Positions 1-64,000 of a stretch of DNA of 64,000 nucleotides are shown piece after piece. The translations under genes were made by a program, and so were the position numbers. The notes beneath the pieces are model-generated. The model saw nothing but the letters and a program-made list of their open reading frames with translations, was not told where the DNA came from and searched no databases. Origin of the DNA: an uncultured Planctomycetaceae bacterium (GTDB taxonomy: Bacteria; Planctomycetota; Phycisphaerae; Sedimentisphaerales; UBA12454); assembly GCA_964492875.1 (NCBI GenBank), contig CAZBLD010000002.1, forward strand, positions 5,579 to 69,578, written 5' to 3'. The number at the start of each line of letters is the position of its first letter. Position 1 is the first letter of the stretch.

Positions 1-16
1 TATCAGGTCAAGTACA

Positions 17-153
17 CCCCCACACCTATTTACATTGTGGCGGCACAGTTTAAGAAAATACTCAAGGCTGCTTTGGCCGGTTTTCAAAATGCTCAACCGC
101 TGTGTAAACCCCCACGCCAATGTATTGGTGTGAGGGGTAAATAGGTGTGGGGG
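17..153. mobile_element. MITE copy 1 (TIR cccccacacctattt...aaataggtgtggggg) carrying a nested 29-bp palindrome at 109-137
   Basis: Terminal inverted repeats; interior aligns with 24158-24262; nested palindrome flanked by TAAA on both sides (105-108, 138-141). Confidence 0.8.
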
Positions 154-320
154 TAAATTATCGGACATTTGTCTTTCGTGCTTTTTCTGCTGCAATATTC
201 CACCGTAACTAAAATGGTGTTTTTGAAACAATATTCAGCCCTCTGAAAAAAGATAATTTTTTCATCTCTGCCGTTGTTAAGGTTCATCTGGTTTTTGACG
301 AACTTCAATTATCAAATTAA

Positions 321-716
321 ATGGAGACAGAGATGAACGAACAAACAGATGAGCGACGCAGGGAGAAACGTTTGAACTATCACTGGCCTGTCTGGTTTGC
401 CGAGGATTTTGGAGATGTCTTATCGCAGGGACAGATGTTTGACCTTTCCAGCAACGGAGCATCTTTTACATGCTACGCCGATACCTGCCCTTACGAAGGA
501 CAATATATCACCACAAGATTCAGCATACCACGTTATGGTCAGGATAATTCATTTGACCTTGAAAATTGTATAAGAAGCGGCTTCGTCTGCAGAATCGAGG
601 ACATCAACCCTTATATGAAAAAAGTCGCTCTGCAGTTTGCAGAACCCTTGCATTTTAAGCCCGGCGAACAGGAAGGAAAACGGTCAGCTGTCAAGCATAT
701 ACCTGCAGAGGTTTAA
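321..716 (+). CDS. PilZ-domain protein (c-di-GMP receptor)
   Basis: RxxxR (RREKR) followed by DxSxxG (DLSSNG). Confidence 0.8.
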   Translation: METEMNEQTDERRREKRLNYHWPVWFAEDFGDVLSQGQMFDLSSNGASFTCYADTCPYEGQYITTRFSIPRYGQDNSFDLENCIRSGFVCRIEDINPYMKKVALQFAEPLHFKPGEQEGKRSAVKHIPAEV

Positions 717-746
717 TCCAGCCATCGATTTCATATACACTTCGCC

Positions 747-777
747 ATCCGCCTTCGCCAAGGTTTCGTCGGACAAG
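747..777 (+). repeat. REP-like palindrome, family A (atccgccttcgc-N4/5-g[c/t]t[a/t]cg[g/t]cggacaag)
   Basis: atccgccttcgccaaggtttcgtcggacaag; near-identical copies at 31503 and 32397. Confidence 0.75.
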
Positions 778-1058
778 CAGGCGACCAAACCGGTTTACAA
801 CCGCTTTATTGCGACCGTTTTCACAAAAAAACCAATGAGTTCAGCAACAGAAAAACCGTTGACTTTTTGCGCCACCGGATAGCAGAGAACCTACTGTTCT
901 TGATTGTTCCGGCAAAGTTCGAGACAGATTAGAATTCTAAATTTTCCCCATTGCTTCATTCCAAAAATGGCGGTAATATATCACCTGAAAGTGTGTAAAA
1001 TTTTACATAAATCTTGGCAGTTAAACAAGTGTGGAATTTTCAGAGAGGTCAAGTAAAA

Positions 1059-1283
1059 ATGCCTGACCGGATTTCCAACGATAAAAATAAAAGATATTAT
1101 TTTAAATGGCTGGGCTTTGGGATTGAATTTGGGGGTGTAGTGGCAGTTTTCTGCTATATGGGCTATCAACTGGATGCCGCTTTAGATACAAGTCCTTATT
1201 TTCTGCTGACAGGTTTCTTTTTGAGTTTCATCGGTATGTTATATTTGGTTTTTAAGCAGACACGAGATATGTGGCGCAAGTAA
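1059..1283 (+). CDS. atpZ: AtpZ/AtpI-family ATP synthase accessory protein
   Basis: Two TM helices with GYQLDAALDTSPYF pattern, first in the atp operon; ATG 1059 preferred over the track start 1014 because of the AGAGG upstream. Confidence 0.75.
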   Translation: MPDRISNDKNKRYYFKWLGFGIEFGGVVAVFCYMGYQLDAALDTSPYFLLTGFFLSFIGMLYLVFKQTRDMWRK

Positions 1284-1366
1284 GAATCTTAAAAAACCTG
1301 GAGTTTTATTAAGCTTGTTTTTTAAACAAGTTTGGTATATATTTACAGGCAGTACTCTAACCGATA

Positions 1367-2206
1367 ATGACTGTATTTTATAAGCAGGAAATCTTGAACT
1401 TTATAAAATTATATGATTGTGTTTTAAGCGAATTCAATCCAATCGAGCAGGTTTTACCGGTGCCGTTGTTTACTTTTTCGGCTGGTGGTTACAAAATTGT
1501 GGTCAGCAACCATATGTTTATAATTACATTAGCGACGGTTGTGTTATTATTATTACTGTCTGTAGCGATGCGCTCTCCAAGACTTATCCCAAAAGGCCTT
1601 CAAAACCTCATAGAGTTGATTTGTGTTTATTTGCGCGAACAGATGGCACGGCCTGTTTTAGGCGAATACACCGACCGGTTTATTTGCTTTATTTGGACAA
1701 TATTTTTCTTTATACTAACTCTGAATCTGCTTGCTATGGTACCTCTGGATATGATTATATATCTGATAACCGGCAGGCACAACCATCTTGCCGGCGCTGC
1801 CACAGCCAACATCTGGATTACCGGCGGTCTTGCAATAGTCTCATTTTTTGTAATCCATATTGCCGGCATAAAAAAGCAGGGTCTATGGCATTATATAGTG
1901 AATTTCGCCCCCAAAACGCCGTGGCCGATGGTACCGATTGTGTATTTTCTGGAAATCATAAGTGCTTTCGTAAGACCGTTTGCACTGGCCGTCCGGCTTT
2001 TTGCAAATATGCTGGCCGGCCATACAGTACTGGCGGCATTCCTTGGACTGATACTTGTCTTCAAAAACTATGGTGTAGCATTTGCATCAGTAACAGCGAC
2101 TATAGCAGTGTCTTTTCTTGAATTACTCATAGCGTTTTTACAGGCGTATGTATTTACGTTTCTTTCTACCGTTTTTATAAGTTTTTCGATATCACAGGAA
2201 CATTAA
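1367..2206 (+). CDS. atpB: Fo subunit a
   Basis: PKGLQNLIE, conserved Arg in VRLFANMLAGH, FLQAYVF; start uncertain. Confidence 0.95.
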   Translation: MTVFYKQEILNFIKLYDCVLSEFNPIEQVLPVPLFTFSAGGYKIVVSNHMFIITLATVVLLLLLSVAMRSPRLIPKGLQNLIELICVYLREQMARPVLGEYTDRFICFIWTIFFFILTLNLLAMVPLDMIIYLITGRHNHLAGAATANIWITGGLAIVSFFVIHIAGIKKQGLWHYIVNFAPKTPWPMVPIVYFLEIISAFVRPFALAVRLFANMLAGHTVLAAFLGLILVFKNYGVAFASVTATIAVSFLELLIAFLQAYVFTFLSTVFISFSISQEH

Positions 2207-2225
2207 TTTTCGGAGATTCAAATTT

Positions 2226-2492
2226 ATGGAAGGTCTAACTAACACGACATTAGCGTTAACCTGGGGCGGCAGTGCTGCGGTTTTTGGAATAGTATTCAGC
2301 TGCAGTCTGGTGATTTTCGCTGCCAGCCTCGGGATAAGTCGAATCGGCAGCAAGGCCCTTGAATCACTGGCACGGCAGCCGGAGGCCGGCGAACGCATAT
2401 TTTCAACAATGATTATTGCTGCTGCTCTGCTTGAAGGCGTTACGTTTTTTGCCCTGCTGATCTGTTTTATGGCTCTTTTCTGGTCACGATAA
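2226..2492 (+). CDS. atpE: Fo subunit c, H+-type
   Basis: RQPE loop, essential Glu in LLEGV; lacks the Na+-binding Q and ES/T residues. Confidence 0.95.
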   Translation: MEGLTNTTLALTWGGSAAVFGIVFSCSLVIFAASLGISRIGSKALESLARQPEAGERIFSTMIIAAALLEGVTFFALLICFMALFWSR

Positions 2493-2504
2493 AAGCATCG
2501 TACA

Positions 2505-3083
2505 ATGTGTAAAAAAACCGTAACGATTTTGATAATCTTTTTCGTTGCTGTCGCCGCCTTCGGCTCGGAAAATCAAACGCAATCCGAGCAGCAGAGCATT
2601 TTTAGTGGAACGCTGGCCGATGCGATATGGGCGGTCCTCGCCTTTGCACTGCTGCTGATTATTTTGAGCAGGGTGGCGTGGAAGCCTTTATTGAAAACCC
2701 TTCAGAGCAGAGAAGAGCAGATAAAACATCAGTTGGCCTCTGCGGAAGATGCCCGGTTAAAAGCGGAAAAGCTGCTCGATGAATACAAAAAGCAGAGTCT
2801 GGAAATACTCGAAGAAGCAACGAGCCGTGCAAGCCACATAGAAAAAGCTATCGTAGAAAAGGCTGGTAAAGAAGCGATAACGATGAAGGAGCGGGCGATA
2901 TCAGAAATTAACCTCGCAGAAAATACGGTCCGTCAGCAGTTATGGCAGCACGTTGGCGATATGCTTTTAGCCATCAGCAATGAAGTCCTCGGCCGTTCAA
3001 TTACAGCGGACGACAATAAACGGCTTATCGACGAAACAATTTCAAAACTTAGGCACCAACAGCTTTCAGGAACACAAAAATGA
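2505..3083 (+). CDS. atpF: Fo subunit b
   Basis: TM helix then WKPLLKTLQSREEQI and a coiled coil; operon position. Confidence 0.9.
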   Translation: MCKKTVTILIIFFVAVAAFGSENQTQSEQQSIFSGTLADAIWAVLAFALLLIILSRVAWKPLLKTLQSREEQIKHQLASAEDARLKAEKLLDEYKKQSLEILEEATSRASHIEKAIVEKAGKEAITMKERAISEINLAENTVRQQLWQHVGDMLLAISNEVLGRSITADDNKRLIDETISKLRHQQLSGTQK

Positions 3084-3649
3084 CATCGTCTGACACGGCG
3101 CACCGTATACCGGTAACATACTCTCGAACCCTCTTTGAGCTTGCTTTGCAGCAGCAGTTGGTTGAGGCAGTCAAAAACGACCTGAACATAGTTGAAAATT
3201 TGACAAAAGCTGAAAAATCTTTCTTGGCTTTTATGACATCGCCTTACTTTTCGCTCGAACAGAAGCAGCTATTGATTGAAAAGGTTTTTGGCAGCGTTTT
3301 AAGCGACTTGACCTCTAATTTTCTGATGGTAGCAGAATCTCATAATCGAATATCATCCCTGTCTTGTATTATTGCGGAATACAACAGGTTGTATGAGAAC
3401 TATCATAATTATCTCAATATTCACGTTACGGTTTCGCAGGCTCTCGGACAGAACAAAATTGAAACCCTCAAAGCTGCTTTATCCCGCGCAATGGCCAACG
3501 ACAAGATAATACTGGAAGTAGCGACCGACCCGTCAATAATAGGCGGAGTAATTATCCGTTATAACGATATGGTTATTGATAATTCCGTAAGGAGCCGATT
3601 ACATCGCGCCGTTGATACGATAATTAAGCGGAGCAGCGAAAAAACATGA
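3080..3649 (+). CDS. atpH: F1 subunit delta
   Basis: [10 protein letters not shown]-terminus, [10 protein letters not shown]...IDNSV C-terminus. Confidence 0.9.
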
Positions 3650-5163
3650 AATTTGATTTAACCGAAATAGGCAGTATTCTCAGGGAGGAAATCAGCCGGT
3701 ATAAAAATAAGCTTGACGTTTCCGCTGTCGGCCGAGTGGTGGAGGTTGGCGACGGTATCGCACATATTTATGGTCTCGAATGCGCTATGGCAGGCGAGAT
3801 GTTACTATTCGAAAATAACATCAAGGGCGAGGTGTTCAATCTCGAAGAGGGGTCTATCGGTGCAATACTCTATGGCGATTACACGAAGGTAAAAGAAGGT
3901 TCTGATGTTCGCTCAACCGGTCGGTTGCTCTCTATCCCTGCCGGTTTCGAGCTGCTTGGAAGAGTAGTTAATCCGCTTTGTGAGCCGCTTGACGGAAAAC
4001 CCGCAATAAAAACGCCCTCGAGCCGACCTCTCGAATCCGACGCTCCCGGCATAGCAATGCGTCGGCCGGTCAAAAAGCCTCTTCAGACGGGGATTAAAAG
4101 CATAGATTCAATGATTCCTATTGGTCGCGGACAGCGGGAGTTGATTATAGGAGACCGCAAGACCGGCAAAACTGCTATTGTGCTTGACACAATAATAAAT
4201 CAGCACGACAAAGATGTAATTTGTATTTATATTGCCATAGGTCAGAAGGAATCTACCGTAGCTGAAGTAGTGGAAATTCTGCACCAATACGGTGCGATGG
4301 GATATACAACGGTGATTTTGGCATCGGCAGCAGACAGCGCATCGATGCAGTACATCGCCCCTTATGCCGGCTGCGCTCTGGCGGAATATTTTATGTATGA
4401 ACAGCACCGAGATGTATTATGCATTTATGACGACCTGAGCAAGCACGCTGTGGCATATCGTCAGATTAGCCTGCTTTTGCGGCGGCCGCCGGGCAGAGAA
4501 GCATATCCCGGCGACATATTTTATCTTCACAGCCGTCTGCTCGAACGCAGCGCCAATCTCTCGGAAGAGGCTGGCGGCGGCTCGCTAACCGCCCTGCCGA
4601 TAGTGGAGACGCTTGAAGAACAAATTGCCACATATATTCCTACCAACGTCATTTCAATCACAGACGGTCAGATATATCTTAAGAGAGACCTCTTTTTGTC
4701 GGGTATAAGGCCTGCCATAGATGTCGGTATCAGCGTCAGCCGTGTGGGCGGTAATGCCCAGGTTGAGGCGATGAAAAAGGTGGCGGCCAAATTAAGACTG
4801 GACCTTGCGGCATATAATGAACTGCTGAGTTTTGCCAGACTCGGTACGGAGCTCGATTCAGCAGCGCAAACGCAGCTCGACAGAGGGAGCCGTATGGTGG
4901 AACTGCTCAAACAGCCGCTGTTTTCCCCTCTTACCGTCGGCGAGGAGGTAATTACGATTTTTATCGGTTCCAGCGGTTTGCTTGATGACATCCCCGTCGA
5001 ATCTGTCGGTAAATTTGCCTATTCGTTCCTTCAGTGGCTTGCAAAGGAACACAATGAATACATCGAGGAGATTAATAAAACTCTGAAACTGACCGATGAG
5101 CTTGAGGACAGGCTGATGGCCGCGGTAAAAGCCTTTAAAGAATTAAATAAAGAGAAAGGATGA
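3646..5163 (+). CDS. atpA: F1 subunit alpha
   Basis: [38 protein letters not shown]. Confidence 0.98.
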
Positions 5164-5179
5164 GGTTTACGGTTTAACG

Positions 5180-7494
<2,315 letters not shown>

Positions 7495-7500
7495 GTTTTT

Positions 7501-7938
7501 ATGGCAGCTGTCCAGAAAGTTTTTCGATGCGTCGTTGTTTCGCCGGCCGGCAGACTGCTCGACTGTCGGACCGCTGCGGTTACATTCATTGCTCACGACG
7601 GCAGCGTAGGCATTTTATACAATCATATGCCGATGTTATGCAAGTTGGGGCTTGGAATTATGAAGATTGCCGCCGAACCTCCAGCCCAACAGGCCGGCGA
7701 AAACAATCATAAAAAGCTCGCTCTCATAGACGGCGGTTTTGCACTGATTAGCTCGAATCTGGTTAAAATAATAGCTTCCGATGCCGTTTGCGGCTGGGAT
7801 ACAAATAGAGAAAAAATTGAGCGTCTTTTGGAAAAATCCCAAAAAAAGCTCAGTCAAACCGTTTATACCCCCCGGCAGCGTTTACACGAGACCCGGAAAA
7901 ACGCTCTTCTGGAAAAACTCCTCGCAACAGTAAAATAA
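7501..7938 (+). CDS. atpC: F1 subunit epsilon
   Basis: VVVSP...DGSVGILYNHMPM...IDGGF; last gene of the operon. Confidence 0.9.
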   Translation: MAAVQKVFRCVVVSPAGRLLDCRTAAVTFIAHDGSVGILYNHMPMLCKLGLGIMKIAAEPPAQQAGENNHKKLALIDGGFALISSNLVKIIASDAVCGWDTNREKIERLLEKSQKKLSQTVYTPRQRLHETRKNALLEKLLATVK

Positions 7939-8026
7939 TCGCTAAAGTCTACAATTGCGGTATCAACAAAATTGAACCGGAATACATTTGCCTGTTGTTC
8001 AGCACAGATACAGTTATAATACTTGT

Positions 8027-9943
8027 ATGGCAGATGTGGAAAATCATAAAACGGCAAAATCCATTTCAAAATCTTTTATAACTGCCGGCCCTACTCTGCA
8101 CTACAGCCACGCAAACGTAAACAGCTGTTATTTCCTCGCAGTTTGTGTGTATTATGCTTCTGCCGTTTTCTGTGCCAAGCTTCTGACCGGCCAGCTTATT
8201 TCTTTCTGGGGTCCATTTTATCTCGAGAAATTCGTTCCGACTCCCTTAAGTATTTTTGAATATCCCGCCCAGATATTTGTACTGGGACTTCTTGTCGGAA
8301 TCTTCATTGCAGTGCCGATTCTCGCCTCGCAGCTTATGAGTTTCAAATATAGTATCCTGTTTGTGCTGATACTGTCCTTCATAGCAGGTCTGCCGGGGCT
8401 TGCGATTTGTGTCCTGATTGGTGCCTTCGCTGCAGCATTGAGACCCTTGCGATTCAGGTCGCGATACATTGCCGTCGTTCTGTGTACTTCACCTGTATTT
8501 GTATATTTTGCACTTTTCGGCGGAGCAAAAAATACTGACAGCATCCGATGGGCTCTTTCTTTCGTGCCGTGGTTCTACGGCCTGTTTAATGCTCTGGCAA
8601 TCGCCGCCCTTGTTCTGGTGATAGGTCACTTTACCCGTTACAGACCGGGCTTGTTATGGAGCACCGCCGCCTGTGTCCTTGTTGCAACCATAATCGTTTT
8701 TCATAACACAATCAATCTTTCCGAGCTTGACTATCAGCTTTATGTCGCAAAGAACAACCCGGAAACAATACAGGAATTTCAGGACCACAGCATAACAGAT
8801 GCTCTCGACCGCACCGTAACAAGTCGTGAAAGCAGAAGTTATTTCCAGCCGCCTTTTTATCCCGTGGAGACTATAGCCTTAAGGACGGCATTAAAAAAGG
8901 AAATTCAGAACAGGCTTATACATGACCGCTGGCCGGAATGGTTCAATGTACCGCCTGAACTGAAACACCAGGGAAAAAAACAGTGGCTTTTAGAACAATA
9001 CGACAGATTTATAAACCCTCCCAAGCAATGGTGGAAGCCCGCTTTTATCCACAGGGCGCTTCTAAAAAGCAGAGTCAGAATAAAGCGTATGCCGATAGCG
9101 CTCTACTACAAAGCTATGTTAAGCGAGCTGGCGCCGGAGTTGAATATCCTCGTCGAAAAGGAAATACTGCATTTCTATAACGACTACCCGCACAGAGAAA
9201 ATTTGCCGATATGGCATAAACTCTTCTTCGAATATCCTGACAGCACAGAATCTCTCGAAGCCGCCTGGCGAAGAGCCGTTCACCTTGCCGGTATGGAACA
9301 ATTCTCCTCTGCCCGTCAGCTTATAGACCAGGCTCTTCTTATGATTAAGAACGAATCAACCAGCGCAACCGGTTCATCTTTATCCGCCGCAGCCCTGGCA
9401 AAGGCGGAAACGGATGAAACTGAAAGAATCTTTCGAAAGCCTCAGACAACCGTTATCACGGAATTTGAACTCAAAAAAATTAAAAGAAAACTGCAGTACC
9501 TGCGCAGTTTAATCAGCGAGGAAAATCCCGGCAGCGACAACAAAACCGCTCATCTGCTGGCACAGTTTATCTTGCTCAACCCCCATGACCAGTTTTTCAG
9601 ACTACAGCTTGATAATCTGCTGGCACAGGCAACAGATAAAAGTCCCATCGCTGATAATATATTACTTTCGCAAATCATGCTCACTCCGGATTCCGTTTTA
9701 AGACAGCAGCGTCTCGGCCAGCTTGCAAAGAATTACGCAGGCACCGATGGTGGCATACAGGCAGAATTTGAGCAGGCCTGTCTGAAACTGGCCATCTGGA
9801 AAGAACACAGCTTAAGCGACGCAGAAAAAGAAAGATACTTAACTGAAGCATATCAAGACCTTAAGGATTTCCTTAAAAACCACCCCGACAGCATTTTTGC
9901 AGACCAGGTCCGCGAAAAACTCTCCTCTATGCCCGTCCATTGA
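8027..9943 (+). CDS. Multi-pass membrane protein with a large C-terminal helical (TPR-like) soluble domain, function unknown
   Basis: About 7 hydrophobic segments in the N-terminal third; ATG 8027 chosen over TTG 7988. Confidence 0.75.
   Translation: MADVENHKTAKSISKSFITAGPTLHYSHANVNSCYFLAVCVYYASAVFCAKLLTGQLISFWGPFYLEKFVPTPLSIFEYPAQIFVLGLLVGIFIAVPILASQLMSFKYSILFVLILSFIAGLPGLAICVLIGAFAAALRPLRFRSRYIAVVLCTSPVFVYFALFGGAKNTDSIRWALSFVPWFYGLFNALAIAALVLVIGHFTRYRPGLLWSTAACVLVATIIVFHNTINLSELDYQLYVAKNNPETIQEFQDHSITDALDRTVTSRESRSYFQPPFYPVETIALRTALKKEIQNRLIHDRWPEWFNVPPELKHQGKKQWLLEQYDRFINPPKQWWKPAFIHRALLKSRVRIKRMPIALYYKAMLSELAPELNILVEKEILHFYNDYPHRENLPIWHKLFFEYPDSTESLEAAWRRAVHLAGMEQFSSARQLIDQALLMIKNESTSATGSSLSAAALAKAETDETERIFRKPQTTVITEFELKKIKRKLQYLRSLISEENPGSDNKTAHLLAQFILLNPHDQFFRLQLDNLLAQATDKSPIADNILLSQIMLTPDSVLRQQRLGQLAKNYAGTDGGIQAEFEQACLKLAIWKEHSLSDAEKERYLTEAYQDLKDFLKNHPDSIFADQVREKLSSMPVH
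9383..9408 (-). repeat. Family A palindrome, in frame inside a CDS (SAAALAKAE)
   Basis: tccgccgcagccctggcaaaggcgga matches the reverse-complement family A consensus. Confidence 0.65.
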
Positions 9944-10074
9944 CCCCGCACCTATTGTTCCGTGCTATCTGGCGGTAGAATCATTTGAGCCAGGCGCCTT
10001 TTGAATCGACTCTTTTTTGGTTTTAGTACAGTACAATAGGTGCGGAGTTGACAAATTCACCCATTTTGCCTAAT

Positions 10075-10103
10075 TTGACTTTGTCCCGGATTTTTAGTAT
10101 AAT
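10075..10103 (+). promoter_or_regulatory. Sigma70-type promoter for the GGDEF gene
   Basis: TTGACT-17 bp-TATAAT, 35 bp upstream of the ATG. Confidence 0.75.
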
Positions 10104-10138
10104 ACAGTGTTACGCTATGTGAGGGTACATAGACGAAA

Positions 10139-11191
10139 ATGCGAAGCAGAATAACAATAGATAGTTACAATAAGGATAAAAAAGTACTGCTGATAGGCCG
10201 TGTTGAAAAAGCAGCCGTTGATACATCCGATTGTGCTTCCATACAGTTTCAGACCCGCCCGAATATGCCCGATGCTATCATTGCAGCATCAACAAATCAA
10301 TTCGACATCATAGCAATAATTCCAGACGACTTTGATGAAAATCTCGTCTCGGCGCTGGCGACACTTAGAAAAATAAGCCCCAAATCTAAAATTCTCTTGC
10401 TGGCTCAAATGTGGCAGGAGCCGAAGGCCATCGAACTTATACATTCATCGGCTAATGGAGCTAAACTTGCAGATGATTATTACATTCTGCCGGTCAGTTT
10501 CACGGCAAAAGAATCCGACGGAAAACGATCGGTAGAAAACCTGCCTGAAACGGAGCTGATACGGCAACAGCGGCAGCGTATCGAGATACTTGAAAAACTT
10601 GTAATGGAAGATGAGCTTACCGGCGTAAGGAACAGGAGGTTTGTCAGGGAATTTCTGCGACAGATTACCGCTCGTGCCAGCCAGGAATCTCTGCAGGTTA
10701 CACTGCTGGTTTTCGATATAGACAATTTCAAGCAATATAACGACCTTTACGGCCATCTGGTCGGCGACAGCATCCTTAAACAGGCTGCCGTTTTAATGCA
10801 GAAGTGCTGCAGAAAACAGGACGTCGTCGCCAGATACGGCGGAGACGAATTTGCCGTTGTCTTCTGGAATCTGCCTGCCGACAGGTCGGTTACCCTCGAT
10901 ACCGGCCCGAAAACAGAAAGAAGGCGTATCGAAAGCGAACATCCCACGCAGGTAATAAACATCTGCGAAAGATTCAGAAGGGAGCTTAACAAAACCGACC
11001 TTCCTGCACTTGGTGCAGAAGGCAAAGGCGTGCTGACCATAAGCGGCGGCCTGGCAACATTTCCCCGCGACGGCTCAACGGTAGAGGGGCTTTTCACTCA
11101 GGCCGACAAGGCCCTGCTGGAGGCAAAACGCAGCGGCAAAAACCGCGTTTACCTCGTCGGCAGCGAAAACAACCATCCCCAGCAAGCCTGA
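10139..11191 (+). CDS. Diguanylate cyclase with a degenerate receiver-like N-terminus
   Basis: DELTG, DIDNFK..ND..GH..GD, intact GGDEF, RxxD I-site (RKQD) five residues upstream. Confidence 0.92.
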   Translation: MRSRITIDSYNKDKKVLLIGRVEKAAVDTSDCASIQFQTRPNMPDAIIAASTNQFDIIAIIPDDFDENLVSALATLRKISPKSKILLLAQMWQEPKAIELIHSSANGAKLADDYYILPVSFTAKESDGKRSVENLPETELIRQQRQRIEILEKLVMEDELTGVRNRRFVREFLRQITARASQESLQVTLLVFDIDNFKQYNDLYGHLVGDSILKQAAVLMQKCCRKQDVVARYGGDEFAVVFWNLPADRSVTLDTGPKTERRRIESEHPTQVINICERFRRELNKTDLPALGAEGKGVLTISGGLATFPRDGSTVEGLFTQADKALLEAKRSGKNRVYLVGSENNHPQQA

Positions 11192-11656
11192 CAGAAAATC
11201 ATTACCAAATCATATATTTTTTTTTGCGCAGGCTCAAAATAAAAAATTTTCAAAAAAAATCAAATTGGCACTCCAACAATTTTTCAAGCACTCCAGAGGC
11301 AATATCAACGATAATATGTACGGAAAAAATAAGATAGGAAAAATTTCAGGCTGATTTTTGAGCCCCAATGTTATTGCCGGTGACAATTCGAATTTTTGCA
11401 GAAAGAAGATTTTGAAAAATTTTCTTGGTATCCTGATAGGGGGGTAGATTATACACGAGAAATAACCGGATGGGACAACGTGCTGGGCCCATCAGGGAGA
11501 CGCATTCGCCTTCACATATTATTAGTGCAAAGGCGGGCACGTTTGCAAGGGCGTTGGGAACTAAAGTTATAACATAGTTAGGAGATTTTAACAATGTAGA
11601 AAAAACTCTTTCAATATTTTTAGTTTTATTGGAGTTTTTATTGTCGCAGGAGTAAT

Positions 11657-12598
11657 ATGCACTCTAAATTTAAGAAAAGGAGATTTGTTATGTGGCGGAG
11701 GAAAATAGTTTTATTTGTATTTGTTATTATGGTAGTGTTGCCTTTGTCATTATTCGGCTCTGCTGACTTCGATAATAATTTCATTGTGGATTGGAAAGAC
11801 CTTGCAATGTTTGTTGACTACTGGCTTTACAATTATGACGATAACGAGAGGTGCGCGTCGTGGGATTTGGCTGAAAACGGCGTAATAGATTTTAACGACC
11901 TTGCAGTGATTGCGGAGCGATGGCTGATTGATTATAATTTTTCAGATTTTTCGAATTTTGCAGTATACTGGCAAAGGAATGTGGATTACAGGTTTCTGGA
12001 CAGACGCTTCGACCTTTATGGCGGTAGCCTTCTTGCGAGTTCCGGAGACGGCGTCGTCGATTTCGGGGATTTTTCAGTGTTCGCCAGCGAATGGATGACA
12101 ACGACAAATCCTTGCGACGATGCAAATGTTTCAGGGCCTTGGCGAGACCAATACTTCACCGGCATCGGCGGCTGCGGCCAATATGACTGCTGGTTTGATG
12201 GAGATGAAAGCGATTATATCTGGGATGATTGTGGCAACTACCTATATGTGGCGTGCAAGGAAACGCCGGAGTTCAATTATTACTGCGCTTATAACTATTA
12301 TTTTAACTGGAATCGCGTTGGTTTGTGTGTTTACGCCTGCGGCGTAAATGCTTTTCAAGTTAGAAAGAACACCAGCGGCAGCCGTATCTTGCAAACCAGA
12401 CATCGAACCCAGGACCAGTTAGAATATGGTTGTGACGAAGGAACTATTGGCAAATATGACTGGCAGATTGTCGTTTACGATGACATCACCCATCTCAAGA
12501 CCGGCTATTGCCGGGAATCATACTCAGATCCATTAATCTATAAGCTCTGGGAACCAAACGAGGGGGAAGTAAGCGCGTGTGAAAAAACTTGGTGGTAA
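11657..12598 (+). CDS. Secreted protein with dockerin-like repeats and a Cys/Tyr-rich C-terminal domain
   Basis: Signal peptide; DFDNNFIVDWKDL, DLAENGVIDFNDL and DGVVDFGDF repeats; alternative start 11690. Confidence 0.8.
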   Translation: MHSKFKKRRFVMWRRKIVLFVFVIMVVLPLSLFGSADFDNNFIVDWKDLAMFVDYWLYNYDDNERCASWDLAENGVIDFNDLAVIAERWLIDYNFSDFSNFAVYWQRNVDYRFLDRRFDLYGGSLLASSGDGVVDFGDFSVFASEWMTTTNPCDDANVSGPWRDQYFTGIGGCGQYDCWFDGDESDYIWDDCGNYLYVACKETPEFNYYCAYNYYFNWNRVGLCVYACGVNAFQVRKNTSGSRILQTRHRTQDQLEYGCDEGTIGKYDWQIVVYDDITHLKTGYCRESYSDPLIYKLWEPNEGEVSACEKTWW

Positions 12599-12631
12599 CA
12601 CGAATTTAAGTGAGAAAGTGAGGTTTAGATT

Positions 12632-13957
12632 ATGTGTAAAGGGAAAAAGGGAACAGCGGCTTTTATGGTCATCATAGGCGTCATTTTAGTTTGGACAACA
12701 GGAGTAATGGCGAGGCTCTGTCCGCCTCAGTCAGGAAAAATGTGGCAGGCACAGTGTTGTATTACCTTTACGGGCGAGGTATTAGGAGGAACATTGATAA
12801 TGAGTGAGAATCTTGGACGTAATGTCCCGTATGTTGCGATTGAAACAAAAGCAGGCGAGCCAGTAGAAAAGGTTATAGAACGTCTAGCGAATACCATTGA
12901 AGATACAAATCCCTTTGATTGGATGATTACTCCACCCAGTGATAGGAAATTTAAAGAAAAAATTGTTACTTCATCAGGTGGCGAATTGCAGGGGTTAGTA
13001 GGTTCTTGCATCCAATATATGACTGCCGGGACGGAAGCCGGCCTTGGTATTCCGCAGCCGCCGCATTCTTTGACTGCCAACTACGACCCGAATCTAAAAA
13101 AAATAGAGCTAAAATGGGTTAATCCTCCGGGAGGCTACGATTCCATAAGAGTCAGAATTAACTGGAGTAATTATGACCATTCAGGAGGAGACAGCCTTTC
13201 TGGAAATTCCGAAAACTATGTGATCGATTTGGATAAGTTTCTGGTGAATACGAGCGACCTTGATATTCTGGTAATCGGCGTGCGCAATGATATTCCCTCG
13301 AATGCCGCGGCAATTCACGTCAACAATAACATCCAGGAAGAACTGTATGGCATTCCCTTCACCAGCGGATTAGCTCCGAACTGGCAATCTTGGATTCTGG
13401 ATGTCAATGGGGGCAAGATAAGTCCACAGATGGGTGTAAGAAATGAGCTAACTGTTGCCAAAGGTCATCGGTATAATCCTATCACAACGGCGGATAAAAA
13501 GCCGTTTTATCAAATCATCAATACCAGCAACAAAGGCGGCACAGGAGGTGTTTTTAGAAAGTTCATTGGGCTGACGCCCGGGAACACCTACAGACTTTCA
13601 GCAAGATTAAGCATCCTTAAAGCCGACACTAATGAAAAAGGCTGGTCTTATTCGCTGCATGCAACAGCCGACAAAGCCGGCATCGAAAAATTGACCGAAA
13701 ACCAGATGGCAGGTCTTGCATCTCTGCCGGATGGCAAAAGTGGCCCGCAGGCAGGCAGATTAAAAGTGCTGGATTCCACAAGCCTGACCGGCGGAAAATA
13801 TGAAGAGTGCTCTTCAGATATTACATTACCGGAGGATTCAAATTCGATTACAGTCTGGCTGCGACTGACAGGCAAAAACGCAAGCACTGTCGGCTTTGAC
13901 TGGATAAGGCTCGAAAAACTCTGCCGTAAGGCATCCCCCGGCGGAGGCATAAAATAA
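12632..13957 (+). CDS. Secreted protein with an FN3-like segment and a beta-rich C-terminal domain, function unknown
   Basis: Signal peptide; PPHSLTA...IELKWVNP FN3-like pattern. Confidence 0.7.
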   Translation: MCKGKKGTAAFMVIIGVILVWTTGVMARLCPPQSGKMWQAQCCITFTGEVLGGTLIMSENLGRNVPYVAIETKAGEPVEKVIERLANTIEDTNPFDWMITPPSDRKFKEKIVTSSGGELQGLVGSCIQYMTAGTEAGLGIPQPPHSLTANYDPNLKKIELKWVNPPGGYDSIRVRINWSNYDHSGGDSLSGNSENYVIDLDKFLVNTSDLDILVIGVRNDIPSNAAAIHVNNNIQEELYGIPFTSGLAPNWQSWILDVNGGKISPQMGVRNELTVAKGHRYNPITTADKKPFYQIINTSNKGGTGGVFRKFIGLTPGNTYRLSARLSILKADTNEKGWSYSLHATADKAGIEKLTENQMAGLASLPDGKSGPQAGRLKVLDSTSLTGGKYEECSSDITLPEDSNSITVWLRLTGKNASTVGFDWIRLEKLCRKASPGGGIK

Positions 13958-14052
13958 AAGAGAGATTTTAGAACTATCAAACGTTGCGGCACAGACCCGA
14001 CTGTATGGTTCTATCCGAGCGCTGATTATGATTATGTGGCACAGATTTTCTC

Positions 14053-15255
14053 TTAAAGTCTGACAATTTCTGTCGGCCCTGTAAGTTTGTACTTGACGCC
14101 TCGCCAGTTTATCGTCCTGCCGAACGATGAAGAAATAATGCAGATAAACAAAATCAGCGACCATAACGGAGTGGCGACAATATCAGCCGTCGCCGCTATT
14201 TTCATTTTTGCAGCTTCCGCCGCCAGAAGTCTGAAAATCATTTTCTGCCTCAAAATAGCCCGTGTTATTTGTCCTGCAAGAAAAACAATCGCCGCCGTCA
14301 GAAAGACCTGTCGATATTCTGAACCGGTAAGGTATGAAAAAATTGCCAGTCCCGTAAAACCCCAAAGCCCCAGGACTGAAAACACGCTGCTTACAAGACC
14401 GAACCACCATGTTCCCGGCACAGTTATCCTTGTAATAACAAACTGCCTTCTTACAAACTCAAAAAGACTGCGCCAATTGGTCTGTTCAAAAGAAGCGACA
14501 AGACATCCGGGCACAAAGATGACTTTAAGTTTCGCCTTTTTGACTTCCCTCGTCAGCGTCAAATCATCGCTGACCGCATTTTGCCAGACTTTATCAATTC
14601 CAAGCCTTCGGAAGACATCGACGCGCACCGCCATTGAGCCGCCCCAGGCGCAATTGAATATTGTCGGACCGAGCAATTGAGCAACCTTGGCATTCATCGC
14701 GGACAGCGCCAGCGTTGCGAAATTATTTTCCAGCGGCACATACCAGCGATAGCCGCTCGCCACGCCGTGTTTGGCCTTTCGCAGTGGATAAACAAGAAAG
14801 CTTAGCCAGTCTTTGCGGACGCAGGCATCAGAATCAGCAAATGCAAAAACCTCAACATCTTTTTCAGCGTCTCTGCACGCATAAAGCAGATTATGCAGCT
14901 TCTGGCTGCCTTCTGTCGCTATTCCGGCAACAAGAACTCTTGTCTTAAAAGCCTTTGAGTGGTCTTGGAACCGCTCTTTAAGACCCAGCAGTTGGTTATA
15001 AGCCGCATCTTCGCAGCTTTCGACTACGAATATCAGCTCGAAATTGTCATAATCAAGCCGGTAAAATGAACCGATATTCTCATCAAAAGCCGTGTCGATT
15101 CCCTTGCACGGCACAATCAATGCAACTCTGGGACGGTAAGAAGTATACTTTCTGGCAACCTTTTTCAGAACATATCTGTAGTGTTGAAAAATCTGATAAA
15201 CGAACAGAACCTGTATCAGAATGCAGGCTATCGCTATTATATACAAAACCGTCAT
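14053..15255 (-). CDS. Membrane glycosyltransferase, GT2/GT21 (ceramide glucosyltransferase/HpnI-like)
   Basis: N-terminal TM, LIVPCKG, DSD, SDDL, RRQ...R, C-terminal TMs; start set at ATG 15255 to avoid overlap with the upstream gene. Confidence 0.85.
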   Translation of the reverse strand: MTVLYIIAIACILIQVLFVYQIFQHYRYVLKKVARKYTSYRPRVALIVPCKGIDTAFDENIGSFYRLDYDNFELIFVVESCEDAAYNQLLGLKERFQDHSKAFKTRVLVAGIATEGSQKLHNLLYACRDAEKDVEVFAFADSDACVRKDWLSFLVYPLRKAKHGVASGYRWYVPLENNFATLALSAMNAKVAQLLGPTIFNCAWGGSMAVRVDVFRRLGIDKVWQNAVSDDLTLTREVKKAKLKVIFVPGCLVASFEQTNWRSLFEFVRRQFVITRITVPGTWWFGLVSSVFSVLGLWGFTGLAIFSYLTGSEYRQVFLTAAIVFLAGQITRAILRQKMIFRLLAAEAAKMKIAATADIVATPLWSLILFICIISSSFGRTINWRGVKYKLTGPTEIVRL

Positions 15256-15268
15256 ATCTGCCGAGCCT

Positions 15269-16117
15269 TTAGCCAATACTTGCAAGCGGCACAAGAGAGC
15301 CCGTTAATTTTTCTATCGTGTATTGAGAACTCAGGTCAATATGCAGCAGGTGGCCGTGATTGTGCTGTGAGTCTATTATAATCAGATTTTCATTATTACT
15401 CATCCATCCTGTTTCCTGAATCTGATGGCCAAGCACAAATAAATCGACGTCGAGTTGTTGCGCAAGAAACGCAAGGCTTTTGTTGCTTTGTCCTCTGCCC
15501 CAGGTAAGCAGATACGCCGAATTGGGTTTCACTATATCGCTGATTTTTAATTTCCTGTGAAAAATTGAAAAATCAAACTTATTAATCATCCTGTCGGAAG
15601 GCAGCGAATGTGAAATCCATATCCGGTTGGGACATCTGACTGCCAGAGGCTGCGAAAAAAGAAATCTTTCTATCGCACTTTCCACCTCCTTTGTCCGGCT
15701 GCCGAAACGTCTCTGCATCGCTGCACGCATCGCAGCATTCATCTCTTTCCCGCCCTTCATAACATCGCTGTTGTTTATAAAAGCGGTATCATGATTTGCG
15801 AGGATGAAATGTATCCTGCCGGGGTAATCTATCTTGAGCTTTGCGGCATCGGCCAATAGTTCAAATGATAAACACCCCCCTTTCTCATCTTCCGGTCCGC
15901 CGTGAATTAACTCCTGCAAAATAAGATGTCTGTCTGGATTTTTATCCAGTGCGGCATAAGTTATTATTCGTTCGAAATTGCGCCGATGGCCGTGGATATC
16001 GCCGGCAATAACCGTATCGCCCTTGTCCGGCATAACTATCAGATTATGCTGTCTGAAACAGTCGCTTTCATTGGCTTTGATGCCGGCCTGCAGCAGTTCT
16101 ATAAAGTCCTTTGTCAT
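15269..16117 (-). CDS. Calcineurin-like metallophosphoesterase with atypical motifs
   Basis: GDIHG, QELIHGG (in place of GDxxDRG), ANHD, SHS, GHQ. Confidence 0.8.
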   Translation of the reverse strand: MTKDFIELLQAGIKANESDCFRQHNLIVMPDKGDTVIAGDIHGHRRNFERIITYAALDKNPDRHLILQELIHGGPEDEKGGCLSFELLADAAKLKIDYPGRIHFILANHDTAFINNSDVMKGGKEMNAAMRAAMQRRFGSRTKEVESAIERFLFSQPLAVRCPNRIWISHSLPSDRMINKFDFSIFHRKLKISDIVKPNSAYLLTWGRGQSNKSLAFLAQQLDVDLFVLGHQIQETGWMSNNENLIIIDSQHNHGHLLHIDLSSQYTIEKLTGSLVPLASIG

Positions 16118-16959
16118 TACTGACTTCTTAGTTTTTTGGCGAAAATACTATGAATCAGAAGGTCAAGTCTTGAAATCACCTCGGCCATTGAATCAGGACG
16201 ATTTTCAGGCTCCTGGTTCACACAATCCATAACAAGATTTGAAACGCCCATTGGTATCTTGCGGTGGACCTGATGGGGAGCCGCAAACCGGCGCTGACTG
16301 AGCATCGCTGAAATATCATTCGACTGCGGTATCAGTGTCGGAACATTTTTGCCGGTAAGCGCCCAGTACATCGTCGCTCCGAGATTAAAGACATCCGTCC
16401 GCTGGTCGAGATGCCTTCTTTTAACCTGCTCCGGCGCAATGTAATCAGGCGTACCCTGAATCCTCGGCTTTACCGTGCCGATTTTGCAGCCTTGACCAAG
16501 GTCGATTATCCGCAGAGCACCGGATTCGTTTATCAGAATGTTATTCGGCTTGATATCACAATGTATATAACCCTGCTGATGCATCGTATTAAGGCCGTCG
16601 GCAACCATACGAAACACCAGCAGCACATCGCCGAGACTTAGGCTTTTGGACTTTTCAAGGGTCTCACCTTCAAACATCTCCATAGAAAGCAATAACTCCT
16701 TGACCTTGAGCATCTTACGGACTTTAATCAGCTTATTACACCTCCGCAGATACGGGTGCCGGACTATCCTTGAAACTTTGTATTCATTTATTATCTGCTC
16801 GAATATTCGGTGGTCTTCCGACTTTTCATAGATGGAACGTTTAAGAGCGACCGTACTGCCGGTTTCCTCATCGAGCGCAAGGTAAATCACGCTTCGGGCG
16901 CCTGTGCCGAGCTTTTTAATTATTGTAAAACCACTCAATTCGAGCCTGTCAGCCGCCAT
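16117..16959 (-). CDS. Hanks-type Ser/Thr protein kinase, catalytic domain only
   Basis: LGTGARSVIY, VALK, HCDIKPNN, DLG, GTPDYIAPEQ. Confidence 0.95.
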   Translation of the reverse strand: MAADRLELSGFTIIKKLGTGARSVIYLALDEETGSTVALKRSIYEKSEDHRIFEQIINEYKVSRIVRHPYLRRCNKLIKVRKMLKVKELLLSMEMFEGETLEKSKSLSLGDVLLVFRMVADGLNTMHQQGYIHCDIKPNNILINESGALRIIDLGQGCKIGTVKPRIQGTPDYIAPEQVKRRHLDQRTDVFNLGATMYWALTGKNVPTLIPQSNDISAMLSQRRFAAPHQVHRKIPMGVSNLVMDCVNQEPENRPDSMAEVISRLDLLIHSIFAKKLRSQ

Positions 16960-17136
16960 AAACGGTTATTATAGCATTTAAAACCCATTAAACAAACTTC
17001 ACACTGCTGAATACGTATTAAGGACTCATTCAGGCTGGAAAACGGGACATAATACCTTAAATTTAACGGTTTGTCCAGTATTAGTCCCTTGACAAAACGG
17101 TAAAAATCTGGGAGATTTCTATGTTTCTAAAGCTAT

Positions 17137-17494
17137 TCCCCGATAGCTCAATTGGTAGAGCGAGCGGCTGTAAAATAATGCAGCTCCTGATGGAAACATC
17201 AGGATGAAAAACCGGGTGAATTCAGGGAAGCCTAATTCTGCTGATGCGGAGATGGTAATCCTGAGCCAAGCCTGTTCACACAGGACAAATTAACAAGTGA
17301 GCAGGAAGGTGCAGAGACTACAGGGTGAGGCGGCCTGTGCCAATAAGCTCTGATAAGCGCCCGGCACCTTACACTCGTTTATCCGCCTGTGGCGGACGCA
17401 GGCGAAGGGTATGGTGATGAGATAGTCCGGTCTTCAGGGAAACCTGAAGGAAGCTGTAACCGCTAGGTCGTAGGTTCGAGCCCTACTCGGGGAG
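17137..17494 (+). tRNA. tRNA-Asn(GTT), exons 17137-17171 and 17457-17494, CCA not encoded
   Basis: Joined exons give a 73-nt cloverleaf: TCCCCGA/TCGGGGA acceptor, GCTC/GAGC D stem, AGCGG-CTGTTAA-CCGCT anticodon arm, GTAGG-TTCGAGC-CCTAC T arm, G73. Confidence 0.95.
17172..17456 (+). ncRNA. Group I intron (IC3-like core), 285 nt, no ORF
   Basis: 5' exon ends in U, intron ends in G; P1 GGCUGU/GCAGCU with U-G wobble; P2 and P9 GAAA hairpins; P3 CCGGGUG/CGCCCGG; AATCCTGAGCCAA, GGTGCAGAGACTA and GATAGTCC core motifs. Confidence 0.93.
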
Positions 17495-17794
17495 ATTCGA
17501 GTTCGTCTCTAACCGTTGATATAATTCTGCCAAATATTCTTCACGACTGCAAGAAAAAGGAGCTTTGAATCCAGCTGCCCCGCCCGATTAAAAAGAATTT
17601 AAGAAAAGAGCTACTATAAAGGCAGCTTTTTTTTTGCTAAAAACTCCCCAGTCCACACACTCAACGCATATGCGTTAATTAGGTATTGGCCGGGTAATTT
17701 CCAGAATACTCAAAAAAACCGGCAGAAAAGCTTGTCAATGTCGACAATAACCATATAATTTAATCAGCTTTTAAGATTAAAAAAGGAGTTTATA

Positions 17795-20062
17795 ATGAAA
17801 GCAAAAATTAGTCTTATTACCTTTCTTATCGTTTCAGCAAGTCTATCTCTCATAGTATCAGCTGCCTTGGCAGAAGGTATTTTCAGCGACTGGGCTTATG
17901 CAACCAACGACGGAAATGTGCCTGTGATTCTACATGTAAAAACCGGTGAAAACAAATATACAGAAATACAGCTTGAGCCTGGCAAGGGCATAGTCTTGCC
18001 GGCCGGCTCACAGGAGGTTACTGCATTTCCACTCAAGGGTCGGTTAGCAGAAGGAGAACAAATGAGTGTGAAAACAAACCTTTTCTCAGAGACCTTCAAT
18101 CGCCTACCGCATACTATAACTGAGCCAGGCAAAAGCATTAAGTTTCCCCGGCCTTCGATAGCAGTAACACCTGAGATACGCAAGGGTATGAAAGATGATG
18201 TGGTCTTTGCACCGGGAGCACTAGCGCCGGTAGAAGAAGTACGAGAAGAGACAAAAGAAGAGATAAAAGAAGAGGCAAAAAAAGAAGCTCCGATTGACGA
18301 CAAGGAATTTCTGCATGAACAAAACAAAATGTATATGGAAAAGAAACAACGGCTGGAAGAGATAGACCCCGACAGCGCCGAAGCCGGAGTAATCAGTGGG
18401 GCATTGAAAATCTGGGAAAAAGATATCGATAGAATGACAAAAGAGGCGGAAGATAAATATGGACCAGACTGGAGAGAGCAATACCGTGACTCAAACGGGA
18501 AATTACCAGGCGGCTTTATAGAAGATGATAAATCAAAACTTATTAAGCTAAAAGAAAGGCGCAAGGAGCAGCAAGGCAAAGTCGACGGGTTAAAATCAGA
18601 GTTCGAAGAGCTTAAGAAACGGTTGCAACCCGTTGAGCCCAGATGGGAAGACCGTTTAACGAAAGACCAAAAGAAATTTAGAGAGAAATTTATTGAAGAA
18701 CACGGCCCGTCCGATACATGGGACGAAGAGACGAGGAAGAAATACTCGGAAGGTTTTAATGGACTGACGAAGGAATCGAGAAAACAATGGGAGAAGGACA
18801 AAGCCGAGCAGGCTGAGGTCAACAGAGCTATTGGAAGAAAGATAAAAGAAATTGCTCAGGAACAGGCAGAACTGAATCTGATGGATGAAGCTATTGAACT
18901 ACAGGATAAGAAAGTCGCCGAGAAGCCCTATCTGACAGGAGCGCGGCAGGAGTCCCCGCAAGGGACAGAACCGCTGCTTCAAGCTATTGATGAGATAGAA
19001 CAGATGATAAGGTTCGTTGAGGCTGAGGAGAAGAAGCACAATGAGACGATAAAAAAAGGCCGCTTCATGAAGGGGTACTATACCGAGCTCGCTGGCATTC
19101 CTGAGTCGGAACTGGGAAGGTCAGTGTATATACTTACCGGCGAAGATGCTTGGCCTTCGGATTACCCGGAATGGTTGGCTCAAACAATACCGGGCGATAC
19201 CATCAGTGGGGAGATTTCTCCATATTGGCATATCGTTCCAAAGCTTAAGGCCTCGGTTGGCCATATTCAGGGTAATTCAGAATATTATAGAAAAAATCCG
19301 CCTGCACAGGAAATGAACTATCTACGAAAAGGTCTGTACGAGTGGCAAAAGGCCCTCGCAGAGTATCACAACGCGCTGGACAACTATTATGAAGTACTGG
19401 CCAATTTTGTAAAATATACCCGCTACTACGACAGAGTAAGACGTGATAAATTAGAGGAGATTGACAGGAAATACGCCGGAAGAGACAACGATAAATTTCA
19501 AATGGCAAAATATGATGTTGAAGTAAAGGCGGTTGAGGACTGGTGGCAAAAGTTAAAACCAGAGGAAGAACTGTATTATAACAAACTCCACTCAGGCGAA
19601 GAGGCGTATAATCGTGTCGCCAAAGCGGCAGAGGCAAAGATGTTCAATAGCCTGAGGGATGAATTTGAGAATTCCATAAATATTACCCAGAAGAACAAAG
19701 AATATATGGGGTGTGAAGAGAGACTGAATGATAAAAAGTTAGAGAAGAGCAAAAGAAAAAACTTAGAGCAGCAAAGGGACAGCCTGAAAAAACAGATTGG
19801 CGATATGATAAAGAACGAACAGAAGGCCCGCGGCGAAAACTGGAGGGATAGACTGCGAGATCCGGTTACCGGCGAGCTTCCCGGCGGCCTGATTACAGAT
19901 AAGGGACTCGATAAACTTAAAACGATGTATAATAAGCGAAAAGGTCGGATGGCTTATCAGGTCGGAGCACTTGGAATAGAAGAGGATTGGGCGAATAAGC
20001 CGCTGCCAGAGGACAAACTATATAATTTTTTAGGAGTTCCTGTAGGTAAGCTTCGGACGTGA
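17795..20062 (+). CDS. Large secreted, highly charged coiled-coil protein, function unknown
   Basis: AAGGAG RBS, signal peptide, E/K-rich, twice-repeated G-x-[DN]WR...RD...G-x-LPGG motif. Confidence 0.8.
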   Translation: MKAKISLITFLIVSASLSLIVSAALAEGIFSDWAYATNDGNVPVILHVKTGENKYTEIQLEPGKGIVLPAGSQEVTAFPLKGRLAEGEQMSVKTNLFSETFNRLPHTITEPGKSIKFPRPSIAVTPEIRKGMKDDVVFAPGALAPVEEVREETKEEIKEEAKKEAPIDDKEFLHEQNKMYMEKKQRLEEIDPDSAEAGVISGALKIWEKDIDRMTKEAEDKYGPDWREQYRDSNGKLPGGFIEDDKSKLIKLKERRKEQQGKVDGLKSEFEELKKRLQPVEPRWEDRLTKDQKKFREKFIEEHGPSDTWDEETRKKYSEGFNGLTKESRKQWEKDKAEQAEVNRAIGRKIKEIAQEQAELNLMDEAIELQDKKVAEKPYLTGARQESPQGTEPLLQAIDEIEQMIRFVEAEEKKHNETIKKGRFMKGYYTELAGIPESELGRSVYILTGEDAWPSDYPEWLAQTIPGDTISGEISPYWHIVPKLKASVGHIQGNSEYYRKNPPAQEMNYLRKGLYEWQKALAEYHNALDNYYEVLANFVKYTRYYDRVRRDKLEEIDRKYAGRDNDKFQMAKYDVEVKAVEDWWQKLKPEEELYYNKLHSGEEAYNRVAKAAEAKMFNSLRDEFENSINITQKNKEYMGCEERLNDKKLEKSKRKNLEQQRDSLKKQIGDMIKNEQKARGENWRDRLRDPVTGELPGGLITDKGLDKLKTMYNKRKGRMAYQVGALGIEEDWANKPLPEDKLYNFLGVPVGKLRT

Positions 20063-20176
20063 CCGTTATGGCAATACAGATACTATTACAAGAGATGCCG
20101 ATGGCAAAATTATCTCTGAACAGAAGAATACCGTAAGGCCTAAAGAACCTGCTGAAAAATCTGTGCGGCGGTGGAA

Positions 20177-20479
20177 TTAATAACCAGAACTTAATCCGCC
20201 TAACTGCTGCTGCAGAGTCTGCAAGGCGGATTTCGTCGCGGTATAGAGCCAGATGCTGACGGCGATAACCGCTACAGATACGATAATCTTCGTTATGAGT
20301 TTATAACGAGGATTAAACCACATAAGAGGCAGAGCAAAAGGCCCGACACACAACAAAGCAATTACAAACCAATAAGTGGAAAAATACCACTTTTTTTTGA
20401 CTCCCGCCTGCACAGCGGTTGTTGAACTCGGCTGGGTTTGCTCATCCATATCTCTGCCGCAATAAGGACACTTTACCAT
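20177..20479 (-). CDS. Zinc-ribbon (CPYC) two-TM membrane protein
   Basis: MVKCPYCGRD start behind an AGGAG RBS; two hydrophobic helices. Confidence 0.7.
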   Translation of the reverse strand: MVKCPYCGRDMDEQTQPSSTTAVQAGVKKKWYFSTYWFVIALLCVGPFALPLMWFNPRYKLITKIIVSVAVIAVSIWLYTATKSALQTLQQQLGGLSSGY

Positions 20480-20605
20480 AAGCCATTCTCCTATCACATA
20501 TATTATATATCGGGAAAAAGAGGTAAAAAGGAAAAGGAAAAAAGACCTCCTGAACAACAAAAATCACTATGGCCTAAAGCAGAAAAGACAGTTATAATTC
20601 CAAAT

Positions 20606-21643
20606 ATGGCTGAAATTAAACAACAACTCATTACTCTGGTATTAGGAAAGGTTACTGGGGAACTTACCGGTGAAGTGTTCAATCCCACAATCATCAAAAG
20701 TTCGCCTGTATATTACAAAACTGCTGTGCCGAGACAGGTTATCGTCGGGCAGGAAAACTTCACAATCGGCGGCCAAAATGTAACATTTCACCTGCGGGGA
20801 TACCAGCCCGATGTGCTTCTTATTCAAACAACAATAGACGTGGAAAACATATTTCATAAGGAGGGCAATTTTTCACTCGAAAAGCAGTCTTATGAGCACT
20901 CATACCGTATTCTCAAAGAATACGGCGGAGATTCGCTGTTCAGCGAAGAGTACTCGGTCTTTGCCGTTGCCAACTATCAGGGAGACCCTGACCAGTTTCT
21001 CAAACATCGGGACGTCATTGTCTCACTTCTGAAATCCGAAATTCTGGACCTTGACCCGCAGGAGGTGCAGTACACTTTAGGCAGCAGGATAAAATACGGC
21101 AATAATGACTTGTCGATAATCGACTGGGACGGCGCATTTCTTTTTGACCCCAACGGCGACATCGCAGAAGACCTCGAGCTGCTGACGCTTGCGAATCTGC
21201 AGCTTCTGCGACACCGCATCCTCGACCATCAGCTCGACAGCAGACTTGCAAGAATGGTCGAACTGGTGCACAACATTCCGGTTGGTACAAGATACCTGCG
21301 GGACAAAGAGCTGGCTCAAAGAATGAAAGAGACTATGGAAATACGAATGGTCTCCATTTCGGAGCTACAGCGGCTGGAACGCGATATAAAACTCATCGGC
21401 GACTGGTACTCAGCAAGATTTTATGAGCTGGCTACGGCAAAATTCAAAATAGACGAATGGAGAAGAACCATCCGCAGCAAGCTCGAATCGCTGGAAGATG
21501 CCTATTCATTAGTCATAGGCAACTTCACGGTCTCTACAAAATACCGCGCAGAGTGGGCGCAAATTATCGCTTTCTTTATTCTACAAATCGGCTGGTTTGT
21601 CCTGCTTGTCATCGAACTTCTGCGCTTTATGAGAAAATCGTGA
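20606..21643 (+). CDS. RMD1/DUF155-like protein
   Basis: IIDWDGAFLFD, LANLQLL, DWYSARFY...W...KL, C-terminal TM; start moved to ATG 20606. Confidence 0.65.
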   Translation: MAEIKQQLITLVLGKVTGELTGEVFNPTIIKSSPVYYKTAVPRQVIVGQENFTIGGQNVTFHLRGYQPDVLLIQTTIDVENIFHKEGNFSLEKQSYEHSYRILKEYGGDSLFSEEYSVFAVANYQGDPDQFLKHRDVIVSLLKSEILDLDPQEVQYTLGSRIKYGNNDLSIIDWDGAFLFDPNGDIAEDLELLTLANLQLLRHRILDHQLDSRLARMVELVHNIPVGTRYLRDKELAQRMKETMEIRMVSISELQRLERDIKLIGDWYSARFYELATAKFKIDEWRRTIRSKLESLEDAYSLVIGNFTVSTKYRAEWAQIIAFFILQIGWFVLLVIELLRFMRKS

Positions 21644-21763
21644 TAACAGGAAAATATCGAGAACTCGCCTGCCCACAGACCATAAGCCCCATTCACTCAT
21701 AACAAGCATAGAACAACACCGCCTTGTTATGATATTATAAACCTAACATGGTATGAAACAAAT

Positions 21764-21797
21764 ATTTGCCCGGGCATTAAACAAAACCCGGGCAAAT
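21764..21797. terminator. Probable bidirectional terminator between convergent genes
   Basis: atttgcccggg/cccgggcaaat inverted repeat followed by a T-rich tract. Confidence 0.55.
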
Positions 21798-21815
21798 TTA
21801 TAACTGTTTTTTTTG

Positions 21816-22142
21816 TTAGTAACGACTTCCGCCGCTACGACCTCTGCCGCCGCCGCCGCCGAAACCGCCCCTGCGGGGACCTCTGCCGCCGCCTCTGCTG
21901 CCGCGATCATGAGCTTCATTGACCTTGATCGTCCTGCCGCTCAGGTCTTTATCGTTCAATTCCTGAATGGCTGCAAGGGCCTCGTCCTTCGACGGCATCT
22001 CGATAAAACCGAATCCTCTCGATTCGCCGCTGAACTTATCCTTTATAATGCTTACAGACCCCACTTGGCCATAAGCCTCAAAAGTCTGCCGCAACTGCTC
22101 TTCCGTCACCTCTCTTGCCAAATTTCCTACATAAATATTCAT
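21816..22142 (-). CDS. RRM RNA-binding protein with a Gly/Arg-rich tail
   Basis: MNIYVGNL (RNP2), SRGFGFIEM (RNP1), RGG tail. Confidence 0.93.
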   Translation of the reverse strand: MNIYVGNLAREVTEEQLRQTFEAYGQVGSVSIIKDKFSGESRGFGFIEMPSKDEALAAIQELNDKDLSGRTIKVNEAHDRGSRGGGRGPRRGGFGGGGGRGRSGGSRY

Positions 22143-22693
22143 CTCAAAAACCCTCAAAATAAAATTTAAAAACTTTCGCCGGAAACCCGGCCAATACTTC
22201 CGAATCCTCAAAGATTCAGAACACTATATGCCAATTTTGTTAAATAATGCTGCAAAATAAGAGATGACTTTAACGGCAGGTCGTTTCATAAACAGACAGC
22301 AATAAAATGCACCTCAGCTATTTCATCAGCCTATAACGCAAATATTTACCGGCACAATAGTACTATCCTTGACTTTCTATAGCAACAAATATTTTTTATA
22401 TTTACCTTTTTTCAGATAATTTAAGAATCTTTGGCAGTTTAGATGAGTATTTAGCGACTTAAAACATCTTTTTTGTTTGTTTAAATTGTCTGATTTGTCC
22501 TTTATGGGTTGTAATATTTCGGTTCAATTTTAAGCCAGTTGTCAGCAAACTCGGCAAAATCAAGCCAATTTACCATACCGTCAGCGACAATATTGATATC
22601 TGCATTAACCTCGAGCCAGTTAGATATAATCTGATAAAGGTCTGAAGTGCTGAACAAATGGCGGACACTCGATGATTAAAATTATGCTACCTG

Positions 22694-23773
22694 TTACAGT
22701 GATTTATCTACAAGCCAATTCTGGGCAAAAAAAGCAAAATCAATCATGTCCACATCGCCGTCAGGTTCAAAGTCTGCACCGTTGCAGAAATTATTTTCAC
22801 TCTCACAATCCGTCCGTAACCACTGATTGGCAATCTCGACAAGGTCGAGCATATCGACTTTGCAATCGCCGTTGAGGTCTCCCTGCACCGGCCCCGGCCC
22901 ATTACAGTCAGCAGTGGTTATTGTTTGAATCCATACGGCATAAGAGCTTACGCGCACGGCATCCATACCGTCAGGATGTGCATGGGACTTTGGGTCTAAT
23001 GGGTCGCGATACCAGCTTTCTCCCTCAGCCGGCCAGGGGTCGCCGTGCGCTTCTACTCCGCGCGTAAGACCGGCTGTCTCCCAGACTGTCCCGACTTTTA
23101 TGAACCATCCGCCGCCGGAATCATACTCGGCAGGAATTCCTTCATATAGAGTATCGCCAGGATCATTAAAATGAGCAGTAATTACTTCAGATGTCCATGT
23201 GCCGGTGACTACATCATTTCCATCTATAATATTCGTACACCATCGCTGCGTGTTATTGTTGTAATTGACTCCTGTGCCCCAGGTATACCCATAAACTCTG
23301 GGTGGAGAGCCGCCATAGAGAGTTGTTTCTCGCCCTCGGCCGTAGCCGCCAATACGGATATTCTGAGTAACCTCATTGGTGTTTGTATATGGAGGTGCAT
23401 AGGCAAGATTAGGGTCTGAGCCATCGGTATTTTTGAGACGGATGAGACGAATGTCGGCATTGCCGGCTGGGCCGCCGGTCCAGTAAGTGGTGTTATAGAT
23501 ACAATTGTAGGTAACACCATTAACATCTACTGTTGCCGGGCTGGTACCCTGGTGGCGAGTGGTAAGAATCCATTTAGGGGAAACGACCACAAATGAGGCG
23601 TTAGTGCTCCATCTTCCCACGACGGCATTTGCCGGCTTATCTGTCCAAGTCAGTAAGTTTGGCTCTCCGCCCTCGTGCAGAATAATGCTTAGACCCGTAG
23701 TCGGTGTCAGCAGCACCAATACACATAAGCATATGCAGTGCCAAGCGTTATAGCCATGCCCATGCTTCATCAA
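22694..23773 (-). CDS. Secreted trypsin-like (S1) serine protease with C-terminal dockerin-like repeats
   Basis: WILTTRH (His), ADIRL (Asp), YDSGGG (Ser); GDLNGDCKVDMLDL and DFEPDGDVDMIDF. Confidence 0.8.
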   Translation of the reverse strand: MMKHGHGYNAWHCICLCVLVLLTPTTGLSIILHEGGEPNLLTWTDKPANAVVGRWSTNASFVVVSPKWILTTRHQGTSPATVDVNGVTYNCIYNTTYWTGGPAGNADIRLIRLKNTDGSDPNLAYAPPYTNTNEVTQNIRIGGYGRGRETTLYGGSPPRVYGYTWGTGVNYNNNTQRWCTNIIDGNDVVTGTWTSEVITAHFNDPGDTLYEGIPAEYDSGGGWFIKVGTVWETAGLTRGVEAHGDPWPAEGESWYRDPLDPKSHAHPDGMDAVRVSSYAVWIQTITTADCNGPGPVQGDLNGDCKVDMLDLVEIANQWLRTDCESENNFCNGADFEPDGDVDMIDFAFFAQNWLVDKSL

Positions 23774-23788
23774 ACCACACCCTCCTTT

Positions 23789-24097
23789 TTATGACCTATA
23801 AAAAAAGTATTGTATCAGCTGGGATTTCCCATATAACATTGCGTGTCCTTGCTCAGCTATGCTGCTGAGCCTTATATTCCAATAGAATATCAAACCTATT
23901 CTTGAAAAAGTCGTCAATCCAAGGATCTCAACAACCCTGATATTTACCCCCTCGCCGGTGATGCCGAGTTGATGAACTGCCTGAGCATTTGAGCCGCCCT
24001 CTGCCGTCGAACCGGCCAATCCGTAAACGCTGCCGCAAAAAACCGCTAACAACAGCAATGTTATCAGACCATGCCTATATACAGACACCTTCTTCAC
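23789..24097 (-). pseudogene. Probable truncated secreted subtilase (S8) N-terminus
   Basis: Signal peptide then AVHQLGITGEGVNI (the TGxGV lead-in to the catalytic Asp); similarity stops abruptly near 23939. Confidence 0.5.
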
Positions 24098-24157
24098 TAC
24101 CTCGCTTCCACGTGAAAAATTATAGCAGAAAACGCCCTAAAAATCAATGCAGATTTA

Positions 24158-24262
24158 CCCCCACACCAATTCATATTGTGGCAACAAGACCTGAAAAAAC
24201 ATTCAAAAACCACTTTGGCGGGTTTTCAAAATGTTCAATCAACGTGTGAATTGGTGTGGGGG
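24158..24262. mobile_element. MITE copy 2, 105 bp, TTTA target duplication
   Basis: cccccacaccaatt/aattggtgtggggg TIR; TTTA at 24154-57 and 24263-66; interior homologous to copy 1. Confidence 0.85.
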
Positions 24263-24263
24263 T

Positions 24264-24827
24264 TTATTCTTCCGGCTGTTTAAGCTCCTCTGCCTTTGGA
24301 AGGTCTTTTAGGTCATTTAACCCGAATACTTCGAGAAACTTTTTTGTTGTGCCGTAAAGAAGCGGTCTGCCGAGGATTTCCGCCTTGCCGACAATCTTGA
24401 CAAAACCTTTATACATCAGCGAGCGAATCAGCTCACCGCAGGCAACGCCTCGAATCCCCTCGACATCAGCTCTTATTACCGGCTGTTTGTAGGCAATGAT
24501 GGCAAGAGTCTCTAATGCGGCAGGAGTCAGCTTATTATCTCCTCGCTGGCGCAAAAGTTTTTTAAGCCAGCTATTATAATCAGGCAGCGTCATCATCTGG
24601 AAGCCGCCGGCAATCTCCTCTATTCTGAATGAGCGGCCGCTCTGGCGGTACTGCTCATTGAGCATTTCAATACATTTTTTAACCTGTTTTACACCGCCGT
24701 TGAGTTCGGCAATGGCAACAAGTCTTTCAGCCGACAGCGGCTCATCAGAAGCAAAAAGTATCGCCTCAACTACCGATTCAGTAGTTATCTGTTGTGATAG
24801 GGTATTCTGCTGAAATTCTTCGCTCAT
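24264..24827 (-). CDS. scpB: SMC-Scp complex subunit ScpB
   Basis: VEAILFASDEP, AALETLAIIAYKQP, GRPLLYGTT..FL..FGL; ATGA overlap with the nif3 stop. Confidence 0.95.
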   Translation of the reverse strand: MSEEFQQNTLSQQITTESVVEAILFASDEPLSAERLVAIAELNGGVKQVKKCIEMLNEQYRQSGRSFRIEEIAGGFQMMTLPDYNSWLKKLLRQRGDNKLTPAALETLAIIAYKQPVIRADVEGIRGVACGELIRSLMYKGFVKIVGKAEILGRPLLYGTTKKFLEVFGLNDLKDLPKAEELKQPEE

Positions 24828-25942
24828 ACCTTCGTCCATTCAAAGGGGTCTTTGTCTTTTTTGCTGATGATGATTTTAACATTTTTTAAGCTTTTTTGTA
24901 GCTCTTTTGCAACTTTTTTGAGTATAAATCTTTCCGAAATAGTATGACTCAGACATACAACCGTAACTCCTGCCTCCTGCGCTGCAAGTGCCTGATGATG
25001 CTTTATCTCGCCGGTTACGTAGAGGTCGCACTTTTCAGAAATAACATTTAATATAAGTTTGCCGCAGGAGCCGGCACAAACGGCTGCCTTTTTCACCTTC
25101 CGATTTTTGTTTCCGACAATACCAGCAGCTTTAGCGCCGGTAATTCTCTTTATTTTTTTAAGTATCGCACTCAACTGCGCCGGCTTTTTGAGAAATCCTA
25201 TCCTGCCAAGGCCGGTTTTACCCTCAAAATCATATAACTTGATAACATCAAAAGCGGGTATCTCATACGGATGCACGCTCCTCATCGCCTCTACAACGTC
25301 CGCAACCTTTTCAGCAGGAACAATTGACTCAAATCTGATTTCATCGACTTTTTCAAGTCTGCCCTTTTTGCCGATTGCAGGCCTTGAGCCTTCAAGAGGC
25401 AGAAATGTACCTGTCCCGGATGAGCGGAAACTGCAATGGCTGTAATTGCCAATCCAGCCGGCGCCTGCTTTAAAAACCGCATCAGCAACTTTTTCAAGCG
25501 AATCGGCAGGCACAAAAACAATGAGCTTATAATTCTGCTTTTGCAGATTTTCCACAAAATCGCCAATCGGCTCAGGGTCCTTTATCCCGACTATTTCTGC
25601 CAAAGCATCATTTATTCCCCCTGCCACTGCATCAAGTGCGGTATGCATCGAATAAACAGAAATTCCCAAACGGACAAGCTCATAAGTAACTGAATCACTG
25701 GTAACGCTTTTTAGACCGTCCCATATAACAGGATGATAACTCAATACAAAATTACAACCGGTCTGCTTCGCTTCTTTTACTACTTCCGGCGTTACGTCAA
25801 TCGTCAGCAGGATTTTTTTTACTACCGATTCGCTATCACCAACAAGTAAACCCGTATTGTCCCAGCCTTGTGCAAGCTTCGGCGGAGCAATTTTTTCAAT
25901 CTGTTTTATAACATCCTTTATTTTTGATTTTTGATTTGTCAT
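24824..25942 (-). CDS. Nif3-like dinuclear metal-centre protein with PII-like insert (YqfO type)
   Basis: WDNTGLLVG, YHP, SMHTALD, GNYSHCSF, HPYEIPAFD, TGEIKHH, HTISE. Confidence 0.92.
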   Translation of the reverse strand: MTNQKSKIKDVIKQIEKIAPPKLAQGWDNTGLLVGDSESVVKKILLTIDVTPEVVKEAKQTGCNFVLSYHPVIWDGLKSVTSDSVTYELVRLGISVYSMHTALDAVAGGINDALAEIVGIKDPEPIGDFVENLQKQNYKLIVFVPADSLEKVADAVFKAGAGWIGNYSHCSFRSSGTGTFLPLEGSRPAIGKKGRLEKVDEIRFESIVPAEKVADVVEAMRSVHPYEIPAFDVIKLYDFEGKTGLGRIGFLKKPAQLSAILKKIKRITGAKAAGIVGNKNRKVKKAAVCAGSCGKLILNVISEKCDLYVTGEIKHHQALAAQEAGVTVVCLSHTISERFILKKVAKELQKSLKNVKIIISKKDKDPFEWTKV

Positions 25943-25964
25943 TTTGCTTTTCAATTTTTGATTT

Positions 25965-26825
25965 TTAATTTCTTACCAGTCCAACTTTCTTATTAAAATG
26001 CTCGGTATAAATAGCGGCTATTTTCTTTGTCATCGCTCCTGGTTTTGAATTTCCGACATTATGCGCTTCAATCCCTATCACCGGCATAACCTGCATTATA
26101 ACATTTGTAATAAAAACTTCATCGGCTCCGAGCAAGTCGTCGATTGTAAGCTCTTTTTCTTCTGTCTTTATGGAATTTTTGCCGGCAAGACTTAAAACGG
26201 TCTTTCTTGCAATGCCCGGCAGAATACCGGTCTTCAACGAAGGCGTATAAACAACCGAATCTTTTACGATAAATACATTGCTCACACACCCTTCGCCAAG
26301 TTGGCCTTCGGTTGTGAACCACAATGCCTCCGCAGCACGTTTCTGATGAGCGATGCTCAAGGCAAATATTCTCGAAAAATAGCTCGTTGTTTTATGGCCG
26401 GCCAGTACATCCTGCGGATTCTGCCTGTATGAATTTAAAATAACCATTATGCCTTTATCATAATAACTTTTCGGATAAGGCTCGAAATTAACTGCTGTGA
26501 TAAGCAAAGTCGGCTCAGTCTTTTCCGCGTTAACCATCCCGCTTGTGGCAGTCAGACGGATTCTGGCTTCTTTAAGCTCATTGGCATTTAAAGTCTCGTA
26601 TACTGCATCAGCAGTAAATTTTTTGTCCCCTCGAAGATTGATATTCAGTTTATCAGCACTGGCAAAGAATCTGTCGAGATGGTCATCGAGCGCAAAAACA
26701 ACGCCATTTGAAGCCCTCATCGTCTCAAAAAGTCCCGCACCATACAAAAATCCGCCGTCAGCACAGCTTATAAAAGCCTGCGAAGAATCTACTATATCGT
26801 CGTTAAAAAAAACCTTCTGTGCCAT
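25965..26825 (-). CDS. Class IV aminotransferase, likely 4-amino-4-deoxychorismate lyase
   Basis: GAGLFETMR, HKTTSY, EGCVSNVF, LPGIAR; directly follows pabB. Confidence 0.8.
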   Translation of the reverse strand: MAQKVFFNDDIVDSSQAFISCADGGFLYGAGLFETMRASNGVVFALDDHLDRFFASADKLNINLRGDKKFTADAVYETLNANELKEARIRLTATSGMVNAEKTEPTLLITAVNFEPYPKSYYDKGIMVILNSYRQNPQDVLAGHKTTSYFSRIFALSIAHQKRAAEALWFTTEGQLGEGCVSNVFIVKDSVVYTPSLKTGILPGIARKTVLSLAGKNSIKTEEKELTIDDLLGADEVFITNVIMQVMPVIGIEAHNVGNSKPGAMTKKIAAIYTEHFNKKVGLVRN

Positions 26826-28231
26826 TATTCTTCCTGAACCGCCTTTATGCCGGCGAGTAATGCCTTTGCCTTAATCAGCGTTTCATCCCATTCGGATTGC
26901 GCATCGGAGTCTGCGACGATTCCGCCGCCGGTCTGAGCATAAGCAATATTATCGCGTATGATAATTGTTCTTATCGCGATATTCAAGCAGGCATTGCCTT
27001 TTAAATCCATCCAGCCAATCGAGCCTGTATAAAGACCCCTTGCTGTCGGCTCAAGTTCATTTATTATCTTCATCGCACTAATCTTCGGCGCTCCGCTAAT
27101 CGAACCGCCGGGGAAAATCGCCGCCAGAATATCAACAAAATCAATTCCCTCTCTTAATCTGCCTTGTATCGTCGCAACTGCGTGGAAAACCGTAGCAAAG
27201 GCCTCTATATCGCGTCTCTTGGCAACTTTAATCGTTCCGTAAGAACAAATCCTGCCCAAATCGTTGCGCTCAAGGTCGATTATCATATCGAGTTCTGCCT
27301 TTTCCTTTTCGCTTCCGACAAGGTCGCTGTAATTTTTCTCATCTATAGCACTGTTTAATGTCCTCGGCCTTGTCCCTTTAATCGGGCAGGTTGAGATAAC
27401 ACCGTTACTTATACTGATAAAAAGCTCCGGCGAAGCGCTTACGATTTTGTAATCGCCGGCGTCGATATATGCCGAATAGGGGCTGGGATTGAACTTGTTT
27501 TGCCATAGAAAAAGTTTGTATGGCTTTGCAGAAAATTCATCGCTGAACCGCTGCGAAAAATTTATCTGATAAACCTCGCCGTCATAAATATATCTTTTTA
27601 TCTCCGCAATCGCATCAAGGTAATAACCTTTCGTCACATTGGAGCCAAATCCGCTGATGTCGAAACTATCGCAAGGTTTTAAAAGTATCGAATCTTCGCT
27701 GTCTGCTGCCTGATTTAGAATATCCTTAAGCTGCGATATTTTTTCTTCGCCGCTTTTTGTATCCTCCGGCAGTTCAACTGCAAATAGATAAAAGCAATTC
27801 TGTAAATGGTCGAAGCAGATAACTTTGTCATAGAAACATAGCCTGATTAAGGGCAATTCCGCATCGTCACAGCCGCAGACAGGCACATTTTCAATAAATC
27901 TGTTAAGGTCATAGCTGAAAAAACCGACCCAGCCGCCTGTAAAAACTCCTTCGATACCTTCCTTAAGAGAATACCTTTTTAAAACCGCCCTTAATTTTTC
28001 AAATGGTTCTTTATCATTGCTGAATAACTCAAAAACCTCCACAGGTTCCGCAGCAAAATAACTGTATCGGTTTCTTTCGGAATTCAGGTTTGACCCGCCG
28101 AGAATTGCAGGATTAGGAAGGGACGCAAAATACTTCGACAGTTTCCATGGCTCAATCTTCGCTGATATTCTTTCCCAAACCAGCCGGCAATGCTTTACAA
28201 AGACATTTTGAGCAGTAGAAACTGCCATCAC
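26825..28231 (-). CDS. pabB: Aminodeoxychorismate synthase component I
   Basis: GEVYQINFSQ, PSPYSAY, SASPELF, PIKGTRPR, EKAELDMIIDLERNDLG, FPGGSISGAPK. Confidence 0.88.
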   Translation of the reverse strand: MMAVSTAQNVFVKHCRLVWERISAKIEPWKLSKYFASLPNPAILGGSNLNSERNRYSYFAAEPVEVFELFSNDKEPFEKLRAVLKRYSLKEGIEGVFTGGWVGFFSYDLNRFIENVPVCGCDDAELPLIRLCFYDKVICFDHLQNCFYLFAVELPEDTKSGEEKISQLKDILNQAADSEDSILLKPCDSFDISGFGSNVTKGYYLDAIAEIKRYIYDGEVYQINFSQRFSDEFSAKPYKLFLWQNKFNPSPYSAYIDAGDYKIVSASPELFISISNGVISTCPIKGTRPRTLNSAIDEKNYSDLVGSEKEKAELDMIIDLERNDLGRICSYGTIKVAKRRDIEAFATVFHAVATIQGRLREGIDFVDILAAIFPGGSISGAPKISAMKIINELEPTARGLYTGSIGWMDLKGNACLNIAIRTIIIRDNIAYAQTGGGIVADSDAQSEWDETLIKAKALLAGIKAVQEE

Positions 28232-29316
28232 AGACTTTCAAGACGAAGTTTTTTGTCGTATTCAATCAGACCGGATATCAGCTCATCCATATCGCCTGCC
28301 ATAATTTTTTCGAGATTGTAAAGCGATAGATTAACCCGGTGGTCCGTAACGCGGTTTTGCGGAAAATTATAAGTCCTTATTTTTTCGGAGCGGTCGCCTG
28401 AGCCTATCATCGTTTTTCGTGTTTTGTCGCGCTTTGCACGTTCAATGCTCTGAAAATGCTCATAGACCCTGCTCCGCAGCAGTCGCCAGGCCTTTGTGCG
28501 GTTTTTGTGCTGGCTTCTATCGTCGCGCATATTTACTGTTATGCCGGTCGGTTTATGTTCGAGCCTGACGGCACTGCTAATCTTGTTGACGCCCTGTCCG
28601 CCGGGGCCGCCTGCCCGGCTGATATGTTCGACAACATCATCAGGATTTATTTGAACATCCAGCTCCGCCGGCTCAGGCAATACGGCCACTGTAACCGCAG
28701 ATGTATGTATCCTGCCCTGCGTTTCGGTCTCGGGAACTCGCTGAACACGATGGCATCCGCCTTCATAGCCAAGATGTGCCCATACGCCGGGGCCTTTTAC
28801 GTTGAATATAACTTCGCGAAAACCGCCGAGTTCACTTGCGCTGAAATCAAGCAGTTCAACCTTCCATTTCTGCTTGTCCGCATAGTGAACATACATATCG
28901 TACAAATCGCGCGCAAACAGTGCCGCCTCATCACCGCCCGTGCCAGCCCGTATTTCCATTATGACTGAGCCTACTGCCGCATCGTCAGACATTACAAGCG
29001 AATCTTTTATCTGCTCAAAAAGCATCTGCCTTTTTTCTTCAAGCTGTTTGAGTTCCTCGGCAGCAAGGGTTTTCAGGTCGGCTTCAGCTTTGCTATCGTT
29101 CAAAATCACGCTGGTTTGCTCAATGTCCGAAAGCAGCTTTTTATAACTGCGGTACTTTGTAACAACCGGTTTGAGTCTGCCTTGCTCCTTTGTAAGAGGA
29201 ACGAGTTTTGTCGAATCTGTGGAAATAGCAGGGTCGTGAAGCTGACCCTCAACTTCAGCATATCGGCCGTCAAGTTCATCAAGTTTCTTTATAAGTGTTG
29301 ACTCTGTTTCGTCCAT
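28228..29316 (-). CDS. prfA: Peptide chain release factor 1
   Basis: EIRAGTGG, VPET (PxT), GGPGGQ, RTYNFPQNRVTDHR; track start 29334 is also possible. Confidence 0.96.
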   Translation of the reverse strand: MDETESTLIKKLDELDGRYAEVEGQLHDPAISTDSTKLVPLTKEQGRLKPVVTKYRSYKKLLSDIEQTSVILNDSKAEADLKTLAAEELKQLEEKRQMLFEQIKDSLVMSDDAAVGSVIMEIRAGTGGDEAALFARDLYDMYVHYADKQKWKVELLDFSASELGGFREVIFNVKGPGVWAHLGYEGGCHRVQRVPETETQGRIHTSAVTVAVLPEPAELDVQINPDDVVEHISRAGGPGGQGVNKISSAVRLEHKPTGITVNMRDDRSQHKNRTKAWRLLRSRVYEHFQSIERAKRDKTRKTMIGSGDRSEKIRTYNFPQNRVTDHRVNLSLYNLEKIMAGDMDELISGLIEYDKKLRLESL

Positions 29317-29402
29317 AATCCTAAACACCCGCAAAAAAATTACGCTGTTGGTACATAATCTGTCTGACTAAGCCCAACAGCGTAATTTGTAAACAAAAAA
29401 AT

Positions 29403-29651
29403 CTACTTTTCTTTCTTTTGTGCCTTTTCGTCCTTTTGTGCCCCTTCGATATAGCTTTGGCCGTATTTCTTCTGGAAGCGTTCGATTCGCCCCGCCGTAT
29501 CGACAAACTTATGTTTGCCGGTATAGAACGGATGGCACATCGAGCATATTTCAGCGTGGATTTCCTTTACGGTGCTGCGGGTCTCGAAGGTGTTGCCGCA
29601 GCCGCATTTAACTTTCACCGTCTGATATTTCGGATGTATGTCCTTTTTCAT
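29403..29651 (-). CDS. rpmE: 50S ribosomal protein L31, Zn-binding type
   Basis: [13 protein letters not shown]...[16 protein letters not shown]. Confidence 0.97.
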
Positions 29652-29735
29652 TTCTTTTTACCTTAAAATGTAGAATACAATATTATATCGGCTTTCTTAA
29701 GTAATGCAAGAAGTTTATGAAATACCTCTAAGGCA

Positions 29736-30584
29736 CTAAGTGGCCGTCTTTTCTCTTACCAGTCTGGCAAATTCATTTATCAGCAATTTTGTAAATTTGC
29801 CGCACCTGCCGCCTGAAATCTCTATTTCGTTAAACTTTACTACCGGCACGATATCCTTACTCGATACTGCGATAAAAAGTTCATCAGCTTTTGTCGAATC
29901 CTGAACTTTTATTTGTTTTTCCTGGACATCAAGGCCGACATTCTTACGAATATCGAGTACAAATTGTCGTGTTATTGACGGCAGGATATTTGCAGTCAAT
30001 GGTGCTGTCTGAAGCACATTTGCGAAAATTGCAAAAAATGCGCTGGATGCTCCTTCGGTTATACAGCCCTTTTCATCGACAAATATCGCTTCCTGACAGC
30101 CTCTTTTTTGCGCTTTGCGTCTGGCAAGCACATTTGGCAGAAGGTTCAGCGACTTGATATCGCATCTCTTCCATCTCGTATCGGGAACGGTTATTACCGA
30201 GACACCCTTGTTTTTTTGTTCGCGCCGGTCCTCAATCTTTGTAATCAGAAGAAGAAACCTCGGCTCAAGACCTTGTGCAGCGTGGTCTCTGGGTCCTGCT
30301 CCCCTTGTAATATGAAAATAAATCTTTGCATCAGCAATCTCGCTCTTCTGATATGCACATATAATCTTATCGCGGACAGCGTCAATATCAACGCCTTCTA
30401 TCTCAATCTCCGCCAGACTTCTTTTGAACCTTGTCAGATGTTCTTCGAGTGCAAAGATTCTGCCGTCATAGCTTCGCAGAACCTCATAAACGCCGTCGCC
30501 GAAAAACATCCCATAGTCAAGATATGCAGAGTCGATTCTTTCCGCCTCGACCAGTTGGTCTCCAATCATAGCAAGCTGCATCAT
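29736..30584 (-). CDS. Class IV aminotransferase (D-amino acid aminotransferase-like)
   Basis: FGDGVYEV, RWKRCDIKSLNLL, EGASS, ILPSITR. Confidence 0.85.
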   Translation of the reverse strand: MMQLAMIGDQLVEAERIDSAYLDYGMFFGDGVYEVLRSYDGRIFALEEHLTRFKRSLAEIEIEGVDIDAVRDKIICAYQKSEIADAKIYFHITRGAGPRDHAAQGLEPRFLLLITKIEDRREQKNKGVSVITVPDTRWKRCDIKSLNLLPNVLARRKAQKRGCQEAIFVDEKGCITEGASSAFFAIFANVLQTAPLTANILPSITRQFVLDIRKNVGLDVQEKQIKVQDSTKADELFIAVSSKDIVPVVKFNEIEISGGRCGKFTKLLINEFARLVREKTAT

Positions 30585-30598
30585 ACAAATCCTTTTAT

Positions 30599-30745
30599 AA
30601 AATCCTAAACTCTAATTTCTAAATCCTAAACAAATCCTAATAACTAAAATTCAAATTACCAAACCTTACTCATCTGCCGTTTTGAACATTGATATTTGGT
30701 ACTTTGAACTTGTTTAGAGTTTAGGATTTAGTGCTTAGAAATTTT
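30599..30745. repeat. Imperfect inverted repeat built of degenerate heptamers (aaatcct/aggattt type)
   Basis: Left arm aaatcctaaactctaa... mirrored by ...ttagagtttaggattt. Confidence 0.7.
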
Positions 30746-30766
30746 TGTTCTGCTCTATTTAACTTC

Positions 30767-31075
30767 TCAAAGAAGCTTATCATCCTTGTTCTGCTCGTCT
30801 TCGTCATCGACCTTCCATTTTTCGCTTTCGTCGATATCGCCGATTTCTCGTTCCATATACTTCAGGAGTTTATTCTGCAGCGGGGCAAATTTTTCCTGCC
30901 ACCGCTGCATTCCGCGATACATCGCTGCTATCATATCCAGCCTGATTAGCTGCCACTTTGCGATGCATTCAGGCTCCTTGATATTGACAAACGGGTCGCA
31001 CTTAAATGTCCTGCGGTTATCAGGACCCATTTCGCAGAACTCACAGTCTTTGCACTGAATCATTTTAACTCCCAA
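30767..31075 (-). CDS. Cys-rich hypothetical protein
   Basis: CKDCEFC...C...C followed by an amphipathic helix and acidic tail. Confidence 0.7.
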   Translation of the reverse strand: MGVKMIQCKDCEFCEMGPDNRRTFKCDPFVNIKEPECIAKWQLIRLDMIAAMYRGMQRWQEKFAPLQNKLLKYMEREIGDIDESEKWKVDDEDEQNKDDKLL

Positions 31076-31186
31076 AAAACAAAAAATTATGTAAAACCGA
31101 CTCTTGCAAACTTGAATGATACCATATATCTTATCCGTTTAAAAGCTTTTAGAAAAGCATAAAAATCACCGTATATGGAGCACATA

Positions 31187-31267
31187 ATGAGCAAATCCAG
31201 GCGAAGGCGCAAGGTTGGCAGCAAGAAAAGGCATCAGAAGTGGAAAATCAGGCATCATAAGCAGTAA
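31187..31267 (+). CDS. 26-aa basic peptide, bS22/mS38-like small ribosomal protein candidate
   Basis: GGAG RBS, MSKSRRRRKVGSKKRHQKWKIRHHKQ; below the ORF-track cutoff. Confidence 0.6.
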   Translation: MSKSRRRRKVGSKKRHQKWKIRHHKQ

Positions 31268-31502
31268 CAGATGAACTTTTGATTTTGATGCATTTTCTGC
31301 TTTCCTGCTTTATGGATATTCTAATGCCTGACCAATGGTTTGAATTCCTCACAGAAGGAAAGATGCTTATATCTCGCCTACGGCAGATAAACTCTGGGGT
31401 AGGGCCAACACTAAAATTTATCCGCATAAGGCGAAACTCAAAAAATTTTTGTGCCTTTGTAGCTATCTTTCTCTTCTTTGTCCGAATAAGCAAAAATGCG
31501 CA

Positions 31503-31534
31503 ATCCGCCTTCGCTGAAAGCTACGGCGGACAAG
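31503..31534 (+). repeat. Family A REP-like palindrome
   Basis: atccgccttcgctgaaagctacggcggacaag. Confidence 0.8.
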
Positions 31535-31808
31535 GTTTTTCAACCAAATGCGCAAGAAAAAACTTGCGCGCTTTGGAAAAATTAAAAATTTTTTCTCCAT
31601 ATCTGACAGACACTTACAAATCCAGCATTCAGAATTTTTGACGAAATTTCGTCAAAAACGCGCAAGTTTTTCCTTATATATGAAGGCACATATATAAGGA
31701 AATTCCAGACATCAAAAAACAATAACCAAACAATGGTCAATACCCAATTGGTCATTGGTGATTGGAATTTATTTGGAATTTGTATCTTGGTTATTGGTTA
31801 TTTTCACT

Positions 31809-32387
31809 ATGGAAAAAATTACTTTAACTGTTCCGATTCCGAAAATTATTGCGAACATTGTTTTATGGTTTGTTCTGCGCTACAGAAAAAAACACTACGG
31901 CTTTACATTCAGACGCATAAAACTAACTGGCGGTAAATTCGCTATCGTTGACCCGGAGGATTTCGAAGAGTTGAATGCTTACAAATGGCACGCCGCAAAG
32001 GGTGGTCACACTTTTTACGCCATAAGGTCAATATACAACAAAGGACATATAACTACCGTAAAGATGCACAGGCAGATTATAAACCCGCCTGATGGTCGCG
32101 TAGTTGACCATAAAAATCACGAGGGCCTTGACAATCGAAAGGCGAATTTAAGGCCGGCTACTCGTGCCCAGAACTGTTGGAACAGTATAAATCTGCCTAA
32201 GAAAGACAGTTCCAGATACAGAGGGGTCAGGCGGGATAAGGACGGCGACAAATGGCGTGCTGTTATTTCTGTTAACGGAAAACACGTCCATCTCGGCTAT
32301 TTCACCGATGAAAACGAAGCCGCTAAAGCCTACGATGCCGCCGCCAAAAAATACCGCGGCGAATTTGCCGTTTTAAATTTCGTTTAG
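31809..32387 (+). CDS. Free-standing HNH-AP2 endonuclease
   Basis: VDHKNHEGLDNRKANLR...N (HNH); SRYRGV...W.A.I...LGYF...EAAKAYD (AP2). The track N-terminus from 31755 is translated heptamer repeat. Confidence 0.92.
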   Translation: MEKITLTVPIPKIIANIVLWFVLRYRKKHYGFTFRRIKLTGGKFAIVDPEDFEELNAYKWHAAKGGHTFYAIRSIYNKGHITTVKMHRQIINPPDGRVVDHKNHEGLDNRKANLRPATRAQNCWNSINLPKKDSSRYRGVRRDKDGDKWRAVISVNGKHVHLGYFTDENEAAKAYDAAAKKYRGEFAVLNFV

Positions 32388-32396
32388 CCCCACTTT

Positions 32397-32428
32397 CTTG
32401 TCCGACGAAGCTTTTAGCGAAGGCGGAT
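32397..32428 (-). repeat. Family A REP-like palindrome, inverted relative to the 31503 copy
   Basis: Reverse complement atccgccttcgctaaaagcttcgtcggacaag. Confidence 0.8.
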
Positions 32429-32438
32429 ACTGGGGGTC

Positions 32439-32819
32439 CTATTTTTCAATGTACTTTTCTGCAATATCTCCGGCAATCGGCAGCTTAAACTTTTCGCCCT
32501 GATATGCCTTAACCATAAGCAAAATCCAAAGAACCAAACCAGCTAAAGCCAAAATAGGATATAGCAGCGTAAAAACAGGGATTAGAAAGTATAAGTGTAT
32601 CACGTTGAATATCCCCACAAAAATCCCTACTGCAATCTGCAATACAGTTAACGCACCGAAAACAATTATTGATTGCATGGCGTGAAAGCGGACAAATTTA
32701 TTTTCCTTCTCGATAAGAAAGAAAACAAGCCCGCTAATCCACCCTAAAACATAGCATAGCAATCCTGCTATATTAGCCTGCATACCTGTCGAAGTCTTGC
32801 CTAAATCTTTTGTTTCCAT
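32439..32819 (-). CDS. DUF4870-like membrane protein
   Basis: NIAGLLCYVLGWISGLVFFLIEKENKFVRFHAMQS; AAGGAG before METKD. Confidence 0.85.
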   Translation of the reverse strand: METKDLGKTSTGMQANIAGLLCYVLGWISGLVFFLIEKENKFVRFHAMQSIIVFGALTVLQIAVGIFVGIFNVIHLYFLIPVFTLLYPILALAGLVLWILLMVKAYQGEKFKLPIAGDIAEKYIEK

Positions 32820-32950
32820 AGACACTCCTTTTTCATTTATTGCCATATTCCTGTTTATTGACCTGCTTTTCAGCTTCCCTGCTGTTTAACTTGTCTTATT
32901 GTACCACCATTTTTTGAAAATAAAAATTAAAAACTTGCCCCCGCTTTTTA

Positions 32951-33014
32951 TCCGCCTCTGGCGGGCTGGCGGACGCCGCCATTTGTCGCGTCGAAGCCTT
33001 TTGGCGAAGACGGA
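32951..33014. repeat. Cluster of one family B palindrome (tccgcc-N3-ggcgg) and a degenerate family A copy
   Basis: tccgcctctggcgg at 32951; ttgtcgcgtcgaagccttttggcgaagacgga at 32983. Confidence 0.6.
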
Positions 33015-33051
33015 CAACAGCCCCAACGTCCCCTATTATTTACCCTATTAT

Positions 33052-33819
33052 TTAAAATTTACCTTTCACTTGTTTCTGCCACTGACGGAATCGAACTTTA
33101 ACTGCTGAGATATTATCTTTGTCTAGCGGATTCATATGGCAGATTACACATCGTGATCTATACACTTCCTCGACAAACTGTTCGAACCATTCGATATTTG
33201 GGATGATATTCGGAACGACATCCGGCGCAATCCTTCTCATTAACGGAGATAATTGTTTCAGATCTAAGTAATCTATGGGTCGTGCCCCTCTTCTCTGGTG
33301 CCATGAGTGTTTAGTATCATCGGCCATCCTTTCAGCAGCCTGATCCTTTAATCCTTTGGGGGCTTTGGTATCCCACCAATTCGGACCGTACTTTGATTCC
33401 ATGAAAGAGGCAATGACCTCGCGAATTGAGTTTTCAAGAACATACAATAGAGGATAAATGGTTGCCATTTCTCTCGCCTCCCGCAACTTTTCCGCCGAGA
33501 GCACAGGGTCGCTTTCCTTAAACTCCCCAGAGATAATCAAAATCTTGCCTGTCCTAGTAGATTGTGTACCCTTGGACTTAGAGAGTGTTTGCATTGGTGT
33601 TGGCCTGTGTACTTGGCTTAGTACAGTTCTTATATGATTAACTTGTTCAGGCGAAAGATACTTGTCCAGCGGAATGCCCTGTTGGTGGGCTATGACATAA
33701 ACCGCATCATCTGAAATCATCGGATGGTCATTCTTTAGGCGTTTAACACGTTGCGAGAGGGCTTGGGGGGTACATCTTAGTTTCATTAACAATGCTTTCC
33801 GTAAAGCTCTGTTTACCAT
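33052..33819 (-). CDS. Swt1-like HEPN-domain protein with a separate N-terminal helical domain
   Basis: YPLLYVLENSIRE..., YG..WW, DYLDL, RxxxxH (RCVICH) followed by MN. Confidence 0.8.
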   Translation of the reverse strand: MVNRALRKALLMKLRCTPQALSQRVKRLKNDHPMISDDAVYVIAHQQGIPLDKYLSPEQVNHIRTVLSQVHRPTPMQTLSKSKGTQSTRTGKILIISGEFKESDPVLSAEKLREAREMATIYPLLYVLENSIREVIASFMESKYGPNWWDTKAPKGLKDQAAERMADDTKHSWHQRRGARPIDYLDLKQLSPLMRRIAPDVVPNIIPNIEWFEQFVEEVYRSRCVICHMNPLDKDNISAVKVRFRQWQKQVKGKF

Positions 33820-33832
33820 GGTTGTGCAAACA

Positions 33833-34039
33833 CTATTTTAGATTGTTAACAATGCTTTTGATTTTACGTGCCGGAAGCATCCTGCTGGTGTCGCTTTTAT
33901 CCATTTTCAGTGCAATAGATATTTCTTTACCTTTCGCTCCCAACTTATAGAGCAGAGTTACTAATAATCTTTTGATCGCTACCAGCTCCCGTTCAACCGG
34001 ATCGTTCGGTTTTGAATTTGTCTGTTTTCTTTTAGCCAT
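33833..34039 (-). CDS. Small HTH protein (third of three)
   Basis: AAGGAG RBS overlapping the upstream stop; LGAKGKEISIALKMDKSDTSR HTH-like. Confidence 0.7.
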   Translation of the reverse strand: MAKRKQTNSKPNDPVERELVAIKRLLVTLLYKLGAKGKEISIALKMDKSDTSRMLPARKIKSIVNNLK

Positions 34040-34049
34040 ACGAAACTCC

Positions 34050-34349
34050 TTAAAAAAGCATCCAGTTAGCCCCACTCATAATCAATGACGAGAAGGGCAA
34101 TGTCATGGTCATGAGGGAACCAATTATCCTCTTTTTTTTGTGTTTTTTACGCATCGCAGTTAAAGATACTCGGACTGTATTGGGCGTTGTTCCGATTAAC
34201 TCTGCGATTTCTTTAGGTGCCAACCCTGATTTGGATAGCAATTCGATTTTTTCCTGTTGCTTTTTTCCGGCCAAGAGATTGCTTGCAACCAATCTTATTA
34301 ATGTATCAAGTCGTTGGATAACAGGTTGTAACTTTAAATCATTATTCAT
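34050..34349 (-). CDS. Small HTH protein (second of three)
   Basis: KIELLSKSGLAPKEIAELIGTTPNTVRV; ATGA overlap with the upstream gene. Confidence 0.8.
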   Translation of the reverse strand: MNNDLKLQPVIQRLDTLIRLVASNLLAGKKQQEKIELLSKSGLAPKEIAELIGTTPNTVRVSLTAMRKKHKKKRIIGSLMTMTLPFSSLIMSGANWMLF

Positions 34350-34567
34350 TTTCTACTCCTCTTTTTTTGGTGTATAACGGCGGTTATATAGTTAGTTGGT
34401 TTATTGAGAATTTCGCCTATTTCTGCTGGAGATAGGCTTAAGTTAGATAAACGATGTATCTTTTGAGATGTGGATGTTGAATTTTCTGATGACGCAATAT
34501 CACTTATTAGCGAAATTAGGATATTGAGACGTTTTATAATGGTTTTTTGAAGTTTTGTGTCTTCCAT
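34346..34567 (-). CDS. Small HTH protein (first of three)
   Basis: KIHRLSNLSLSPAEIGEILNKPTNYI; aligns with 34050-34349. Confidence 0.75.
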   Translation of the reverse strand: MEDTKLQKTIIKRLNILISLISDIASSENSTSTSQKIHRLSNLSLSPAEIGEILNKPTNYITAVIHQKKRSRK

Positions 34568-34874
34568 AATTGCATTCCTAATTAAATGGAATTCTTAAAT
34601 CCTTTTATATTCATAAGATACGACAATAGCATTAGACAATTATGCTGTCAAGAAAAAATTTTTATGTTTTTTTAGTCTTTTGGTTATTGGCTCGTTCATT
34701 TTTTTGTATCTCCTTGTTATTTATAGCCTTAAACGGCGAAAAGGGCAAAGAATTTTTAGATGTGGGGAATTTTGAATTTTGCGTCTAAATACCCTGCGAC
34801 GACGGTTTTAAGAAAGTTTTAAAGGTGTTACAGGCATATAAATACAAAATGTGTAAAAAAAATTAAAAAATTCC

Positions 34875-34948
34875 TTGCACCAGCTTATTAAATATCGTAT
34901 ATATTATATCAGTGCGGGCGTTGACTGAGTCGATGGCTCGCATTTTTT
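34875..34948 (+). ncRNA. Candidate promoter plus ~38-nt hairpin RNA convergent on the DUF3800 gene
   Basis: TTGCAC (34875-80), TA-rich -10 region (34898-905), 13-bp hairpin 34913-34942, T6 tract. Confidence 0.5.
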
Positions 34949-35687
34949 ATTTCCCGCTTTTGAATTCCCAGACACTAAAGTAATTCGGCTGATGTATTGT
35001 AAAATTACGGGCCAAGCAATCACATTTAACTTTTTCCTTCAGAAAATCACAGACTCTGCTTTTATAAACGTCAAATCTCAAATCTTTTTGCCTTGTTCTT
35101 CTGAAATCCAAAACGATACAGCCGATTAACGCGTCCACCAGTTGAATAAACAAGGAGGCATGAGATTCCAGCATGGTTGCATTAAATACTGAATCGACAG
35201 TTCGTATTTCCGGCTCGTAAAATTTGCTGCATTCTTTCGGTTTCCCAAGGAAATCTGCAATTACACAGATGCGATCTTCAGGTTTTATGTTTTTCTTAAT
35301 CAGCAGCTTCGAGTAACTTATATAAGCATCCCATGTGCTTGGAAATACAGCTTCAACATTTATCTGAGGATTTTGCTTATCCAGAACAAATGAGCAAAAT
35401 TCAAGATTCTTAAATTTAAAATAAAGGTCAATCAGTTCATAATAAAACTCAACCGAAGTTTTTGTGATATTCGTGAATTTAAACTCGAATGAGCCCAGTT
35501 TAGACGGCATACCCCTGTTTTGTCTGGCTAAATCAAGTTTAGATTCGGCCCTATTTTTCAAAATTCTTAATTGCTCTGATAACAAAGATGTATCTTCACA
35601 CTTAAGAAGTCCAAGAGCAAAAAATCGTTGCGTAGGGTCTTTGTATAAAACTCCTGTTTCATCAATAAACCCAAGATAATTTGCCAT
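34947..35687 (-). CDS. DUF3800-family protein
   Basis: N-terminal FIDETG, EFKF, C-terminal SH...IQLVD. Confidence 0.85.
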   Translation of the reverse strand: MANYLGFIDETGVLYKDPTQRFFALGLLKCEDTSLLSEQLRILKNRAESKLDLARQNRGMPSKLGSFEFKFTNITKTSVEFYYELIDLYFKFKNLEFCSFVLDKQNPQINVEAVFPSTWDAYISYSKLLIKKNIKPEDRICVIADFLGKPKECSKFYEPEIRTVDSVFNATMLESHASLFIQLVDALIGCIVLDFRRTRQKDLRFDVYKSRVCDFLKEKVKCDCLARNFTIHQPNYFSVWEFKSGK

Positions 35688-35733
35688 TGTCTGAAGATCT
35701 CTCCTTAGTCTTGGGCCAAAGGCCGACAGTGAT

Positions 35734-36981
35734 TTAAACTTTTCCTACTACAAGGCAGCAGTTATGGCCGCCGAAGCCGAACGAATTGCTTAAAGCATAA
35801 TCGACCCTTCTTTCTTTGGAGACCTTCGGCACAAAATCCAATTTCGGGTCGCATTCGGGGTCGATGTTATCGAGGTTTATTGTAGGATGGATTATAGAGG
35901 TTTGGATTGTTTTGCAGGTTGCTACCAGTTCGATTCCGCCGCTTGCGCCGAGCGAATGGCCGATTGCGCTTTTTGTTGAGCTGATTGACAATTTATAGGC
36001 GTGCTGGCCGAAAACTTTCTTTATCGCCAGTGTCTCGGCAATATCGTTAAGCTGAGTGCTTGTGCCGTGCGCGTTTATGTAATCTATTTTTTCTTTCGCG
36101 ATTCCCGCCTGTTTGAGCGCAATTTCTATTGCCTTTATGGCGCCTGCCCCATCCGGCGGCGGTGCGGTTATATGATGTGCATCTGCCGTTGCGCCGTAGC
36201 CTAAAAGCTCAGCATAGATTTTCGCTCCGCGTTTTTTGGCATGCTCGTATTCTTCAAGAATAAGAGTCGCAGCGCCTTCAGCCATTACAAAGCCGTCACG
36301 GTCGATATCGAACGGTCTTGAAGCAATTTCAGGCGTATCGTTTTTGGTGCTTAGTGCCTTTAAAGCACAGAAAGAACCCACGCCGACCGGCGAGATGGCC
36401 GCTTCTGACCCGCCGGTTATGATAACATCGCTGCGTTCCGTCAGGATGTTATAAAACGCCTCGCCGATTGAATGTGATGCGGAGGCACAGGCGGTAACGA
36501 CGCAGAAATTCGGTCCTCTTAGGCCGTACATCATCGACATCGTACCGCTGGCGGCGTTGGCCATAAGTTTTGGCACGGTGAAAGGTGAAACGAACCGGGG
36601 TCCTTTATTCAGCAGTCGGATATGTTGTTGTTCGATTTCCTGGATGCCGCCGATGCCTGTTCCGAAGATAACGCCGCACCGGTTGAGGTCTTCTTTTGAA
36701 AAATTGATTCCGCTGTCATTGACAGCCTGCACTGCCGAGGCCACCGCAAGCTGGCAGAAGCGGTCCATTCGTTTGCCTTCGCGGGCATCGATGAATTTGG
36801 TAATATCGAAATCTTTTATCTCCCCGCCGAATCTTGTCGAAAACTGTGAAACATCAAAGCTGGTAATATGGGAAACGCCGCTTTTACCTCTGCAGATTGA
36901 GTCGAAGAAAACATCCACAGAGTCCCCCAGCGGGGTAACGCAGCCCAGGCCTGTTATAACCACTCGCCGATTATTCATCAC
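35734..36981 (-). CDS. fabF: 3-oxoacyl-ACP synthase II
   Basis: TACAS, NAHGTST, KSAIGH, SNSFGFGGHN. Confidence 0.97.
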   Translation of the reverse strand: MMNNRRVVITGLGCVTPLGDSVDVFFDSICRGKSGVSHITSFDVSQFSTRFGGEIKDFDITKFIDAREGKRMDRFCQLAVASAVQAVNDSGINFSKEDLNRCGVIFGTGIGGIQEIEQQHIRLLNKGPRFVSPFTVPKLMANAASGTMSMMYGLRGPNFCVVTACASASHSIGEAFYNILTERSDVIITGGSEAAISPVGVGSFCALKALSTKNDTPEIASRPFDIDRDGFVMAEGAATLILEEYEHAKKRGAKIYAELLGYGATADAHHITAPPPDGAGAIKAIEIALKQAGIAKEKIDYINAHGTSTQLNDIAETLAIKKVFGQHAYKLSISSTKSAIGHSLGASGGIELVATCKTIQTSIIHPTINLDNIDPECDPKLDFVPKVSKERRVDYALSNSFGFGGHNCCLVVGKV

Positions 36982-36993
36982 AACAGCCTGCTA

Positions 36994-37257
36994 TCAGCTC
37001 TGCTCTTTCTTCTTTAGCATATCGATGACATAGTCGATCGCGGCCCCGACGGTCTGGATTTTTTCTGCCTCTTCATCAGGAATACTGGTATCAAACTCAT
37101 CCTCAAATTCCATCACCAACTCAACAGTATCAAGCGAATCAGCGTTAAGGTCGTTAATAAACGATGTTTCACGCGTTATTTCCGACTCATCAGTACCCAT
37201 CTGGTCGGCAACAATCTTTATAACCTTCTTTTCAATAGCCTGAACGTCAATACTCAC
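36994..37257 (-). CDS. acpP: Acyl carrier protein
   Basis: [14 protein letters not shown]. Confidence 0.97.
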
Positions 37258-37393
37258 TTTTCGTCTCCTTGAATCAAAAATGCTCCATATTTGACATTTT
37301 ATAAGTACGACCGTTCCGCCTGGGGCGGATAAATTTACATTAGCGCGGTAATATACCCGTCAATAACGACCAATGCAACCATTTTTTTCATAA

Positions 37394-38134
37394 TTACATA
37401 GCCATACCGCCATCGACCTGCAGGACCTGGCCGTTAATATAGCCTGCATCATCACTTGCCAGAAAAGCTACTGCCTTTGCCACGTCCTGGGGCGTGCCAA
37501 ATCTTTTTGCCGGAATTATAGCCAAAGCCGCCTCCTTGACGGCATCCGGCAGAACATTCGTCATTTCCGTAATAATGAAACCCGGTGCGATACAATTGGC
37601 GGTAATACCCTTTTTGGCGACTTCCCTGACTATGGACTTTGTCATTCCGATAAGGCCTGCTTTACTTGCGGCATAATTGGCGCTGCCTGCCTGACCGAAA
37701 ATTGCAGCAACCGAACTTATACTGATAATCCTGCCGAACTTATTTCGAAGCATCGAGCGCAAAGCGGCCCTTGTGGCCATAAAGGCCGCCCGCAGATTCA
37801 CCGCCATCAAAGCATCGTATTCCTCATCGCTCATCTGGAGCATAAGCCTATCGCGCGTAATTCCTGCATTATTTACGAGGATTCCTATCCCGCCGTACTG
37901 CTTCGCCAATTCCTCTAAACAATCATTTAACTGCTCTGTCTTCGTGATGTCTATGCACTTTGTTAAACAGGTGTAACCTGCTTGGGCAACGATGATTTGG
38001 AGCTCCTTAAGCTGCTCGGCATTGACATCAAGTCCAGCAACGAATCTATCCTGCTTTAAAAGCTCAAGCACAATCGCCCTGCCGATACCCCTTGCCGCTC
38101 CAGTTACAACCGCAAGCCTTTTTTCTTCAGCCAT
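37394..38134 (-). CDS. fabG: 3-oxoacyl-ACP reductase
   Basis: TGAARGIG, NNAGITRD, YAASK. Confidence 0.96.
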   Translation of the reverse strand: MAEEKRLAVVTGAARGIGRAIVLELLKQDRFVAGLDVNAEQLKELQIIVAQAGYTCLTKCIDITKTEQLNDCLEELAKQYGGIGILVNNAGITRDRLMLQMSDEEYDALMAVNLRAAFMATRAALRSMLRNKFGRIISISSVAAIFGQAGSANYAASKAGLIGMTKSIVREVAKKGITANCIAPGFIITEMTNVLPDAVKEAALAIIPAKRFGTPQDVAKAVAFLASDDAGYINGQVLQVDGGMAM

Positions 38135-38136
38135 TG

Positions 38137-39075
38137 CTATACTCCAACCAACTCCTTCAAATTGGCAATACTGCTTATATTGAAAACTGTCGCCTTTCTG
38201 TTGATTCTTCTCATAAGACCCATCAAAACCCTGTTTGGACCTATTTCATAGAACATAGTTACTCCGTCAGCCAAAAGCTTTTCCATACACTTTTGCCAGA
38301 GAACCGCACCGGTAAGCTGCTTAACAAGGCCTTGTGAGATTTGCTTCTTGGTTTTATAATACTCTGCATCCACATTTGCTATAACGGCTATATTTCCGAG
38401 ATTGTTGATTTTGCACTGTGCGAGGGCTTTTTTAAGTTCTTCTGACGCCGAGGCCATCATCTCCGAATGAAACGCCCCTGCCACTTTCAGCTCTACCGCT
38501 TTTATTGCACCGTACTTTCCAGCAAGAGCCAAAGCCCTTTTACAAGCCTCGACAGAGCCTGTAATGACAATCTGGCCGGGACAGTTAAAATTTGCACATT
38601 TCAGCAGCTGTCCCTGCGCTGCTTCGGTACAGATTTTTTCAACGGCAATCTGCTCAAGGCCGATTATACTTACCATAGAGCCTTTTGAGGCATCCGCGGC
38701 GGCCTGCATAGCCTGGCCGCGTTTCTGCACAAGCCTAAGGCCATCTTCAAAACTAAAACAATCGGCGGCATAAAGAGCCGTATATTCACCCAGACTCAGC
38801 CCTGCAGTTACATCCGGAGGTTTAATTGTCCCTCTTGCCTTTAAAACCTCAAGGATAGCAACCGATGTTACGAAGATAGCCGGTTGTGAAACGGTCGTTG
38901 AGTCAAGTTTATCTTCCGGTCCCTCAAAACAGGTTTTTGCAAGGTCGTAGCCGAGTATTTCGTCCGCTCTGTCAAAGAGCTGCTCAGCCAGCGGCTCAGC
39001 ATCATAAAAATCCTTTCCCATACCCACTGTCTGAGCGCCCTGGCCGGGAAATATATAAGCGATTCTTCCTGCCAT
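38137..39075 (-). CDS. fabD: Malonyl-CoA:ACP transacylase
   Basis: FPGQGAQ, GLSLGEY, GAFHS. Confidence 0.96.
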   Translation of the reverse strand: MAGRIAYIFPGQGAQTVGMGKDFYDAEPLAEQLFDRADEILGYDLAKTCFEGPEDKLDSTTVSQPAIFVTSVAILEVLKARGTIKPPDVTAGLSLGEYTALYAADCFSFEDGLRLVQKRGQAMQAAADASKGSMVSIIGLEQIAVEKICTEAAQGQLLKCANFNCPGQIVITGSVEACKRALALAGKYGAIKAVELKVAGAFHSEMMASASEELKKALAQCKINNLGNIAVIANVDAEYYKTKKQISQGLVKQLTGAVLWQKCMEKLLADGVTMFYEIGPNRVLMGLMRRINRKATVFNISSIANLKELVGV

Positions 39076-39095
39076 ACTTTCCCCTGAAAGACTTT

Positions 39096-40112
39096 TCAGA
39101 ACTCAATTACGTTAGCCCCCCAGGTCAGACCACCGCCAAAGGCAACCAGCAGAACAATGTCCCCCTTTTCAATTCTGCCCTGCCTGATACACTCATCCAG
39201 CGCAATGGGGATGGAGGCCGCTGAGGTGTTGCCGTACTTATCAATATTCATAAACACCTTTTCATCAGGCAATCGGAGTCTTTTCGCCACGGACTCAATA
39301 ATTCTTGCATTCATCTGATGAGGAATGAATAACTTTATATCGTCGGCTGAAAGCCGGCAGTTTGTCAGACAGTCCTCAATGGTCTCAATAATTTTTCTCA
39401 CCGCCAGCTGGTAAACCTCCTTGCCGTTAATCTGCATATAGATATAAGCGGGATTTTCCAACGGCTTGTCTGCCGGGTATCTGCTTCCGTAAGCGGGACA
39501 GTTAAGGGAAGGCCAGCCAGTTCCGTCGGAGCCGGAAGTGCTGTAGAAGATTCCCCTTGAGCCGTTAAGAGCGCCCCTTTTCACTATTGCAGCGCCTGCA
39601 CCGTCGCCGAAAAGGATGCAACTTTTCCTGTCCTTGTAATCGGTGATTTTACTAAGCGTCTCTGCCCCAATGACAAGGACATTGTCATATCTGCCGGCTA
39701 TTACAAAATGCTGAGCGATGCTCAACGCATAAACAAAGCCGCTGCAGGCAGCCGAGACATCGAATGCCCAGGCCTTTTTTGCACCGAGCTGCTCCTGCAC
39801 AAAGCAGGCCGTTGCGGGAAATACCATCTCAGGCGTTGCCGTCGCCACGATAATCAATTCGACATCTCCAGCAGATATATCGGCCTGCTGGAGGGCTTTT
39901 CTTGCAGCGTCGGTTGCCAGAAACGCGGTTGTCTGATAATCCTGCGCTATATGACGGACCTTTATACCCGTCCGCGATGTTATCCATTCATCGCTGGTAT
40001 CAACCATTTTTGTAAGGTCTTCGTTTGTAAGCTGCTTTTCAGGTATGCATGAACCTGTGCCTGCAATGACAGCCCTGAAATTACAACCCAAACCAGTTTT
40101 CGTATTACTCAT
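39096..40112 (-). CDS. fabH: 3-oxoacyl-ACP synthase III
   Basis: AACSGF, LFGDGAGA, PHQMN, GNTSAAS. Confidence 0.96.
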   Translation of the reverse strand: MSNTKTGLGCNFRAVIAGTGSCIPEKQLTNEDLTKMVDTSDEWITSRTGIKVRHIAQDYQTTAFLATDAARKALQQADISAGDVELIIVATATPEMVFPATACFVQEQLGAKKAWAFDVSAACSGFVYALSIAQHFVIAGRYDNVLVIGAETLSKITDYKDRKSCILFGDGAGAAIVKRGALNGSRGIFYSTSGSDGTGWPSLNCPAYGSRYPADKPLENPAYIYMQINGKEVYQLAVRKIIETIEDCLTNCRLSADDIKLFIPHQMNARIIESVAKRLRLPDEKVFMNIDKYGNTSAASIPIALDECIRQGRIEKGDIVLLVAFGGGLTWGANVIEF

Positions 40113-41151
40113 CCGTGCCTCTGACCCCCTCTCTTGCTTCGCAAGAAGCTGAGGGGGTTGTTAACAGGTATTCCCTTACTTTCTCGTTAATTTTCTGATT
40201 GTAAAATTTTCGGCAGGCCATAATGGCATTTTTTATTGTCCCAGCCCTGCTGGCACCATGACAGATAACAGATGTACCGTTTACGCCTAAAAGCAGCGCC
40301 CCGCCATACTCATTGTAATCGTATTTCTGGTACATCCGCTGGACTACGGGCTTGAACTTCAATGCAAGCTCCACCGACTCCTGCATAAGCTCATTCCTTA
40401 TAAGCTTAAAGAGCCCGTCAACCAGCCCCTCGGTGAGCTTAAGCACGACGTTTCCCACAAACCCGTCACATATCGCGACATCGCATTTGCCCTTGAATAT
40501 GTCGCGTCCTTCGATATTGCCGATAAAATTTATTTTCGGGTCGCTCTTTATAAGCTCTCTCGCTTTTTTTACAATTTCGTTTCCCTTGGCGTCCTCTTCG
40601 CCGATGCTCATAATTCCGACGCGCGGGTTTTCGATGCCAAGAAGATGTTTCGAATACATACAGGCCATTATGGCGTACTGATAGAAGTTAATGGGCTTGC
40701 AGGCGATATTAGCGCCGACATCGCACATTGTAACAGGACCTTCAAATGTCGGAAAAACAACGGCGATTCCCGGCCTGTTTACGCCTTCGATGTTTCGCAT
40801 TCTCATCTGACAGGCGGCGACGAAGGCCCCTGTATTTCCCCCAGAGATGACTGCGTCAGCCTCGCCATTTGAAACGAGTTTAACCATAACTGATATGGAG
40901 CTGTGCCGTTTTTTTCTCAGGGCGTCAATGGGTGACTCCTCCATACCGATAACTTCGGGGGCATCGACTATCTTAAGCACATCACCGTACTTGCTGAGAT
41001 TTTCCGTTCCGAGCCTGGTTTCAATAACTTCAGCAGGGCCAACAAGGATTAAACTGTCATCTTTATCGAGATACTGTATAGACTCAATGGCACCGGCCAG
41101 GATTTCGTCCGGAGCAAAATCGCCACCCATGGCGTCAATGGCTATCCTCAT
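40105..41151 (-). CDS. plsX: Phosphate acyltransferase PlsX
   Basis: IAIDAMGGDFAP, SGGNTGA, DGFVGN, GALLLGV, HGAS. Confidence 0.96.
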   Translation of the reverse strand: MRIAIDAMGGDFAPDEILAGAIESIQYLDKDDSLILVGPAEVIETRLGTENLSKYGDVLKIVDAPEVIGMEESPIDALRKKRHSSISVMVKLVSNGEADAVISGGNTGAFVAACQMRMRNIEGVNRPGIAVVFPTFEGPVTMCDVGANIACKPINFYQYAIMACMYSKHLLGIENPRVGIMSIGEEDAKGNEIVKKARELIKSDPKINFIGNIEGRDIFKGKCDVAICDGFVGNVVLKLTEGLVDGLFKLIRNELMQESVELALKFKPVVQRMYQKYDYNEYGGALLLGVNGTSVICHGASRAGTIKNAIMACRKFYNQKINEKVREYLLTTPSASCEAREGVRGTDE

Positions 41152-41153
41152 CG

Positions 41154-41345
41154 TCAGCTCGTCTCCTCTTTTTTGGCAAGCTTGAGTGTGATTTTGGGAT
41201 TGAGATATCCGCAGTTATCACAGGCAGCATGCGGCAGTTTCGGACTTTCACATTTTTTGCATATAGAATAGTTTACCGCCTTTAACGCCTGATGGCTTCT
41301 GCGAGACCTCGTCCTGCTTTTGCTTGTTTTTTTTACCGGTAGCAT
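41154..41345 (-). CDS. rpmF: 50S ribosomal protein L32
   Basis: PVKKTSKSR...CKKC...PHAACDNCG; GGAGG RBS. Confidence 0.93.
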   Translation of the reverse strand: MLPVKKTSKSRTRSRRSHQALKAVNYSICKKCESPKLPHAACDNCGYLNPKITLKLAKKEETS

Positions 41346-41550
41346 CAATTACCTCCGAAAGCTCAAAAGAAAAACGGATATCAAAAGTCTAAAATATCAC
41401 ATCTGATAATCCCGTTTTAAACACATTTTAATAGTTTACTTTGCCTACCCTGTCAAGAAAATTTATAGTTGAAACAAAACAGTTTATTGAGTATCCTACT
41501 GTTTTCGTGCTGCTTTAATGAACCGTATGCTGAGTCTTTAGAGGCCAAAA

Positions 41551-42291
41551 ATGGCAAAGAATCCCAGACGAATCGCACTTTACGAGCTTATAAATAAAGC
41601 GCGCTTTAAGTCTGCTCAACAAAAGGCTTTATCGTCCATTAGTGTTTCAGCTAAGACGAAGGACGAGCCACAAGCGAGAAGCGAGGAGTCACGAGCCACA
41701 AGCGAGAAGTTACGGGCCGGTCCTGTCTGGAGCACAAAACCCAAGACGATAAGATTATATCCCGACAGGATAGAACTGTGTTTTTCCTGGCAGGTAACAG
41801 TAATAGGCCTGCTGGCGTTAGTGACGATATTTATGGTCTTTTTCAGACTGGGTCAGATATATTCATTTAAGAAAGCCGAGACAAAAAAGGCCTCCCAAAA
41901 CGCTGTGTCTGTGGAAAAAGTTATCCCGCCGACCAGCATAGCCGAGACCAAAACCGCACCGGCAGCCGAATCGGCCCGACCGAAAATGGTTGAGCCAATG
42001 GGAGACCATGTTATTGTTATTGCGAGCCATGAGGTAAGCAGCCATCTGGAGCCGGTAAAACAGTATTACGACGGGTTCGGCATAGCAACTGAGATTGTAA
42101 AGAAAGGTACTCGTTACCTCCTTGTTACACAGGAACGCTTCGATAACCCGGAAAAAGCAGGCAGCAACGGCTTTGAAATGAAAAAAAAGATTATTTCCAT
42201 AGGCGCCAATTACAAACCGCCGGCCAGCTCCGGTTTTGAGCCATTCGGCACAAAGCCGTTCCAGGACGCTTACGGGATGAAGATAAACTAA
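41551..42291 (+). CDS. Single-TM protein with a possible SPOR-like C-terminal domain
   Basis: One TM segment; the C-terminal beta-alpha pattern is only suggestive. Confidence 0.65.
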   Translation: MAKNPRRIALYELINKARFKSAQQKALSSISVSAKTKDEPQARSEESRATSEKLRAGPVWSTKPKTIRLYPDRIELCFSWQVTVIGLLALVTIFMVFFRLGQIYSFKKAETKKASQNAVSVEKVIPPTSIAETKTAPAAESARPKMVEPMGDHVIVIASHEVSSHLEPVKQYYDGFGIATEIVKKGTRYLLVTQERFDNPEKAGSNGFEMKKKIISIGANYKPPASSGFEPFGTKPFQDAYGMKIN

Positions 42292-42399
42292 GTTAATCGA
42301 AGATTTAAGATTTAGGATTGAAAATTTCTTAAAAAAAAGCATTAAAGGCGTTCCTAAAATCTTCAATTTTAAATTTTCATTTTTTAATAGGAGTAGTAT

Positions 42400-42798
42400 A
42401 TGTCAGTTGACCGTTCGCTGAAATTAAAAGGCGCACTCGTACGGCACCGTAACGTTCTTACCCGTGCCGAGAGAGTGGCGCGTCTTAAGGAAGAAGAGCG
42501 TTGGCAGGAGGGAGACAGTCCTTTCGGTCTTCCGAAGGTTGCAAACAGAAAAGTATCCATCAGTAAGAAGAAAGCAGAAGCTAAAGCAGAAGGCCAGGCA
42601 GCCGTTCTGGAACAGGCTGCCGCTGGTGCTGTGCCCGGCGCCGCTGCCGATGGGGGCAAGGCCGCTCCTGCAGGTCCGGCCAAAGCCGCCGCTCCCGCAG
42701 GAAAGGCTGCCGCCGCAGCCCCCGGCAAAACTACTTCTTCAGCCGCAAGCAAAGCAACCGGTCAGGGTAAACCCGGCGGCGGTGGCGGCAGGAGATAA
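42400..42798 (+). CDS. PVC small basic (signature) protein with an Ala/Pro/Lys-rich tail
   Basis: MSVDRSL...RNVLTRAER...SPFGLPKV; AGGAG RBS. Confidence 0.85.
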   Translation: MSVDRSLKLKGALVRHRNVLTRAERVARLKEEERWQEGDSPFGLPKVANRKVSISKKKAEAKAEGQAAVLEQAAAGAVPGAAADGGKAAPAGPAKAAAPAGKAAAAAPGKTTSSAASKATGQGKPGGGGGRR

Positions 42799-42841
42799 GT
42801 TGATGGTCTTTGCCATAAATTGAATAACGGTTGATTTAGCG

Positions 42842-43951
42842 GTGAAAAAATATCTTGCCGACAGAACAGCCCTCATTAATGCAAGCGGCATAAGAAAAGT
42901 TTTCAATCTTGCCGCTTCGATGAAAGACCCAATTAACTTCTCAATAGGCCAGCCAGATTTTGACGTTCCTGAACCGCTAAAGCAAATCGCCATCGAGGCA
43001 ATAAAACAGGGCAAAAACAAATACACCATCACAGCAGGTGAGCCAACATTATGTGCAAAAATCGCCCAGAGAGTTACCGCCCAATTTGGATGGAAAAACC
43101 CTTCCGTTCTCGTGGCAAGCGGCGTAAGCGGCGCACTGCTACTATCCTTTATGAGCCTTATCAATCCGGGCGACGAGGTGATAATCGGCGACCCATATTT
43201 TGTTATGTACAAACACCTCGTAAATCTGCTTGGCGGAAAATGCGTCTTCATCGACACATATCCAGATTTCGGACTGCATCCGGAAAAAATCAAGGAGTGT
43301 ATTACCAGCAGGACAAAAATTATCGTGGTAAACTCACCCTGCAATCCCACCGGCGCGGTTTACTCACAAAGCGACCTTAAAGCTCTTGCCGAGATTGCGG
43401 CGAAAAGAGACATTCTCATCCTGTCGGATGAGATATATGACAAATTCTGCTACGATGCACCTTACCGGAGTATGGCATCATTTTATCACAATACCATTCT
43501 GCTGCAGGGCTTCAGCAAATCTTATGCGATGACCGGCTGGCGGCTTGCATACGCAGCGGTCCCTGAGCATCTTAAGTCCATTATCGAGGAGATGACAAAA
43601 ATCCAGCAGTACACCTTTGTCTGTGCGCCTTCTCCATTTCAGCAGGCGGCAATTGCCGCTCTGGATTACGATGTAAGCGAACTGATGGCCGAATATAAAA
43701 CAAAGCGGGACATTACTTACGATGGTTTGAAAGACAAATTTGAACTGATAAAGCCCGGCGGCGCATTCTACGCCTTTGTAAGGGCGCCTGCGGACAAAGG
43801 AACTGAATTTGTCGAAAAGGCAATCAGGAATAACGTGCTGACTATTCCGGGCTGCGTTTTCAGCGAAAAAGACACTCATTTCAGACTCTGCTATACAACG
43901 ACCAACGACAAGATTAAAAAAGGCATCGAAATTTTAAGAAAACTGGTTTGA
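42842..43951 (+). CDS. PLP-dependent class I/II aminotransferase
   Basis: INFSIGQPDF, NSPCNPTG, SDEIY, FSKSYAMTGWR. Confidence 0.93.
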   Translation: MKKYLADRTALINASGIRKVFNLAASMKDPINFSIGQPDFDVPEPLKQIAIEAIKQGKNKYTITAGEPTLCAKIAQRVTAQFGWKNPSVLVASGVSGALLLSFMSLINPGDEVIIGDPYFVMYKHLVNLLGGKCVFIDTYPDFGLHPEKIKECITSRTKIIVVNSPCNPTGAVYSQSDLKALAEIAAKRDILILSDEIYDKFCYDAPYRSMASFYHNTILLQGFSKSYAMTGWRLAYAAVPEHLKSIIEEMTKIQQYTFVCAPSPFQQAAIAALDYDVSELMAEYKTKRDITYDGLKDKFELIKPGGAFYAFVRAPADKGTEFVEKAIRNNVLTIPGCVFSEKDTHFRLCYTTTNDKIKKGIEILRKLV

Positions 43952-43959
43952 AAACAAAA

Positions 43960-43978
43960 CCCGCCGTGAAACGGCGGG
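43960..43978 (+). terminator. Hairpin after the aminotransferase gene
   Basis: cccgccgt-gaa-acggcggg followed by an AT-rich tract. Confidence 0.5.
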
Positions 43979-44026
43979 CTAAATATTTTTATTGTCTGTC
44001 CTCCCGTACATCGCTAAAATTACGGT

Positions 44027-45559
44027 ATGCGAATAAAAGCTCTCATTTTTCTATTATGTGTGGTTTCCTTGGTGGACCGCTCCCTAACGGTCGCGGCTCT
44101 GTCAACTAACAACATCGAACCAAATGAGGCGAAAGCCGCCATAATAACGTGCACGGGCCTGATTGACGACGGTCTCTATTCTTCGATAAAACGCCGCTCC
44201 AATACGGCTCTTGCGCTTGGCGCCAATTACCTTATTTTTGAAATCGGCACCTACGGCGGCCTTGTTGAAAGCGCCGATGATATTTCAAAATACCTTATTC
44301 TCGAATTGTCTCAAAAGGCAAGAACAATCGCTTACGTTAATACCGAGGCAATCAGCGCAGGAGCGATGATAAGCGTTTCCTGTCAGGATATAATAATGAG
44401 AAAGAACACCACTATCGGCGACTGCGCCCCGATTCAGATGGGCGACAAACTCGAAGGCGTCGAGCGTGAAAAAGCCGAAAGTTTTATTCGAGCAACATTT
44501 CAAAGAGCTGCTCAGGCCAACAACTATCCGCAGGCTCTGCTCGAAGCAATGGTAAGCAGGCACAAAAAAGTATGGCGGATAAAAAATATCAAAACAGACC
44601 TTTATGAATTCTGCGAGGATGAAAAACTACCCACAGACGCCAAACTTTACGACCTGAAAGCAAAAGAGCTTATCGACAACGAAAATGAAATTCTGACCCT
44701 TACTGCCGCAAAGGCAAAGGAATACGGCATTGCCAGAGAGGCGGTAAGCGATATCAACGAAGCAATTGCATTTCTTGCACAGCGCGATAACGTAAAGTTT
44801 TCGCCGAAAATTGTTCGGCTTGAACCGAACTGGTCCGAGCAACTTGTCAGGATGCTCAATCATCCGACAGTCAGCGGGATTTTGTTTATGATTGCGATGC
44901 TCGGCATTTATATCGAATTAAAAACCCCCGGCGTAGTTCTGCCCGGTATCGTAGCGTTAATCTGTTTTGCGATAATCTTCGGCAGCAGATATCTTACCGG
45001 CCTTGCAACCTGGTGGGAAATCGCGGTTTTTGCGATTGGCATTATCCTGCTGGCGCTTGAAGTTTTTGTCATTCCCGGCTTCGGCATTGCGGGAGTATTA
45101 GGCATTTTATTTATCCTCCTGAGCCTTTTTGCAATTCTTGTTCCCAACAGGCCGGATGAGCTGCCCTGGCCTAAATACGATTTCGACAACGTTCAATGGC
45201 AGCTCTTGACAAGCGGCGCGTGGGCCTTTTCGCTGGGCTTCGTGGGCTTCGCCGTTACCGCGTATTTTCTGGCAAAATTTTTACCAAGGACCGGTCCACT
45301 TAAGGGTCTTGTCCTTGCCCCTGCTGAGAAAGGTCCTCAAATGCAGATAGACCTGACCGCTCCGCCGCAAAAAGCAGACAAATTAAAAGCAGGCGATACA
45401 GGATTTGCCATTACAACACTCAGACCTGCAGGTCAGGGAAGATTCGAACATGCCGTCGTCGATGTTGTTACTGAAGGCGACTTTATCCAAAAAGGTCAAA
45501 AAATAAAAATCATACAAATTCAAGGCAACAGAGTTGTGGTAAGACAGACAAATGATTAG
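44027..45559 (+). CDS. Long NfeD (ClpP-class serine protease domain, TM region, OB fold)
   Basis: TYGG, AISAGA, IGDCAP, ELKTPG, T.LRPAG. Confidence 0.9.
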   Translation: MRIKALIFLLCVVSLVDRSLTVAALSTNNIEPNEAKAAIITCTGLIDDGLYSSIKRRSNTALALGANYLIFEIGTYGGLVESADDISKYLILELSQKARTIAYVNTEAISAGAMISVSCQDIIMRKNTTIGDCAPIQMGDKLEGVEREKAESFIRATFQRAAQANNYPQALLEAMVSRHKKVWRIKNIKTDLYEFCEDEKLPTDAKLYDLKAKELIDNENEILTLTAAKAKEYGIAREAVSDINEAIAFLAQRDNVKFSPKIVRLEPNWSEQLVRMLNHPTVSGILFMIAMLGIYIELKTPGVVLPGIVALICFAIIFGSRYLTGLATWWEIAVFAIGIILLALEVFVIPGFGIAGVLGILFILLSLFAILVPNRPDELPWPKYDFDNVQWQLLTSGAWAFSLGFVGFAVTAYFLAKFLPRTGPLKGLVLAPAEKGPQMQIDLTAPPQKADKLKAGDTGFAITTLRPAGQGRFEHAVVDVVTEGDFIQKGQKIKIIQIQGNRVVVRQTND

Positions 45560-45570
45560 AGGATAAGCGA

Positions 45571-46065
45571 ATGTTTTGGTGGATAGTACTTGCGATTTTT
45601 CTGTTTTTGCTATGTGCTGTTTTGCTGATAGCAGAAGTTTTTGTCCCCAGTTTCGGGCTGCTTATCGTCTGCTCGCTGGCCTGTCTCGCAGGCGGTATAG
45701 CAATTTTTTTCAAGCTCAGTCCAACAGCCGGCTGGATAGGCGTAGTAGTAGCTGTGGTTATGATTCCGGCTACACTTGTTTTCGCATATAAAATTTTCCC
45801 GAAAACCGGTTTCGGCAAAACTATATTGCTCGATATGCCTAAAAGACAAAAAGGCGAAGGAATACCAGATTCACAGGAACTTGCGAAACGTTTAGGCCAA
45901 AAAGCCATAACAATTACGCCGCTGCGTCCCGTCGGGATGTGCGATTTTTCCGGCACAAGACTTGAATGTGTCGCTGAAAGCGGTTATGTTGAGAAAGGAA
46001 AAACCGTCGAGGTCATAAAAGTCGAAGGTACACAACTTACAGTCAGGCAAATGGAAGATTCTTAA
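45571..46065 (+). CDS. Short NfeD-family protein
   Basis: AEVFVPSFG, ITPLRPVG, VIKVEG. Confidence 0.88.
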   Translation: MFWWIVLAIFLFLLCAVLLIAEVFVPSFGLLIVCSLACLAGGIAIFFKLSPTAGWIGVVVAVVMIPATLVFAYKIFPKTGFGKTILLDMPKRQKGEGIPDSQELAKRLGQKAITITPLRPVGMCDFSGTRLECVAESGYVEKGKTVEVIKVEGTQLTVRQMEDS

Positions 46066-46080
46066 TGAAAGGATTTTAAA

Positions 46081-47112
46081 ATGACAACTGCAAATCTCTT
46101 TATTCTTGCTGAGATACCAAAGGCGGTATCAGGTATCGGTCTGATAATTCTTTTTGTTTTAATATTTATTTTTGGTCTGCTGGTATTGGCATACGGCCGG
46201 CTGTGGCTTCAGGCAAAATTGTCCGGTGCGCCTGTCTCGGTAGGCGAACTCATCGGAATGACACTGCGAAAGGTTAACGCGGGCAGAATAGTCAGCGCAC
46301 GAATTATGGCAATTCAGGCAGGTCTTGATTTGACCCGCCGGGACCTCGAAAGCCATTATCTTGCCGGCGGCCGCGTTGAAAATGTCGTGCGAGCCCTTAT
46401 TGCAGCCGACAGGGCAAATTTAAATTTGACTTTCAAGGTAGCCACAGCGATAGACCTTGCAGGCAGAGATATACTCGATGCCGTTCAGACTTCAGTTAAT
46501 CCCAAGGTTATTGACTGTCCCGACCCCGCAAAAGGCCGGGAAACCATTGACGCTGTTTCACAGGACGGCATCCAGTTAAAGGCCAAGGCACGCGTAACAG
46601 TCCGTACAAACCTTCAGCGGCTTATCGGCGGTGCTACAGAACCAACCATCATCGCCCGTGTCGGTGAAGGCATCGTAACAACCATAGGCAGCGCGATATC
46701 TCACAAAAGTGTGCTTGAAAATCCCGATAATATTTCCAAGCAGGTTCTTGCCAAGAGTCTCGATGCTGGCACAGCATTTGAAATTCTCTCAATAGATATT
46801 GCTGACATTGATGTCGGCGATAACATTGGTGCCAAACTTCAGGCTGACCAGGCCAAGGCGGACCTCGCCAGGGCACAGGCAGAAGCCGAAAAACGGCGTG
46901 CAATGGCCGTCGCCCGCGAACAGGAAATGAGGGCGCTTGTTCAGGAAAACCGTGCAAAGGTCGTTCTATCCGAAGCGGAAGTGCCGCTTGCGATGGCCGA
47001 AGCCTTCAGGAAAGGCAATATGGGCATAATGGACTATTATAAAATGAAGAATATTGTGGCTGATACAACTATGAGAGATTCCATTGCAAAGCCGCCGAAA
47101 AAGGAAGAATAA
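46081..47112 (+). CDS. floA: Flotillin-like FloA (YqfA)
   Basis: [40 protein letters not shown]. Confidence 0.95.
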
Positions 47113-47161
47113 AGCCACAAAGACACGAAGAATTAAAAAATTGAAGATTTGTTGAAAACAA

Positions 47162-47743
47162 ATGTACTCTTTATTTGAAAATCTGCTTGCGGCCAGCGAC
47201 AAGGACGTTGAGGTCTGGATACAGTTTATTGTCGTAGCGATAATAATTGTATTCGGCATCCTGAAAGCAATCGCTCGCCGCATAAAAGCGATGAGAGAGC
47301 AAAAGTCCGCCCAGAGCGAGAGCGAGTATAAACCTCCGCCTGCCAAGCCAAGGAAAAGATATGTCGCCGCCGACGGCAGCTACAAAACCCTCGAACAGCT
47401 TCGCCAAGAAAGGATTGCACAAATCAGAGCGGCCTTCGGCATACCTCAGCCTCAGCCGCCCAGCAGACCGCAACCTGTCACTGTTGAGACGCCGCAGGTC
47501 GCTGACCTCGGCGAGCTCGGTCGAGCCGAAAAAATTGAAAAACCTCCCGCCCCCCCACCTGTACCTGAGCCACAACCCGTACCTTCAAAAATTGCCGCCG
47601 ACAGAAAAAAGGCTCATATTCCCACTGCGGTGCCGACCGGCGAGAGAGTCCATAAACTGCTTTTCTCATCGCCCGGCGACCTGCGAAACGCGGTGTTGTA
47701 TCAGGAGATTCTCGGCAAACCTCTTGCCCTGCGAGACACGTAG
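47162..47743 (+). CDS. YqfB-like single-TM Pro-rich protein
   Basis: Follows floA; C-terminal LRNAVLYQEILGKPLALR. Confidence 0.7.
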   Translation: MYSLFENLLAASDKDVEVWIQFIVVAIIIVFGILKAIARRIKAMREQKSAQSESEYKPPPAKPRKRYVAADGSYKTLEQLRQERIAQIRAAFGIPQPQPPSRPQPVTVETPQVADLGELGRAEKIEKPPAPPPVPEPQPVPSKIAADRKKAHIPTAVPTGERVHKLLFSSPGDLRNAVLYQEILGKPLALRDT

Positions 47744-47964
47744 CCACCAAGACACTAAGGCACAAAGGAAATTGAAGATTTAATCCGCTAGGGGATGGCT
47801 TACGCCAGATTGAAGAATGAAAATTTGAACCAGTTCTGCCGAAGGCAGACTCCACAAATCTTCAATCTTCAACTGTTCAATTTTCAATACCAATTCTTAG
47901 TGCTTTGGCGGTTTCTTTTGCCTTTTCACTTCGACAGCAATGTGGTATAAAATAAGGCTTAATT

Positions 47965-50385
47965 ATGGAAAAATTAAGACTTGTTGACATTGTAAGCACA
48001 GAGCCTTTTTTGGAAGGCCAAAATTCGGATTCTTCCGAGGGTCCTAAGGAAATCGAACTGCCGGAAGTTATCGGCATTTTGCCGGTGCGAAACGCCGTTA
48101 CATTTCCCGGCACCATCGCCCCGCTGGCCATAGGCCGAGAAAAAAGCAGAAAGCTGCTTGAAGAATGCCGGGTAAACGAAACCATAATCGGCCTTATTAC
48201 CCAGAAAAAGTCCGACATTGAGAATCCCGGCATAAATGACCTTTATCGCGTCGGCACCGCTTCATCAATCCTCAAGATTGTCAAAATGCCAGCCGGCACG
48301 TTACACATTATCGTTCACGGTCTGATAAGGTTCAAAATCGTTGAGCTTGTGGCAACCGAGCCGTACATAAAGGTCAGAATCGCACCGCTTGTGGCAAAGA
48401 CAAAAGTTACTAAAAAACTTAAAGCGTTAATGGTCAGCGTTCGCGACACTGCCAACAAGGTTATCCGTTTAAGTCCCAATGTGCCTGAGGAGGCATCCAT
48501 TCTGCTGGAAAATATCGAGACGCCGTCAGCCCTTGCAGATTTTCTGGCGGCAAATTTAAGTATCCCCGTTATCGAAAAGCAGCAGATACTTGAAGAGGTC
48601 AACGCTCAAAAGCGTCTCGAAAAAATTTCTCTTGCCCTCGCCAAGCAGCTCGATGTTCTGGAGCTTAGCCATAAGATTCAGGTTCAGGTCAAGCAGGCCG
48701 TGGAAAAAAATCAGCGAGAATATTTTCTTCAGGAGCAGTTGAAAGCCATTCAGACGGAGCTTGGCGAGGACGATAAAAAGACCGGCGAACTCAAAGAACT
48801 CAAAGACAAGATAAAAAAGGCAAAGATGCCTGAAAAAGTGGAAGCTGAGGCTTTGCGCGAACTTGAGCATCTGTCAAGAATCCACGTTGCCTCACCGGAT
48901 TTCGGCGTAATCAGAACGTATCTTGACTGGGTCTGTGAGCTGCCGTGGAACATAAAAACCGCTGATTCGCTGGATATAAGAAAAGCCCAGCGGATTTTAA
49001 ACAGAGACCATTACGGCCTGGAAAAAATCAAAAAACGAATTCTTGAGTTTTTGGCCGTAAGGAAACTCAACCCCTCCGGCAAAGGGGCGATTTTGTGTTT
49101 CATCGGCCCTCCCGGCGTGGGCAAAACAAGTCTCGGCAAATCCATTGCTCGTGCGATGAGCAGAAAATTCGTCCGCATTTCACTCGGCGGTATGAGAGAC
49201 GAAGCAGATATAAGAGGCCACAGGAGAACTTATATCGGCGCCCTGCCAGGGAGAATCCTGCAGGAGCTGCGCAAGTGCAGCAGCAAGAATCCTGTCTTTA
49301 TGCTGGACGAAATGGACAAAATAGGCGTCGATTTCAGGGGCGACCCTGCAAGCGCGCTATTAGAAGTCCTCGACCCCGAACAAAACAACACCTTCACAGA
49401 CCACTACCTTGACCAGCCGTTCGATTTGTCGAGCGTAATGTTCATCGGCACAGCAAACTATACCGAACCAATACCGCCCGCCCTGATGGACAGAATGGAG
49501 ATTATCGAACTGCCGGGTTATACCGAAAACGAAAAGCTGAACATCGCAAAGAAATATCTCATACCTCGACAGTTTGCAGAGCACGGCCTAAAAAAAACCC
49601 GGCTCAAAATAACCGATGAGACCGTAATTGAAATAATCCGCAGTTATACCGCCGAGGCAGGCGTCCGCAATCTTGAGCGCAGCATTGCCGCTATCTGCCG
49701 TTCGGTCGCGACCGAGATAGCAAAGGGCGTCAGACACTCTGCGATAATTACGAAGGCGCATCTGCCTAAAATTCTCGGCCCGGTCAGACATTTACCGGAA
49801 CTTGCGATGCGGACAGCAGTTCCCGGCGTGGCTACCGGCCTTGCATATACACCTTTCGGCGGTGAAATTCTTTTTGTCGAGTCCGCCTCAATGCCGGGCA
49901 AAGGCGAACTGATTCTTACCGGCCAGATAGGCGACGTGATGAAGGAAAGCGCACAGGCCGCCTTTTCAATCGTAAAGGAAAACTCTAAAAAGCTGAACGT
50001 CAATCCGGCCAGTTTTGGAAAGCATGATTTTCACATTCACGTTCCCGCCGGCGCCGTCCCAAAAGATGGCCCAAGCGCCGGAGTAGCAATGTTCTGTTCA
50101 CTTGTTTCTCTTTTGACACAAGCCCCTGTCAAACCTGAAGTTGCGATGACAGGCGAAATCACACTTAAGGGGCTTATATTGCCAATTGGAGGTTTGAAGG
50201 AAAAAATCCTTGCCGCAAAACAGGCTGGTATAAAAACCGTTATCCTGCCACTGCGAAACAAAAAGGATATGGTTGAAGTGCCAGCCGAGGCGAAAAAAGG
50301 TATGAAGTTTATCTTTGTCAAAAAAGCTACAGAGGTTCTGAAAGCAGCACTACAAGAGCAACACAATGAAAAAACGAAATCTTAA
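47965..50385 (+). CDS. lon: Lon protease
   Basis: GPPGVGKT, KDGPSAG (Ser), PIGGLKEK (Lys). Confidence 0.98.
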   Translation: MEKLRLVDIVSTEPFLEGQNSDSSEGPKEIELPEVIGILPVRNAVTFPGTIAPLAIGREKSRKLLEECRVNETIIGLITQKKSDIENPGINDLYRVGTASSILKIVKMPAGTLHIIVHGLIRFKIVELVATEPYIKVRIAPLVAKTKVTKKLKALMVSVRDTANKVIRLSPNVPEEASILLENIETPSALADFLAANLSIPVIEKQQILEEVNAQKRLEKISLALAKQLDVLELSHKIQVQVKQAVEKNQREYFLQEQLKAIQTELGEDDKKTGELKELKDKIKKAKMPEKVEAEALRELEHLSRIHVASPDFGVIRTYLDWVCELPWNIKTADSLDIRKAQRILNRDHYGLEKIKKRILEFLAVRKLNPSGKGAILCFIGPPGVGKTSLGKSIARAMSRKFVRISLGGMRDEADIRGHRRTYIGALPGRILQELRKCSSKNPVFMLDEMDKIGVDFRGDPASALLEVLDPEQNNTFTDHYLDQPFDLSSVMFIGTANYTEPIPPALMDRMEIIELPGYTENEKLNIAKKYLIPRQFAEHGLKKTRLKITDETVIEIIRSYTAEAGVRNLERSIAAICRSVATEIAKGVRHSAIITKAHLPKILGPVRHLPELAMRTAVPGVATGLAYTPFGGEILFVESASMPGKGELILTGQIGDVMKESAQAAFSIVKENSKKLNVNPASFGKHDFHIHVPAGAVPKDGPSAGVAMFCSLVSLLTQAPVKPEVAMTGEITLKGLILPIGGLKEKILAAKQAGIKTVILPLRNKKDMVEVPAEAKKGMKFIFVKKATEVLKAALQEQHNEKTKS

Positions 50386-50521
50386 TGTTGAAATCTGGCT
50401 TACTGCGAGCGCATTGCGGCGAGAGCGACCTCTTAGCTTTTAAAAAAGACTTGCTAATTATGGCATACGGTTGTATGTTATTATACAAATGAATAACTGG
50501 TTTTTCAGGAGCACAAAGACA

Positions 50522-50812
50522 ATGGGTACCGATGAGATTTTGGCAGTGCTGCGACATTACAAGCAAAGCCATCAAAACGAATACGGCATTAAATCTCTTG
50601 GCATTTTCGGCTCGGTTTCAAAAGGGCGGTTTGGTGAAAACAGTGATATCGATATCTTCGTGGAGCTGGAAAGGCCGGATATGTTCCTGCTGGCGGACAT
50701 AAAACAGGATATCGAACAGAACCTTCACATACCGGTAGATATTGTGCGTCTGCGAGAGAAGATGAATCCTCTGTTAAAACGGCGAATATACCAGGATGGT
50801 ATCTATGTATGA
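50522..50812 (+). CDS. MNT antitoxin (minimal nucleotidyltransferase)
   Basis: FGS-x10-DID; AGGAG upstream of MGTDE. Confidence 0.9.
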   Translation: MGTDEILAVLRHYKQSHQNEYGIKSLGIFGSVSKGRFGENSDIDIFVELERPDMFLLADIKQDIEQNLHIPVDIVRLREKMNPLLKRRIYQDGIYV

Positions 50813-51182
50813 CAGAGAACTGGTCAGGGATATCTTATCGCAGATACTTGGGGCTGCCGGAACTGTGCATCAGCGGTTCGCCTCGGTAAAGAGCGCAGAT
50901 TTTTTTACCAATTCTCCACAAGGGATAGAAAAACTTGATGCCATCTGTATGCAGCTTATTGCTATCGGCGAGAGCCTCAAAAACCTTGATAAAATTACCG
51001 ATGGAACACTTCTTGCTGAATATCCTGAAATTGATTGGCGCGGGGCTAAGGGTATGCGCGACATTATCAGCCACCATTACTTCGATATTGATGCGGAAGC
51101 AATTTATGATGTCTGCGCCAACAAACTTGGGCCTTTAACACAGGCAATCGATAAGATGTTAAAGAATATTGATAAAAAATAG
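50805..51182 (+). CDS. HepT/DUF86 HEPN ribonuclease toxin
   Basis: IGESLK, W...GMRDIISHHYF (RxxxxH); overlaps the MNT stop. Confidence 0.92.
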   Translation: MYDRELVRDILSQILGAAGTVHQRFASVKSADFFTNSPQGIEKLDAICMQLIAIGESLKNLDKITDGTLLAEYPEIDWRGAKGMRDIISHHYFDIDAEAIYDVCANKLGPLTQAIDKMLKNIDKK

Positions 51183-51202
51183 GCGGCTGTTCCCACCCAC
51201 TT

Positions 51203-51305
51203 AAAGGATATAGTAAAAGTACCTGCCGAGGCGAAAAAAGGTATGCAATTCGTCTTCGTGAAAAAAGCGACTGACATATTGAACGCTGCGCTTGATAGCA
51301 AGTGA
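51203..51305 (+). pseudogene. Displaced duplicate of the lon 3' end
   Basis: Reads KDIVKVPAEAKKGMQFVFVKKATDILNAALDSK*; 21-bp exact match 51225-45 = 50284-304. Confidence 0.85.
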
Positions 51306-51506
51306 GAATATCCACAAACTGTTAAAACAGATTTCGTTCCTATTCCTGTTCTTGTATAATATAATAATGAAGGAAAGAATTGAAAGGCTTGGTTACGTAG
51401 CCAGGCGTTTAATATGGGAAATCCCAATTAATAAGTTTATTTTTGGCTGGCGATAAGACGATAAATATATAAGAAATAAAAAAAGACTTTCAAGGAGTAC
51501 AAGGAA

Positions 51507-51644
51507 ATGGTCAAAAAAGCCCTCTTAATAATCCTGTTGCTTTTCGTCATACTTTCTGCAATTAGTTGTCAAACAATACGAGGTGTCGGGGGAGATATCC
51601 GCTGGCTTGGCGGTGCAAGAGACGACCAAAATTCAAAAAAATGA
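51507..51644 (+). CDS. 45-aa entericidin-like lipoprotein
   Basis: AAGGA RBS, hydrophobic leader, lipobox-like AISC, then QTIRGVGGDIRWLG. Confidence 0.75.
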   Translation: MVKKALLIILLLFVILSAISCQTIRGVGGDIRWLGGARDDQNSKK

Positions 51645-51757
51645 AAACAAATTTCTGGGCAGCGTATTGTCTGTAAGACCGGCGGCACTTTGGGGGTAAA
51701 GCCCACGCGGGCGATCGTTCGCCTGCTCAAATGTTCCCCTGCTCTCCTGTTCACTTC

Positions 51758-53263
51758 TCAGTCGAGTTTCATTGTCATCAGGAATTCGGCGTTTGACCTG
51801 CACTTGGCAAGTCTGCTCTTCAGGAGTTCAACGGATTCGACAGGGTTAAGCTCGCTAAGAACACGTCTTAGTCTGTAAACCAGCTCAAGCTCCTTGGCGT
51901 CGAGCAGAAGTTCTTCTCTTCTTGTGCCGCTTTTGCTGATATCGATAGCAGGCCAGATTCTCCTGTCAACAAGACGCCTGTCAAGATGAAGCTCCATATT
52001 GCCTGTGGCCTTGAACTCTTCAAAAATGACTTCGTCCATTTTTGAGCCTGTATCGACAAGAGCCGTTGCGAATATCGACAGCGAACCGCCTTCTTCGATG
52101 TTTCTGGCAGCACCGAAGAATTTTTTGGGCATCTGCATTGCATTTGCATCGACGCCGCCGGTGAGGATTTTGCCTGAGTGCGGCACTTCGGTATTATATG
52201 CCCTTGCAAGTCGAGTTATCGAATCGAGCAGAATAACGACATTCACGCCATATTCGACCATTCTTTTTGCCTTTTCGATAACCATTTCTGCCACCTGGCA
52301 ATGTCTCGAAGCAGGCTCATCGAATGTTGAGCTTATGACTTCGACATCCTTGGCCACCTTTCGCTCCATTTCCGTTACTTCTTCCGGCCGTTCATCTATA
52401 AGAAGAACAATCAGTTTGACTTCAGGGGCGTTAGTGCTTATCGAATTGGCGATTTTCTGCAGGAGTATGGTTTTTCCGGTTCTCGGCGGAGCAACAATAA
52501 GGCCTCGCTGGCCTTTGCCGACCGGCGTAATCAGGTCGATTATCCGCATATTCAGTTCTTCCGGGATAGTCTCGAGTATGAATCTTTCATCCGGATGGAG
52601 GGGGGTTAGGTCGCTGAAGTTGATTCTTTCGGAGAGTCTGTCCGGCTCCTCGTAGTTTATCGCCTCAACTCTCAGCAAAGCGAAATACTTTTCCGACTCT
52701 TTGGGCGGGCGAATCTGTCCGCTTACGATAGCGCCGGTCCGCAGGCCGAATCTTTTAATCTGTGACGGCGAAACATATATATCATCCGGCGAGGAAAGGT
52801 AGTTATATTCGGGGTTTCTCAGGAAGCCGTAGCCGTCGGGCAGAACTTCCAGAACGCCTTCTCCGTACATCAGGCCGTTCGACTGTATGCGTTCCTTGAG
52901 GATTTTGAAGATAAGCTCCTGCTTCTTCATTCCGGTATATTCCTGCACGTTCTCCTTCTTGCAGACATCGTGCAGCTCAGCTACGGTCATTCTTTGCAGG
53001 TCGGTTATATGCAGATTGCCCCGCTTGATTCGCTCGTACTTGGCATGAGTAGACTCGAAATCCGTCTTCTTGTCTTTGCCGTTTTCAACAACAACGGCCT
53101 GTTCAGTTTTTTCGGGTTCGGGGGCTGGACCATTGCCTTGCTCCCGGGCGATTTCGGTCTGCTGCTCCTGCTGCCGGACGTTTTCATTTTCACTGTCGTT
53201 TTTTTTCGAACTTCTTCTTTTTTTGGGTTCTCTCGAATCTGTTTTTAAGGTTGTTTTAGCCAT
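51758..53263 (-). CDS. rho: Transcription termination factor Rho with N-terminal extension
   Basis: [33 protein letters not shown]; GGAGG before MAKTT. Confidence 0.97.
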
Positions 53264-53347
53264 GTTTACCTCCACACCAATGCAATAAGTTTTGAATACT
53301 GTCTTTTTGATGAATATTTCGTTTTCATTTTTTCCCTTAAATGCTTT

Positions 53348-53375
53348 CCCCTGCACCAATACATTGGTGTGGGGG
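53348..53375. mobile_element. Short 28-bp palindrome sharing ends with the MITE family
   Basis: cccctgcaccaatacattggtgtggggg followed by ttta; near-identical to the nested element at 109-137. Confidence 0.7.
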
Positions 53376-53590
53376 TTTACTCCTTATTTTGAAACCGATT
53401 ATTGCGCTTTTAATAAAAATCTCTTCATAACCAGTGATAACAAAAACGTCTCTGCGCTCAAACAGGAACAAACTCGGACAGACCGTACAAAATCTGCCGC
53501 CTGATTTGGTTACTCTCTTAAAAATGTCACAACTATTATGTGTTTTTTACCTCCCGCAGTCCAAATTCAGGAACCCGTAAGATGCTACCC

Positions 53591-54199
53591 TTAAGATATT
53601 AAAGCGGGAAATAACTTTCCGATCTGTCTAATCATTTCTGATAGGTCATTATTTTCTACTATATAATGCGCCATATCGGCCTTTTTGTCCAGAGAAATTT
53701 GGAAATTTTCTCTTTTTTTTAGCTCATTTTCTCTCAAAATGCCCCCTTTTTGCGCCCTTTTGAGCCTTATTTTCGCATTACATCGGACAAAAATGAGCTT
53801 ATCACACTTTTTATGCCATCCAACCTCTGCCAGCAGGGGCATATCCAGAACAATAGCTTTTACAGACGGTTGCTGCTGATATTTCTCTATAAGTTCTTCT
53901 GTTTTTTCAAGAACCTTCGGGTGAATTACCGCATTTACAGCCTTGACAGCCGTGGCATCCGCAAAGGCCTTTTCAGCAAGTTTCCTCCTGTTAACCCTGC
54001 CGCCAGCATCAAAAATCCGGCTGCCAAACCTGGAACGCAGCTGTTTTTTTACCCCCTTATCTCGGAGGAACCGTTTTGCCATTTCATCTGCATCGATGAC
54101 CGCACAACCTCTCCTGGCAAGCTCTTTTGCTACGGTGCTTTTCCCTGATGCAATACCACCCATTATCCCGATTATATTTTTTTTACCGGTTTGCTGCAC
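53591..54199 (-). CDS. coaE: Dephospho-CoA kinase
   Basis: GIMGGIASGKSTV, IDAD, IHPKV, DMPLL.E. Confidence 0.95.
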   Translation of the reverse strand: MQQTGKKNIIGIMGGIASGKSTVAKELARRGCAVIDADEMAKRFLRDKGVKKQLRSRFGSRIFDAGGRVNRRKLAEKAFADATAVKAVNAVIHPKVLEKTEELIEKYQQQPSVKAIVLDMPLLAEVGWHKKCDKLIFVRCNAKIRLKRAQKGGILRENELKKRENFQISLDKKADMAHYIVENNDLSEMIRQIGKLFPALIS

Positions 54200-54269
54200 A
54201 AGAATAATCTAACTCGTCTGCGGCTGGAAGTCAACCGGCTGTTTAACATCTCATTATTCTCTCTTTTGT

Positions 54270-56057
54270 TTAACCTACGGCAGTTTTTTCTGTTTGTTTT
54301 GCCGACGCTTTTTCAAAGCTTCTGAGAAGATAGTTTTTAACAACCTCCTCCCAGCTCATATGCTCCGCAAGGTCGTAGCCGGAATTTATCATCTCAACTA
54401 TCTCGTCATCGTTTTTCGGCAGCCGGGCAAAGATTTCCATCGCAACTCTTTCACTTACGTAATGCTCAATCCTGTTTCGGATGCCAACATCAATTTTGAG
54501 CATATCCTCAATATTGTCAAATCTCATTCCGCCCAGGTCCGTGTAATCGGCAATTATCACGTTGCGCTTTTCTTCAAAGCCGCATATTCTCCTGATAAAC
54601 CCTGTACAGCCGCAGACACTGCTGAGCACACAGATTCCTCCAAAGCTCAGAGGCTCAATCTGTGCGATGCCGAAAGGCTCATAGATGCTCTGTCCGAACT
54701 CGACATCGCTCCCCTTTCTTATATCCATAAACTCCATATCTTCGGGCATTCTGTAGCCGCATCTGTGCCTGTCAAAGCCGAACTGGTTAATGAAAACCAC
54801 CTTTATATTTCTGCTCCTCGTGTTGAACTCCTGTACGGCGGCATAAAACGCTGCCTCACCGCCGCTCAAATCCGGCAGTCCTTCCCGATGCGCGACAGGC
54901 CAGTTATACTCAGCCTCCATCTTCAGGATATCCCGCAGCCTTCTGGGGCCGACCTCGGTGCTAAGCAGAAACATCACGGCGGTTTTGTGCAGCGGTCTGA
55001 GCTGCTTTTCCATATACTCCAGCACCCTCAAATCGCGCCACAGCCCTTTGCTGCGAACCAGCCTTGTTACGTGGGTGAAAACATAATCAGGCGCAAATCC
55101 GAGGAGATTTTCACAATACTGCGCAAGTTTCGCCTTTGAGCGTTTTCTCTCTTCGAGACTGATGTGCCAGGCAGGTATGCCGTTGTATGCCAGCTTGATG
55201 TCTGCGGTTTTAAATTCCGGGGCAAGAAATCTTAATTCGTCCGCGACGTAATCACCGACGGCAAGGATACTGTCGCAGTGTCTGGACGCTTCTACCAGCA
55301 CATGCTTGAAGTAGCCGCTCTGGTCTCCAAAGACTTCCGGCAAACTGACGCCCTGAGCCTGGGCGGTCCTCATAACATTGTAGAACATCGTATCATTGCC
55401 GCTTTTTTCCTCGACAATTCTTCTAACAGGTGCAACCTCATGGGCGTAAAAAACAGTTTTTAAGCTATATTCATTATCAATTTTAGCTGCAAGTGCGGTG
55501 GGTATGCCCATAAATTCATGAGCAACAATTACAGCAACTCCGTCCCCCTGAGGGGCGCCTATTACTTTTAATGCCGCTATGGCCGGCGGCGCAAGTCTTA
55601 CCCATTCATCGTATTCCCACAGATGCTCGTAGAGGCGGCTCGAAATCGCGAAGCGGGTAAACAGTTGTCCCTTAAACGCATTTATAGGTGCAATATTTAT
55701 GTGTCGGACGTCAATCAGAATAACTTCCGGCATATTTTTTATGCCGGTACGTCTATCTTCAAAAAGTCTCCTTCCATAAACGATGTCAACATCGAAAAAC
55801 CTCTCGATATTTTTGAATCCGGCTGCGTAACCGGTTTTTGCCAGCCCGTCTGTGCTGGAATAAAGCACCTCGCCTCCTGCGCCGAGCCGGTTCTCCGGCG
55901 GTCCCTCGGTGGAAAAAAGAGTGCTTACAAGTATCGTCCTTCCAGTATTGTCAATGTACGCTTTGCTTGTGAGAATGCCGTCAAGAACAGCACCGATGCC
56001 GCCGATTTTGCCGATAGCCTCATGAGTAACATGAACAATGTTGGTCTTACGGTTCAT
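54270..56057 (-). CDS. GT-B glycosyltransferase, glycogen synthase (GT3)-like
   Basis: KIGGI, AHEFM, YAHE, YEPFG..IEPL. Confidence 0.7.
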   Translation of the reverse strand: MNRKTNIVHVTHEAIGKIGGIGAVLDGILTSKAYIDNTGRTILVSTLFSTEGPPENRLGAGGEVLYSSTDGLAKTGYAAGFKNIERFFDVDIVYGRRLFEDRRTGIKNMPEVILIDVRHINIAPINAFKGQLFTRFAISSRLYEHLWEYDEWVRLAPPAIAALKVIGAPQGDGVAVIVAHEFMGIPTALAAKIDNEYSLKTVFYAHEVAPVRRIVEEKSGNDTMFYNVMRTAQAQGVSLPEVFGDQSGYFKHVLVEASRHCDSILAVGDYVADELRFLAPEFKTADIKLAYNGIPAWHISLEERKRSKAKLAQYCENLLGFAPDYVFTHVTRLVRSKGLWRDLRVLEYMEKQLRPLHKTAVMFLLSTEVGPRRLRDILKMEAEYNWPVAHREGLPDLSGGEAAFYAAVQEFNTRSRNIKVVFINQFGFDRHRCGYRMPEDMEFMDIRKGSDVEFGQSIYEPFGIAQIEPLSFGGICVLSSVCGCTGFIRRICGFEEKRNVIIADYTDLGGMRFDNIEDMLKIDVGIRNRIEHYVSERVAMEIFARLPKNDDEIVEMINSGYDLAEHMSWEEVVKNYLLRSFEKASAKQTEKTAVG

Positions 56058-56089
56058 ACCATTGCCTTTCTTCCGTTAATACTCTGTTG

Positions 56090-57532
56090 TCATTCCATCT
56101 TCTGCTTTTTTGCAGTTTTAGCCTTCTTATTCGCTTCTTCTTTTTTCTTTGCTTCCCTTGCTTTCTTTGCTTCCTTTGCTTTTTTTGCTTTTTCCGCTTT
56201 TTCTGCTTTTTCTATTTTTTCCGCTTCCTTCTTTTCCTCTTCTTTCTTTTTTTCTACGACCTCTGGAATTGTCAGAAGAGGTCTTTGAGTAATTTCATTA
56301 TATTTTTCCATTTGTATATCTGTCGGTTTGTCGCCGTTGTAAATATGAGGCGAGAGAATTATAAGCAGTTCGGAATTGTTCTGGACGGTATCTGTGGCCT
56401 TGAAGGCCAGACCTATTATCGGTATGTTTCCAAGAATGGGAAGCTGATTAGTCTGTTTCTGAGTTGTTTTCCGCCGCAGACCGCCGATAACAAGTATCTG
56501 ACTGTCTTCGAGCAGCAGCGAACTCTGTATCTTTCTGGTATCAACTGTTGGCACGCCGCTGAGCGCGCCTGTGTAGGCACTCTGTTCGGTTTCGACATTC
56601 AGGAGGATGGAGTTGTCATCCATCAGCGTTGCCACTACATTAAGTTTTACACCAACATTCTTGAATTGCGTGCTTGTCATACTCCCGCCCTGGCTGGTTT
56701 GAGACGTTTCTGAATACGGTATTTCTTCTACGGCTTCGATAGAAGCGGTTTGGCCGCTGACAACCATTACGCGGGGACTTGCAAGGATTTCTACGTTGTT
56801 CTTCTCCTGCAGCGCGTGAATCACATTTCTGATATCGCCGGGCCAAAGAAGCCACAAATCGGAGCCTGAGCCAGTAGTATTGAATGCCGTAGCAGTACCA
56901 ACTGTAGAGGCAGATCTATCTATTCTTTCCAGGCGGTTAGAAAACTTAAGGTTTTGTCTAAAAACGGCATCGTGGTCTCTGGTGGTAAGCAGGTCCCAGT
57001 TGATGCCGATTTCTGTTTCGTTATCGAGTTTTACATCGAGTAAAACAACCTCAATCATAATCTGTTCCGGCTTGCGGTCAGCCTTTTGAATCTGCGCAAG
57101 GATTTTTGCAAGATTTTCATTTGTGTCGCAGATTATCAAGGAATTGCCCTTCGCATCCGGCTCCATAGTGCCATATTCGCTCAACATCTTCTCAATCGAG
57201 GTCTTAAGGCTCCTCGCGTCGAGGAATTTAAGGGTAGCAGTTTCGACACAAAGTTCCGGTTTCGCTCCTACCGTAACCGTATCTGTTATATCCATCGGCG
57301 GGGCCTGTTTCCCGATAAATTGTACAAACGGGTTATTCTGAGTCATTCCGCTTGTGTCGATTTCGTTGCTGTCCTGGCCATAAACAGCAAGGGTAAAGCT
57401 TATAATAATCAACGCTGCAACCGCCGTTGCTACTCTGCGAAGCAGCGCTTCCGGCCTTCGCAGCCGAAGCGGCTGCTTCGGCGGAGCAGGCTCGCTACGC
57501 AGCACAAGCTTTTTGTCTGCCAGTCTTAACAT
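56090..57532 (-). CDS. Secretin (PilQ/GspD family) with one N domain and a K/E/A-rich tail
   Basis: QIMIEVV, ILASPRVMVVSGQTASI, VGVKL.V, LVIGGL, P.LG.IP.IG, ELLIILSPHI. Confidence 0.92.
   Translation of the reverse strand: MLRLADKKLVLRSEPAPPKQPLRLRRPEALLRRVATAVAALIIISFTLAVYGQDSNEIDTSGMTQNNPFVQFIGKQAPPMDITDTVTVGAKPELCVETATLKFLDARSLKTSIEKMLSEYGTMEPDAKGNSLIICDTNENLAKILAQIQKADRKPEQIMIEVVLLDVKLDNETEIGINWDLLTTRDHDAVFRQNLKFSNRLERIDRSASTVGTATAFNTTGSGSDLWLLWPGDIRNVIHALQEKNNVEILASPRVMVVSGQTASIEAVEEIPYSETSQTSQGGSMTSTQFKNVGVKLNVVATLMDDNSILLNVETEQSAYTGALSGVPTVDTRKIQSSLLLEDSQILVIGGLRRKTTQKQTNQLPILGNIPIIGLAFKATDTVQNNSELLIILSPHIYNGDKPTDIQMEKYNEITQRPLLTIPEVVEKKKEEEKKEAEKIEKAEKAEKAKKAKEAKKAREAKKKEEANKKAKTAKKQKME
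57450..57485 (+). repeat. Family A palindrome variant, in frame in the secretin N-terminus
   Basis: tccggccttcgc-agccgaagcggct-gcttcggcgga, 36 bp. Confidence 0.65.
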
Positions 57533-57536
57533 CCGG

Positions 57537-58121
57537 CTAAATCCCCTTAACCTTTAACGTATATATGCTCAAAGACAAGTCGCATACAAGCAAGCTGGTC
57601 GTCTGGTCTTTGAGACGAAGATTTATTGTGTCAATCCATACTTTCTGTTTTCTGTTCTGCAGAGAATCAAGCAGTTTTACAATATCCTGATACTGACCGG
57701 AAACACTCAAATTCACCCGATACTGTCGTATATCAATGGGATTACTGTCACTAACCCCAATTTGTGTTGCAGGCAAAAACTTAAGCGTTTCGACAAAGCA
57801 TTTATTTTTTTCAGCCTTCGATTGAATGTCTTCAAGAAAACTTCTGGCAGCATCAACCTCAAAAAACTCCTCTCTTTTCTGTCGGAATTGTTCTGAAGTT
57901 TTGTCAAGTTTCTTTCGACTTAGCTGAAGCTCTGTATTAATAATCTCGGTGGTCTTTTCGACTTCTTCAGCGACATCTTCGTACTTTTCTGCCGCCAAGA
58001 GGTATTGAGAATGCGGCGTTACAAACCAGTTATACGATGCAATCACTGCGACAAGCACGCACGCAGCGAAAACTATGTTTCTTGCCGACCAGCCCATACT
58101 TTTGATATAATCGAAAATCAC
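57537..58121 (-). CDS. PilO-like protein
   Basis: N-terminal TM, coiled coil, SGQYQDIVKLLDSLQN; operon position. Confidence 0.75.
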   Translation of the reverse strand: MIFDYIKSMGWSARNIVFAACVLVAVIASYNWFVTPHSQYLLAAEKYEDVAEEVEKTTEIINTELQLSRKKLDKTSEQFRQKREEFFEVDAARSFLEDIQSKAEKNKCFVETLKFLPATQIGVSDSNPIDIRQYRVNLSVSGQYQDIVKLLDSLQNRKQKVWIDTINLRLKDQTTSLLVCDLSLSIYTLKVKGI

Positions 58122-58132
58122 GTTTTATTCCT

Positions 58133-59635
58133 TTACTGCCTAAGAGAACATACTATCGAATAATCAATCAATCTGTTGCCGAACCTTGTAACCTGGTTGG
58201 CTGAGACAAGCGAAGCAGAATTTATTCTTTTGCTTTGTCCCAGAAGACCAACAAGGTTGTTAACGGCTTCATAGCTGACCGCGAGTCCGTCAATTTCCAT
58301 TATATTGTCGCCTTTTCCCTGCAGATTCTCTATAAGCACGGTTTGTGGTACAATGTTCGCCAGCTCGGTCAGCAGTTTACCCCAGTTGTGGTAGCTCCTG
58401 TCCTCGACGGCTTTCAAAACCGCCGCAAGATTATTCTCAGCGAGTTTGGCCCTCTTGCTGACGTTTCTTTCTGACCCAGCCAGCTTGAGCATGTTGACCT
58501 CGATACGCTTTTGTTTTGTTGCATAAATATCGCGACTGACTTCCACCGACTTTCTGCTCAGAAAAGCGATTTGCAGGAACAACAGGACAAGCAGACAGGC
58601 AGCAACATTCGCGATTACGAGCATTTCTTTTGTCGCTTTTCTAATTAAGATGATTTCCTTCGGCAGCAGGTTCAGCTTAATTACGCTTTTGTCTTCGTCG
58701 AGCAGTCTCATAGCCGCCCCTGCGGCTACGGGCGAAACCTCCTCATCGTCATCTCCCTTCATTACTACATCCATCAGACTGTTTTCATAAGCCGTAATTT
58801 CAATATCCTGCCGCGGGATTTGACTCCTGATTTCACCGGCAATTTGAGTGCTGTATTTGTTTTCCGGGGAGCAGGCAATAAATATCTGCCAGCCCTGCGT
58901 CTTGGTCTTTTTTTCAAGTTCCTGAAACCGGATTACAGACTCAACTTCATATTTGAGCCAGCTACTTCGCTGCTCTGACCCGACAATATCAGCCTCGAAT
59001 TTCTTCGCTCTGAGGAACTCAAGTCTCTGTTTTTCAAAGACGCACAGATTCAGACTGTCATCCCGGACAAGCAGAAGCATAATATTTTTTTCTTTTTGCG
59101 GTTTGATTATCCTGTCGTAACATACTCTGATAAAAGCCGTAACAGCCGGCTCGATTACCGAGACATTAATATTGTCTTTCTCAACCGCCTTTACCGTCAT
59201 GCTTAAATGCTCAGTCTGTGCCGCTCCGACAAGAACTCGCTTCGTCTTAGCATCGGAAGATTTTAGTCCGCAATAATCCATTTCAATATTTTTCAACGGC
59301 AGAACGGCGTATTGTCTGACCTCGTTCTGAATGATTTTTCTTACTTCGCCGGGCGCCGAATCGGGCAGATTCAATATCTGTAAAAGGATTGGCTCGGCAC
59401 AAATGGTCAGCGTTGTATTGCTGTGTTTGAATGTCCCTGCAATTTTCAATTGTTTCAGTACCTCTGCCAGCGCCGCCGGCGCCTGTACGACCCCGTCACT
59501 TACTACTGCCTGGTCAAGAGGGACGTTTCCTGCGCGTACAACCTTTATCTGTGAACCGCTTTTCCGCAGTTCCGTGAAACTCACGGCGTTTTTGCAGACA
59601 TCTATGCCGAACGCTTTTTTACTCCCTGTTCTCAT
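58133..59635 (-). CDS. PilM-PilN fusion protein
   Basis: FGIDV actin-like N-terminus, IEMDY, NLLP PilN motif, TM, then EIDGLA..Y..V. Confidence 0.8.
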   Translation of the reverse strand: MRTGSKKAFGIDVCKNAVSFTELRKSGSQIKVVRAGNVPLDQAVVSDGVVQAPAALAEVLKQLKIAGTFKHSNTTLTICAEPILLQILNLPDSAPGEVRKIIQNEVRQYAVLPLKNIEMDYCGLKSSDAKTKRVLVGAAQTEHLSMTVKAVEKDNINVSVIEPAVTAFIRVCYDRIIKPQKEKNIMLLLVRDDSLNLCVFEKQRLEFLRAKKFEADIVGSEQRSSWLKYEVESVIRFQELEKKTKTQGWQIFIACSPENKYSTQIAGEIRSQIPRQDIEITAYENSLMDVVMKGDDDEEVSPVAAGAAMRLLDEDKSVIKLNLLPKEIILIRKATKEMLVIANVAACLLVLLFLQIAFLSRKSVEVSRDIYATKQKRIEVNMLKLAGSERNVSKRAKLAENNLAAVLKAVEDRSYHNWGKLLTELANIVPQTVLIENLQGKGDNIMEIDGLAVSYEAVNNLVGLLGQSKRINSASLVSANQVTRFGNRLIDYSIVCSLRQ

Positions 59636-60030
59636 TCGTTTATCCTCAACTTATCAATCCGTATCACATAAGGACTTATGCCGCTGATTGTGATTTCCGC
59701 CTTCACCGTGGCAACGAAACCCTGCGGCGAGGTGCCTATCGAGGTAATGTTAGGGTCCAGAGGTGTTCCTGCTATCGTAACGGTATATGAGCCGCCGCCA
59801 AAGCTGCTGGAACCGCTACTCCAGTTCGGGTCGCTTCGCAACTGACTGAATGCATCAGCAATGCCTGCTTCTGCAATTGCAATCGCCTCTGCAGCGAAGA
59901 CCTCATTTTTCATAATCTGTATCTGTTCGGTATCTAATTGCAGTATTCCTGCGACAAGTGCCGCCAGCAGCGCTATGGTAAAAACCACAACAATCAATAC
60001 CGACCCGTCATTTTTCGTCTTTGTTCTCAT
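59632..60030 (-). CDS. PilX-like minor pilin
   Basis: GSVLIVVVF leader and A..IAEAGI. Confidence 0.75.
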   Translation of the reverse strand: MRTKTKNDGSVLIVVVFTIALLAALVAGILQLDTEQIQIMKNEVFAAEAIAIAEAGIADAFSQLRSDPNWSSGSSSFGGGSYTVTIAGTPLDPNITSIGTSPQGFVATVKAEITISGISPYVIRIDKLRINE

Positions 60031-60042
60031 AGCAGTTTCGCT

Positions 60043-62658
60043 TTAAGGTCTTATCTGGCCTCCGCAATAAACATCCTGGCTGGCCGGAGCGGCTATTGCT
60101 ATCGTAAGTGTCCTCGCCTCGTTCGATGAGCCAAGTGAGAAGGTCGAGGTCTCGCTGTTGCCGCTTACCAACTGTCTGACGTATCCTGCGCCGCCTGAGA
60201 CCGCGCCTTCAAGCCCTATGCCCTGTACTACAAAGCCAATAATCGCCTGACGGCCCACAGTGCCGGAGAAAGTAGCGCGTGGTGTTTCGGCAACTCCGGT
60301 CGCGGATTTGTGGCCAGTTACACCAGTATGCCCATTAGCCCCAACCGATTGATCGGTTCCTTCAATAAAGCCGTTGTTTAATGTATATGAACCGTTATTA
60401 CCGCAAACAGCGGCTACAATTACCATATCCCCGCCTCCCGTAGAAAGCGGGTCGGTCTCGATTGGATTTGTACTGCTTGTCGTACTTGCGCTGTCAGTAG
60501 CTCCGATGATATCCGTTTGGTCCACATTCTGTAGGAATACGCTGGCGTACGAGACGCTGCTGGGCGGATCGCCCCAAGTGGGAACGAACGTTCCACTGGT
60601 CGCGGCGGTGATTCCTGCCTCATTGAGGATAAAGGCCGCGACATAATTCCGAAAGCTGCTCGTGCCAGCGGTAATATCAATAACCTTGGTCATCGTTTGG
60701 CCACCGTAGGTCACAGTCAAAGATGGAGCGACGTTATCCTCCCAGTGAGCAATAAAAATCAAAGCACGGTTGGTGCCAGACTCTTTTGCATGAGTTGTGC
60801 CTGTCGCCCACGAGCCGAGTATCGCAACCGCTCCGGTACCACCACTGGAGCTCTTGTCCATCGTAATTGCGGTATGGCCGGGAAGGCCGGGATAACCGGG
60901 TTCCGGAAGAGTGTTGACATCACCATCATCAAACGCTCCCAGACGAAGAATCAGGCAATTGCTGAGAGTTGTGGTTACTTCAGGACTAGTTGGAGTGATG
61001 CTGGAATCGTTGTAAGCCGACCAGATATGAATTGGATTGTTAGGGTCGTGGCCTGTAAAACGCATCATCCAGCCGTAGGCCTGCTGGCCTCCTGTCCAGG
61101 TAAAATTATAACTGGCCGGCTCTGATGCACCTGCGATTTTCTGCCAGGCCCCCAGCGTTACCGCAGTGCCGTAAGCTGTGCAATCGATTTGCGTCCAGCC
61201 GCTTGGTACACCTGTAAATGGGGTAGAACTCTCATCCGTGGCGACCGCTGCAATCAGCAGGTCGCCTACATTTACATCACTAGGCTTCGGAATAGTAATA
61301 TAATTACTGTCGGAGCTGACTTTGGCTTCTTCGAACGTCCTGAACTTGAGGATATTAGCCAGTTGTGCGACCTCCTGAGCGCTCATAGCATAGTTGTAGA
61401 TACGCACATCATCGATGATGCCGCTAAATAAGCCAGAAGAAGAAGTACCATTAACTGAGTTACTTCTCCTGCCTATGTTGAACCAATTTCCCTGATTGGT
61501 TAAAGTGCCGGGATAGTGGACTGAGCCAATTAACCCACCATCAACATAAGCTAGCGCATCATTGCCATTCCATGTCACAGCAATATGGGACCAAGTATAC
61601 TCAGGCCATGGCACAGTTGGAAAATCTGCTGGTGTTGTACCATTAAGGACTACTCCCAATGCCCCACCACTTATTGGGGTCCTGACATAAATTCCATACT
61701 GCATATTCGCAGTGGTGCTGGTGTTCCTTGTAACAATATATTCATATGCAGGGTCTCCCACAAAATATACCCAGGCAGATATAGTAAAAACTCTCGACAG
61801 GTTAAGTGTAGATGTAGCACTTCTTGATACATAATCATTAGACCCATCGAACGACAGGGCACCGCCGATTTGTCCTGCGACCCAGCAGCCCGGCGTGGCC
61901 ATATTGTACAGTGTCCCATCGCCGCCGTTGCCTGACGAATCCGTCGCGGTTGTTCCGCTGGTCTCATCCAGCTTCCAATGCCCTATAAGCCCCCACTTGG
62001 TATTGGCGTTTGTTTGCAGATAGGCGGATGCGGTGAAGGTCCTGTCAGTTCCTGTGTCATTATTTGGAAAATCTGTCTCGATTTGTACAAGTCGAATAGC
62101 ATTTACATCGGTGGCATTTACATCGGCCGTGGGATGGTTAAGGTCATTCAGGGAATAGCAGCTAATTTGCAATCTGTCGACAGGTCCTGCAAGCTGTGCT
62201 TCACTGCCGACGGCGCCGAAAACGACATATCCGCCGGAGAGCATATAACATTGGTTGACGTCGTTATTATCTTTAAACCTTATAAAGCCGCTGGTTTGAC
62301 TGCTGGGGCTGACGCCGATAATCTTCTTTGCCGCTGAAAGATTTCTGGTAATGTGCTCGGCAAGGATTCTGCCGTTCTGGATTATCTCAGCCTGTGCTTC
62401 GGTGCTGGTCCAACTGTTTCTGATGGCCCTGAACTGCGGCACAACCGCTGCAAAGATGATTACGATTATTGCGAACGCAACTATTAACTCAACGAGACTA
62501 AATCCCTCACACCTATTTGCACAGCGGCACCACAAGCTAATAGTAGTATGCGACTTTGCAGTACTATTCGGCTCCACATTTGCAGGCACAATGCAAATAG
62601 GTGTAGGGGCAAAACCGTTTTTGTCTTTTTCTTTGCGCATTGCGTACTCTGTCTGCAC
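60043..62658 (-). CDS. Type IV pilin-anchored adhesin with LamG and further beta-rich domains
   Basis: GFSLVELIV N-methylation motif; HWKLDE...ALSFDG...IDDVRIYN LamG. Confidence 0.88.
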   Translation of the reverse strand: MQTEYAMRKEKDKNGFAPTPICIVPANVEPNSTAKSHTTISLWCRCANRCEGFSLVELIVAFAIIVIIFAAVVPQFRAIRNSWTSTEAQAEIIQNGRILAEHITRNLSAAKKIIGVSPSSQTSGFIRFKDNNDVNQCYMLSGGYVVFGAVGSEAQLAGPVDRLQISCYSLNDLNHPTADVNATDVNAIRLVQIETDFPNNDTGTDRTFTASAYLQTNANTKWGLIGHWKLDETSGTTATDSSGNGGDGTLYNMATPGCWVAGQIGGALSFDGSNDYVSRSATSTLNLSRVFTISAWVYFVGDPAYEYIVTRNTSTTANMQYGIYVRTPISGGALGVVLNGTTPADFPTVPWPEYTWSHIAVTWNGNDALAYVDGGLIGSVHYPGTLTNQGNWFNIGRRSNSVNGTSSSGLFSGIIDDVRIYNYAMSAQEVAQLANILKFRTFEEAKVSSDSNYITIPKPSDVNVGDLLIAAVATDESSTPFTGVPSGWTQIDCTAYGTAVTLGAWQKIAGASEPASYNFTWTGGQQAYGWMMRFTGHDPNNPIHIWSAYNDSSITPTSPEVTTTLSNCLILRLGAFDDGDVNTLPEPGYPGLPGHTAITMDKSSSGGTGAVAILGSWATGTTHAKESGTNRALIFIAHWEDNVAPSLTVTYGGQTMTKVIDITAGTSSFRNYVAAFILNEAGITAATSGTFVPTWGDPPSSVSYASVFLQNVDQTDIIGATDSASTTSSTNPIETDPLSTGGGDMVIVAAVCGNNGSYTLNNGFIEGTDQSVGANGHTGVTGHKSATGVAETPRATFSGTVGRQAIIGFVVQGIGLEGAVSGGAGYVRQLVSGNSETSTFSLGSSNEARTLTIAIAAPASQDVYCGGQIRP
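62503..62609. mobile_element. MITE copy 3, 107 bp, in frame within the prepilin leader
   Basis: ccctcacacctatttgca/tgcaaataggtgtagggg TIR; flanks TAAA and CAAA; ends align with copy 1. Confidence 0.85.
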
Positions 62659-62900
62659 CTTAATCCTTAAAAAATATCGGCTTATAATCCGTTCGTGCTA
62701 ACCTCCAATCAGGGACTTATATGTGAAAAACGAAGATATGAAAAATTCAAATTGTCTAACTGCTAATTTTACTTTTATGGGACTTATCGGCACGATTACC
62801 AACCTGCCGTTTACATAATCGGAAAAGTCCTATAATTACTTCTTGCTTCTAACCTCTGACTTGTGGCTTCTGAATTATTTTTATGCTAAAATTGGCGGCT

Positions 62901-64000
62901 ATGACAAAGCAGATTTTAGACCTTACAGGCAAATGGCAGTTCAAGGAATATCCGGCTTCTGCCCGGAGAATGCGCGATTTGGATGCGGTTTCGACAGGCT
63001 CACCACAAGAGGGAAACTGGCTCAACTGCCCCGTCCCCTCGTCAATTTACACCTGTCTGCTCGAAGCAGGTCTTATTAAACTTTCCGATTTAAATTCAAA
63101 TCCAAAAGACTTTCTCTGGCCCAGCGAAAAATCATGGATATTTCAAAAGATTTTTGATATCGACGCCGAATTTCTCGAATTCGAAGGGACAGAGCTTGTC
63201 TTTGACGGTCTCGACACTTTCTGTCAAATCTGGCTCAACGACAAACTCGTCACAAAAACCGATAATATGTTCTGTTCATATCGCTTTGACGTAAAGGCAC
63301 TGCTGAAGAAAAACAATCGCCTGCTGATAAAATGTGATTCGCCGCTGGCGGAAGGTAATCGTCTGATGAGGCGTTTCGGCATACTCAGTAATGACAACTA
63401 TTCTCTGCTGTGCAGGTCGTATATCCGCAAAGCACAATGCCAGTTCGGCTGGGACTTTTGTCCGCCTCTGCCCGGCTGCGGCATCTGGCAGCCGGTTCGT
63501 ATCGAGGGTTTCAACTCTGCCTGCCTGCGCGACATCCACATAAGAACTATTGAGGCCGACCCCGGCAGTGCTGATATGAAGATTTCTGTTCAAATTGAAA
63601 AATTTGCAAATCAGTCTTCAATCCGCTGCAGGCTTACAGTTTTTGACCCTCTCGACAACACCTGCGTTGACCGGGAACTTGATTTCGGTGATGGAAATAT
63701 TATTTCTACGGTACTAAAGATAAAACCTGTATTTCTTTGGTGGCCAGTCTCTTACGGTTCTCAGCCGCTTTATACCCTCAAGGTTGAGCTTCTCAATGAA
63801 GACCAACTCATCGAGACATCATTGAAAAAATTCGGTATAAGAACGGTACATCTCAACCAGACGCCTGACGATATGGGTTCGACAGGCTCACCACAGGTCG
63901 GCAGCCCCTTCAAGTTCATAGTGAACAATCGTCCCGTTTACGTCCGAGGTGCATCGTGGGTACCGGCATCGCTGCTGGTTGGTTCAGTCACCAAAACCGA
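62901..64000 (+). CDS. GH2 beta-mannosidase-like glycoside hydrolase, partial (runs off the window)
   Basis: Hand translation: LVFDGLDT, TDNMF, RKAQCQFGWD, GIWQPV, LWWP..YG.QPLY, FGIRTV; absent from the track because it has no stop. Confidence 0.9.
   Translation, partial: MTKQILDLTGKWQFKEYPASARRMRDLDAVSTGSPQEGNWLNCPVPSSIYTCLLEAGLIKLSDLNSNPKDFLWPSEKSWIFQKIFDIDAEFLEFEGTELVFDGLDTFCQIWLNDKLVTKTDNMFCSYRFDVKALLKKNNRLLIKCDSPLAEGNRLMRRFGILSNDNYSLLCRSYIRKAQCQFGWDFCPPLPGCGIWQPVRIEGFNSACLRDIHIRTIEADPGSADMKISVQIEKFANQSSIRCRLTVFDPLDNTCVDRELDFGDGNIISTVLKIKPVFLWWPVSYGSQPLYTLKVELLNEDQLIETSLKKFGIRTVHLNQTPDDMGSTGSPQVGSPFKFIVNNRPVYVRGASWVPASLLVGSVTKT

Follow-up and report, generated by a model that had tools for sequence, protein, structure and literature searches.

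A tRNA-Asn(GUU) gene split within its anticodon by an ORF-less, IC3-like group I intron in an uncultured planctomycete

A 64-kb stretch of DNA from an uncultured Planctomycetaceae bacterium (64,000 nucleotides, hereafter the window) carries a tRNA-Asn(GUU) gene whose anticodon is interrupted between U35 and U36. We consider it very probable that this is a functional gene, split by an ORF-less, IC3-like group I ribozyme and spliced by the group I pathway. The window is bacterial chromosome, containing atpA, lon, rho, trpE and type IV pilus genes at a G+C content of about 45%. The tRNA gene is genuine and probably functional, and its intron is an ordinary member of a catalogued and widespread class.

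The 5′ exon (17137–17171, plus strand; TCCCCGATAGCTCAATTGGTAGAGCGAGCGGCTGT) is 35 nt long and ends in GGCUGU. It covers tRNA positions 1–35, that is, the 5′ strand of the acceptor stem, the D arm, the 5′ strand of the anticodon stem, and C32, U33, G34 and U35. The 3′ exon (17457–17494, plus strand; TAACCGCTAGGTCGTAGGTTCGAGCCCTACTCGGGGAG) begins with UAACCGC and supplies in its 38 nt positions 36–73: U36, A37 and A38, the 3′ strand of the anticodon stem, the variable loop, the T arm, the 3′ strand of the acceptor stem and G73. CCA is not encoded. In the joined exons ARAGORN recognized a canonical 73-nt tRNA-Asn(gtt), a cloverleaf with the anticodon GUU, the discriminator G73 and a U1–A72 pair (U1, A72 and G73 by direct reading). 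The tRNA-Asn(GUU) that the initial annotation had assembled from the two exons is thus correct to the base. ARAGORN in intron mode, a check which that annotation had proposed, likewise recovered the split gene with an intron of 285 nt. Since the base 3′ of 17171 is A and the base 5′ of 17457 is G, the splice junction cannot be shifted. Moreover, as the D loop contains no additional residues, nucleotide 35 of the gene is also tRNA position 35, which puts the insertion between U35 and U36; the site placed earlier at 35/36 can accordingly be given exact coordinates, 17171/17172 and 17456/17457.

The intron itself (17172–17456, plus strand, 285 nt) begins with AAAATAATGCAGC and finishes with GGAAGCTG. 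A group I model search, also suggested at the outset, gave a match to Rfam Intron_gpI (RF00028) at 17162–17449 that spans the full model (positions 1–253 of 253) with 93.3 bits against a gathering score of 50 (E = 1.1e-22). It is the sole Rfam match above threshold within the 64-kb window. The minimum free energy (MFE) of the intron has a z-score of −5.47 relative to shuffled sequence, and the plain MFE fold alone recovers P2, P3, P5/P5a, P6/P6a, P8 and P9. The longest ORF that overlaps the intron has only 30 aa, and therefore the intron encodes neither a maturase nor a homing endonuclease, the ORF by which a mobile intron would be recognized.

We placed the helices, all on the plus strand, by reading the sequence against the Rfam alignment and a published seed alignment. 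P1 (17166–17185) consists of exon nucleotides 30–35, GGCUGU (17166–17171), paired with the guide sequence GCAGCU (17180–17185), and direct reading puts the wobble pair of the 5′ splice site at U35·G17180. P2 (17186–17203) is a hairpin of 7 bp closed by a GAAA tetraloop (17193–17196). The strands of P3 are CCGGGUG (17212–17218) and CGCCCGG (17358–17364). Pair counts across homologues support P4 (17222–17227 with 17259–17264), and both these counts and the MFE fold support P5 (17230–17232 with 17254–17256), P5a (17236–17241 with 17246–17251), P6 (17265–17267 with 17308–17310) and P6a (17271–17279 with 17297–17305). P7, the guanosine-binding helix, joins G(A)GACUA with its bulged A (17314–17320) to UAGUCC (17423–17428), just before which lies J8/7 (GAUGAGA). 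Between P7 and the 3′ strand of P3 is an extra hairpin of 32 nt, here called P7.1 (17321–17352), with an outer stem (17321–17326 with 17347–17352) and, by sequence reading, an inner GGC/GCC stem (17332–17334 with 17339–17341); relative to the Rfam consensus, the region amounts to a 35-nt insertion. P8 (17365–17416) pairs 17365–17368 with 17413–17416 and 17370–17372 with 17409–17411, again according to both pair counts and MFE fold, and in the MFE fold it encloses a lineage-specific inner hairpin (17382–17387 with 17391–17396). P9 (17431–17450) is a hairpin of 8 bp with a GAAA tetraloop at 17439–17442. The terminal guanosine (omega G, 17456) directly precedes the 3′ splice site. The features that had first pointed to a group I intron, namely a U–G splice site in P1, motifs of P3 and P7 and a terminal G, are all present: GGCUGU pairs with GCAGCU, both strands of P3 and of P7 are located, and the G at the junction is unambiguous. 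Sequence reading gave no convincing P10 pairing in this intron. The alignment shows in several Patescibacteria copies a GUUA immediately before the guide sequence that could pair with UAAC of the exon.

We next turn to homologous introns. The search pattern combined the last bases of the exon with the guide sequence and the core at P3/J3-4 (GCTGT..GCAGC..GGGTGAATTCNRGRRA); it has one match in the window and none in 100 shuffles, and in a collection with one genome per GTDB species it matched at least 119 loci. These were joined at CTGT|...G|T, and ARAGORN was run on the joined sequences. It found a canonical tRNA-Asn(GUU) of 72–78 nt in 105 of the 119 genome loci listed, hence in at least 105 genomes, while most of the remaining 14 are apparently truncated where the stored stretch ends. 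An equivalent of the omega G is therefore present in at least 105 homologous loci, each of which gives a canonical tRNA-Asn when cut there. The introns of the genome loci listed measure 179–334 nt (median 255).

For covariation, the structure of the window's intron was projected onto a MAFFT alignment of 107 homologous introns. Standard pairs occupy 87.9% of the cells, versus 72.5% in column shuffles and 34–43% when the partners are slid by 1–3 columns. The covariation score is 0.367 versus 0.123, and none of 500 shuffles reached it. Some of the invariance is uninformative, as the search pattern itself imposes it on P1, on GGGTGAATTC and on part of the P3/J3-4 core; the U·G of P1 and the four adjoining pairs, found in 107 of 107 homologues, are required by that pattern. 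P7 lies outside the pattern, though, and is still invariant in 106–107 of 107. Among the same 107 introns, cells are paired to 98.9% in P2, with compensatory changes in six of its seven pairs, and to 100% in P3, whose two outer pairs covary (UA/GC/CG and CG/UA/GC). P6a shows compensatory changes in all nine pairs (85.5% of cells paired) and P9 in seven of eight; P8 has changes on both sides in six of seven pairs, three of its outer four covarying and one being invariant. Compensatory changes also occur in P4, P5 and P6. The outer stem of P7.1 reads CAGGGU/GCUCUG in the window, UGGGGU/ACCUCA in a related intron of a MAG labelled Pirellulales (L131) and UGGGGU/ACCCCA in one of a Sedimentisphaerales MAG (L212), which again is compensatory. 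Every helix of the conserved core (the P3–P7 pseudoknot, the P4–P6 domain, P8 and J8/7) can be placed. Selection for the group I fold acts on this family, and no element of the fold is broken in the window's copy.

On this observed anatomy, family membership, conservation and exact junction, catalysis would, we infer, take the following course. After transcription the intron would fold into P1–P9 and the extra hairpin between P7 and the 3′ strand of P3. G30–U35 would pair with GCAGCU to form P1, placing U35 in the U·G wobble, and exogenous guanosine bound in P7 would attack the bond after U35. The terminal G (17456) would then take the place of the guanosine at the P7 site, and the released 3′-OH of U35 would attack the bond after G17456, joining U35 to U36 in a 73-nt tRNA body to which CCA would be added after splicing. 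These steps are established group I intron chemistry. Judging from the sequence, P1 takes up G30 and G31 of the anticodon stem, and so P1 and the full anticodon stem would be mutually exclusive in the precursor.

How does this intron relate to known ones? In K. P. Williams's 2020 catalogue of tRNA group I introns (bioRxiv 10.1101/2020.01.27.920355), the class Asn.4Ug is already present: the seed alignment there includes Pam37.Asn.4Ug as well as Asp.4Ug, Tyr.4Ug and Lys.4Ug. The four classical classes are Leu.3Ug, Arg.5Ug, fMet.2Ug and Ile2.5Ug. Pam37.Asn.4Ug interrupts the same tRNA-Asn(GUU) after the fourth nucleotide of the anticodon loop (CUGU/UAA), with U at −1 and a terminal G. It shares with the window's intron the core strings GGGUGAAUUC, GCAGAGACUA, AGCGCCC and AUGAGAUAGUCC and the hairpin after P7, and the two are 74% identical over 236 aligned nt. 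They differ in the P1 loop, which has 8 nt in the window versus about 42 nt in Pam37, and in P8, which in the window is longer and has an inner hairpin. Given the same host tRNA, the same site, this level of identity and the shared hairpin, we assign the window's intron to Asn.4Ug. The sibling classes Dba165.Lys.2Ug (71% identical to the window's intron), Mba55.Phe.2Ug and Mga42.Leu.1Ug have the same core and a hairpin of the P7.1 type, but they reside in other tRNAs or at other loop positions. Elsewhere, the 2008 tRNADB-CE paper mentions tRNA introns only in tRNA-Leu of Burkholderia, and that on tRNAscan-SE 2.0 only those of fMet and Ile2. A targeted literature search on tRNA-Asn group I introns, Planctomycetes and Patescibacteria/Candidate Phyla Radiation returned only mitochondrial or irrelevant papers.

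The classical IC3 introns are those of Azoarcus tRNA-Ile(CAU), Agrobacterium tRNA-Arg(CCU), cyanobacterial and plastid tRNA-Leu(UAA) and tRNA-fMet. Like the window's intron, they are small and ORF-less, sit in the anticodon loop, splice after a U and carry GAAA on P2 and P9; their P4–P6 and J6/7–P7 sequences (..CCNGAGCCAAGC.., GAAGGUGYAGAGACUA), compared in the seeds from Azoarcus, Synechococcus and others, closely resemble its own, and the Azoarcus seed is 65% identical to it. In contrast, they interrupt other tRNAs at 34/35 or 36/37 rather than 35/36, their seeds are without the hairpin of about 32 nt between P7 and the 3′ strand of P3, and their J8/7 reads AAGGNAUAGUCC, whereas that of the window reads AUGAGAUAGUCC. 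Thus, P4–P6, J6/7–P7, size and location all agree with IC3, but P7 is not directly followed by the 3′ strand of P3. Because of the 35 nt inserted there, we call the intron IC3-like and not strictly IC3.

These comparisons bear on whether the RNA would suffice for splicing. Any protein help in vivo is, like catalysis, a step beyond what is observed, and it is rather unlikely that this true group I intron would be inefficient alone and depend in vivo on a host protein cofactor or chaperone. Many group I introns do need proteins in vivo, and this one has peripheral additions in its hairpin after P7 and its enlarged P8. On the other hand, the related small IC3 tRNA introns of Azoarcus and Anabaena self-splice efficiently, and there is no maturase ORF in the intron. 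Furthermore, GAAA loops of the GNRA type cap both P2 and P9, and UAUGG opposite CCUUAC in P8 resembles, in sequence, the 11-nt tetraloop receptor. The combination presumably recalls the tetraloop–receptor scaffold of the Azoarcus intron, and it would suggest a tertiary scaffold made of RNA only.

We then looked for uninterrupted counterparts of the gene. A search of metagenomes with the predicted spliced junction (GGTAGAGCGAGCGGCTGTTAACCGCTAGGT) found at least 120 contigs, and about 20 of the junction contigs listed are syntenic with the window (for example L303, L278, L279 and L305). They encode orthologues of three consecutive window genes: a Ser/Thr kinase (16117–16959) that is divergent from tRNA-Asn, a 282-aa protein of unknown function (15269–16117) and a family-2 glycosyltransferase (14053–15294). 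Proteins of the syntenic contigs are 58–86% identical to those of the window, and in most of these contigs, as in the window, tRNA-Asn lies divergently, 220–520 nt from the kinase start. The closest among the contigs listed is L303 (Ga0315543_1003861), with identities of 85% for the kinase, 86% for the 282-aa protein and 85% for the glycosyltransferase. Its tRNA-Asn is uninterrupted and agrees with the predicted spliced product at all 73 positions (73/73); aligned with the window, it shows one clean gap of 285 nt. Being uninterrupted, syntenic and identical throughout, the L303 locus represents the empty site. Short of RNA data, this pair is the best sign available here that the junction is right and that the exons make a working tRNA. 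The intact tRNA-Asn genes in L246, L255 and L332 are also 73/73 identical to the predicted product.

The same data speak to the idea that the split gene might be redundant or disabled, with an intact tRNA-Asn elsewhere doing all Asn decoding and the intron decaying as a passenger. Our view is limited to 64 kb of the genome, and metagenomes abound in intact tRNA-Asn genes that share its anticodon arm, both of which would leave room for it. We nevertheless regard this as improbable. The catalytic elements are all intact and match a family under structural selection, the exons agree at 73 of 73 positions with the intact, presumably functional gene that a relative has at the corresponding syntenic position, and relatives keep tRNA-Asn at the same divergent position by the kinase. 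A second intact tRNA-Asn was seen in none of the 119 loci listed, a weak test given stored stretches of at most 8 kb.

The surroundings of the gene showed a few further features. Directly downstream of the tRNA is a 755-aa ORF (17795–20062, plus strand). The N-terminus of its product resembles a signal peptide, the long middle part is rich in K and E, and Pfam gave no match. Its coding strand has a strong purine excess, with an AT skew of 0.33 and a GC skew of 0.20 at 18–20 kb. It is missing in L303, where the tRNA adjoins an orthologue of 20438–21643, and a partial homologue in L332 is 77% identical to it. This neighbour of the tRNA is a variable gene. A search for contigs encoding the 755-aa protein gave no match and so provided no further contig across the intron. 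A scan for promoters and terminators around the tRNA yielded nothing convincing. A short stem followed by nine T at 17609–17640, about 115 nt 3′ of the tRNA, is a weak terminator candidate on the plus strand; the scan scored the stem on the minus strand.

Could the intron be an artefact of assembly or binning, in which a tRNA was joined to foreign sequence? Two Logan contigs (L001 and L002, from runs ERR4334734 and ERR4334736) are 100% and 99.9% identical to the window over 6.1 and 4.7 kb, and both break at 17160, inside exon 1 and short of the intron. The shared end suggests that the assembly graph branches at this gene because of strain variation or a repeat. The syntenic L131, too, has a scaffold gap of 100 N and a duplicated exon 1 at tRNA-Asn. 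Against such an origin, the order and register of the two exons around the intron are correct, more than 100 independent assemblies, long-read chromosomes included, have a gene of the same architecture, and the introns of the window, L131 and L212 belong to one distinct subtype. An artefact is thus hardly credible, and we treat the intron as a true part of the gene. As for L131 itself, an odd tRNA-Asn-like fragment and a duplication lie near the real gene (6988–7060 and 7130–7290). The fragment is degenerate, lies upstream of that gene at a distance of about 300 nt and consists of exon positions 1–28, unrelated sequence and then TTAACCG. A copy of exon 1 with the first 20 intron bases flanks the gap, and this duplication looks like an assembly problem.

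The class occurs with the same site under the labels of about 20 phylum-level groups (at least 105 GTDB species genomes), these being submitters' labels on MAGs, some of them doubtful. Among the labels listed are Patescibacteria, Nitrospirota, Acidobacteriota/Aminicenantes, Binatia, 'delta proteobacteria', Bacteroidota/Ignavibacteriota, Omnitrophota, Elusimicrobiota, WOR-3/Stahlbacteria, Actinomycetota and Firmicutes-type bacteria. One MAG labelled Klebsiella pneumoniae (L158, CAMBFS010000088.1) also carries a split tRNA-Asn; since its intron groups with environmental lineages, L158 is probably a mis-binned contig or a mislabelled MAG. Five Planctomycetota MAGs appear among the matches listed, assigned to Pirellulales (L131), Gemmatales (L149), Planctomycetia (L176 and L203) and Sedimentisphaerales (L212). 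The initial annotation had implied that the arrangement is rare or new, leaving its novelty to stand or fall with prior description of the site in the phylum. With the site catalogued in 2020 and the class present both widely and in Planctomycetota, the implication falls. What the present analysis adds is the clean pair of filled and empty sites and a putative Planctomycetota-specific subtype; it opens no new question.

That subtype is made up of the introns of the window, L131 and L212. The window's intron is 84% identical to that of L212, which also has identical exons, and 80% to that of L131; the three are 80–84% identical among themselves and at most 71% identical to all others listed. 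The labels of L131 and L212 would place the window in Planctomycetota, and the subtype would be specific to this phylum. The introns of L149, L176 and L203 belong to other subtypes, and the introns closest to them come from genomes with the labels Krumholzibacteriia, Nitrospiria or Omnitrophota. L131 is the only one of the listed intron-bearing genome loci that is syntenic with the window (kinase 64% identical). In a rough neighbour-joining tree built from the kinase and the 282-aa protein, the window is sister to the intron-less L303 and L131 to the intron-less L252. As both intron carriers have intron-less sisters, the intron is patchy within the lineage. Each of the two scans selected for one state, and for this reason no frequencies can be read from them. 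The history of the intron is equally compatible with one old acquisition followed by repeated precise loss and with repeated transfer.

Viral sequences are relevant here. Two of the IMG/VR contigs carry a tRNA-Asn(GUU) split at 35/36 by an intron of the same family, L077 (IMGVR_UViG_3300033153_009805, around 5500–5790 on the minus strand) with an intron of 218 nt and L021 (IMGVR_UViG_3300032782_000001, around 1920–2260) with one of 227 nt. The gene in L077, which differs in its D arm, lies within an array of 15 other tRNA genes, and such phage tRNA arrays could serve as a vehicle that spreads the intron. More than 120 IMG/VR contigs (loci L003–L122) have the core pattern GGGTGAATTC..AGAGACTA..AGCGCCC. 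These viral-contig introns share the core and the extra hairpin with the window's intron, but they lie mostly outside tRNAs that ARAGORN recognizes: only 6 of the 121 viral matches listed are in such a tRNA and 115 are not. Outside tRNAs, phage sequences thus commonly contain the subtype with the hairpin after P7. Patchiness among close syntenic relatives, differing subtypes within one phylum and two viral carriers lead us to put forward, tentatively, a possibility that we hold to be well short of probable: the ORF-less intron may be horizontally mobile between distant bacteria, possibly via phage tRNA arrays, and may enter the tRNA-Asn anticodon by reverse splicing guided by GCAGC or by homing with an endonuclease supplied in trans. 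The same observations fit old vertical inheritance with repeated precise loss equally well.

Genes of this kind are easily overlooked. Run with default settings, ARAGORN found no tRNA anywhere in the 64-kb window and none in six related loci, as the initial annotation had anticipated for standard tRNA finders, and the Rfam tRNA model stayed below threshold at the split tRNA-Asn in the window. ARAGORN in intron mode labelled about 25 of the split tRNA-Asn genome loci (within L124–L242) as Thr, Asp, His or Tyr because it set the intron boundary a few bases off; on re-joining at CTGT|...G|T, these isotypes were rejected and nearly all of the loci proved to be tRNA-Asn. An isotype assigned to an intron-split bacterial tRNA should be verified by applying the rule that U stands at −1 and G at omega. 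As default ARAGORN and the Rfam tRNA model both miss the gene, genomes of this lineage will seem to be without tRNA-Asn. Such an apparent absence can depress completeness estimates or prompt false ideas about decoding, and the chief practical value of the split tRNA-Asn lies in annotation.

Follow-up and report, generated by a model that had tools for sequence, protein, structure and literature searches.

The cassette described here occupies positions 33052-34567 of a 64,000-nucleotide stretch of planctomycete DNA, referred to below as the window, and consists of four tightly coupled minus-strand genes, g1 to g4 (Table 1). The coupling that an earlier note on this DNA had pointed out is confirmed at every junction: the TGA of g1 and the ATG of g2 overlap as ATGA, the TAA stop of g2 is merged with the ribosome-binding site of g3 (TAAGGAG), and 13 nt separate g3 from g4. 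For g3, the start was taken to be the ATG that is also used by its homologues. The cassette was said to interrupt a housekeeping context, and it does so, with plsX-fabH-fabD-fabG-acpP-fabF on one flank, prfB and pabB on the other, and a relative at 85% nucleotide identity that lacks segment 32388-35733 at the same site. Its description as AT-rich is true for the 5' half only, because low GC is confined to g1-g2 and the upstream spacer (31-37%), whereas g4 reaches 42-45% and the flanks 45-52%. No canonical intrinsic terminator was found downstream of g4, and a search of the window against Rfam gave no RNA-family match within or adjoining the cassette. Across the whole window Rfam recognises a single element, a group I intron that lies about 16 kb from the cassette. 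A 13-nt direct repeat at 33786/33846 is conserved in the closest relatives only and was treated as chance.

Table 1. Genes, domains and candidate regulatory elements of the cassette (window coordinates).
Feature	Position	Strand	Description
Promoter-like site	34623..34651	(-)	TTGACA-17 nt-TATTGT (with TG); 10 of 12 matches; ~55 nt upstream of g1
Leader motif	34570..34582	(-)	ATTAGGAATGCAA; candidate operator; ends 2 nt before g1 ATG
g1	34346-34567	(-)	73 aa; small HTH protein, F1 type; recognition helix KPTNYITAV
g2	34050-34349	(-)	99 aa; small HTH protein, FB type (GLAPKEIAELIGTTPNTVRV)
g3	33833-34039	(-)	68 aa; divergent small HTH protein, F3 type (ELVAIKRLL...SRMLP)
g4	33052-33819	(-)	255 aa; N-domain, linker and Swt1-like HEPN
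g4 N-domain	33604..33819	(-)	Residues 1-72; four helices; HTH-like start (KL.ITPQALSQRV)
g4 linker	33496..33603	(-)	Residues 73-108; variable; predicted disordered
g4 HEPN domain	33052..33495	(-)	Residues 109-255; Swt1-like
g4 HEPN motif, R223 codon	33151-33153	(-)	
g4 HEPN motif, H228 codon	33136-33138	(-)	

Judged by its sequence, g4 belongs to the Swt1 clade of HEPN proteins, has an intact catalytic Rx4H motif and is predicted to be an RNase. The match to Pfam HEPN_Swt1 (PF18731) is marginal (28.0 bits against a cut-off of 27.5, residues 125-251), most g4 homologues have a precomputed PF18731 match, and the PADLOC profile PDC-M34B covers residues 106-251 at E 6.9e-37. The motif, which the earlier note had called intact, reads R223-C-V-I-C-H228. 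In 30 homologues with identities of 50-83%, R223 and H228 never vary, and E129-N130-S131-x-R133, S222-R223-C-V-x-x-H228-M-N-P and a W173-H-Q insert are likewise invariant. The proposed layout of an N-terminal helical domain, a linker and a HEPN domain is likewise recovered in an all-helical AlphaFold2 model, in which residues 4-71 form helices, 72-108 are disordered and 109-254 make up a helical domain (pLDDT ~90). Within the linker, pLDDT falls below 50 at residues 72-91, where the alignment columns are unconserved and gap-rich. The N-domain is a separable four-helix module preceding the HEPN domain; its homology to the small HTH families was not demonstrable (hhalign at most 53%). Foldseek comparison of the full g4 model with the PDB yielded unspecific helical-bundle matches only and none at E<=0.001, and a profile search of PDB sequences with g4 returned nothing.

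The three small proteins are, on the strength of profile comparisons, members of a single superfamily of small HTH proteins. That g1 and g2 can be aligned, as previously noted, is borne out by BLASTP (35% identity over 60 residues, E 1e-6). For g3, BLASTP finds no match to g1 or g2, and its relationship to them emerges from iterative searches, which converge on the same ~145 small ORFs whether started from g1, g2 or g3, and from the family profiles (g1-family versus g2-family: probability 97%, E 4e-11; g3-family versus g2-family: probability 94.8%, E 5.5e-8). Each member of the superfamily has an amphipathic helix at its N-terminus, followed by a sigma-region-4/LuxR-like HTH, and ends in a basic tail. 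Neither g1 nor g3 has a match in PADLOC, Pfam, NCBIfam or PHROGs, or to sigma-70 region 4 and LuxR-GerE profiles. In the same four collections, g2 gives HTH matches below threshold only (Sigma70_r4_2: 19.3 bits against a threshold of 25.7, E 8.7e-4; GerE: 14 bits against 23.5), and some of its homologues have a precomputed PF08281 match. The C-terminus of g2 carries an extension of ~25 aa that is specific to the window, its homologues being 66-84 aa long, because a 1-nt insertion puts the ancestral TGA out of frame.

As modelled by AlphaFold2 (helices 4-26, 31-40, 45-52 and 56-80), the HTH core of g2 is structurally similar to sigma-region-4/LuxR HTHs. The best structure matches are LuxR/GerE and sigma-region-4 HTHs at rmsd 0.9-1.7 A, with global E-values of only 0.2-0.9; TraR, NarL, DesR and SigD4 are matched with probabilities of 0.9-0.98 across 40-53 residues. 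Among loci whose HEPN proteins share 40-55% identity, the recognition helix of the FB type hardly varies, a pattern more in keeping with a conserved target than with operators that co-evolve. Orthologues of the F1 type stand first in the arrays of five loci (L072, L077, L079, L085, L092), where the HEPN proteins are 35-46% identical to g4. F3-type genes are always found immediately 5' of the downstream larger gene, and at 14 loci this is the HEPN gene.

The -35 box upstream of g1 and the spacer element that follows it are conserved before g1-type genes at six loci (L004, L010, L015, L090, L092, L097). Given that promoter-like sites are no more numerous in this region than expected from shuffling, support for the promoter comes from this conservation and not from the scan. 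The leader motif ATTAGGAATGCAA is a candidate operator and may serve as a binding site for one of the HTH proteins: of the 14 copies of the pattern ATTA[GT]NANNGCAA present in 483 kb of locus sequence, both strands considered, 12 lie directly before a g1-type gene. Promoter and leader motifs co-vary with the type of the head gene. An inverted-repeat relation is significant in some loci and is present only in gapped form in the window. The region 34560-34660 holds the candidate elements ATTAGGAATGCAA and TTGTCTAAT.

Cassettes of this kind recur in ~100 uncultured-bacterial sequences, mainly from sediment and subsurface metagenomes and from Planctomycetota MAGs. Upstream DNA was sufficient for this comparison at 83 related loci, and 75 of these (90%) have a gene of the small HTH superfamily immediately upstream of the HEPN gene, an association far above chance. 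At most of the remaining loci a larger winged-HTH gene takes this place, and at the single locus without any HTH gene the HEPN gene is 5'-truncated. Proximal small genes overlap the HEPN start by 4-22 nt at many loci. The trio of small genes that the earlier note had described is not the conserved unit: arrays comprise one to four genes, and two (FA-FB) are commonest. All four genes do co-occur elsewhere, since the exact g1-g2-g3-g4 order is found at ~10 loci, each in a different housekeeping context, such as MFS/dtd/parB (L004), tyrS (L097) or, in the window, fabF; in L092 the four genes lie beside an MmeI-type restriction-modification gene and DUF5677. Neighbours at other loci include, anecdotally, HicAB, an NmeDI-like nuclease, an integrase and DUF3800, and two loci (L035, L095) contain tandem duplicated systems. 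Patchy presence, absence from the 85%-identity relative and differing contexts mark the cassette as accessory and horizontally mobile, residing in strain-variable spots. Phage, viral-contig and plasmid collections did not contain the cassette, save for one cyanobacterial plasmid match at 24% identity. One apparent family locus, L003, was rejected as spurious, being an oxidoreductase with a shared short peptide (single-protein contig search, 3 loci).

Both ends of the cassette are found in other combinations. A phmmer search with the g4 N-domain against 1.84 billion representatives gave 87 matches, and the alternative effectors sharing this domain that the earlier note had proposed to look for do exist: in four proteins (P0215, P0229, P0230, P0231) the N-domain is joined to a Hypoth_Ymh HEPN domain. 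A further N-domain protein (P0221) has a C-terminal transmembrane helix. Conversely, homologues of g1 and g2 at 71-74% identity stand first in operons whose downstream genes are different, unannotated and devoid of the N-domain. At L090, each downstream larger gene is preceded by an F3-type gene, and the one directly before a 428-aa unannotated gene is 52% identical to g3; the two unannotated proteins from this locus (293 and 428 aa) match no family or solved structure. P0191, in which a small HTH protein seems to be joined to the N-domain, was set aside as evidence because it is likely a frameshift artefact, both halves straying from the consensus in frameshift fashion. A 97-aa protein before the Ymh gene of L091 was also discarded as an N-domain relative, the resemblance being weak (probability 40%).

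We infer that the four genes form a mobile and self-contained conflict module, of the toxin-antitoxin or abortive-infection kind, a reading to which we assign a probability of roughly 0.55. The operon would be transcribed from the conserved promoter upstream of g1, and the head HTH protein could autoregulate it via the conserved sites in the promoter spacer and leader. The HTH proteins, and g3 in particular as the one proximal to the effector, would keep the HEPN RNase inactive, either by contact with the g4 N-domain or by limiting synthesis of the RNase. If the HTH proteins were lost, or titrated by an invader, a HEPN dimer would be freed to cut RNA, and growth of the infected or plasmid-free cell would stop. 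The identity of the effector and its intact motif, the co-occurrence and translational coupling of the genes, their varied contexts, the relative without them at the same site, their modularity, the HTH character of the small proteins and the conserved promoter and leader motifs tied to the head-gene type all argue for a conflict module. Against it stand the one to four HTH genes, which would be unusual for a simple antitoxin, the near-invariant FB recognition helix, the marginal HEPN_Swt1 score, the Foldseek and sequence searches of the PDB without a HEPN match, and the lack of any copy in phage or viral collections, with a single distant plasmid match. As for how the HTH proteins would act, a purely transcriptional role is as compatible with the data as the heteromeric HTH complex gating the RNase that the earlier note had proposed.

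The former possibility can be extended to an account in which the small HTH proteins are transcription factors and nothing else, setting the timing and level of the effector as C-proteins do, with the RNase controlled post-translationally by its own trigger-sensing N-domain and no HTH-RNase complex being formed. We consider this a possible, if doubtful, explanation. It agrees with the DNA-binding type of all the small proteins, with a promoter and leader motif that are conserved and co-vary with the head gene, with an N-domain that is separable and joined to two HEPN families, and with the reuse of the g1/g2 head pair before genes without an N-domain. However, a toxic RNase without an immunity partner would require another safeguard, the tight coupling of the proximal gene and the pairing of F3-type and larger genes at L090 suggest stoichiometric pairing, and the sole HEPN copy without an HTH gene is 5'-truncated. 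Another reading, which we think unlikely, is an undescribed modular immune architecture: an array of sigma-region-4-like paralogues would sense invader proteins or DNA, or serve as a decoy for them, and would be linked to exchangeable effectors, each preceded by a dedicated F3-type adaptor, with the N-domain as docking module. The effectors would then comprise Swt1-type and Ymh-type HEPN proteins, the membrane-anchored N-domain protein and the unannotated proteins of 293 and 428 aa. A decoy-sensor account, decidedly unlikely in our view, has the paralogues mimic the part of a host sigma factor that is bound by phage transcription hijackers, so that capture of such a phage protein releases or activates the effector and more paralogues widen the range of invaders. 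Sigma-70 region 4 and LuxR HTHs are indeed the closest fold and profile matches, a near-invariant FB helix is expected if a conserved host surface is mimicked, paralogue number varies and effectors are interchangeable; yet such mimicry is purely inferential, the sigma region 4 matches lie below family thresholds, and the conserved operator-like motifs indicate ordinary DNA binding.

The location of g4-type genes among housekeeping genes in several genomes would suit a role outside conflict, with g4 processing RNA as a housekeeping or regulatory enzyme that local HTH proteins control. We hold this to be improbable, given the patchy presence of the cassette, the close relative without it at the same site, a different context in every genome, atypical composition, tandem duplicated systems and interchangeable fusion partners. 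Membership of the PADLOC candidate system PDC-M34, to which the HEPN domain of g4 would point by its match to PDC-M34B, is highly improbable: PDC-M34A is absent, g1-g3 and the neighbouring genes have no match at E<=1, and the N-domain of g4 is additional to PDC-M34B proteins of ~190 aa. We took the missing A component to refute membership.

HEPN RNases are among the commonest effectors in bacterial immunity and toxin-antitoxin systems. To our knowledge, the silencing and triggering of most HEPN RNases are unknown. The conflict module favoured here would provide a compact case of HEPN RNase control that can be cloned and tested, combining a well-conserved effector, a new regulatory N-domain that is also present on a second HEPN family, and a set of paralogous mini-HTH proteins, variable in number, the head pair of which reappears with different downstream genes. 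Should the HTH proteins gate the RNase, they would constitute a new class of partner for HEPN toxins and a new family for defence and toxin-antitoxin detection tools, which now recognise no more than an orphan PDC-M34B domain. Defence repertoires are poorly charted in the settings from which these sequences come, that is, sediment and subsurface metagenomes and Planctomycetota MAGs.

Among described or listed systems, PDC-M34, a computational two-component candidate (A and B), shares with the cassette the Swt1-like HEPN domain, the C-terminal domain of g4 being homologous to PDC-M34B. The partner in PDC-M34 is a protein of ~205 aa (PDC-M34A, a true copy of which is recognised at L002:5268-5885, E 1.7e-56), whereas here one to four small HTH proteins, each 60-100 aa long, take its place, and g4 has an added N-domain and linker. 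We found no paper describing PDC-M34, and the literature on PDC-M34, Swt1-like proteins and PF18731 yielded no description of an architecture of small-HTH arrays and HEPN. The statement that no named system has this design thus stands for the four-gene architecture and fails for the HEPN domain, which is listed as a PADLOC candidate component. Abi2/Swt1-clade HEPN domains serve as RNase effectors in abortive-infection and toxin-antitoxin-like defence (PMC3710099), and PD-T4-5, a distant relative of AbiD/F, defends through abortive infection (PMC9519451). AbiD/AbiF (Abi_2) and PD-T4-5 (PMC3710099, PMC9519451) share their HEPN clade with g4; g4 shows a weak local match to the PD-T4-5 model (E 8.9e-5, residues 118-160) and none to Pfam Abi_2 (PF07751) at E<=1. 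By analogy with these systems, which are single genes without the HTH partners of the cassette, the outcome is likely to be RNA cleavage and growth arrest.

The cassette resembles type II toxin-antitoxin systems in that small upstream genes, encoding partners of DNA-binding type, are translationally coupled to the gene of a predicted toxic enzyme, conserved with it as a unit and mobile in varied contexts; their promoter may be autoregulated as well. It differs from them and from HEPN-MNT (HepT-MntA) in having several paralogous partner genes instead of one and an effector of 255 aa with its own N-domain. In addition, its HTH is of sigma-4/LuxR type rather than Xre, RHH or AbrB, and it lacks the MNT nucleotidyltransferase of HEPN-MNT, none of g1-g3 matching the NTP-transferase family. 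Unlike restriction-modification systems with C proteins, the cassette has no modification or immunity enzyme, belongs to another HTH class and contains up to four paralogues; with them it shares small HTH genes directly upstream of, and predicted to be co-transcribed with, a potentially lethal nuclease gene, and conserved operator-like sites at their own promoter.

The cassette is a conserved, mobile and modular operon in which paralogous HTH mini-proteins are encoded upstream (g1, g2 and g3) and a putative HEPN RNase gene (g4) is terminal. The genes are closely packed: the ATG of g2 overlaps the g1 TGA as ATGA, the g2 stop is fused to the ribosome-binding site of g3 (TAAGGAG), and a 13-nt gap separates g3 from g4. 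Alternative starts have been called for g3 (a longer GTG form, ORF listing) and g4 (Met12, public gene call); we prefer those tabulated because g4 homologues align with it from residue 1 and those of g3 start with MAKKK. The 13-nt sequence TTAACAATGCTTT occurs as an exact direct repeat on either side of the g3 stop and g4 start, is kept in the closest relatives only and probably reflects chance. Downstream, the GC-rich spacer between g4 and a DUF4870 gene yielded no canonical terminator, and two tandem copies of the 12-nt repeat CCCTATTATTTA overlap the g4 stop.

Coordinates of the cassette and associated features in the window
Feature	Position	Strand	Remark
g1	34346-34567	-	73 aa
g2	34050-34349	-	99 aa
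g2 C-terminal extension	34050-34125	-	~25 aa
g3	33833-34039	-	68 aa
g4	33052-33819	-	255 aa
Promoter-like site	34651-34623	-	TTGACA-17-TATTGT; sequence scan
Leader motif	34582-34570	-	ATTA[GT]NANNGCAA; ends 2 nt before g1 ATG
13-nt direct repeat	33786-33798, 33846-33858
12-nt tandem repeat	33031-33054
g4-DUF4870 spacer	32886-33051		~165 nt
DUF3800 gene	34947-35687	-	380 nt upstream of cassette
HNH-AP2 gene	31755-32387	+	homing-endonuclease-like
Variable island	32388-35733		L101: 7137-10596
Group I intron	17162-17449	+	Rfam RF00028, 93 bits

The kinship of the three small HTH proteins, proposed in the earlier note from their alignment and layout, is borne out: g1 and g2 align directly (35% identity, E 1e-6), and g3, which matches neither of them in pairwise comparison, is joined to them by iterative and profile-profile searches. 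Iterative searches seeded with g1, g2 or g3 each converged on the same ~145 small ORFs (97 related loci). Between separately built subfamilies, namely F1, FB and F3 (typified by g1, g2 and g3) and a third type, FA, profile-profile probabilities reached 97% for F1 and FB, 98% for F1 and FA, 99.7% for FA and FB, and 94.8% for F3 and FB (E 5.5e-8), the last spanning the N-terminal helix and the HTH. Judged by these profiles, g1, g2 and g3 belong to one family, whose members typically have 66-92 aa, with an amphipathic helix at the N-terminus, then an HTH and a tail rich in Lys/Arg. Searches of g2 against sigma-70 region 4, ECF sigma and LuxR/GerE profiles gave sub-threshold matches only; some of its homologues carry PF08281 and are CsgD/NarL-type regulators by source annotation. 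In the AlphaFold2 model of g2 (mean pLDDT 72.5; helices 4-26, 31-40, 45-52 and 56-80), superposition of the HTH core on TraR, NarL and DesR gave 0.9-1.7 A, the probabilities being 0.96-0.98 and the global E-values weak. The C-terminal extension is unique to the g2 of the window, its homologues ending at 66-84 aa, and arose when insertion of 1 nt, by comparison with L010 and L011, moved the ancestral TGA out of frame.

The terminal gene encodes an apparently active HEPN RNase. Its match to Pfam HEPN_Swt1 clears the threshold narrowly, and the PADLOC model PDC-M34B matches it over residues 106-251 (E 6.9e-37). Across 30 full-length homologues (50-83% identical), E129-N130-S131-x-R133, the W173-H-Q insert and S222-R223-C-V-x-x-H228-M-N-P are invariant; the latter includes the Rx4H motif, which the earlier note had read as intact. 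The domain layout proposed there is likewise seen in the structure model (pLDDT 82.5), in which a four-helix N-domain (4-71) is connected by a variable, disordered linker (72-108) to a helical C-domain (109-254). Neither fold nor sequence searches detected a related solved structure.

A metagenome scan with the g4 family alignment yielded 80 loci (39-73% identity to g4), to which exact-protein look-ups added others. Where at least 330 nt of upstream sequence was present (83 loci), we classified the gene that ends where the HEPN gene starts: it was of FB type in 47, F3 type in 14, FA type in 14, a 116-137-aa winged-HTH protein with an N-terminal helix comparable to that of the small HTH proteins in five, and ambiguous in two. 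The one locus lacking such a gene, L049, looks like a decayed copy: its HEPN gene (3038-3802) is 5'-truncated, having lost the first ~19 codons, and lies behind a 398-aa Fic-like ORF. The association of HTH and HEPN genes is thus real, and this part of the suggestion that the HTH trio and the RNase gene form a unit holds; the trio itself is not a conserved unit, as arrays comprise one to four genes and FA-FB-HEPN is the commonest form (14 of 50 arrays with a visible start). The window order, F1-FB-F3-HEPN, recurs in L004, L010, L013, L092/L093 and L097/L098/L100, and in L015 with an extra winged-HTH gene inserted, together spanning 35-83% g4 identity.

Loci carrying the four-gene set have different flanking genes in each case: MFS, dtd and parB (L004), tyrS (L097), an MmeI-type restriction-modification gene and DUF5677 (L092), RyR and MFS genes (L008), recG and argS plus an adjacent HicAB (L096), an NmeDI-like nuclease gene (L095) and an integrase-bearing element (L006). 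In the window, housekeeping genes surround the cassette, with plsX-fabH-fabD-fabG-acpP-fabF on its upstream side and class IV aminotransferase, prfB and pabB-like genes on its downstream side. GC content is 31-37% in g1-g2 and the upstream spacer, 42-45% in g4 and 45-52% in the flanks. The close relative L101 (85% nucleotide identity) is collinear from plsX to the fabF stop codon, directly after which three unrelated genes (62 aa, 148 aa and a 627-aa pentapeptide-repeat protein) replace DUF3800, the cassette and DUF4870; the cassette therefore sits in a strain-variable island. Similarity restarts in the HNH-AP2 gene bordering the island, which is diverged but present in L101. The DUF3800 gene (PADLOC PDC-M04A, E 9e-18; phrog_3732) is probably an independent defence-island passenger; its adjacency is not conserved elsewhere, and in L096 one lies 8 kb off. 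Searches of phage and viral-contig collections did not recover the cassette, and plasmids gave one distant match only. Elsewhere in the window, a group I intron occupies an apparently intergenic site between a Ser/Thr-kinase-like ORF and a 755-aa ORF, where ARAGORN called no tRNA.

Modularity extends to the effector. The N-domain, searched by itself against 1.84 billion representative proteins, returned 87 matches, including full-length g4 relatives and fragments; in four (P0215, P0229, P0230 and P0231) the N-domain is followed by a Hypoth_Ymh HEPN domain (Pfam E 1e-20 to 1e-29), providing the alternative effectors whose search had been proposed, and in P0221 by a C-terminal transmembrane helix. 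Operons in L090 (2750-6174) and L091 (2757-5686) are headed by close g1 and g2 homologues (71% and 74% identical) and contain, without a Swt1 HEPN, extra winged-HTH genes and a 293-aa protein in which a winged HTH is joined to an unannotated C-domain; L091 also has a stand-alone Ymh HEPN gene. The larger downstream genes look like candidate alternative effectors and match no family or structure. L090 encodes a 428-aa unannotated protein directly after an F3-type gene (52% identical to g3); F3-type genes therefore tend to stand directly before each larger downstream gene. In two contigs, a further system stands in tandem with the main one, on its upstream side (L035, 567-1537; L095, 6786-7503). 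It consists of a pair of divergent small HTH genes and a HEPN-only protein of 172 aa that lacks the N-domain (PDC-M34B, E 7.5e-11).

The most economical mechanism suggested by these sequences is a toxin-antitoxin or abortive-infection module, in which autoregulation of the operon and restraint of the HEPN RNase, the latter probably via the g4 N-domain, would both fall to the HTH proteins. Distant loci conserve the -35 box and adjoining spacer element of the promoter-like site upstream of their F1-type genes, and 12 of the 14 occurrences of the leader motif in 483 kb of loci lie directly before an F1-type gene, L090 and L091 included. Another pair of conserved elements marks a subset of the arrays headed by FA genes: TCCTTACA lies within the promoter spacer, TGTAAGGA at the ribosome-binding site. 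The spacer and leader elements are reverse complements of each other in several loci (8 nt in L092, L025 and L033; shuffle p ~0.003-0.005); in the window this relation is gapped only. Such elements would fit operator sites for the head HTH protein. The main rival to the restraint mechanism is that the small HTH proteins may be controllers only. A more novel reading would make them sigma-region-4-like decoys or sensors feeding interchangeable effectors; the g2 model matches sigma region 4 (SigD4) with a probability of 0.9 and weak global E-values.

Against the systems and papers compared here, the view that no named system has this architecture stands. PDC-M34 pairs a ~190-aa HEPN protein (B) with a ~205-aa protein (A), a true pair being recognised in L002; we rejected membership because no A component is present in the window and g4 carries an additional N-domain. 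The literature searched made no mention of PDC-M34, HEPN_Swt1 or PF18731 in the context of this architecture, and a 2013 HEPN survey describes many Swt1/Abi2 and Ymh fusions, the g4-type N-domain and these operons not among them (PMC3710099). AbiD/F and PD-T4-5, from the HEPN clade to which g4 belongs, are single-gene systems, unlike the cassette, and the only match seen is a short local one to PD-T4-5 (PMC9519451). The cassette would represent a HEPN-based conflict module of a known kind in a new form.

What the first reader, a model, noticed from the sequence alone, without database searches (positions are those of the whole stretch)
62503..62613. MITE inserted in frame at the prepilin cleavage site rebuilds the G-F motif
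The leader reads KNGF-APTPIC...ANRCE-GF-SLVEL. The 107-bp element plus 4-bp duplication equals 111 bp (37 codons) with no stop, and the element end (gag gga ttt a) recreates Gly-Phe ahead of SLVEL. The added peptide would therefore be removed by prepilin peptidase and the mature pilin left unchanged. Inference: GF[S/T] codons (GGN TTT A) are a natural TTTA target and a phenotypically silent haven, and the insertion could still modulate pilin expression.
Basis: partly seen in the sequence, partly recalled or inferred. Interest (0 to 1): 0.78.

Follow-up and report, generated by a model that had tools for sequence, protein, structure and literature searches.

The report
Transposon hidden in pilin leader peptide
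A 107-base mobile element sits in frame exactly at the cleavage site of a pilin-like gene and rebuilds that site, and about half of the sampled copies of this element family in related bacteria sit at the same kind of site, a pattern I found no report of.

Summary
On the minus strand, a pilin-like LamG gene (60043..62640) carries a 107-bp MITE (62503..62609) plus a 4-bp TTTA duplication. That is 111 bp, 37 codons and no stop, placed between Phe10 and Ser11 of the original leader. The element ends in a G run and the duplication is TTTA, so the 3' junction reads GGR-TTT, which is Gly-Phe, directly before SLVEL and the hydrophobic helix.

A syntenic ortholog has the empty site (GGT TTT ACT CTC). 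A 95.6%-identical pair of alleles in related genomes differs by exactly element plus TTTA.

TIR-pattern scans of public genomes and metagenomes gave 62 unique insertion sites. Of these, 28 are prepilin cleavage sites in about 20 different pilin genes, all in one orientation. At those sites 26 of 28 are in frame and stop-free; elsewhere 10 of 27 have a frame-compatible length and 21 of 27 have stops. Two subfamilies, including the window's, occur only at prepilin sites.

In an unbiased ortholog sample, 3 of 10 TTTA-type sites are filled and none of about 50 non-TTTA sites holds a member of this family.

Removal of the leader and any regulatory effect remain inferred. In-frame MITEs are known (Rickettsia RPEs); this site specificity appears new.

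The parts
60043..62640 (-). Pilin-like (prepilin-type N-terminus plus LamG domain) gene, 865 aa. It is the first gene of a pilMN-pilO-secretin operon.
   Evidence: ORF. The exact protein was called from this ATG on two other assemblies, with Pfam N_methyl and Laminin_G_3. Homologs are named PulG/PilE-like pseudopilins. It is intact over 96% of the length of its closest ortholog, P0002.
62638..62640 (-). ATG start codon, shared with the empty-site orthologs.
   Evidence: The 5'UTR and ATG context (...ataagccgatatttttaaagGAttaaGGtgcagacagagtacRca ATG) are conserved in filled and empty loci.
62610..62613 (-). Upstream copy of the target-site duplication (TTTG, originally TTTA). It lies in Phe10 and the first base of Ala11.
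   Evidence: L003 carries the same subfamily at the same site with a perfect TTTA here. The empty alleles read GGT TTT ACT or GGT TTT AGT.
62503..62609 (-). The 107-bp MITE (subfamily 1). In the gene's frame it is translated as (A)PTPICIVPANVEPNSTAKSHTTISLWCRCANRCEG.
   Evidence: The empty/filled pair L095/L003 differs by exactly this element plus TTTA.
62592..62609 (-). Terminal inverted repeat on the gene's 5' side (CCCCTACACCTATTTGCA).
   Evidence: pair I2. Family consensus.
62503..62521 (-). Terminal inverted repeat on the gene's 3' side (TGCAAATAGGTGTGAGGGA). Its last bases form the Gly46 codon GGA.
   Evidence: The 11-nt end variant GGTGTGAGGGG is also seen at window 127-137.
62499..62502 (-). 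Downstream copy of the target-site duplication (TTTA). It gives Phe47, residue +1 of the mature protein, and the first base of Ser48.
62431..62505 (-). The functional cleavage/methylation motif G46|F47-S-L-V-E51 followed by the hydrophobic helix (FSLVELIVAFAIIVIIFAAVV).
   Evidence: TIGR02532 (IV_pilin_GFxxxE) aligns to residues 46-66 at 14.1 bits. With the insert removed the score is 20.1 bits, above the 16.3-bit cut-off.
62611..62616 (-). The original Gly9-Phe10, now stranded upstream of the element and followed by APTPIC instead of a hydrophobic helix.
17..153 (+). Intergenic copy of the same family (subfamily 7) with flanks TACA/TAAA. It carries a nested 29-bp mini-element at 109..137, flanked by TAAA/TAAA.
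24158..24262 (+). Intergenic copy (subfamily 7, 105 bp) with a perfect TTTA duplication. Its length is not frame-compatible and it has stops.
53348..53375 (+). Mini-element made of two abutting TIRs, with TTTA on its right flank.

Best explanation
A non-autonomous DNA transposon (MITE, ends CCCCC...GGGGG, target TTTA, 4-bp duplication) inserted into the TTT-A of the Gly-Phe-Ser/Thr codons at the prepilin cleavage site of a pilin-like LamG gene.

Shown:
- The element and its duplication add 111 bp in frame with no stop.
- The element's terminal G run plus the duplicated TTT give GGR-TTT, which is Gly-Phe, next to the untouched SLVEL and hydrophobic helix.
- Empty alleles exist.
- The same thing has happened many times independently in related genomes, under a strong filter for frame, openness and orientation.

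Inferred:
- Translation starts at the original ATG and reads through the element, giving a 46-residue, net-positive, cytoplasmic leader in place of 9 residues.
- Prepilin peptidase cuts at the downstream G|F, so the mature pilin is unchanged and the insertion is nearly silent.
- The family accumulates at such sites because GF[T/S] codons offer its TTTA target inside one of the few coding positions where 35-37 extra residues are later discarded.
For: - Anatomy.
- Empty ortholog: L007/L008 at a syntenic locus read AAC GGT TTT ACT CTC GTT GAG.
- Presence/absence pair: L095 and L003 are 95.6% identical over 727 nt and differ by exactly 107 bp plus TTTA.
- Start codon: the 5'UTR and ATG are conserved in filled and empty alleles.
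- Scale: 89 TIR-pattern matches collapse to 62 unique sites, of which 28 are prepilin sites in about 20 different pilin or pseudopilin genes.
- Frame and stops: 26 of 28 prepilin-site copies are in frame and open; elsewhere 10 of 27 have a frame-compatible length and 21 of 27 have stops.
- Orientation: it is mixed at other sites (10 TTTA, 7 TAAA) but 28 of 28 the same at pilin sites. The reverse orientation has stops in 21 of those 28 copies.
- Independent events: three subfamilies occupy the same orthologous site.
- Age: the window and L003 elements differ by 7.5% while their flanks differ by 21%, so the elements are younger than the split between the host genes.
- Relaxed upstream copy: the upstream duplicate of the motif decays (TTTG here; ATCA and AAAA in L010 and L015) while the downstream one is kept.
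- Peptide not conserved: between this copy and L003 there are about 7 non-synonymous and 2 synonymous changes.
- Long leaders are normal here: homologs have naturally long leaders, up to about 45 residues.
- Motif model: TIGR02532 aligns to the downstream GF.
Against: - No experiment shows cleavage of a 46-residue leader. Characterised prepilin leaders run to roughly 30 residues (own knowledge).
- The TIGR02532 score drops below its cut-off in the filled allele (14.1 against 16.3 bits).
- The element forms a strong mRNA hairpin 30 nt after the ATG (-56.5 kcal/mol, z = -2.6). This could reduce translation, so the insertion may not be strictly silent.
- The enrichment (45% of sampled sites) is larger than a passive haven easily predicts, and flank logos show no extended target motif that would explain it.
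- Pilin-site copies are not more diverged than the others, so simply surviving longer is not demonstrated.
- The search pattern was partly derived from pilin-site copies, which may inflate their share.
Confidence: 0.75

Rival explanations
1. The element is specialised for prepilin sites. Either its transposase actively prefers them, or the insertion benefits the host (for example the mRNA hairpin or a longer leader tunes pilin output), or the element has adapted (length 3n+2, open frame, terminal GGG) to live in a cleaved leader. The enrichment is then more than passive tolerance.
For: - Subfamilies 1 (8 sites) and 4 (7 sites) were found only at prepilin sites.
- Two nearly identical copies in one MAG (L015 and L016) both sit in different pilin genes.
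- Two adjacent pilin genes on one contig are both filled (L034).
- The same orthologous site was hit by at least three subfamilies.
- 28 of 47 TTTA-type prepilin sites in the pooled loci are filled, and 3 of 10 in the unbiased sample.
- Pilin-site copies are no older than the others.
Against: - Flanks of non-pilin insertions show no G-rich or pilin-like extended target.
- The orientation and frame biases are fully explained by stop codons and frame, that is by selection after insertion.
- The peptide sequence is not conserved.
- No transposase was identified.
- There is sampling bias from the search pattern and from repeated sampling of one sediment system.
Confidence: 0.3
2. Translation starts inside the element, so the element supplies a new leader. 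The upstream ATG-to-GF stretch is then an untranslated remnant or a short upstream ORF.
For: Subfamily 4 carries an internal ATG preceded by a purine-rich stretch (GGAAAAATATG). In L028 and L056 the 103-bp element is out of frame with the upstream ATG, so only the internal start, giving MRKQIYRQISNFLANKKLVRGF|TISELL, can make the pilin. In L015 only two codons precede the element.
Against: - The window's subfamily 1 has no internal ATG. Its only candidates are GTG and TTG codons without a Shine-Dalgarno-like sequence.
- All 8 unique subfamily-1 sites keep frame and openness back to an upstream ATG. That would be unnecessary if translation began inside the element.
- The 5'UTR and ATG are conserved with the empty alleles.
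- No promoter-like site lies in the element.
Confidence: 0.1
3. The insertion has inactivated the gene. The long, hairpin-forming leader blocks translation, membrane insertion or processing, and the open frame is a young accident.
For: The mRNA hairpin is strong. The leader is longer than characterised ones. The motif model falls below its cut-off.
Against: - The 865-codon frame is intact and co-linear with the ortholog P0002.
- The filled state with an open frame recurs at 26 of 28 sites in about 20 genes, which is not expected for pseudogenes.
- The upstream TSD and the element have accumulated substitutions but no frameshift or stop.
- The gene heads a conserved pilMNOQ operon.
Confidence: 0.08
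4. The 37 residues are an ancestral, vertically inherited leader extension of this pilin family rather than a mobile insertion.
For: Several orthologs share an insert at the same position.
Against: - Intergenic copies have TTTA duplications and nested insertions.
- Empty alleles include one 95.6% identical to a filled one.
- Three subfamilies that cannot be aligned with each other occupy the same site.
- The same subfamily occurs in unrelated pseudopilin genes (L019 at 740, L039 at 3815, L046).
- The elements are less diverged than their flanks.
Confidence: 0.02

Closest known systems
Rickettsia palindromic elements (RPEs) and other intragenic MITEs (ERIC, Anabaena MITEb/e)
   Same: Short palindromic mobile elements of about 100-150 bp that insert in frame into protein-coding genes, add a peptide segment and leave the host protein functional (review PMC10969869).
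   Different: RPEs are scattered through unrelated metabolic genes and the added peptide stays in the protein. Here insertions converge on one motif, the prepilin G|F[T/S] site. The element regenerates that motif with its own terminal bases plus the duplication, and the added peptide is predicted to be cut off. There is no sequence relationship. The review does not mention pilins or leader peptides.
piggyBac / IS1380 superfamily transposons
   Same: Termini begin CCC, the target-site duplication is 4 bp and AT-rich (TTAA for piggyBac, with rare TAAA variants), and IS1380 is the prokaryotic relative (PMC10813416). piggyBac excises seamlessly (PMC7351741, title and abstract). Seamless excision would restore an intact pilin site.
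   Different: The target here is TTTA, not TTAA. No transposase with these TIRs was found in the loci held. The link rests on end and duplication features only, so it is a lead and not a membership.
Prepilin-type N-terminal cleavage/methylation proteins (TIGR02532 / PF07963), including type IVb pilins with long leaders
   Same: Gly at -1, Phe at +1, Glu at +5, a hydrophobic helix of about 20 residues, a positively charged leader, and a pilMNOQ-type gene neighbourhood.
   Different: The leader is 46 residues, of which 37 come from a transposon, and it contains a second, orphan G-F. Characterised leaders run from about 5 to about 30 residues (own knowledge).
Correia elements of Neisseria
   Same: MITEs of about 100-150 bp with long TIRs and an AT-rich target. 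They are co-transcribed with neighbouring genes, and their RNA hairpins can affect transcript fate (own knowledge).
   Different: Correia elements are intergenic, duplicate TA, and are not reported as translated parts of pilin leaders.

Membership tests
MITE (miniature inverted-repeat transposable element) | Terminal inverted repeats | tested here: met
   18-nt arms, 89% complementary. The TIRs are conserved across about 55 complete copies.
MITE (miniature inverted-repeat transposable element) | Target-site duplication of fixed length | tested here: met
   The duplication is TTTA/TAAA, perfect at 21 of 28 pilin sites and 17 of 27 other sites. In this copy it is TTTG/TTTA.
MITE (miniature inverted-repeat transposable element) | Many dispersed copies, small size, no transposase gene | tested here: met
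   Copies are 101-107 bp. There are 4 or 5 copies in the window and 62 unique sites in the public data.
MITE (miniature inverted-repeat transposable element) | Empty sites showing insertion polymorphism | tested here: met
   L007/L008. L095 against L003: 95.6% identical flanks and a difference of exactly element plus TTTA.
MITE (miniature inverted-repeat transposable element) | An autonomous partner IS with matching TIRs and duplication length | tested here: inconclusive
   No TIR pair 0.4-4 kb apart in about 1 Mb of loci held. Whole genomes were not available.
Prepilin-type N-terminal cleavage/methylation domain (TIGR02532, PF07963) | G at -1, F (or another hydrophobic residue) at +1, E at +5, then about 20 hydrophobic residues | tested here: met
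   G46|F47 S L V E51 followed by LIVAFAIIVIIFAAVV.
Prepilin-type N-terminal cleavage/methylation domain (TIGR02532, PF07963) | Profile score above the curated cut-off | tested here: inconclusive
   14.1 bits against a 16.3-bit cut-off in the real protein, and 20.1 bits once the insert is removed. Pfam N_methyl is recorded as 'faint'.
Prepilin-type N-terminal cleavage/methylation domain (TIGR02532, PF07963) | Short, positively charged leader | tested here: not met
   The leader is 46 residues (9 without the insert). Its net charge is about +3 (read from the sequence).
Prepilin-type N-terminal cleavage/methylation domain (TIGR02532, PF07963) | Cleavage and N-methylation by a prepilin peptidase | not testable with these tools
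   Needs protein chemistry.
RPE-like in-frame intragenic MITEs | In-frame, stop-free insertion into an ORF that is kept | tested here: met
   37 codons with no stop, and 26 of 28 at pilin sites.
RPE-like in-frame intragenic MITEs | Insertion into many unrelated genes, with the peptide retained in the product | tested here: not met
   No site outside prepilin motifs combined a frame-compatible length with an open frame. The coding context of those other sites was not examined further. The peptide lies upstream of the predicted cleavage point.
IS1380 / piggyBac-type transposon | CCC termini and a 4-bp AT-rich duplication | tested here: met
   CCCCC...GGGGG ends and a TTTA duplication. The piggyBac features are from PMC10813416.
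IS1380 / piggyBac-type transposon | A cognate DDE transposase of that family | not tested
   No candidate element was available.

The most novel reading that the evidence does not exclude
This is a transposon family that has specialised in living inside cleaved prepilin leader peptides. Its ends and target regenerate the peptidase site. Its successful subfamilies have evolved a 3n+2 length and an open frame, and some carry their own start codon and so act as a portable leader. It reaches these sites far more often than chance because of active targeting or a benefit to the host, for example hairpin- or leader-mediated tuning of pilin output, possibly reversible by seamless excision.
Probability: 0.3. 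Interest if true: 0.88.

Novelty: new variant of a known kind. Interest (0 to 1): 0.78.

Why it matters
It shows a way for a transposon to sit inside a coding sequence at almost no cost. The added peptide lies upstream of a protease cut that the element itself rebuilds.

- For mobile-DNA biology, this is a clear case of a coding safe haven defined by protein processing rather than by protein structure. It comes with a natural data set (about 28 independent sites, with filled and empty alleles) in which to separate target choice from selection.
- For type IV filament biology, it implies that prepilin peptidases of Phycisphaerae accept leaders of 45 residues or more with arbitrary sequence. It also suggests that transposon insertion and decay are one source of the long, variable leaders seen in this family.
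- Practically, gene callers and motif models (TIGR02532) under-score such genes, and filled/empty alleles could serve as strain markers.

Tried and rejected
- An exact search for the 106-bp element in GTDB representative genomes found nothing, so the source genome is not a representative there.
- A 41-residue profile of the insert peptides run through the search for homologous proteins gave only 2 candidates.
- An exhaustive phmmer search with the 38-residue peptide against 1.84 billion representatives gave one irrelevant repeat protein. Short queries and 50%-identity representatives hide the inserts.
- A search for an autonomous IS, as TIR pairs 0.4-4 kb apart in all loci held, found none. 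ORFs next to truncated copies were unrelated genes or other ISs.
- A promoter and terminator scan of 62350..62910 found nothing inside the element.
- Flank logos gave no extended target motif beyond TTTA followed by a base other than A.
- The divergence-to-consensus comparison of pilin-site and other copies was inconclusive on whether pilin copies are older.
- Seven literature searches and three papers read found no report of a MITE at a prepilin cleavage site. The Haloquadratum paper that matched the search terms was irrelevant.
- I considered and rejected an ancestral leader extension and a Cys-rich functional peptide. The cysteines come from the TIR palindrome and are absent in other subfamilies.
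Full report
**1. What is in the window**

The finding lies on the minus strand. ORF 60043..62640 (ATG at 62640, 865 aa) reads MRKEKDKNGF-APTPICIVPANVEPNSTAKSHTTISLWCRCANRCEGF-SLVELIVAFAIIVIIFAAVV.... The same protein, called from the same ATG, occurs on two other assemblies with Pfam N_methyl and Laminin_G_3.

Downstream on the same strand lie a GspK-like minor pseudopilin (59632..60030), a PilM-PilN fusion, a PilO-like gene and a secretin. The gene therefore heads a type IV filament operon. Homologs come from Sedimentisphaerales and Phycisphaerae MAGs.

**2. The insert is a MITE**

- The arms 62504-62521 and 62592-62609 are 18-nt inverted repeats.
- The TIR core is far over-represented in the window.
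- Other copies show the family's anatomy. 24158..24262 is 105 bp with TTTA on both sides. 17..153 carries a 29-bp mini-element nested at a TAAA inside its own TIR. 53348..53375 is another mini-element.
- In this copy the element is 62503..62609 (107 bp) between TAAA (62499-62502) and CAAA (62610-62613) on the plus strand.
- A near-identical copy at the same site in locus L003 has perfect TTTA on both sides and ends GAG GGG. So the window copy has two later substitutions: TTTA to TTTG in the upstream duplicate (Thr to Ala) and GGG to GGA (synonymous).

**3. Empty sites**

The loci of the closest homologs are syntenic: a divergent GH2 gene, the pilin gene, a 134-aa gene, PilMN, PilO, a secretin, a gene of about 598 aa, CoaE, Rho and Lon.

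L007/L008 (P0002, 61% identical protein) read AAC GGT TTT ACT CTC GTT GAG at the site, which is empty.

L095 is 95.6% identical to the filled L003 over 727 nt. It differs by exactly the 107-bp element plus one TTTA. That is a clean presence/absence polymorphism. The 5'UTR and ATG are conserved in all of these loci, so the filled alleles keep the start codon of the empty ones.

**4. Why Gly-Phe is rebuilt**

The family's ends are CCCCC...GGGGG and its target is TTTA. If the TTT of the target is an in-frame Phe codon, the 3' junction must read GGG-TTT-A, which is Gly-Phe and then a codon starting with A (Thr, Ser-AGY or Asn). The 5' junction reads TTT-ACC-CCC-ACA-CC, which is Phe-Thr-Pro-Thr-Pro. 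The peptidase motif is therefore duplicated. Only the downstream copy adjoins the hydrophobic helix. TIGR02532 aligns to residues 46-66.

**5. The pattern is general**

- A 23-nt degenerate pattern for the polarity-bearing TIR was scanned over GTDB representative genomes (14 matches) and JGI metagenomes (66 loci).
- With the window included there are 89 matches, which collapse to 62 unique sites.
- 28 of the 62 are prepilin cleavage sites: the downstream sequence reads [FL][ST]xxE followed by a hydrophobic helix. They lie in about 20 different pilin or pseudopilin genes.
- 27 are other sites, mostly with perfect TTTA or TAAA duplications. 7 are truncated or interrupted copies.
- By comparison, the window alone has 814 TTTA sites on both strands and one prepilin site.

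**6. Signatures of selection**

- Length and openness: at pilin sites 26 of 28 copies have length 101, 104 or 107 (3n+2, so in frame once the 4-bp duplication is added) and are stop-free from an upstream ATG 7-73 nt before the element. Elsewhere lengths run from 87 to 107, 10 of 27 are frame-compatible and 21 of 27 have stops in that frame (Fisher p = 1.3e-5 and 6.7e-8).
- Orientation: at other sites both orientations occur (10 TTTA, 7 TAAA). At pilin sites all 28 have the ATTGTG end upstream, and the reverse orientation would introduce stops in 21 of those 28 copies.
- TIR variant: the common end ...AAATAGGTGTGGGGG would give a TAG in the 104-bp frame. Pilin-site copies use the AATTGG variant. 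Subfamily 1, which includes the window copy, instead uses an 11-nt end, GGTGTGAGGGG, that shifts the frame.
- Upstream motif: the upstream duplicate of the motif is free to decay (TTTG here; ATCA and AAAA in L010 and L015), while the downstream one is kept.
- Peptide: the sequence is not conserved. Between the window and L003 there are about 7 non-synonymous and 2 synonymous differences.

Together these results argue that translation reads through the element from the original ATG, and that only the downstream G|F matters.

**7. Independent events**

- The same orthologous site carries three subfamilies that cannot be aligned internally: subfamily 1 in the window and L003, subfamily 5 in L005, and subfamily 7 in L006. 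In L016 a fourth subfamily sits at a Gly-Leu-Thr site with a CTTA duplication.
- The window's subfamily also sits in unrelated pseudopilin genes (L019 at 740, L039 at 3815, L046, L032).
- The window and L003 elements differ by 7.5% while their flanks differ by 21%. The elements are therefore younger than the split between the host genes, which points to independent insertion or transfer rather than shared inheritance.
- Subfamilies 1 and 4 were found only at pilin sites.

**8. An unbiased sample**

Sixty orthologous loci were fetched using the mature N-terminal domain only, independent of any MITE.

- Ten have a TTTA-type junction (G/A-F-T/S/N). Three of these are filled (L093, L099, L147). 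An eleventh locus, L098, also holds a copy at a TTTA junction, but only a partial gene match brought it in, so it is left out of the count.
- About fifty have non-TTTA junctions (A|LT, G|LT, A|IT and so on). None holds a member of this family.
- L106 holds a different, related element with TIR CCCAGCACCAATTT.

Occupancy therefore tracks the TTTA target.

**9. Exceptions and caveats**

- L028 and L056 (subfamily 4, 103 bp) are out of frame with the upstream ATG and can only use an ATG inside the element. So a portable leader exists in that subfamily. The window's subfamily has no internal ATG.
- The element forms a strong hairpin in the mRNA 30 nt after the ATG (-56.5 kcal/mol, z = -2.6). An effect on expression is plausible but untested.
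- The enrichment is larger than a purely passive haven easily explains. No extended target motif was found, and pilin-site copies are not older than the others. Active targeting or a benefit to the host stays open.
- The search pattern was derived partly from pilin-site copies, and many metagenome loci come from one sediment series.
- Cleavage of a 46-residue leader is inferred. It is made plausible by the naturally long leaders of homologs and by the cytoplasmic location of prepilin leaders (established knowledge of type IV pilin biogenesis).

**10. Comparison with what is known**

In-frame intragenic MITEs are known, above all the Rickettsia RPEs (PMC10969869). Those scatter over unrelated genes and their peptide stays in the product. 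The CCC ends and 4-bp AT-rich duplication recall piggyBac and its prokaryotic relative IS1380 (PMC10813416), but no transposase was found. Literature searches found no report of a MITE at a prepilin cleavage site.

**Verdict.** This is a new variant of a known kind.

Noticed in passing
window 109..137 (nested in the copy 17..153); window 53348..53375; L047; L078: A 29-bp mini-element made of two abutting TIRs (CCCCCACGCCAAT-GTA-TTGGTGTGAGGGG) transposes on its own with TAAA duplications. In L078 it has inserted inside a pilin-site MITE. That insertion is 33 bp, again in frame and open, whereas the orthologous L065 lacks it.
   Followed up: partly
L106 about 1415..1500 (MAG contig CAZLIO010000006.1): A shorter, related palindromic element (TIR CCCAGCACCAATTT...AAATTGGTGCTGGG) sits in frame at a Gly|Leu-Thr prepilin site of an ortholog, so other element families may use the same haven.
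   Followed up: no
P0027, P0014, P0050, P0093, P0128-type leaders; L128: Several homologs have leaders with short palindromic-looking segments (for example ...GLLHCRLASRCKG|V and ...PLHGLRPRRGG|L). These may be decayed remnants of such insertions, which would make MITEs a source of the long, variable leaders in this family.
   Followed up: no
window 9943..10048: Another palindromic repeat of about 106 bp (arms ACCCCGCACCTATTGTTCCGTGCTA / TAGTACAGTACAATAGGTGCGGAGT, 84% complementary) with a similar TIR core. It may be a related MITE family in an intergenic position.
   Followed up: no
L003/L005/L006/L007 against the window, pilin gene 3' halves: At this syntenic locus the conserved N-terminal pilin domain of about 200 aa is joined to different C-terminal modules in different genomes (LamG, CBM96, DUF1349; lengths 612 to over 1000 aa). 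This suggests cassette-like exchange of the distal domain.
   Followed up: no
L034 about 592..1089 (contig Ga0315291_10000400) and L039 3815 and 7112 (Ga0315291_10000111): Two pilin genes in one cluster each carry their own copy of the element. In L034 the two filled sites are only 475 bp apart and their elements differ by 9.6%.
   Followed up: partly
L057 about 170..2360 after a truncated MITE: Transposase-like ORFs (a helix-turn-helix protein and a DDE-like protein) are inserted into, or abut, a truncated copy of the MITE. They look like an unrelated IS rather than the autonomous partner.
   Followed up: no
window 24154..24266 against L053/L058/L061/L085: The intergenic copy at 24158 appears to lie at a site orthologous to copies in several metagenome contigs (shared flanks ..gcagaTTTA / TTTA..ggctgttt..ctc.tctg). 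Some of the 'unique' non-pilin sites are therefore probably the same ancestral insertion counted more than once.
   Followed up: no
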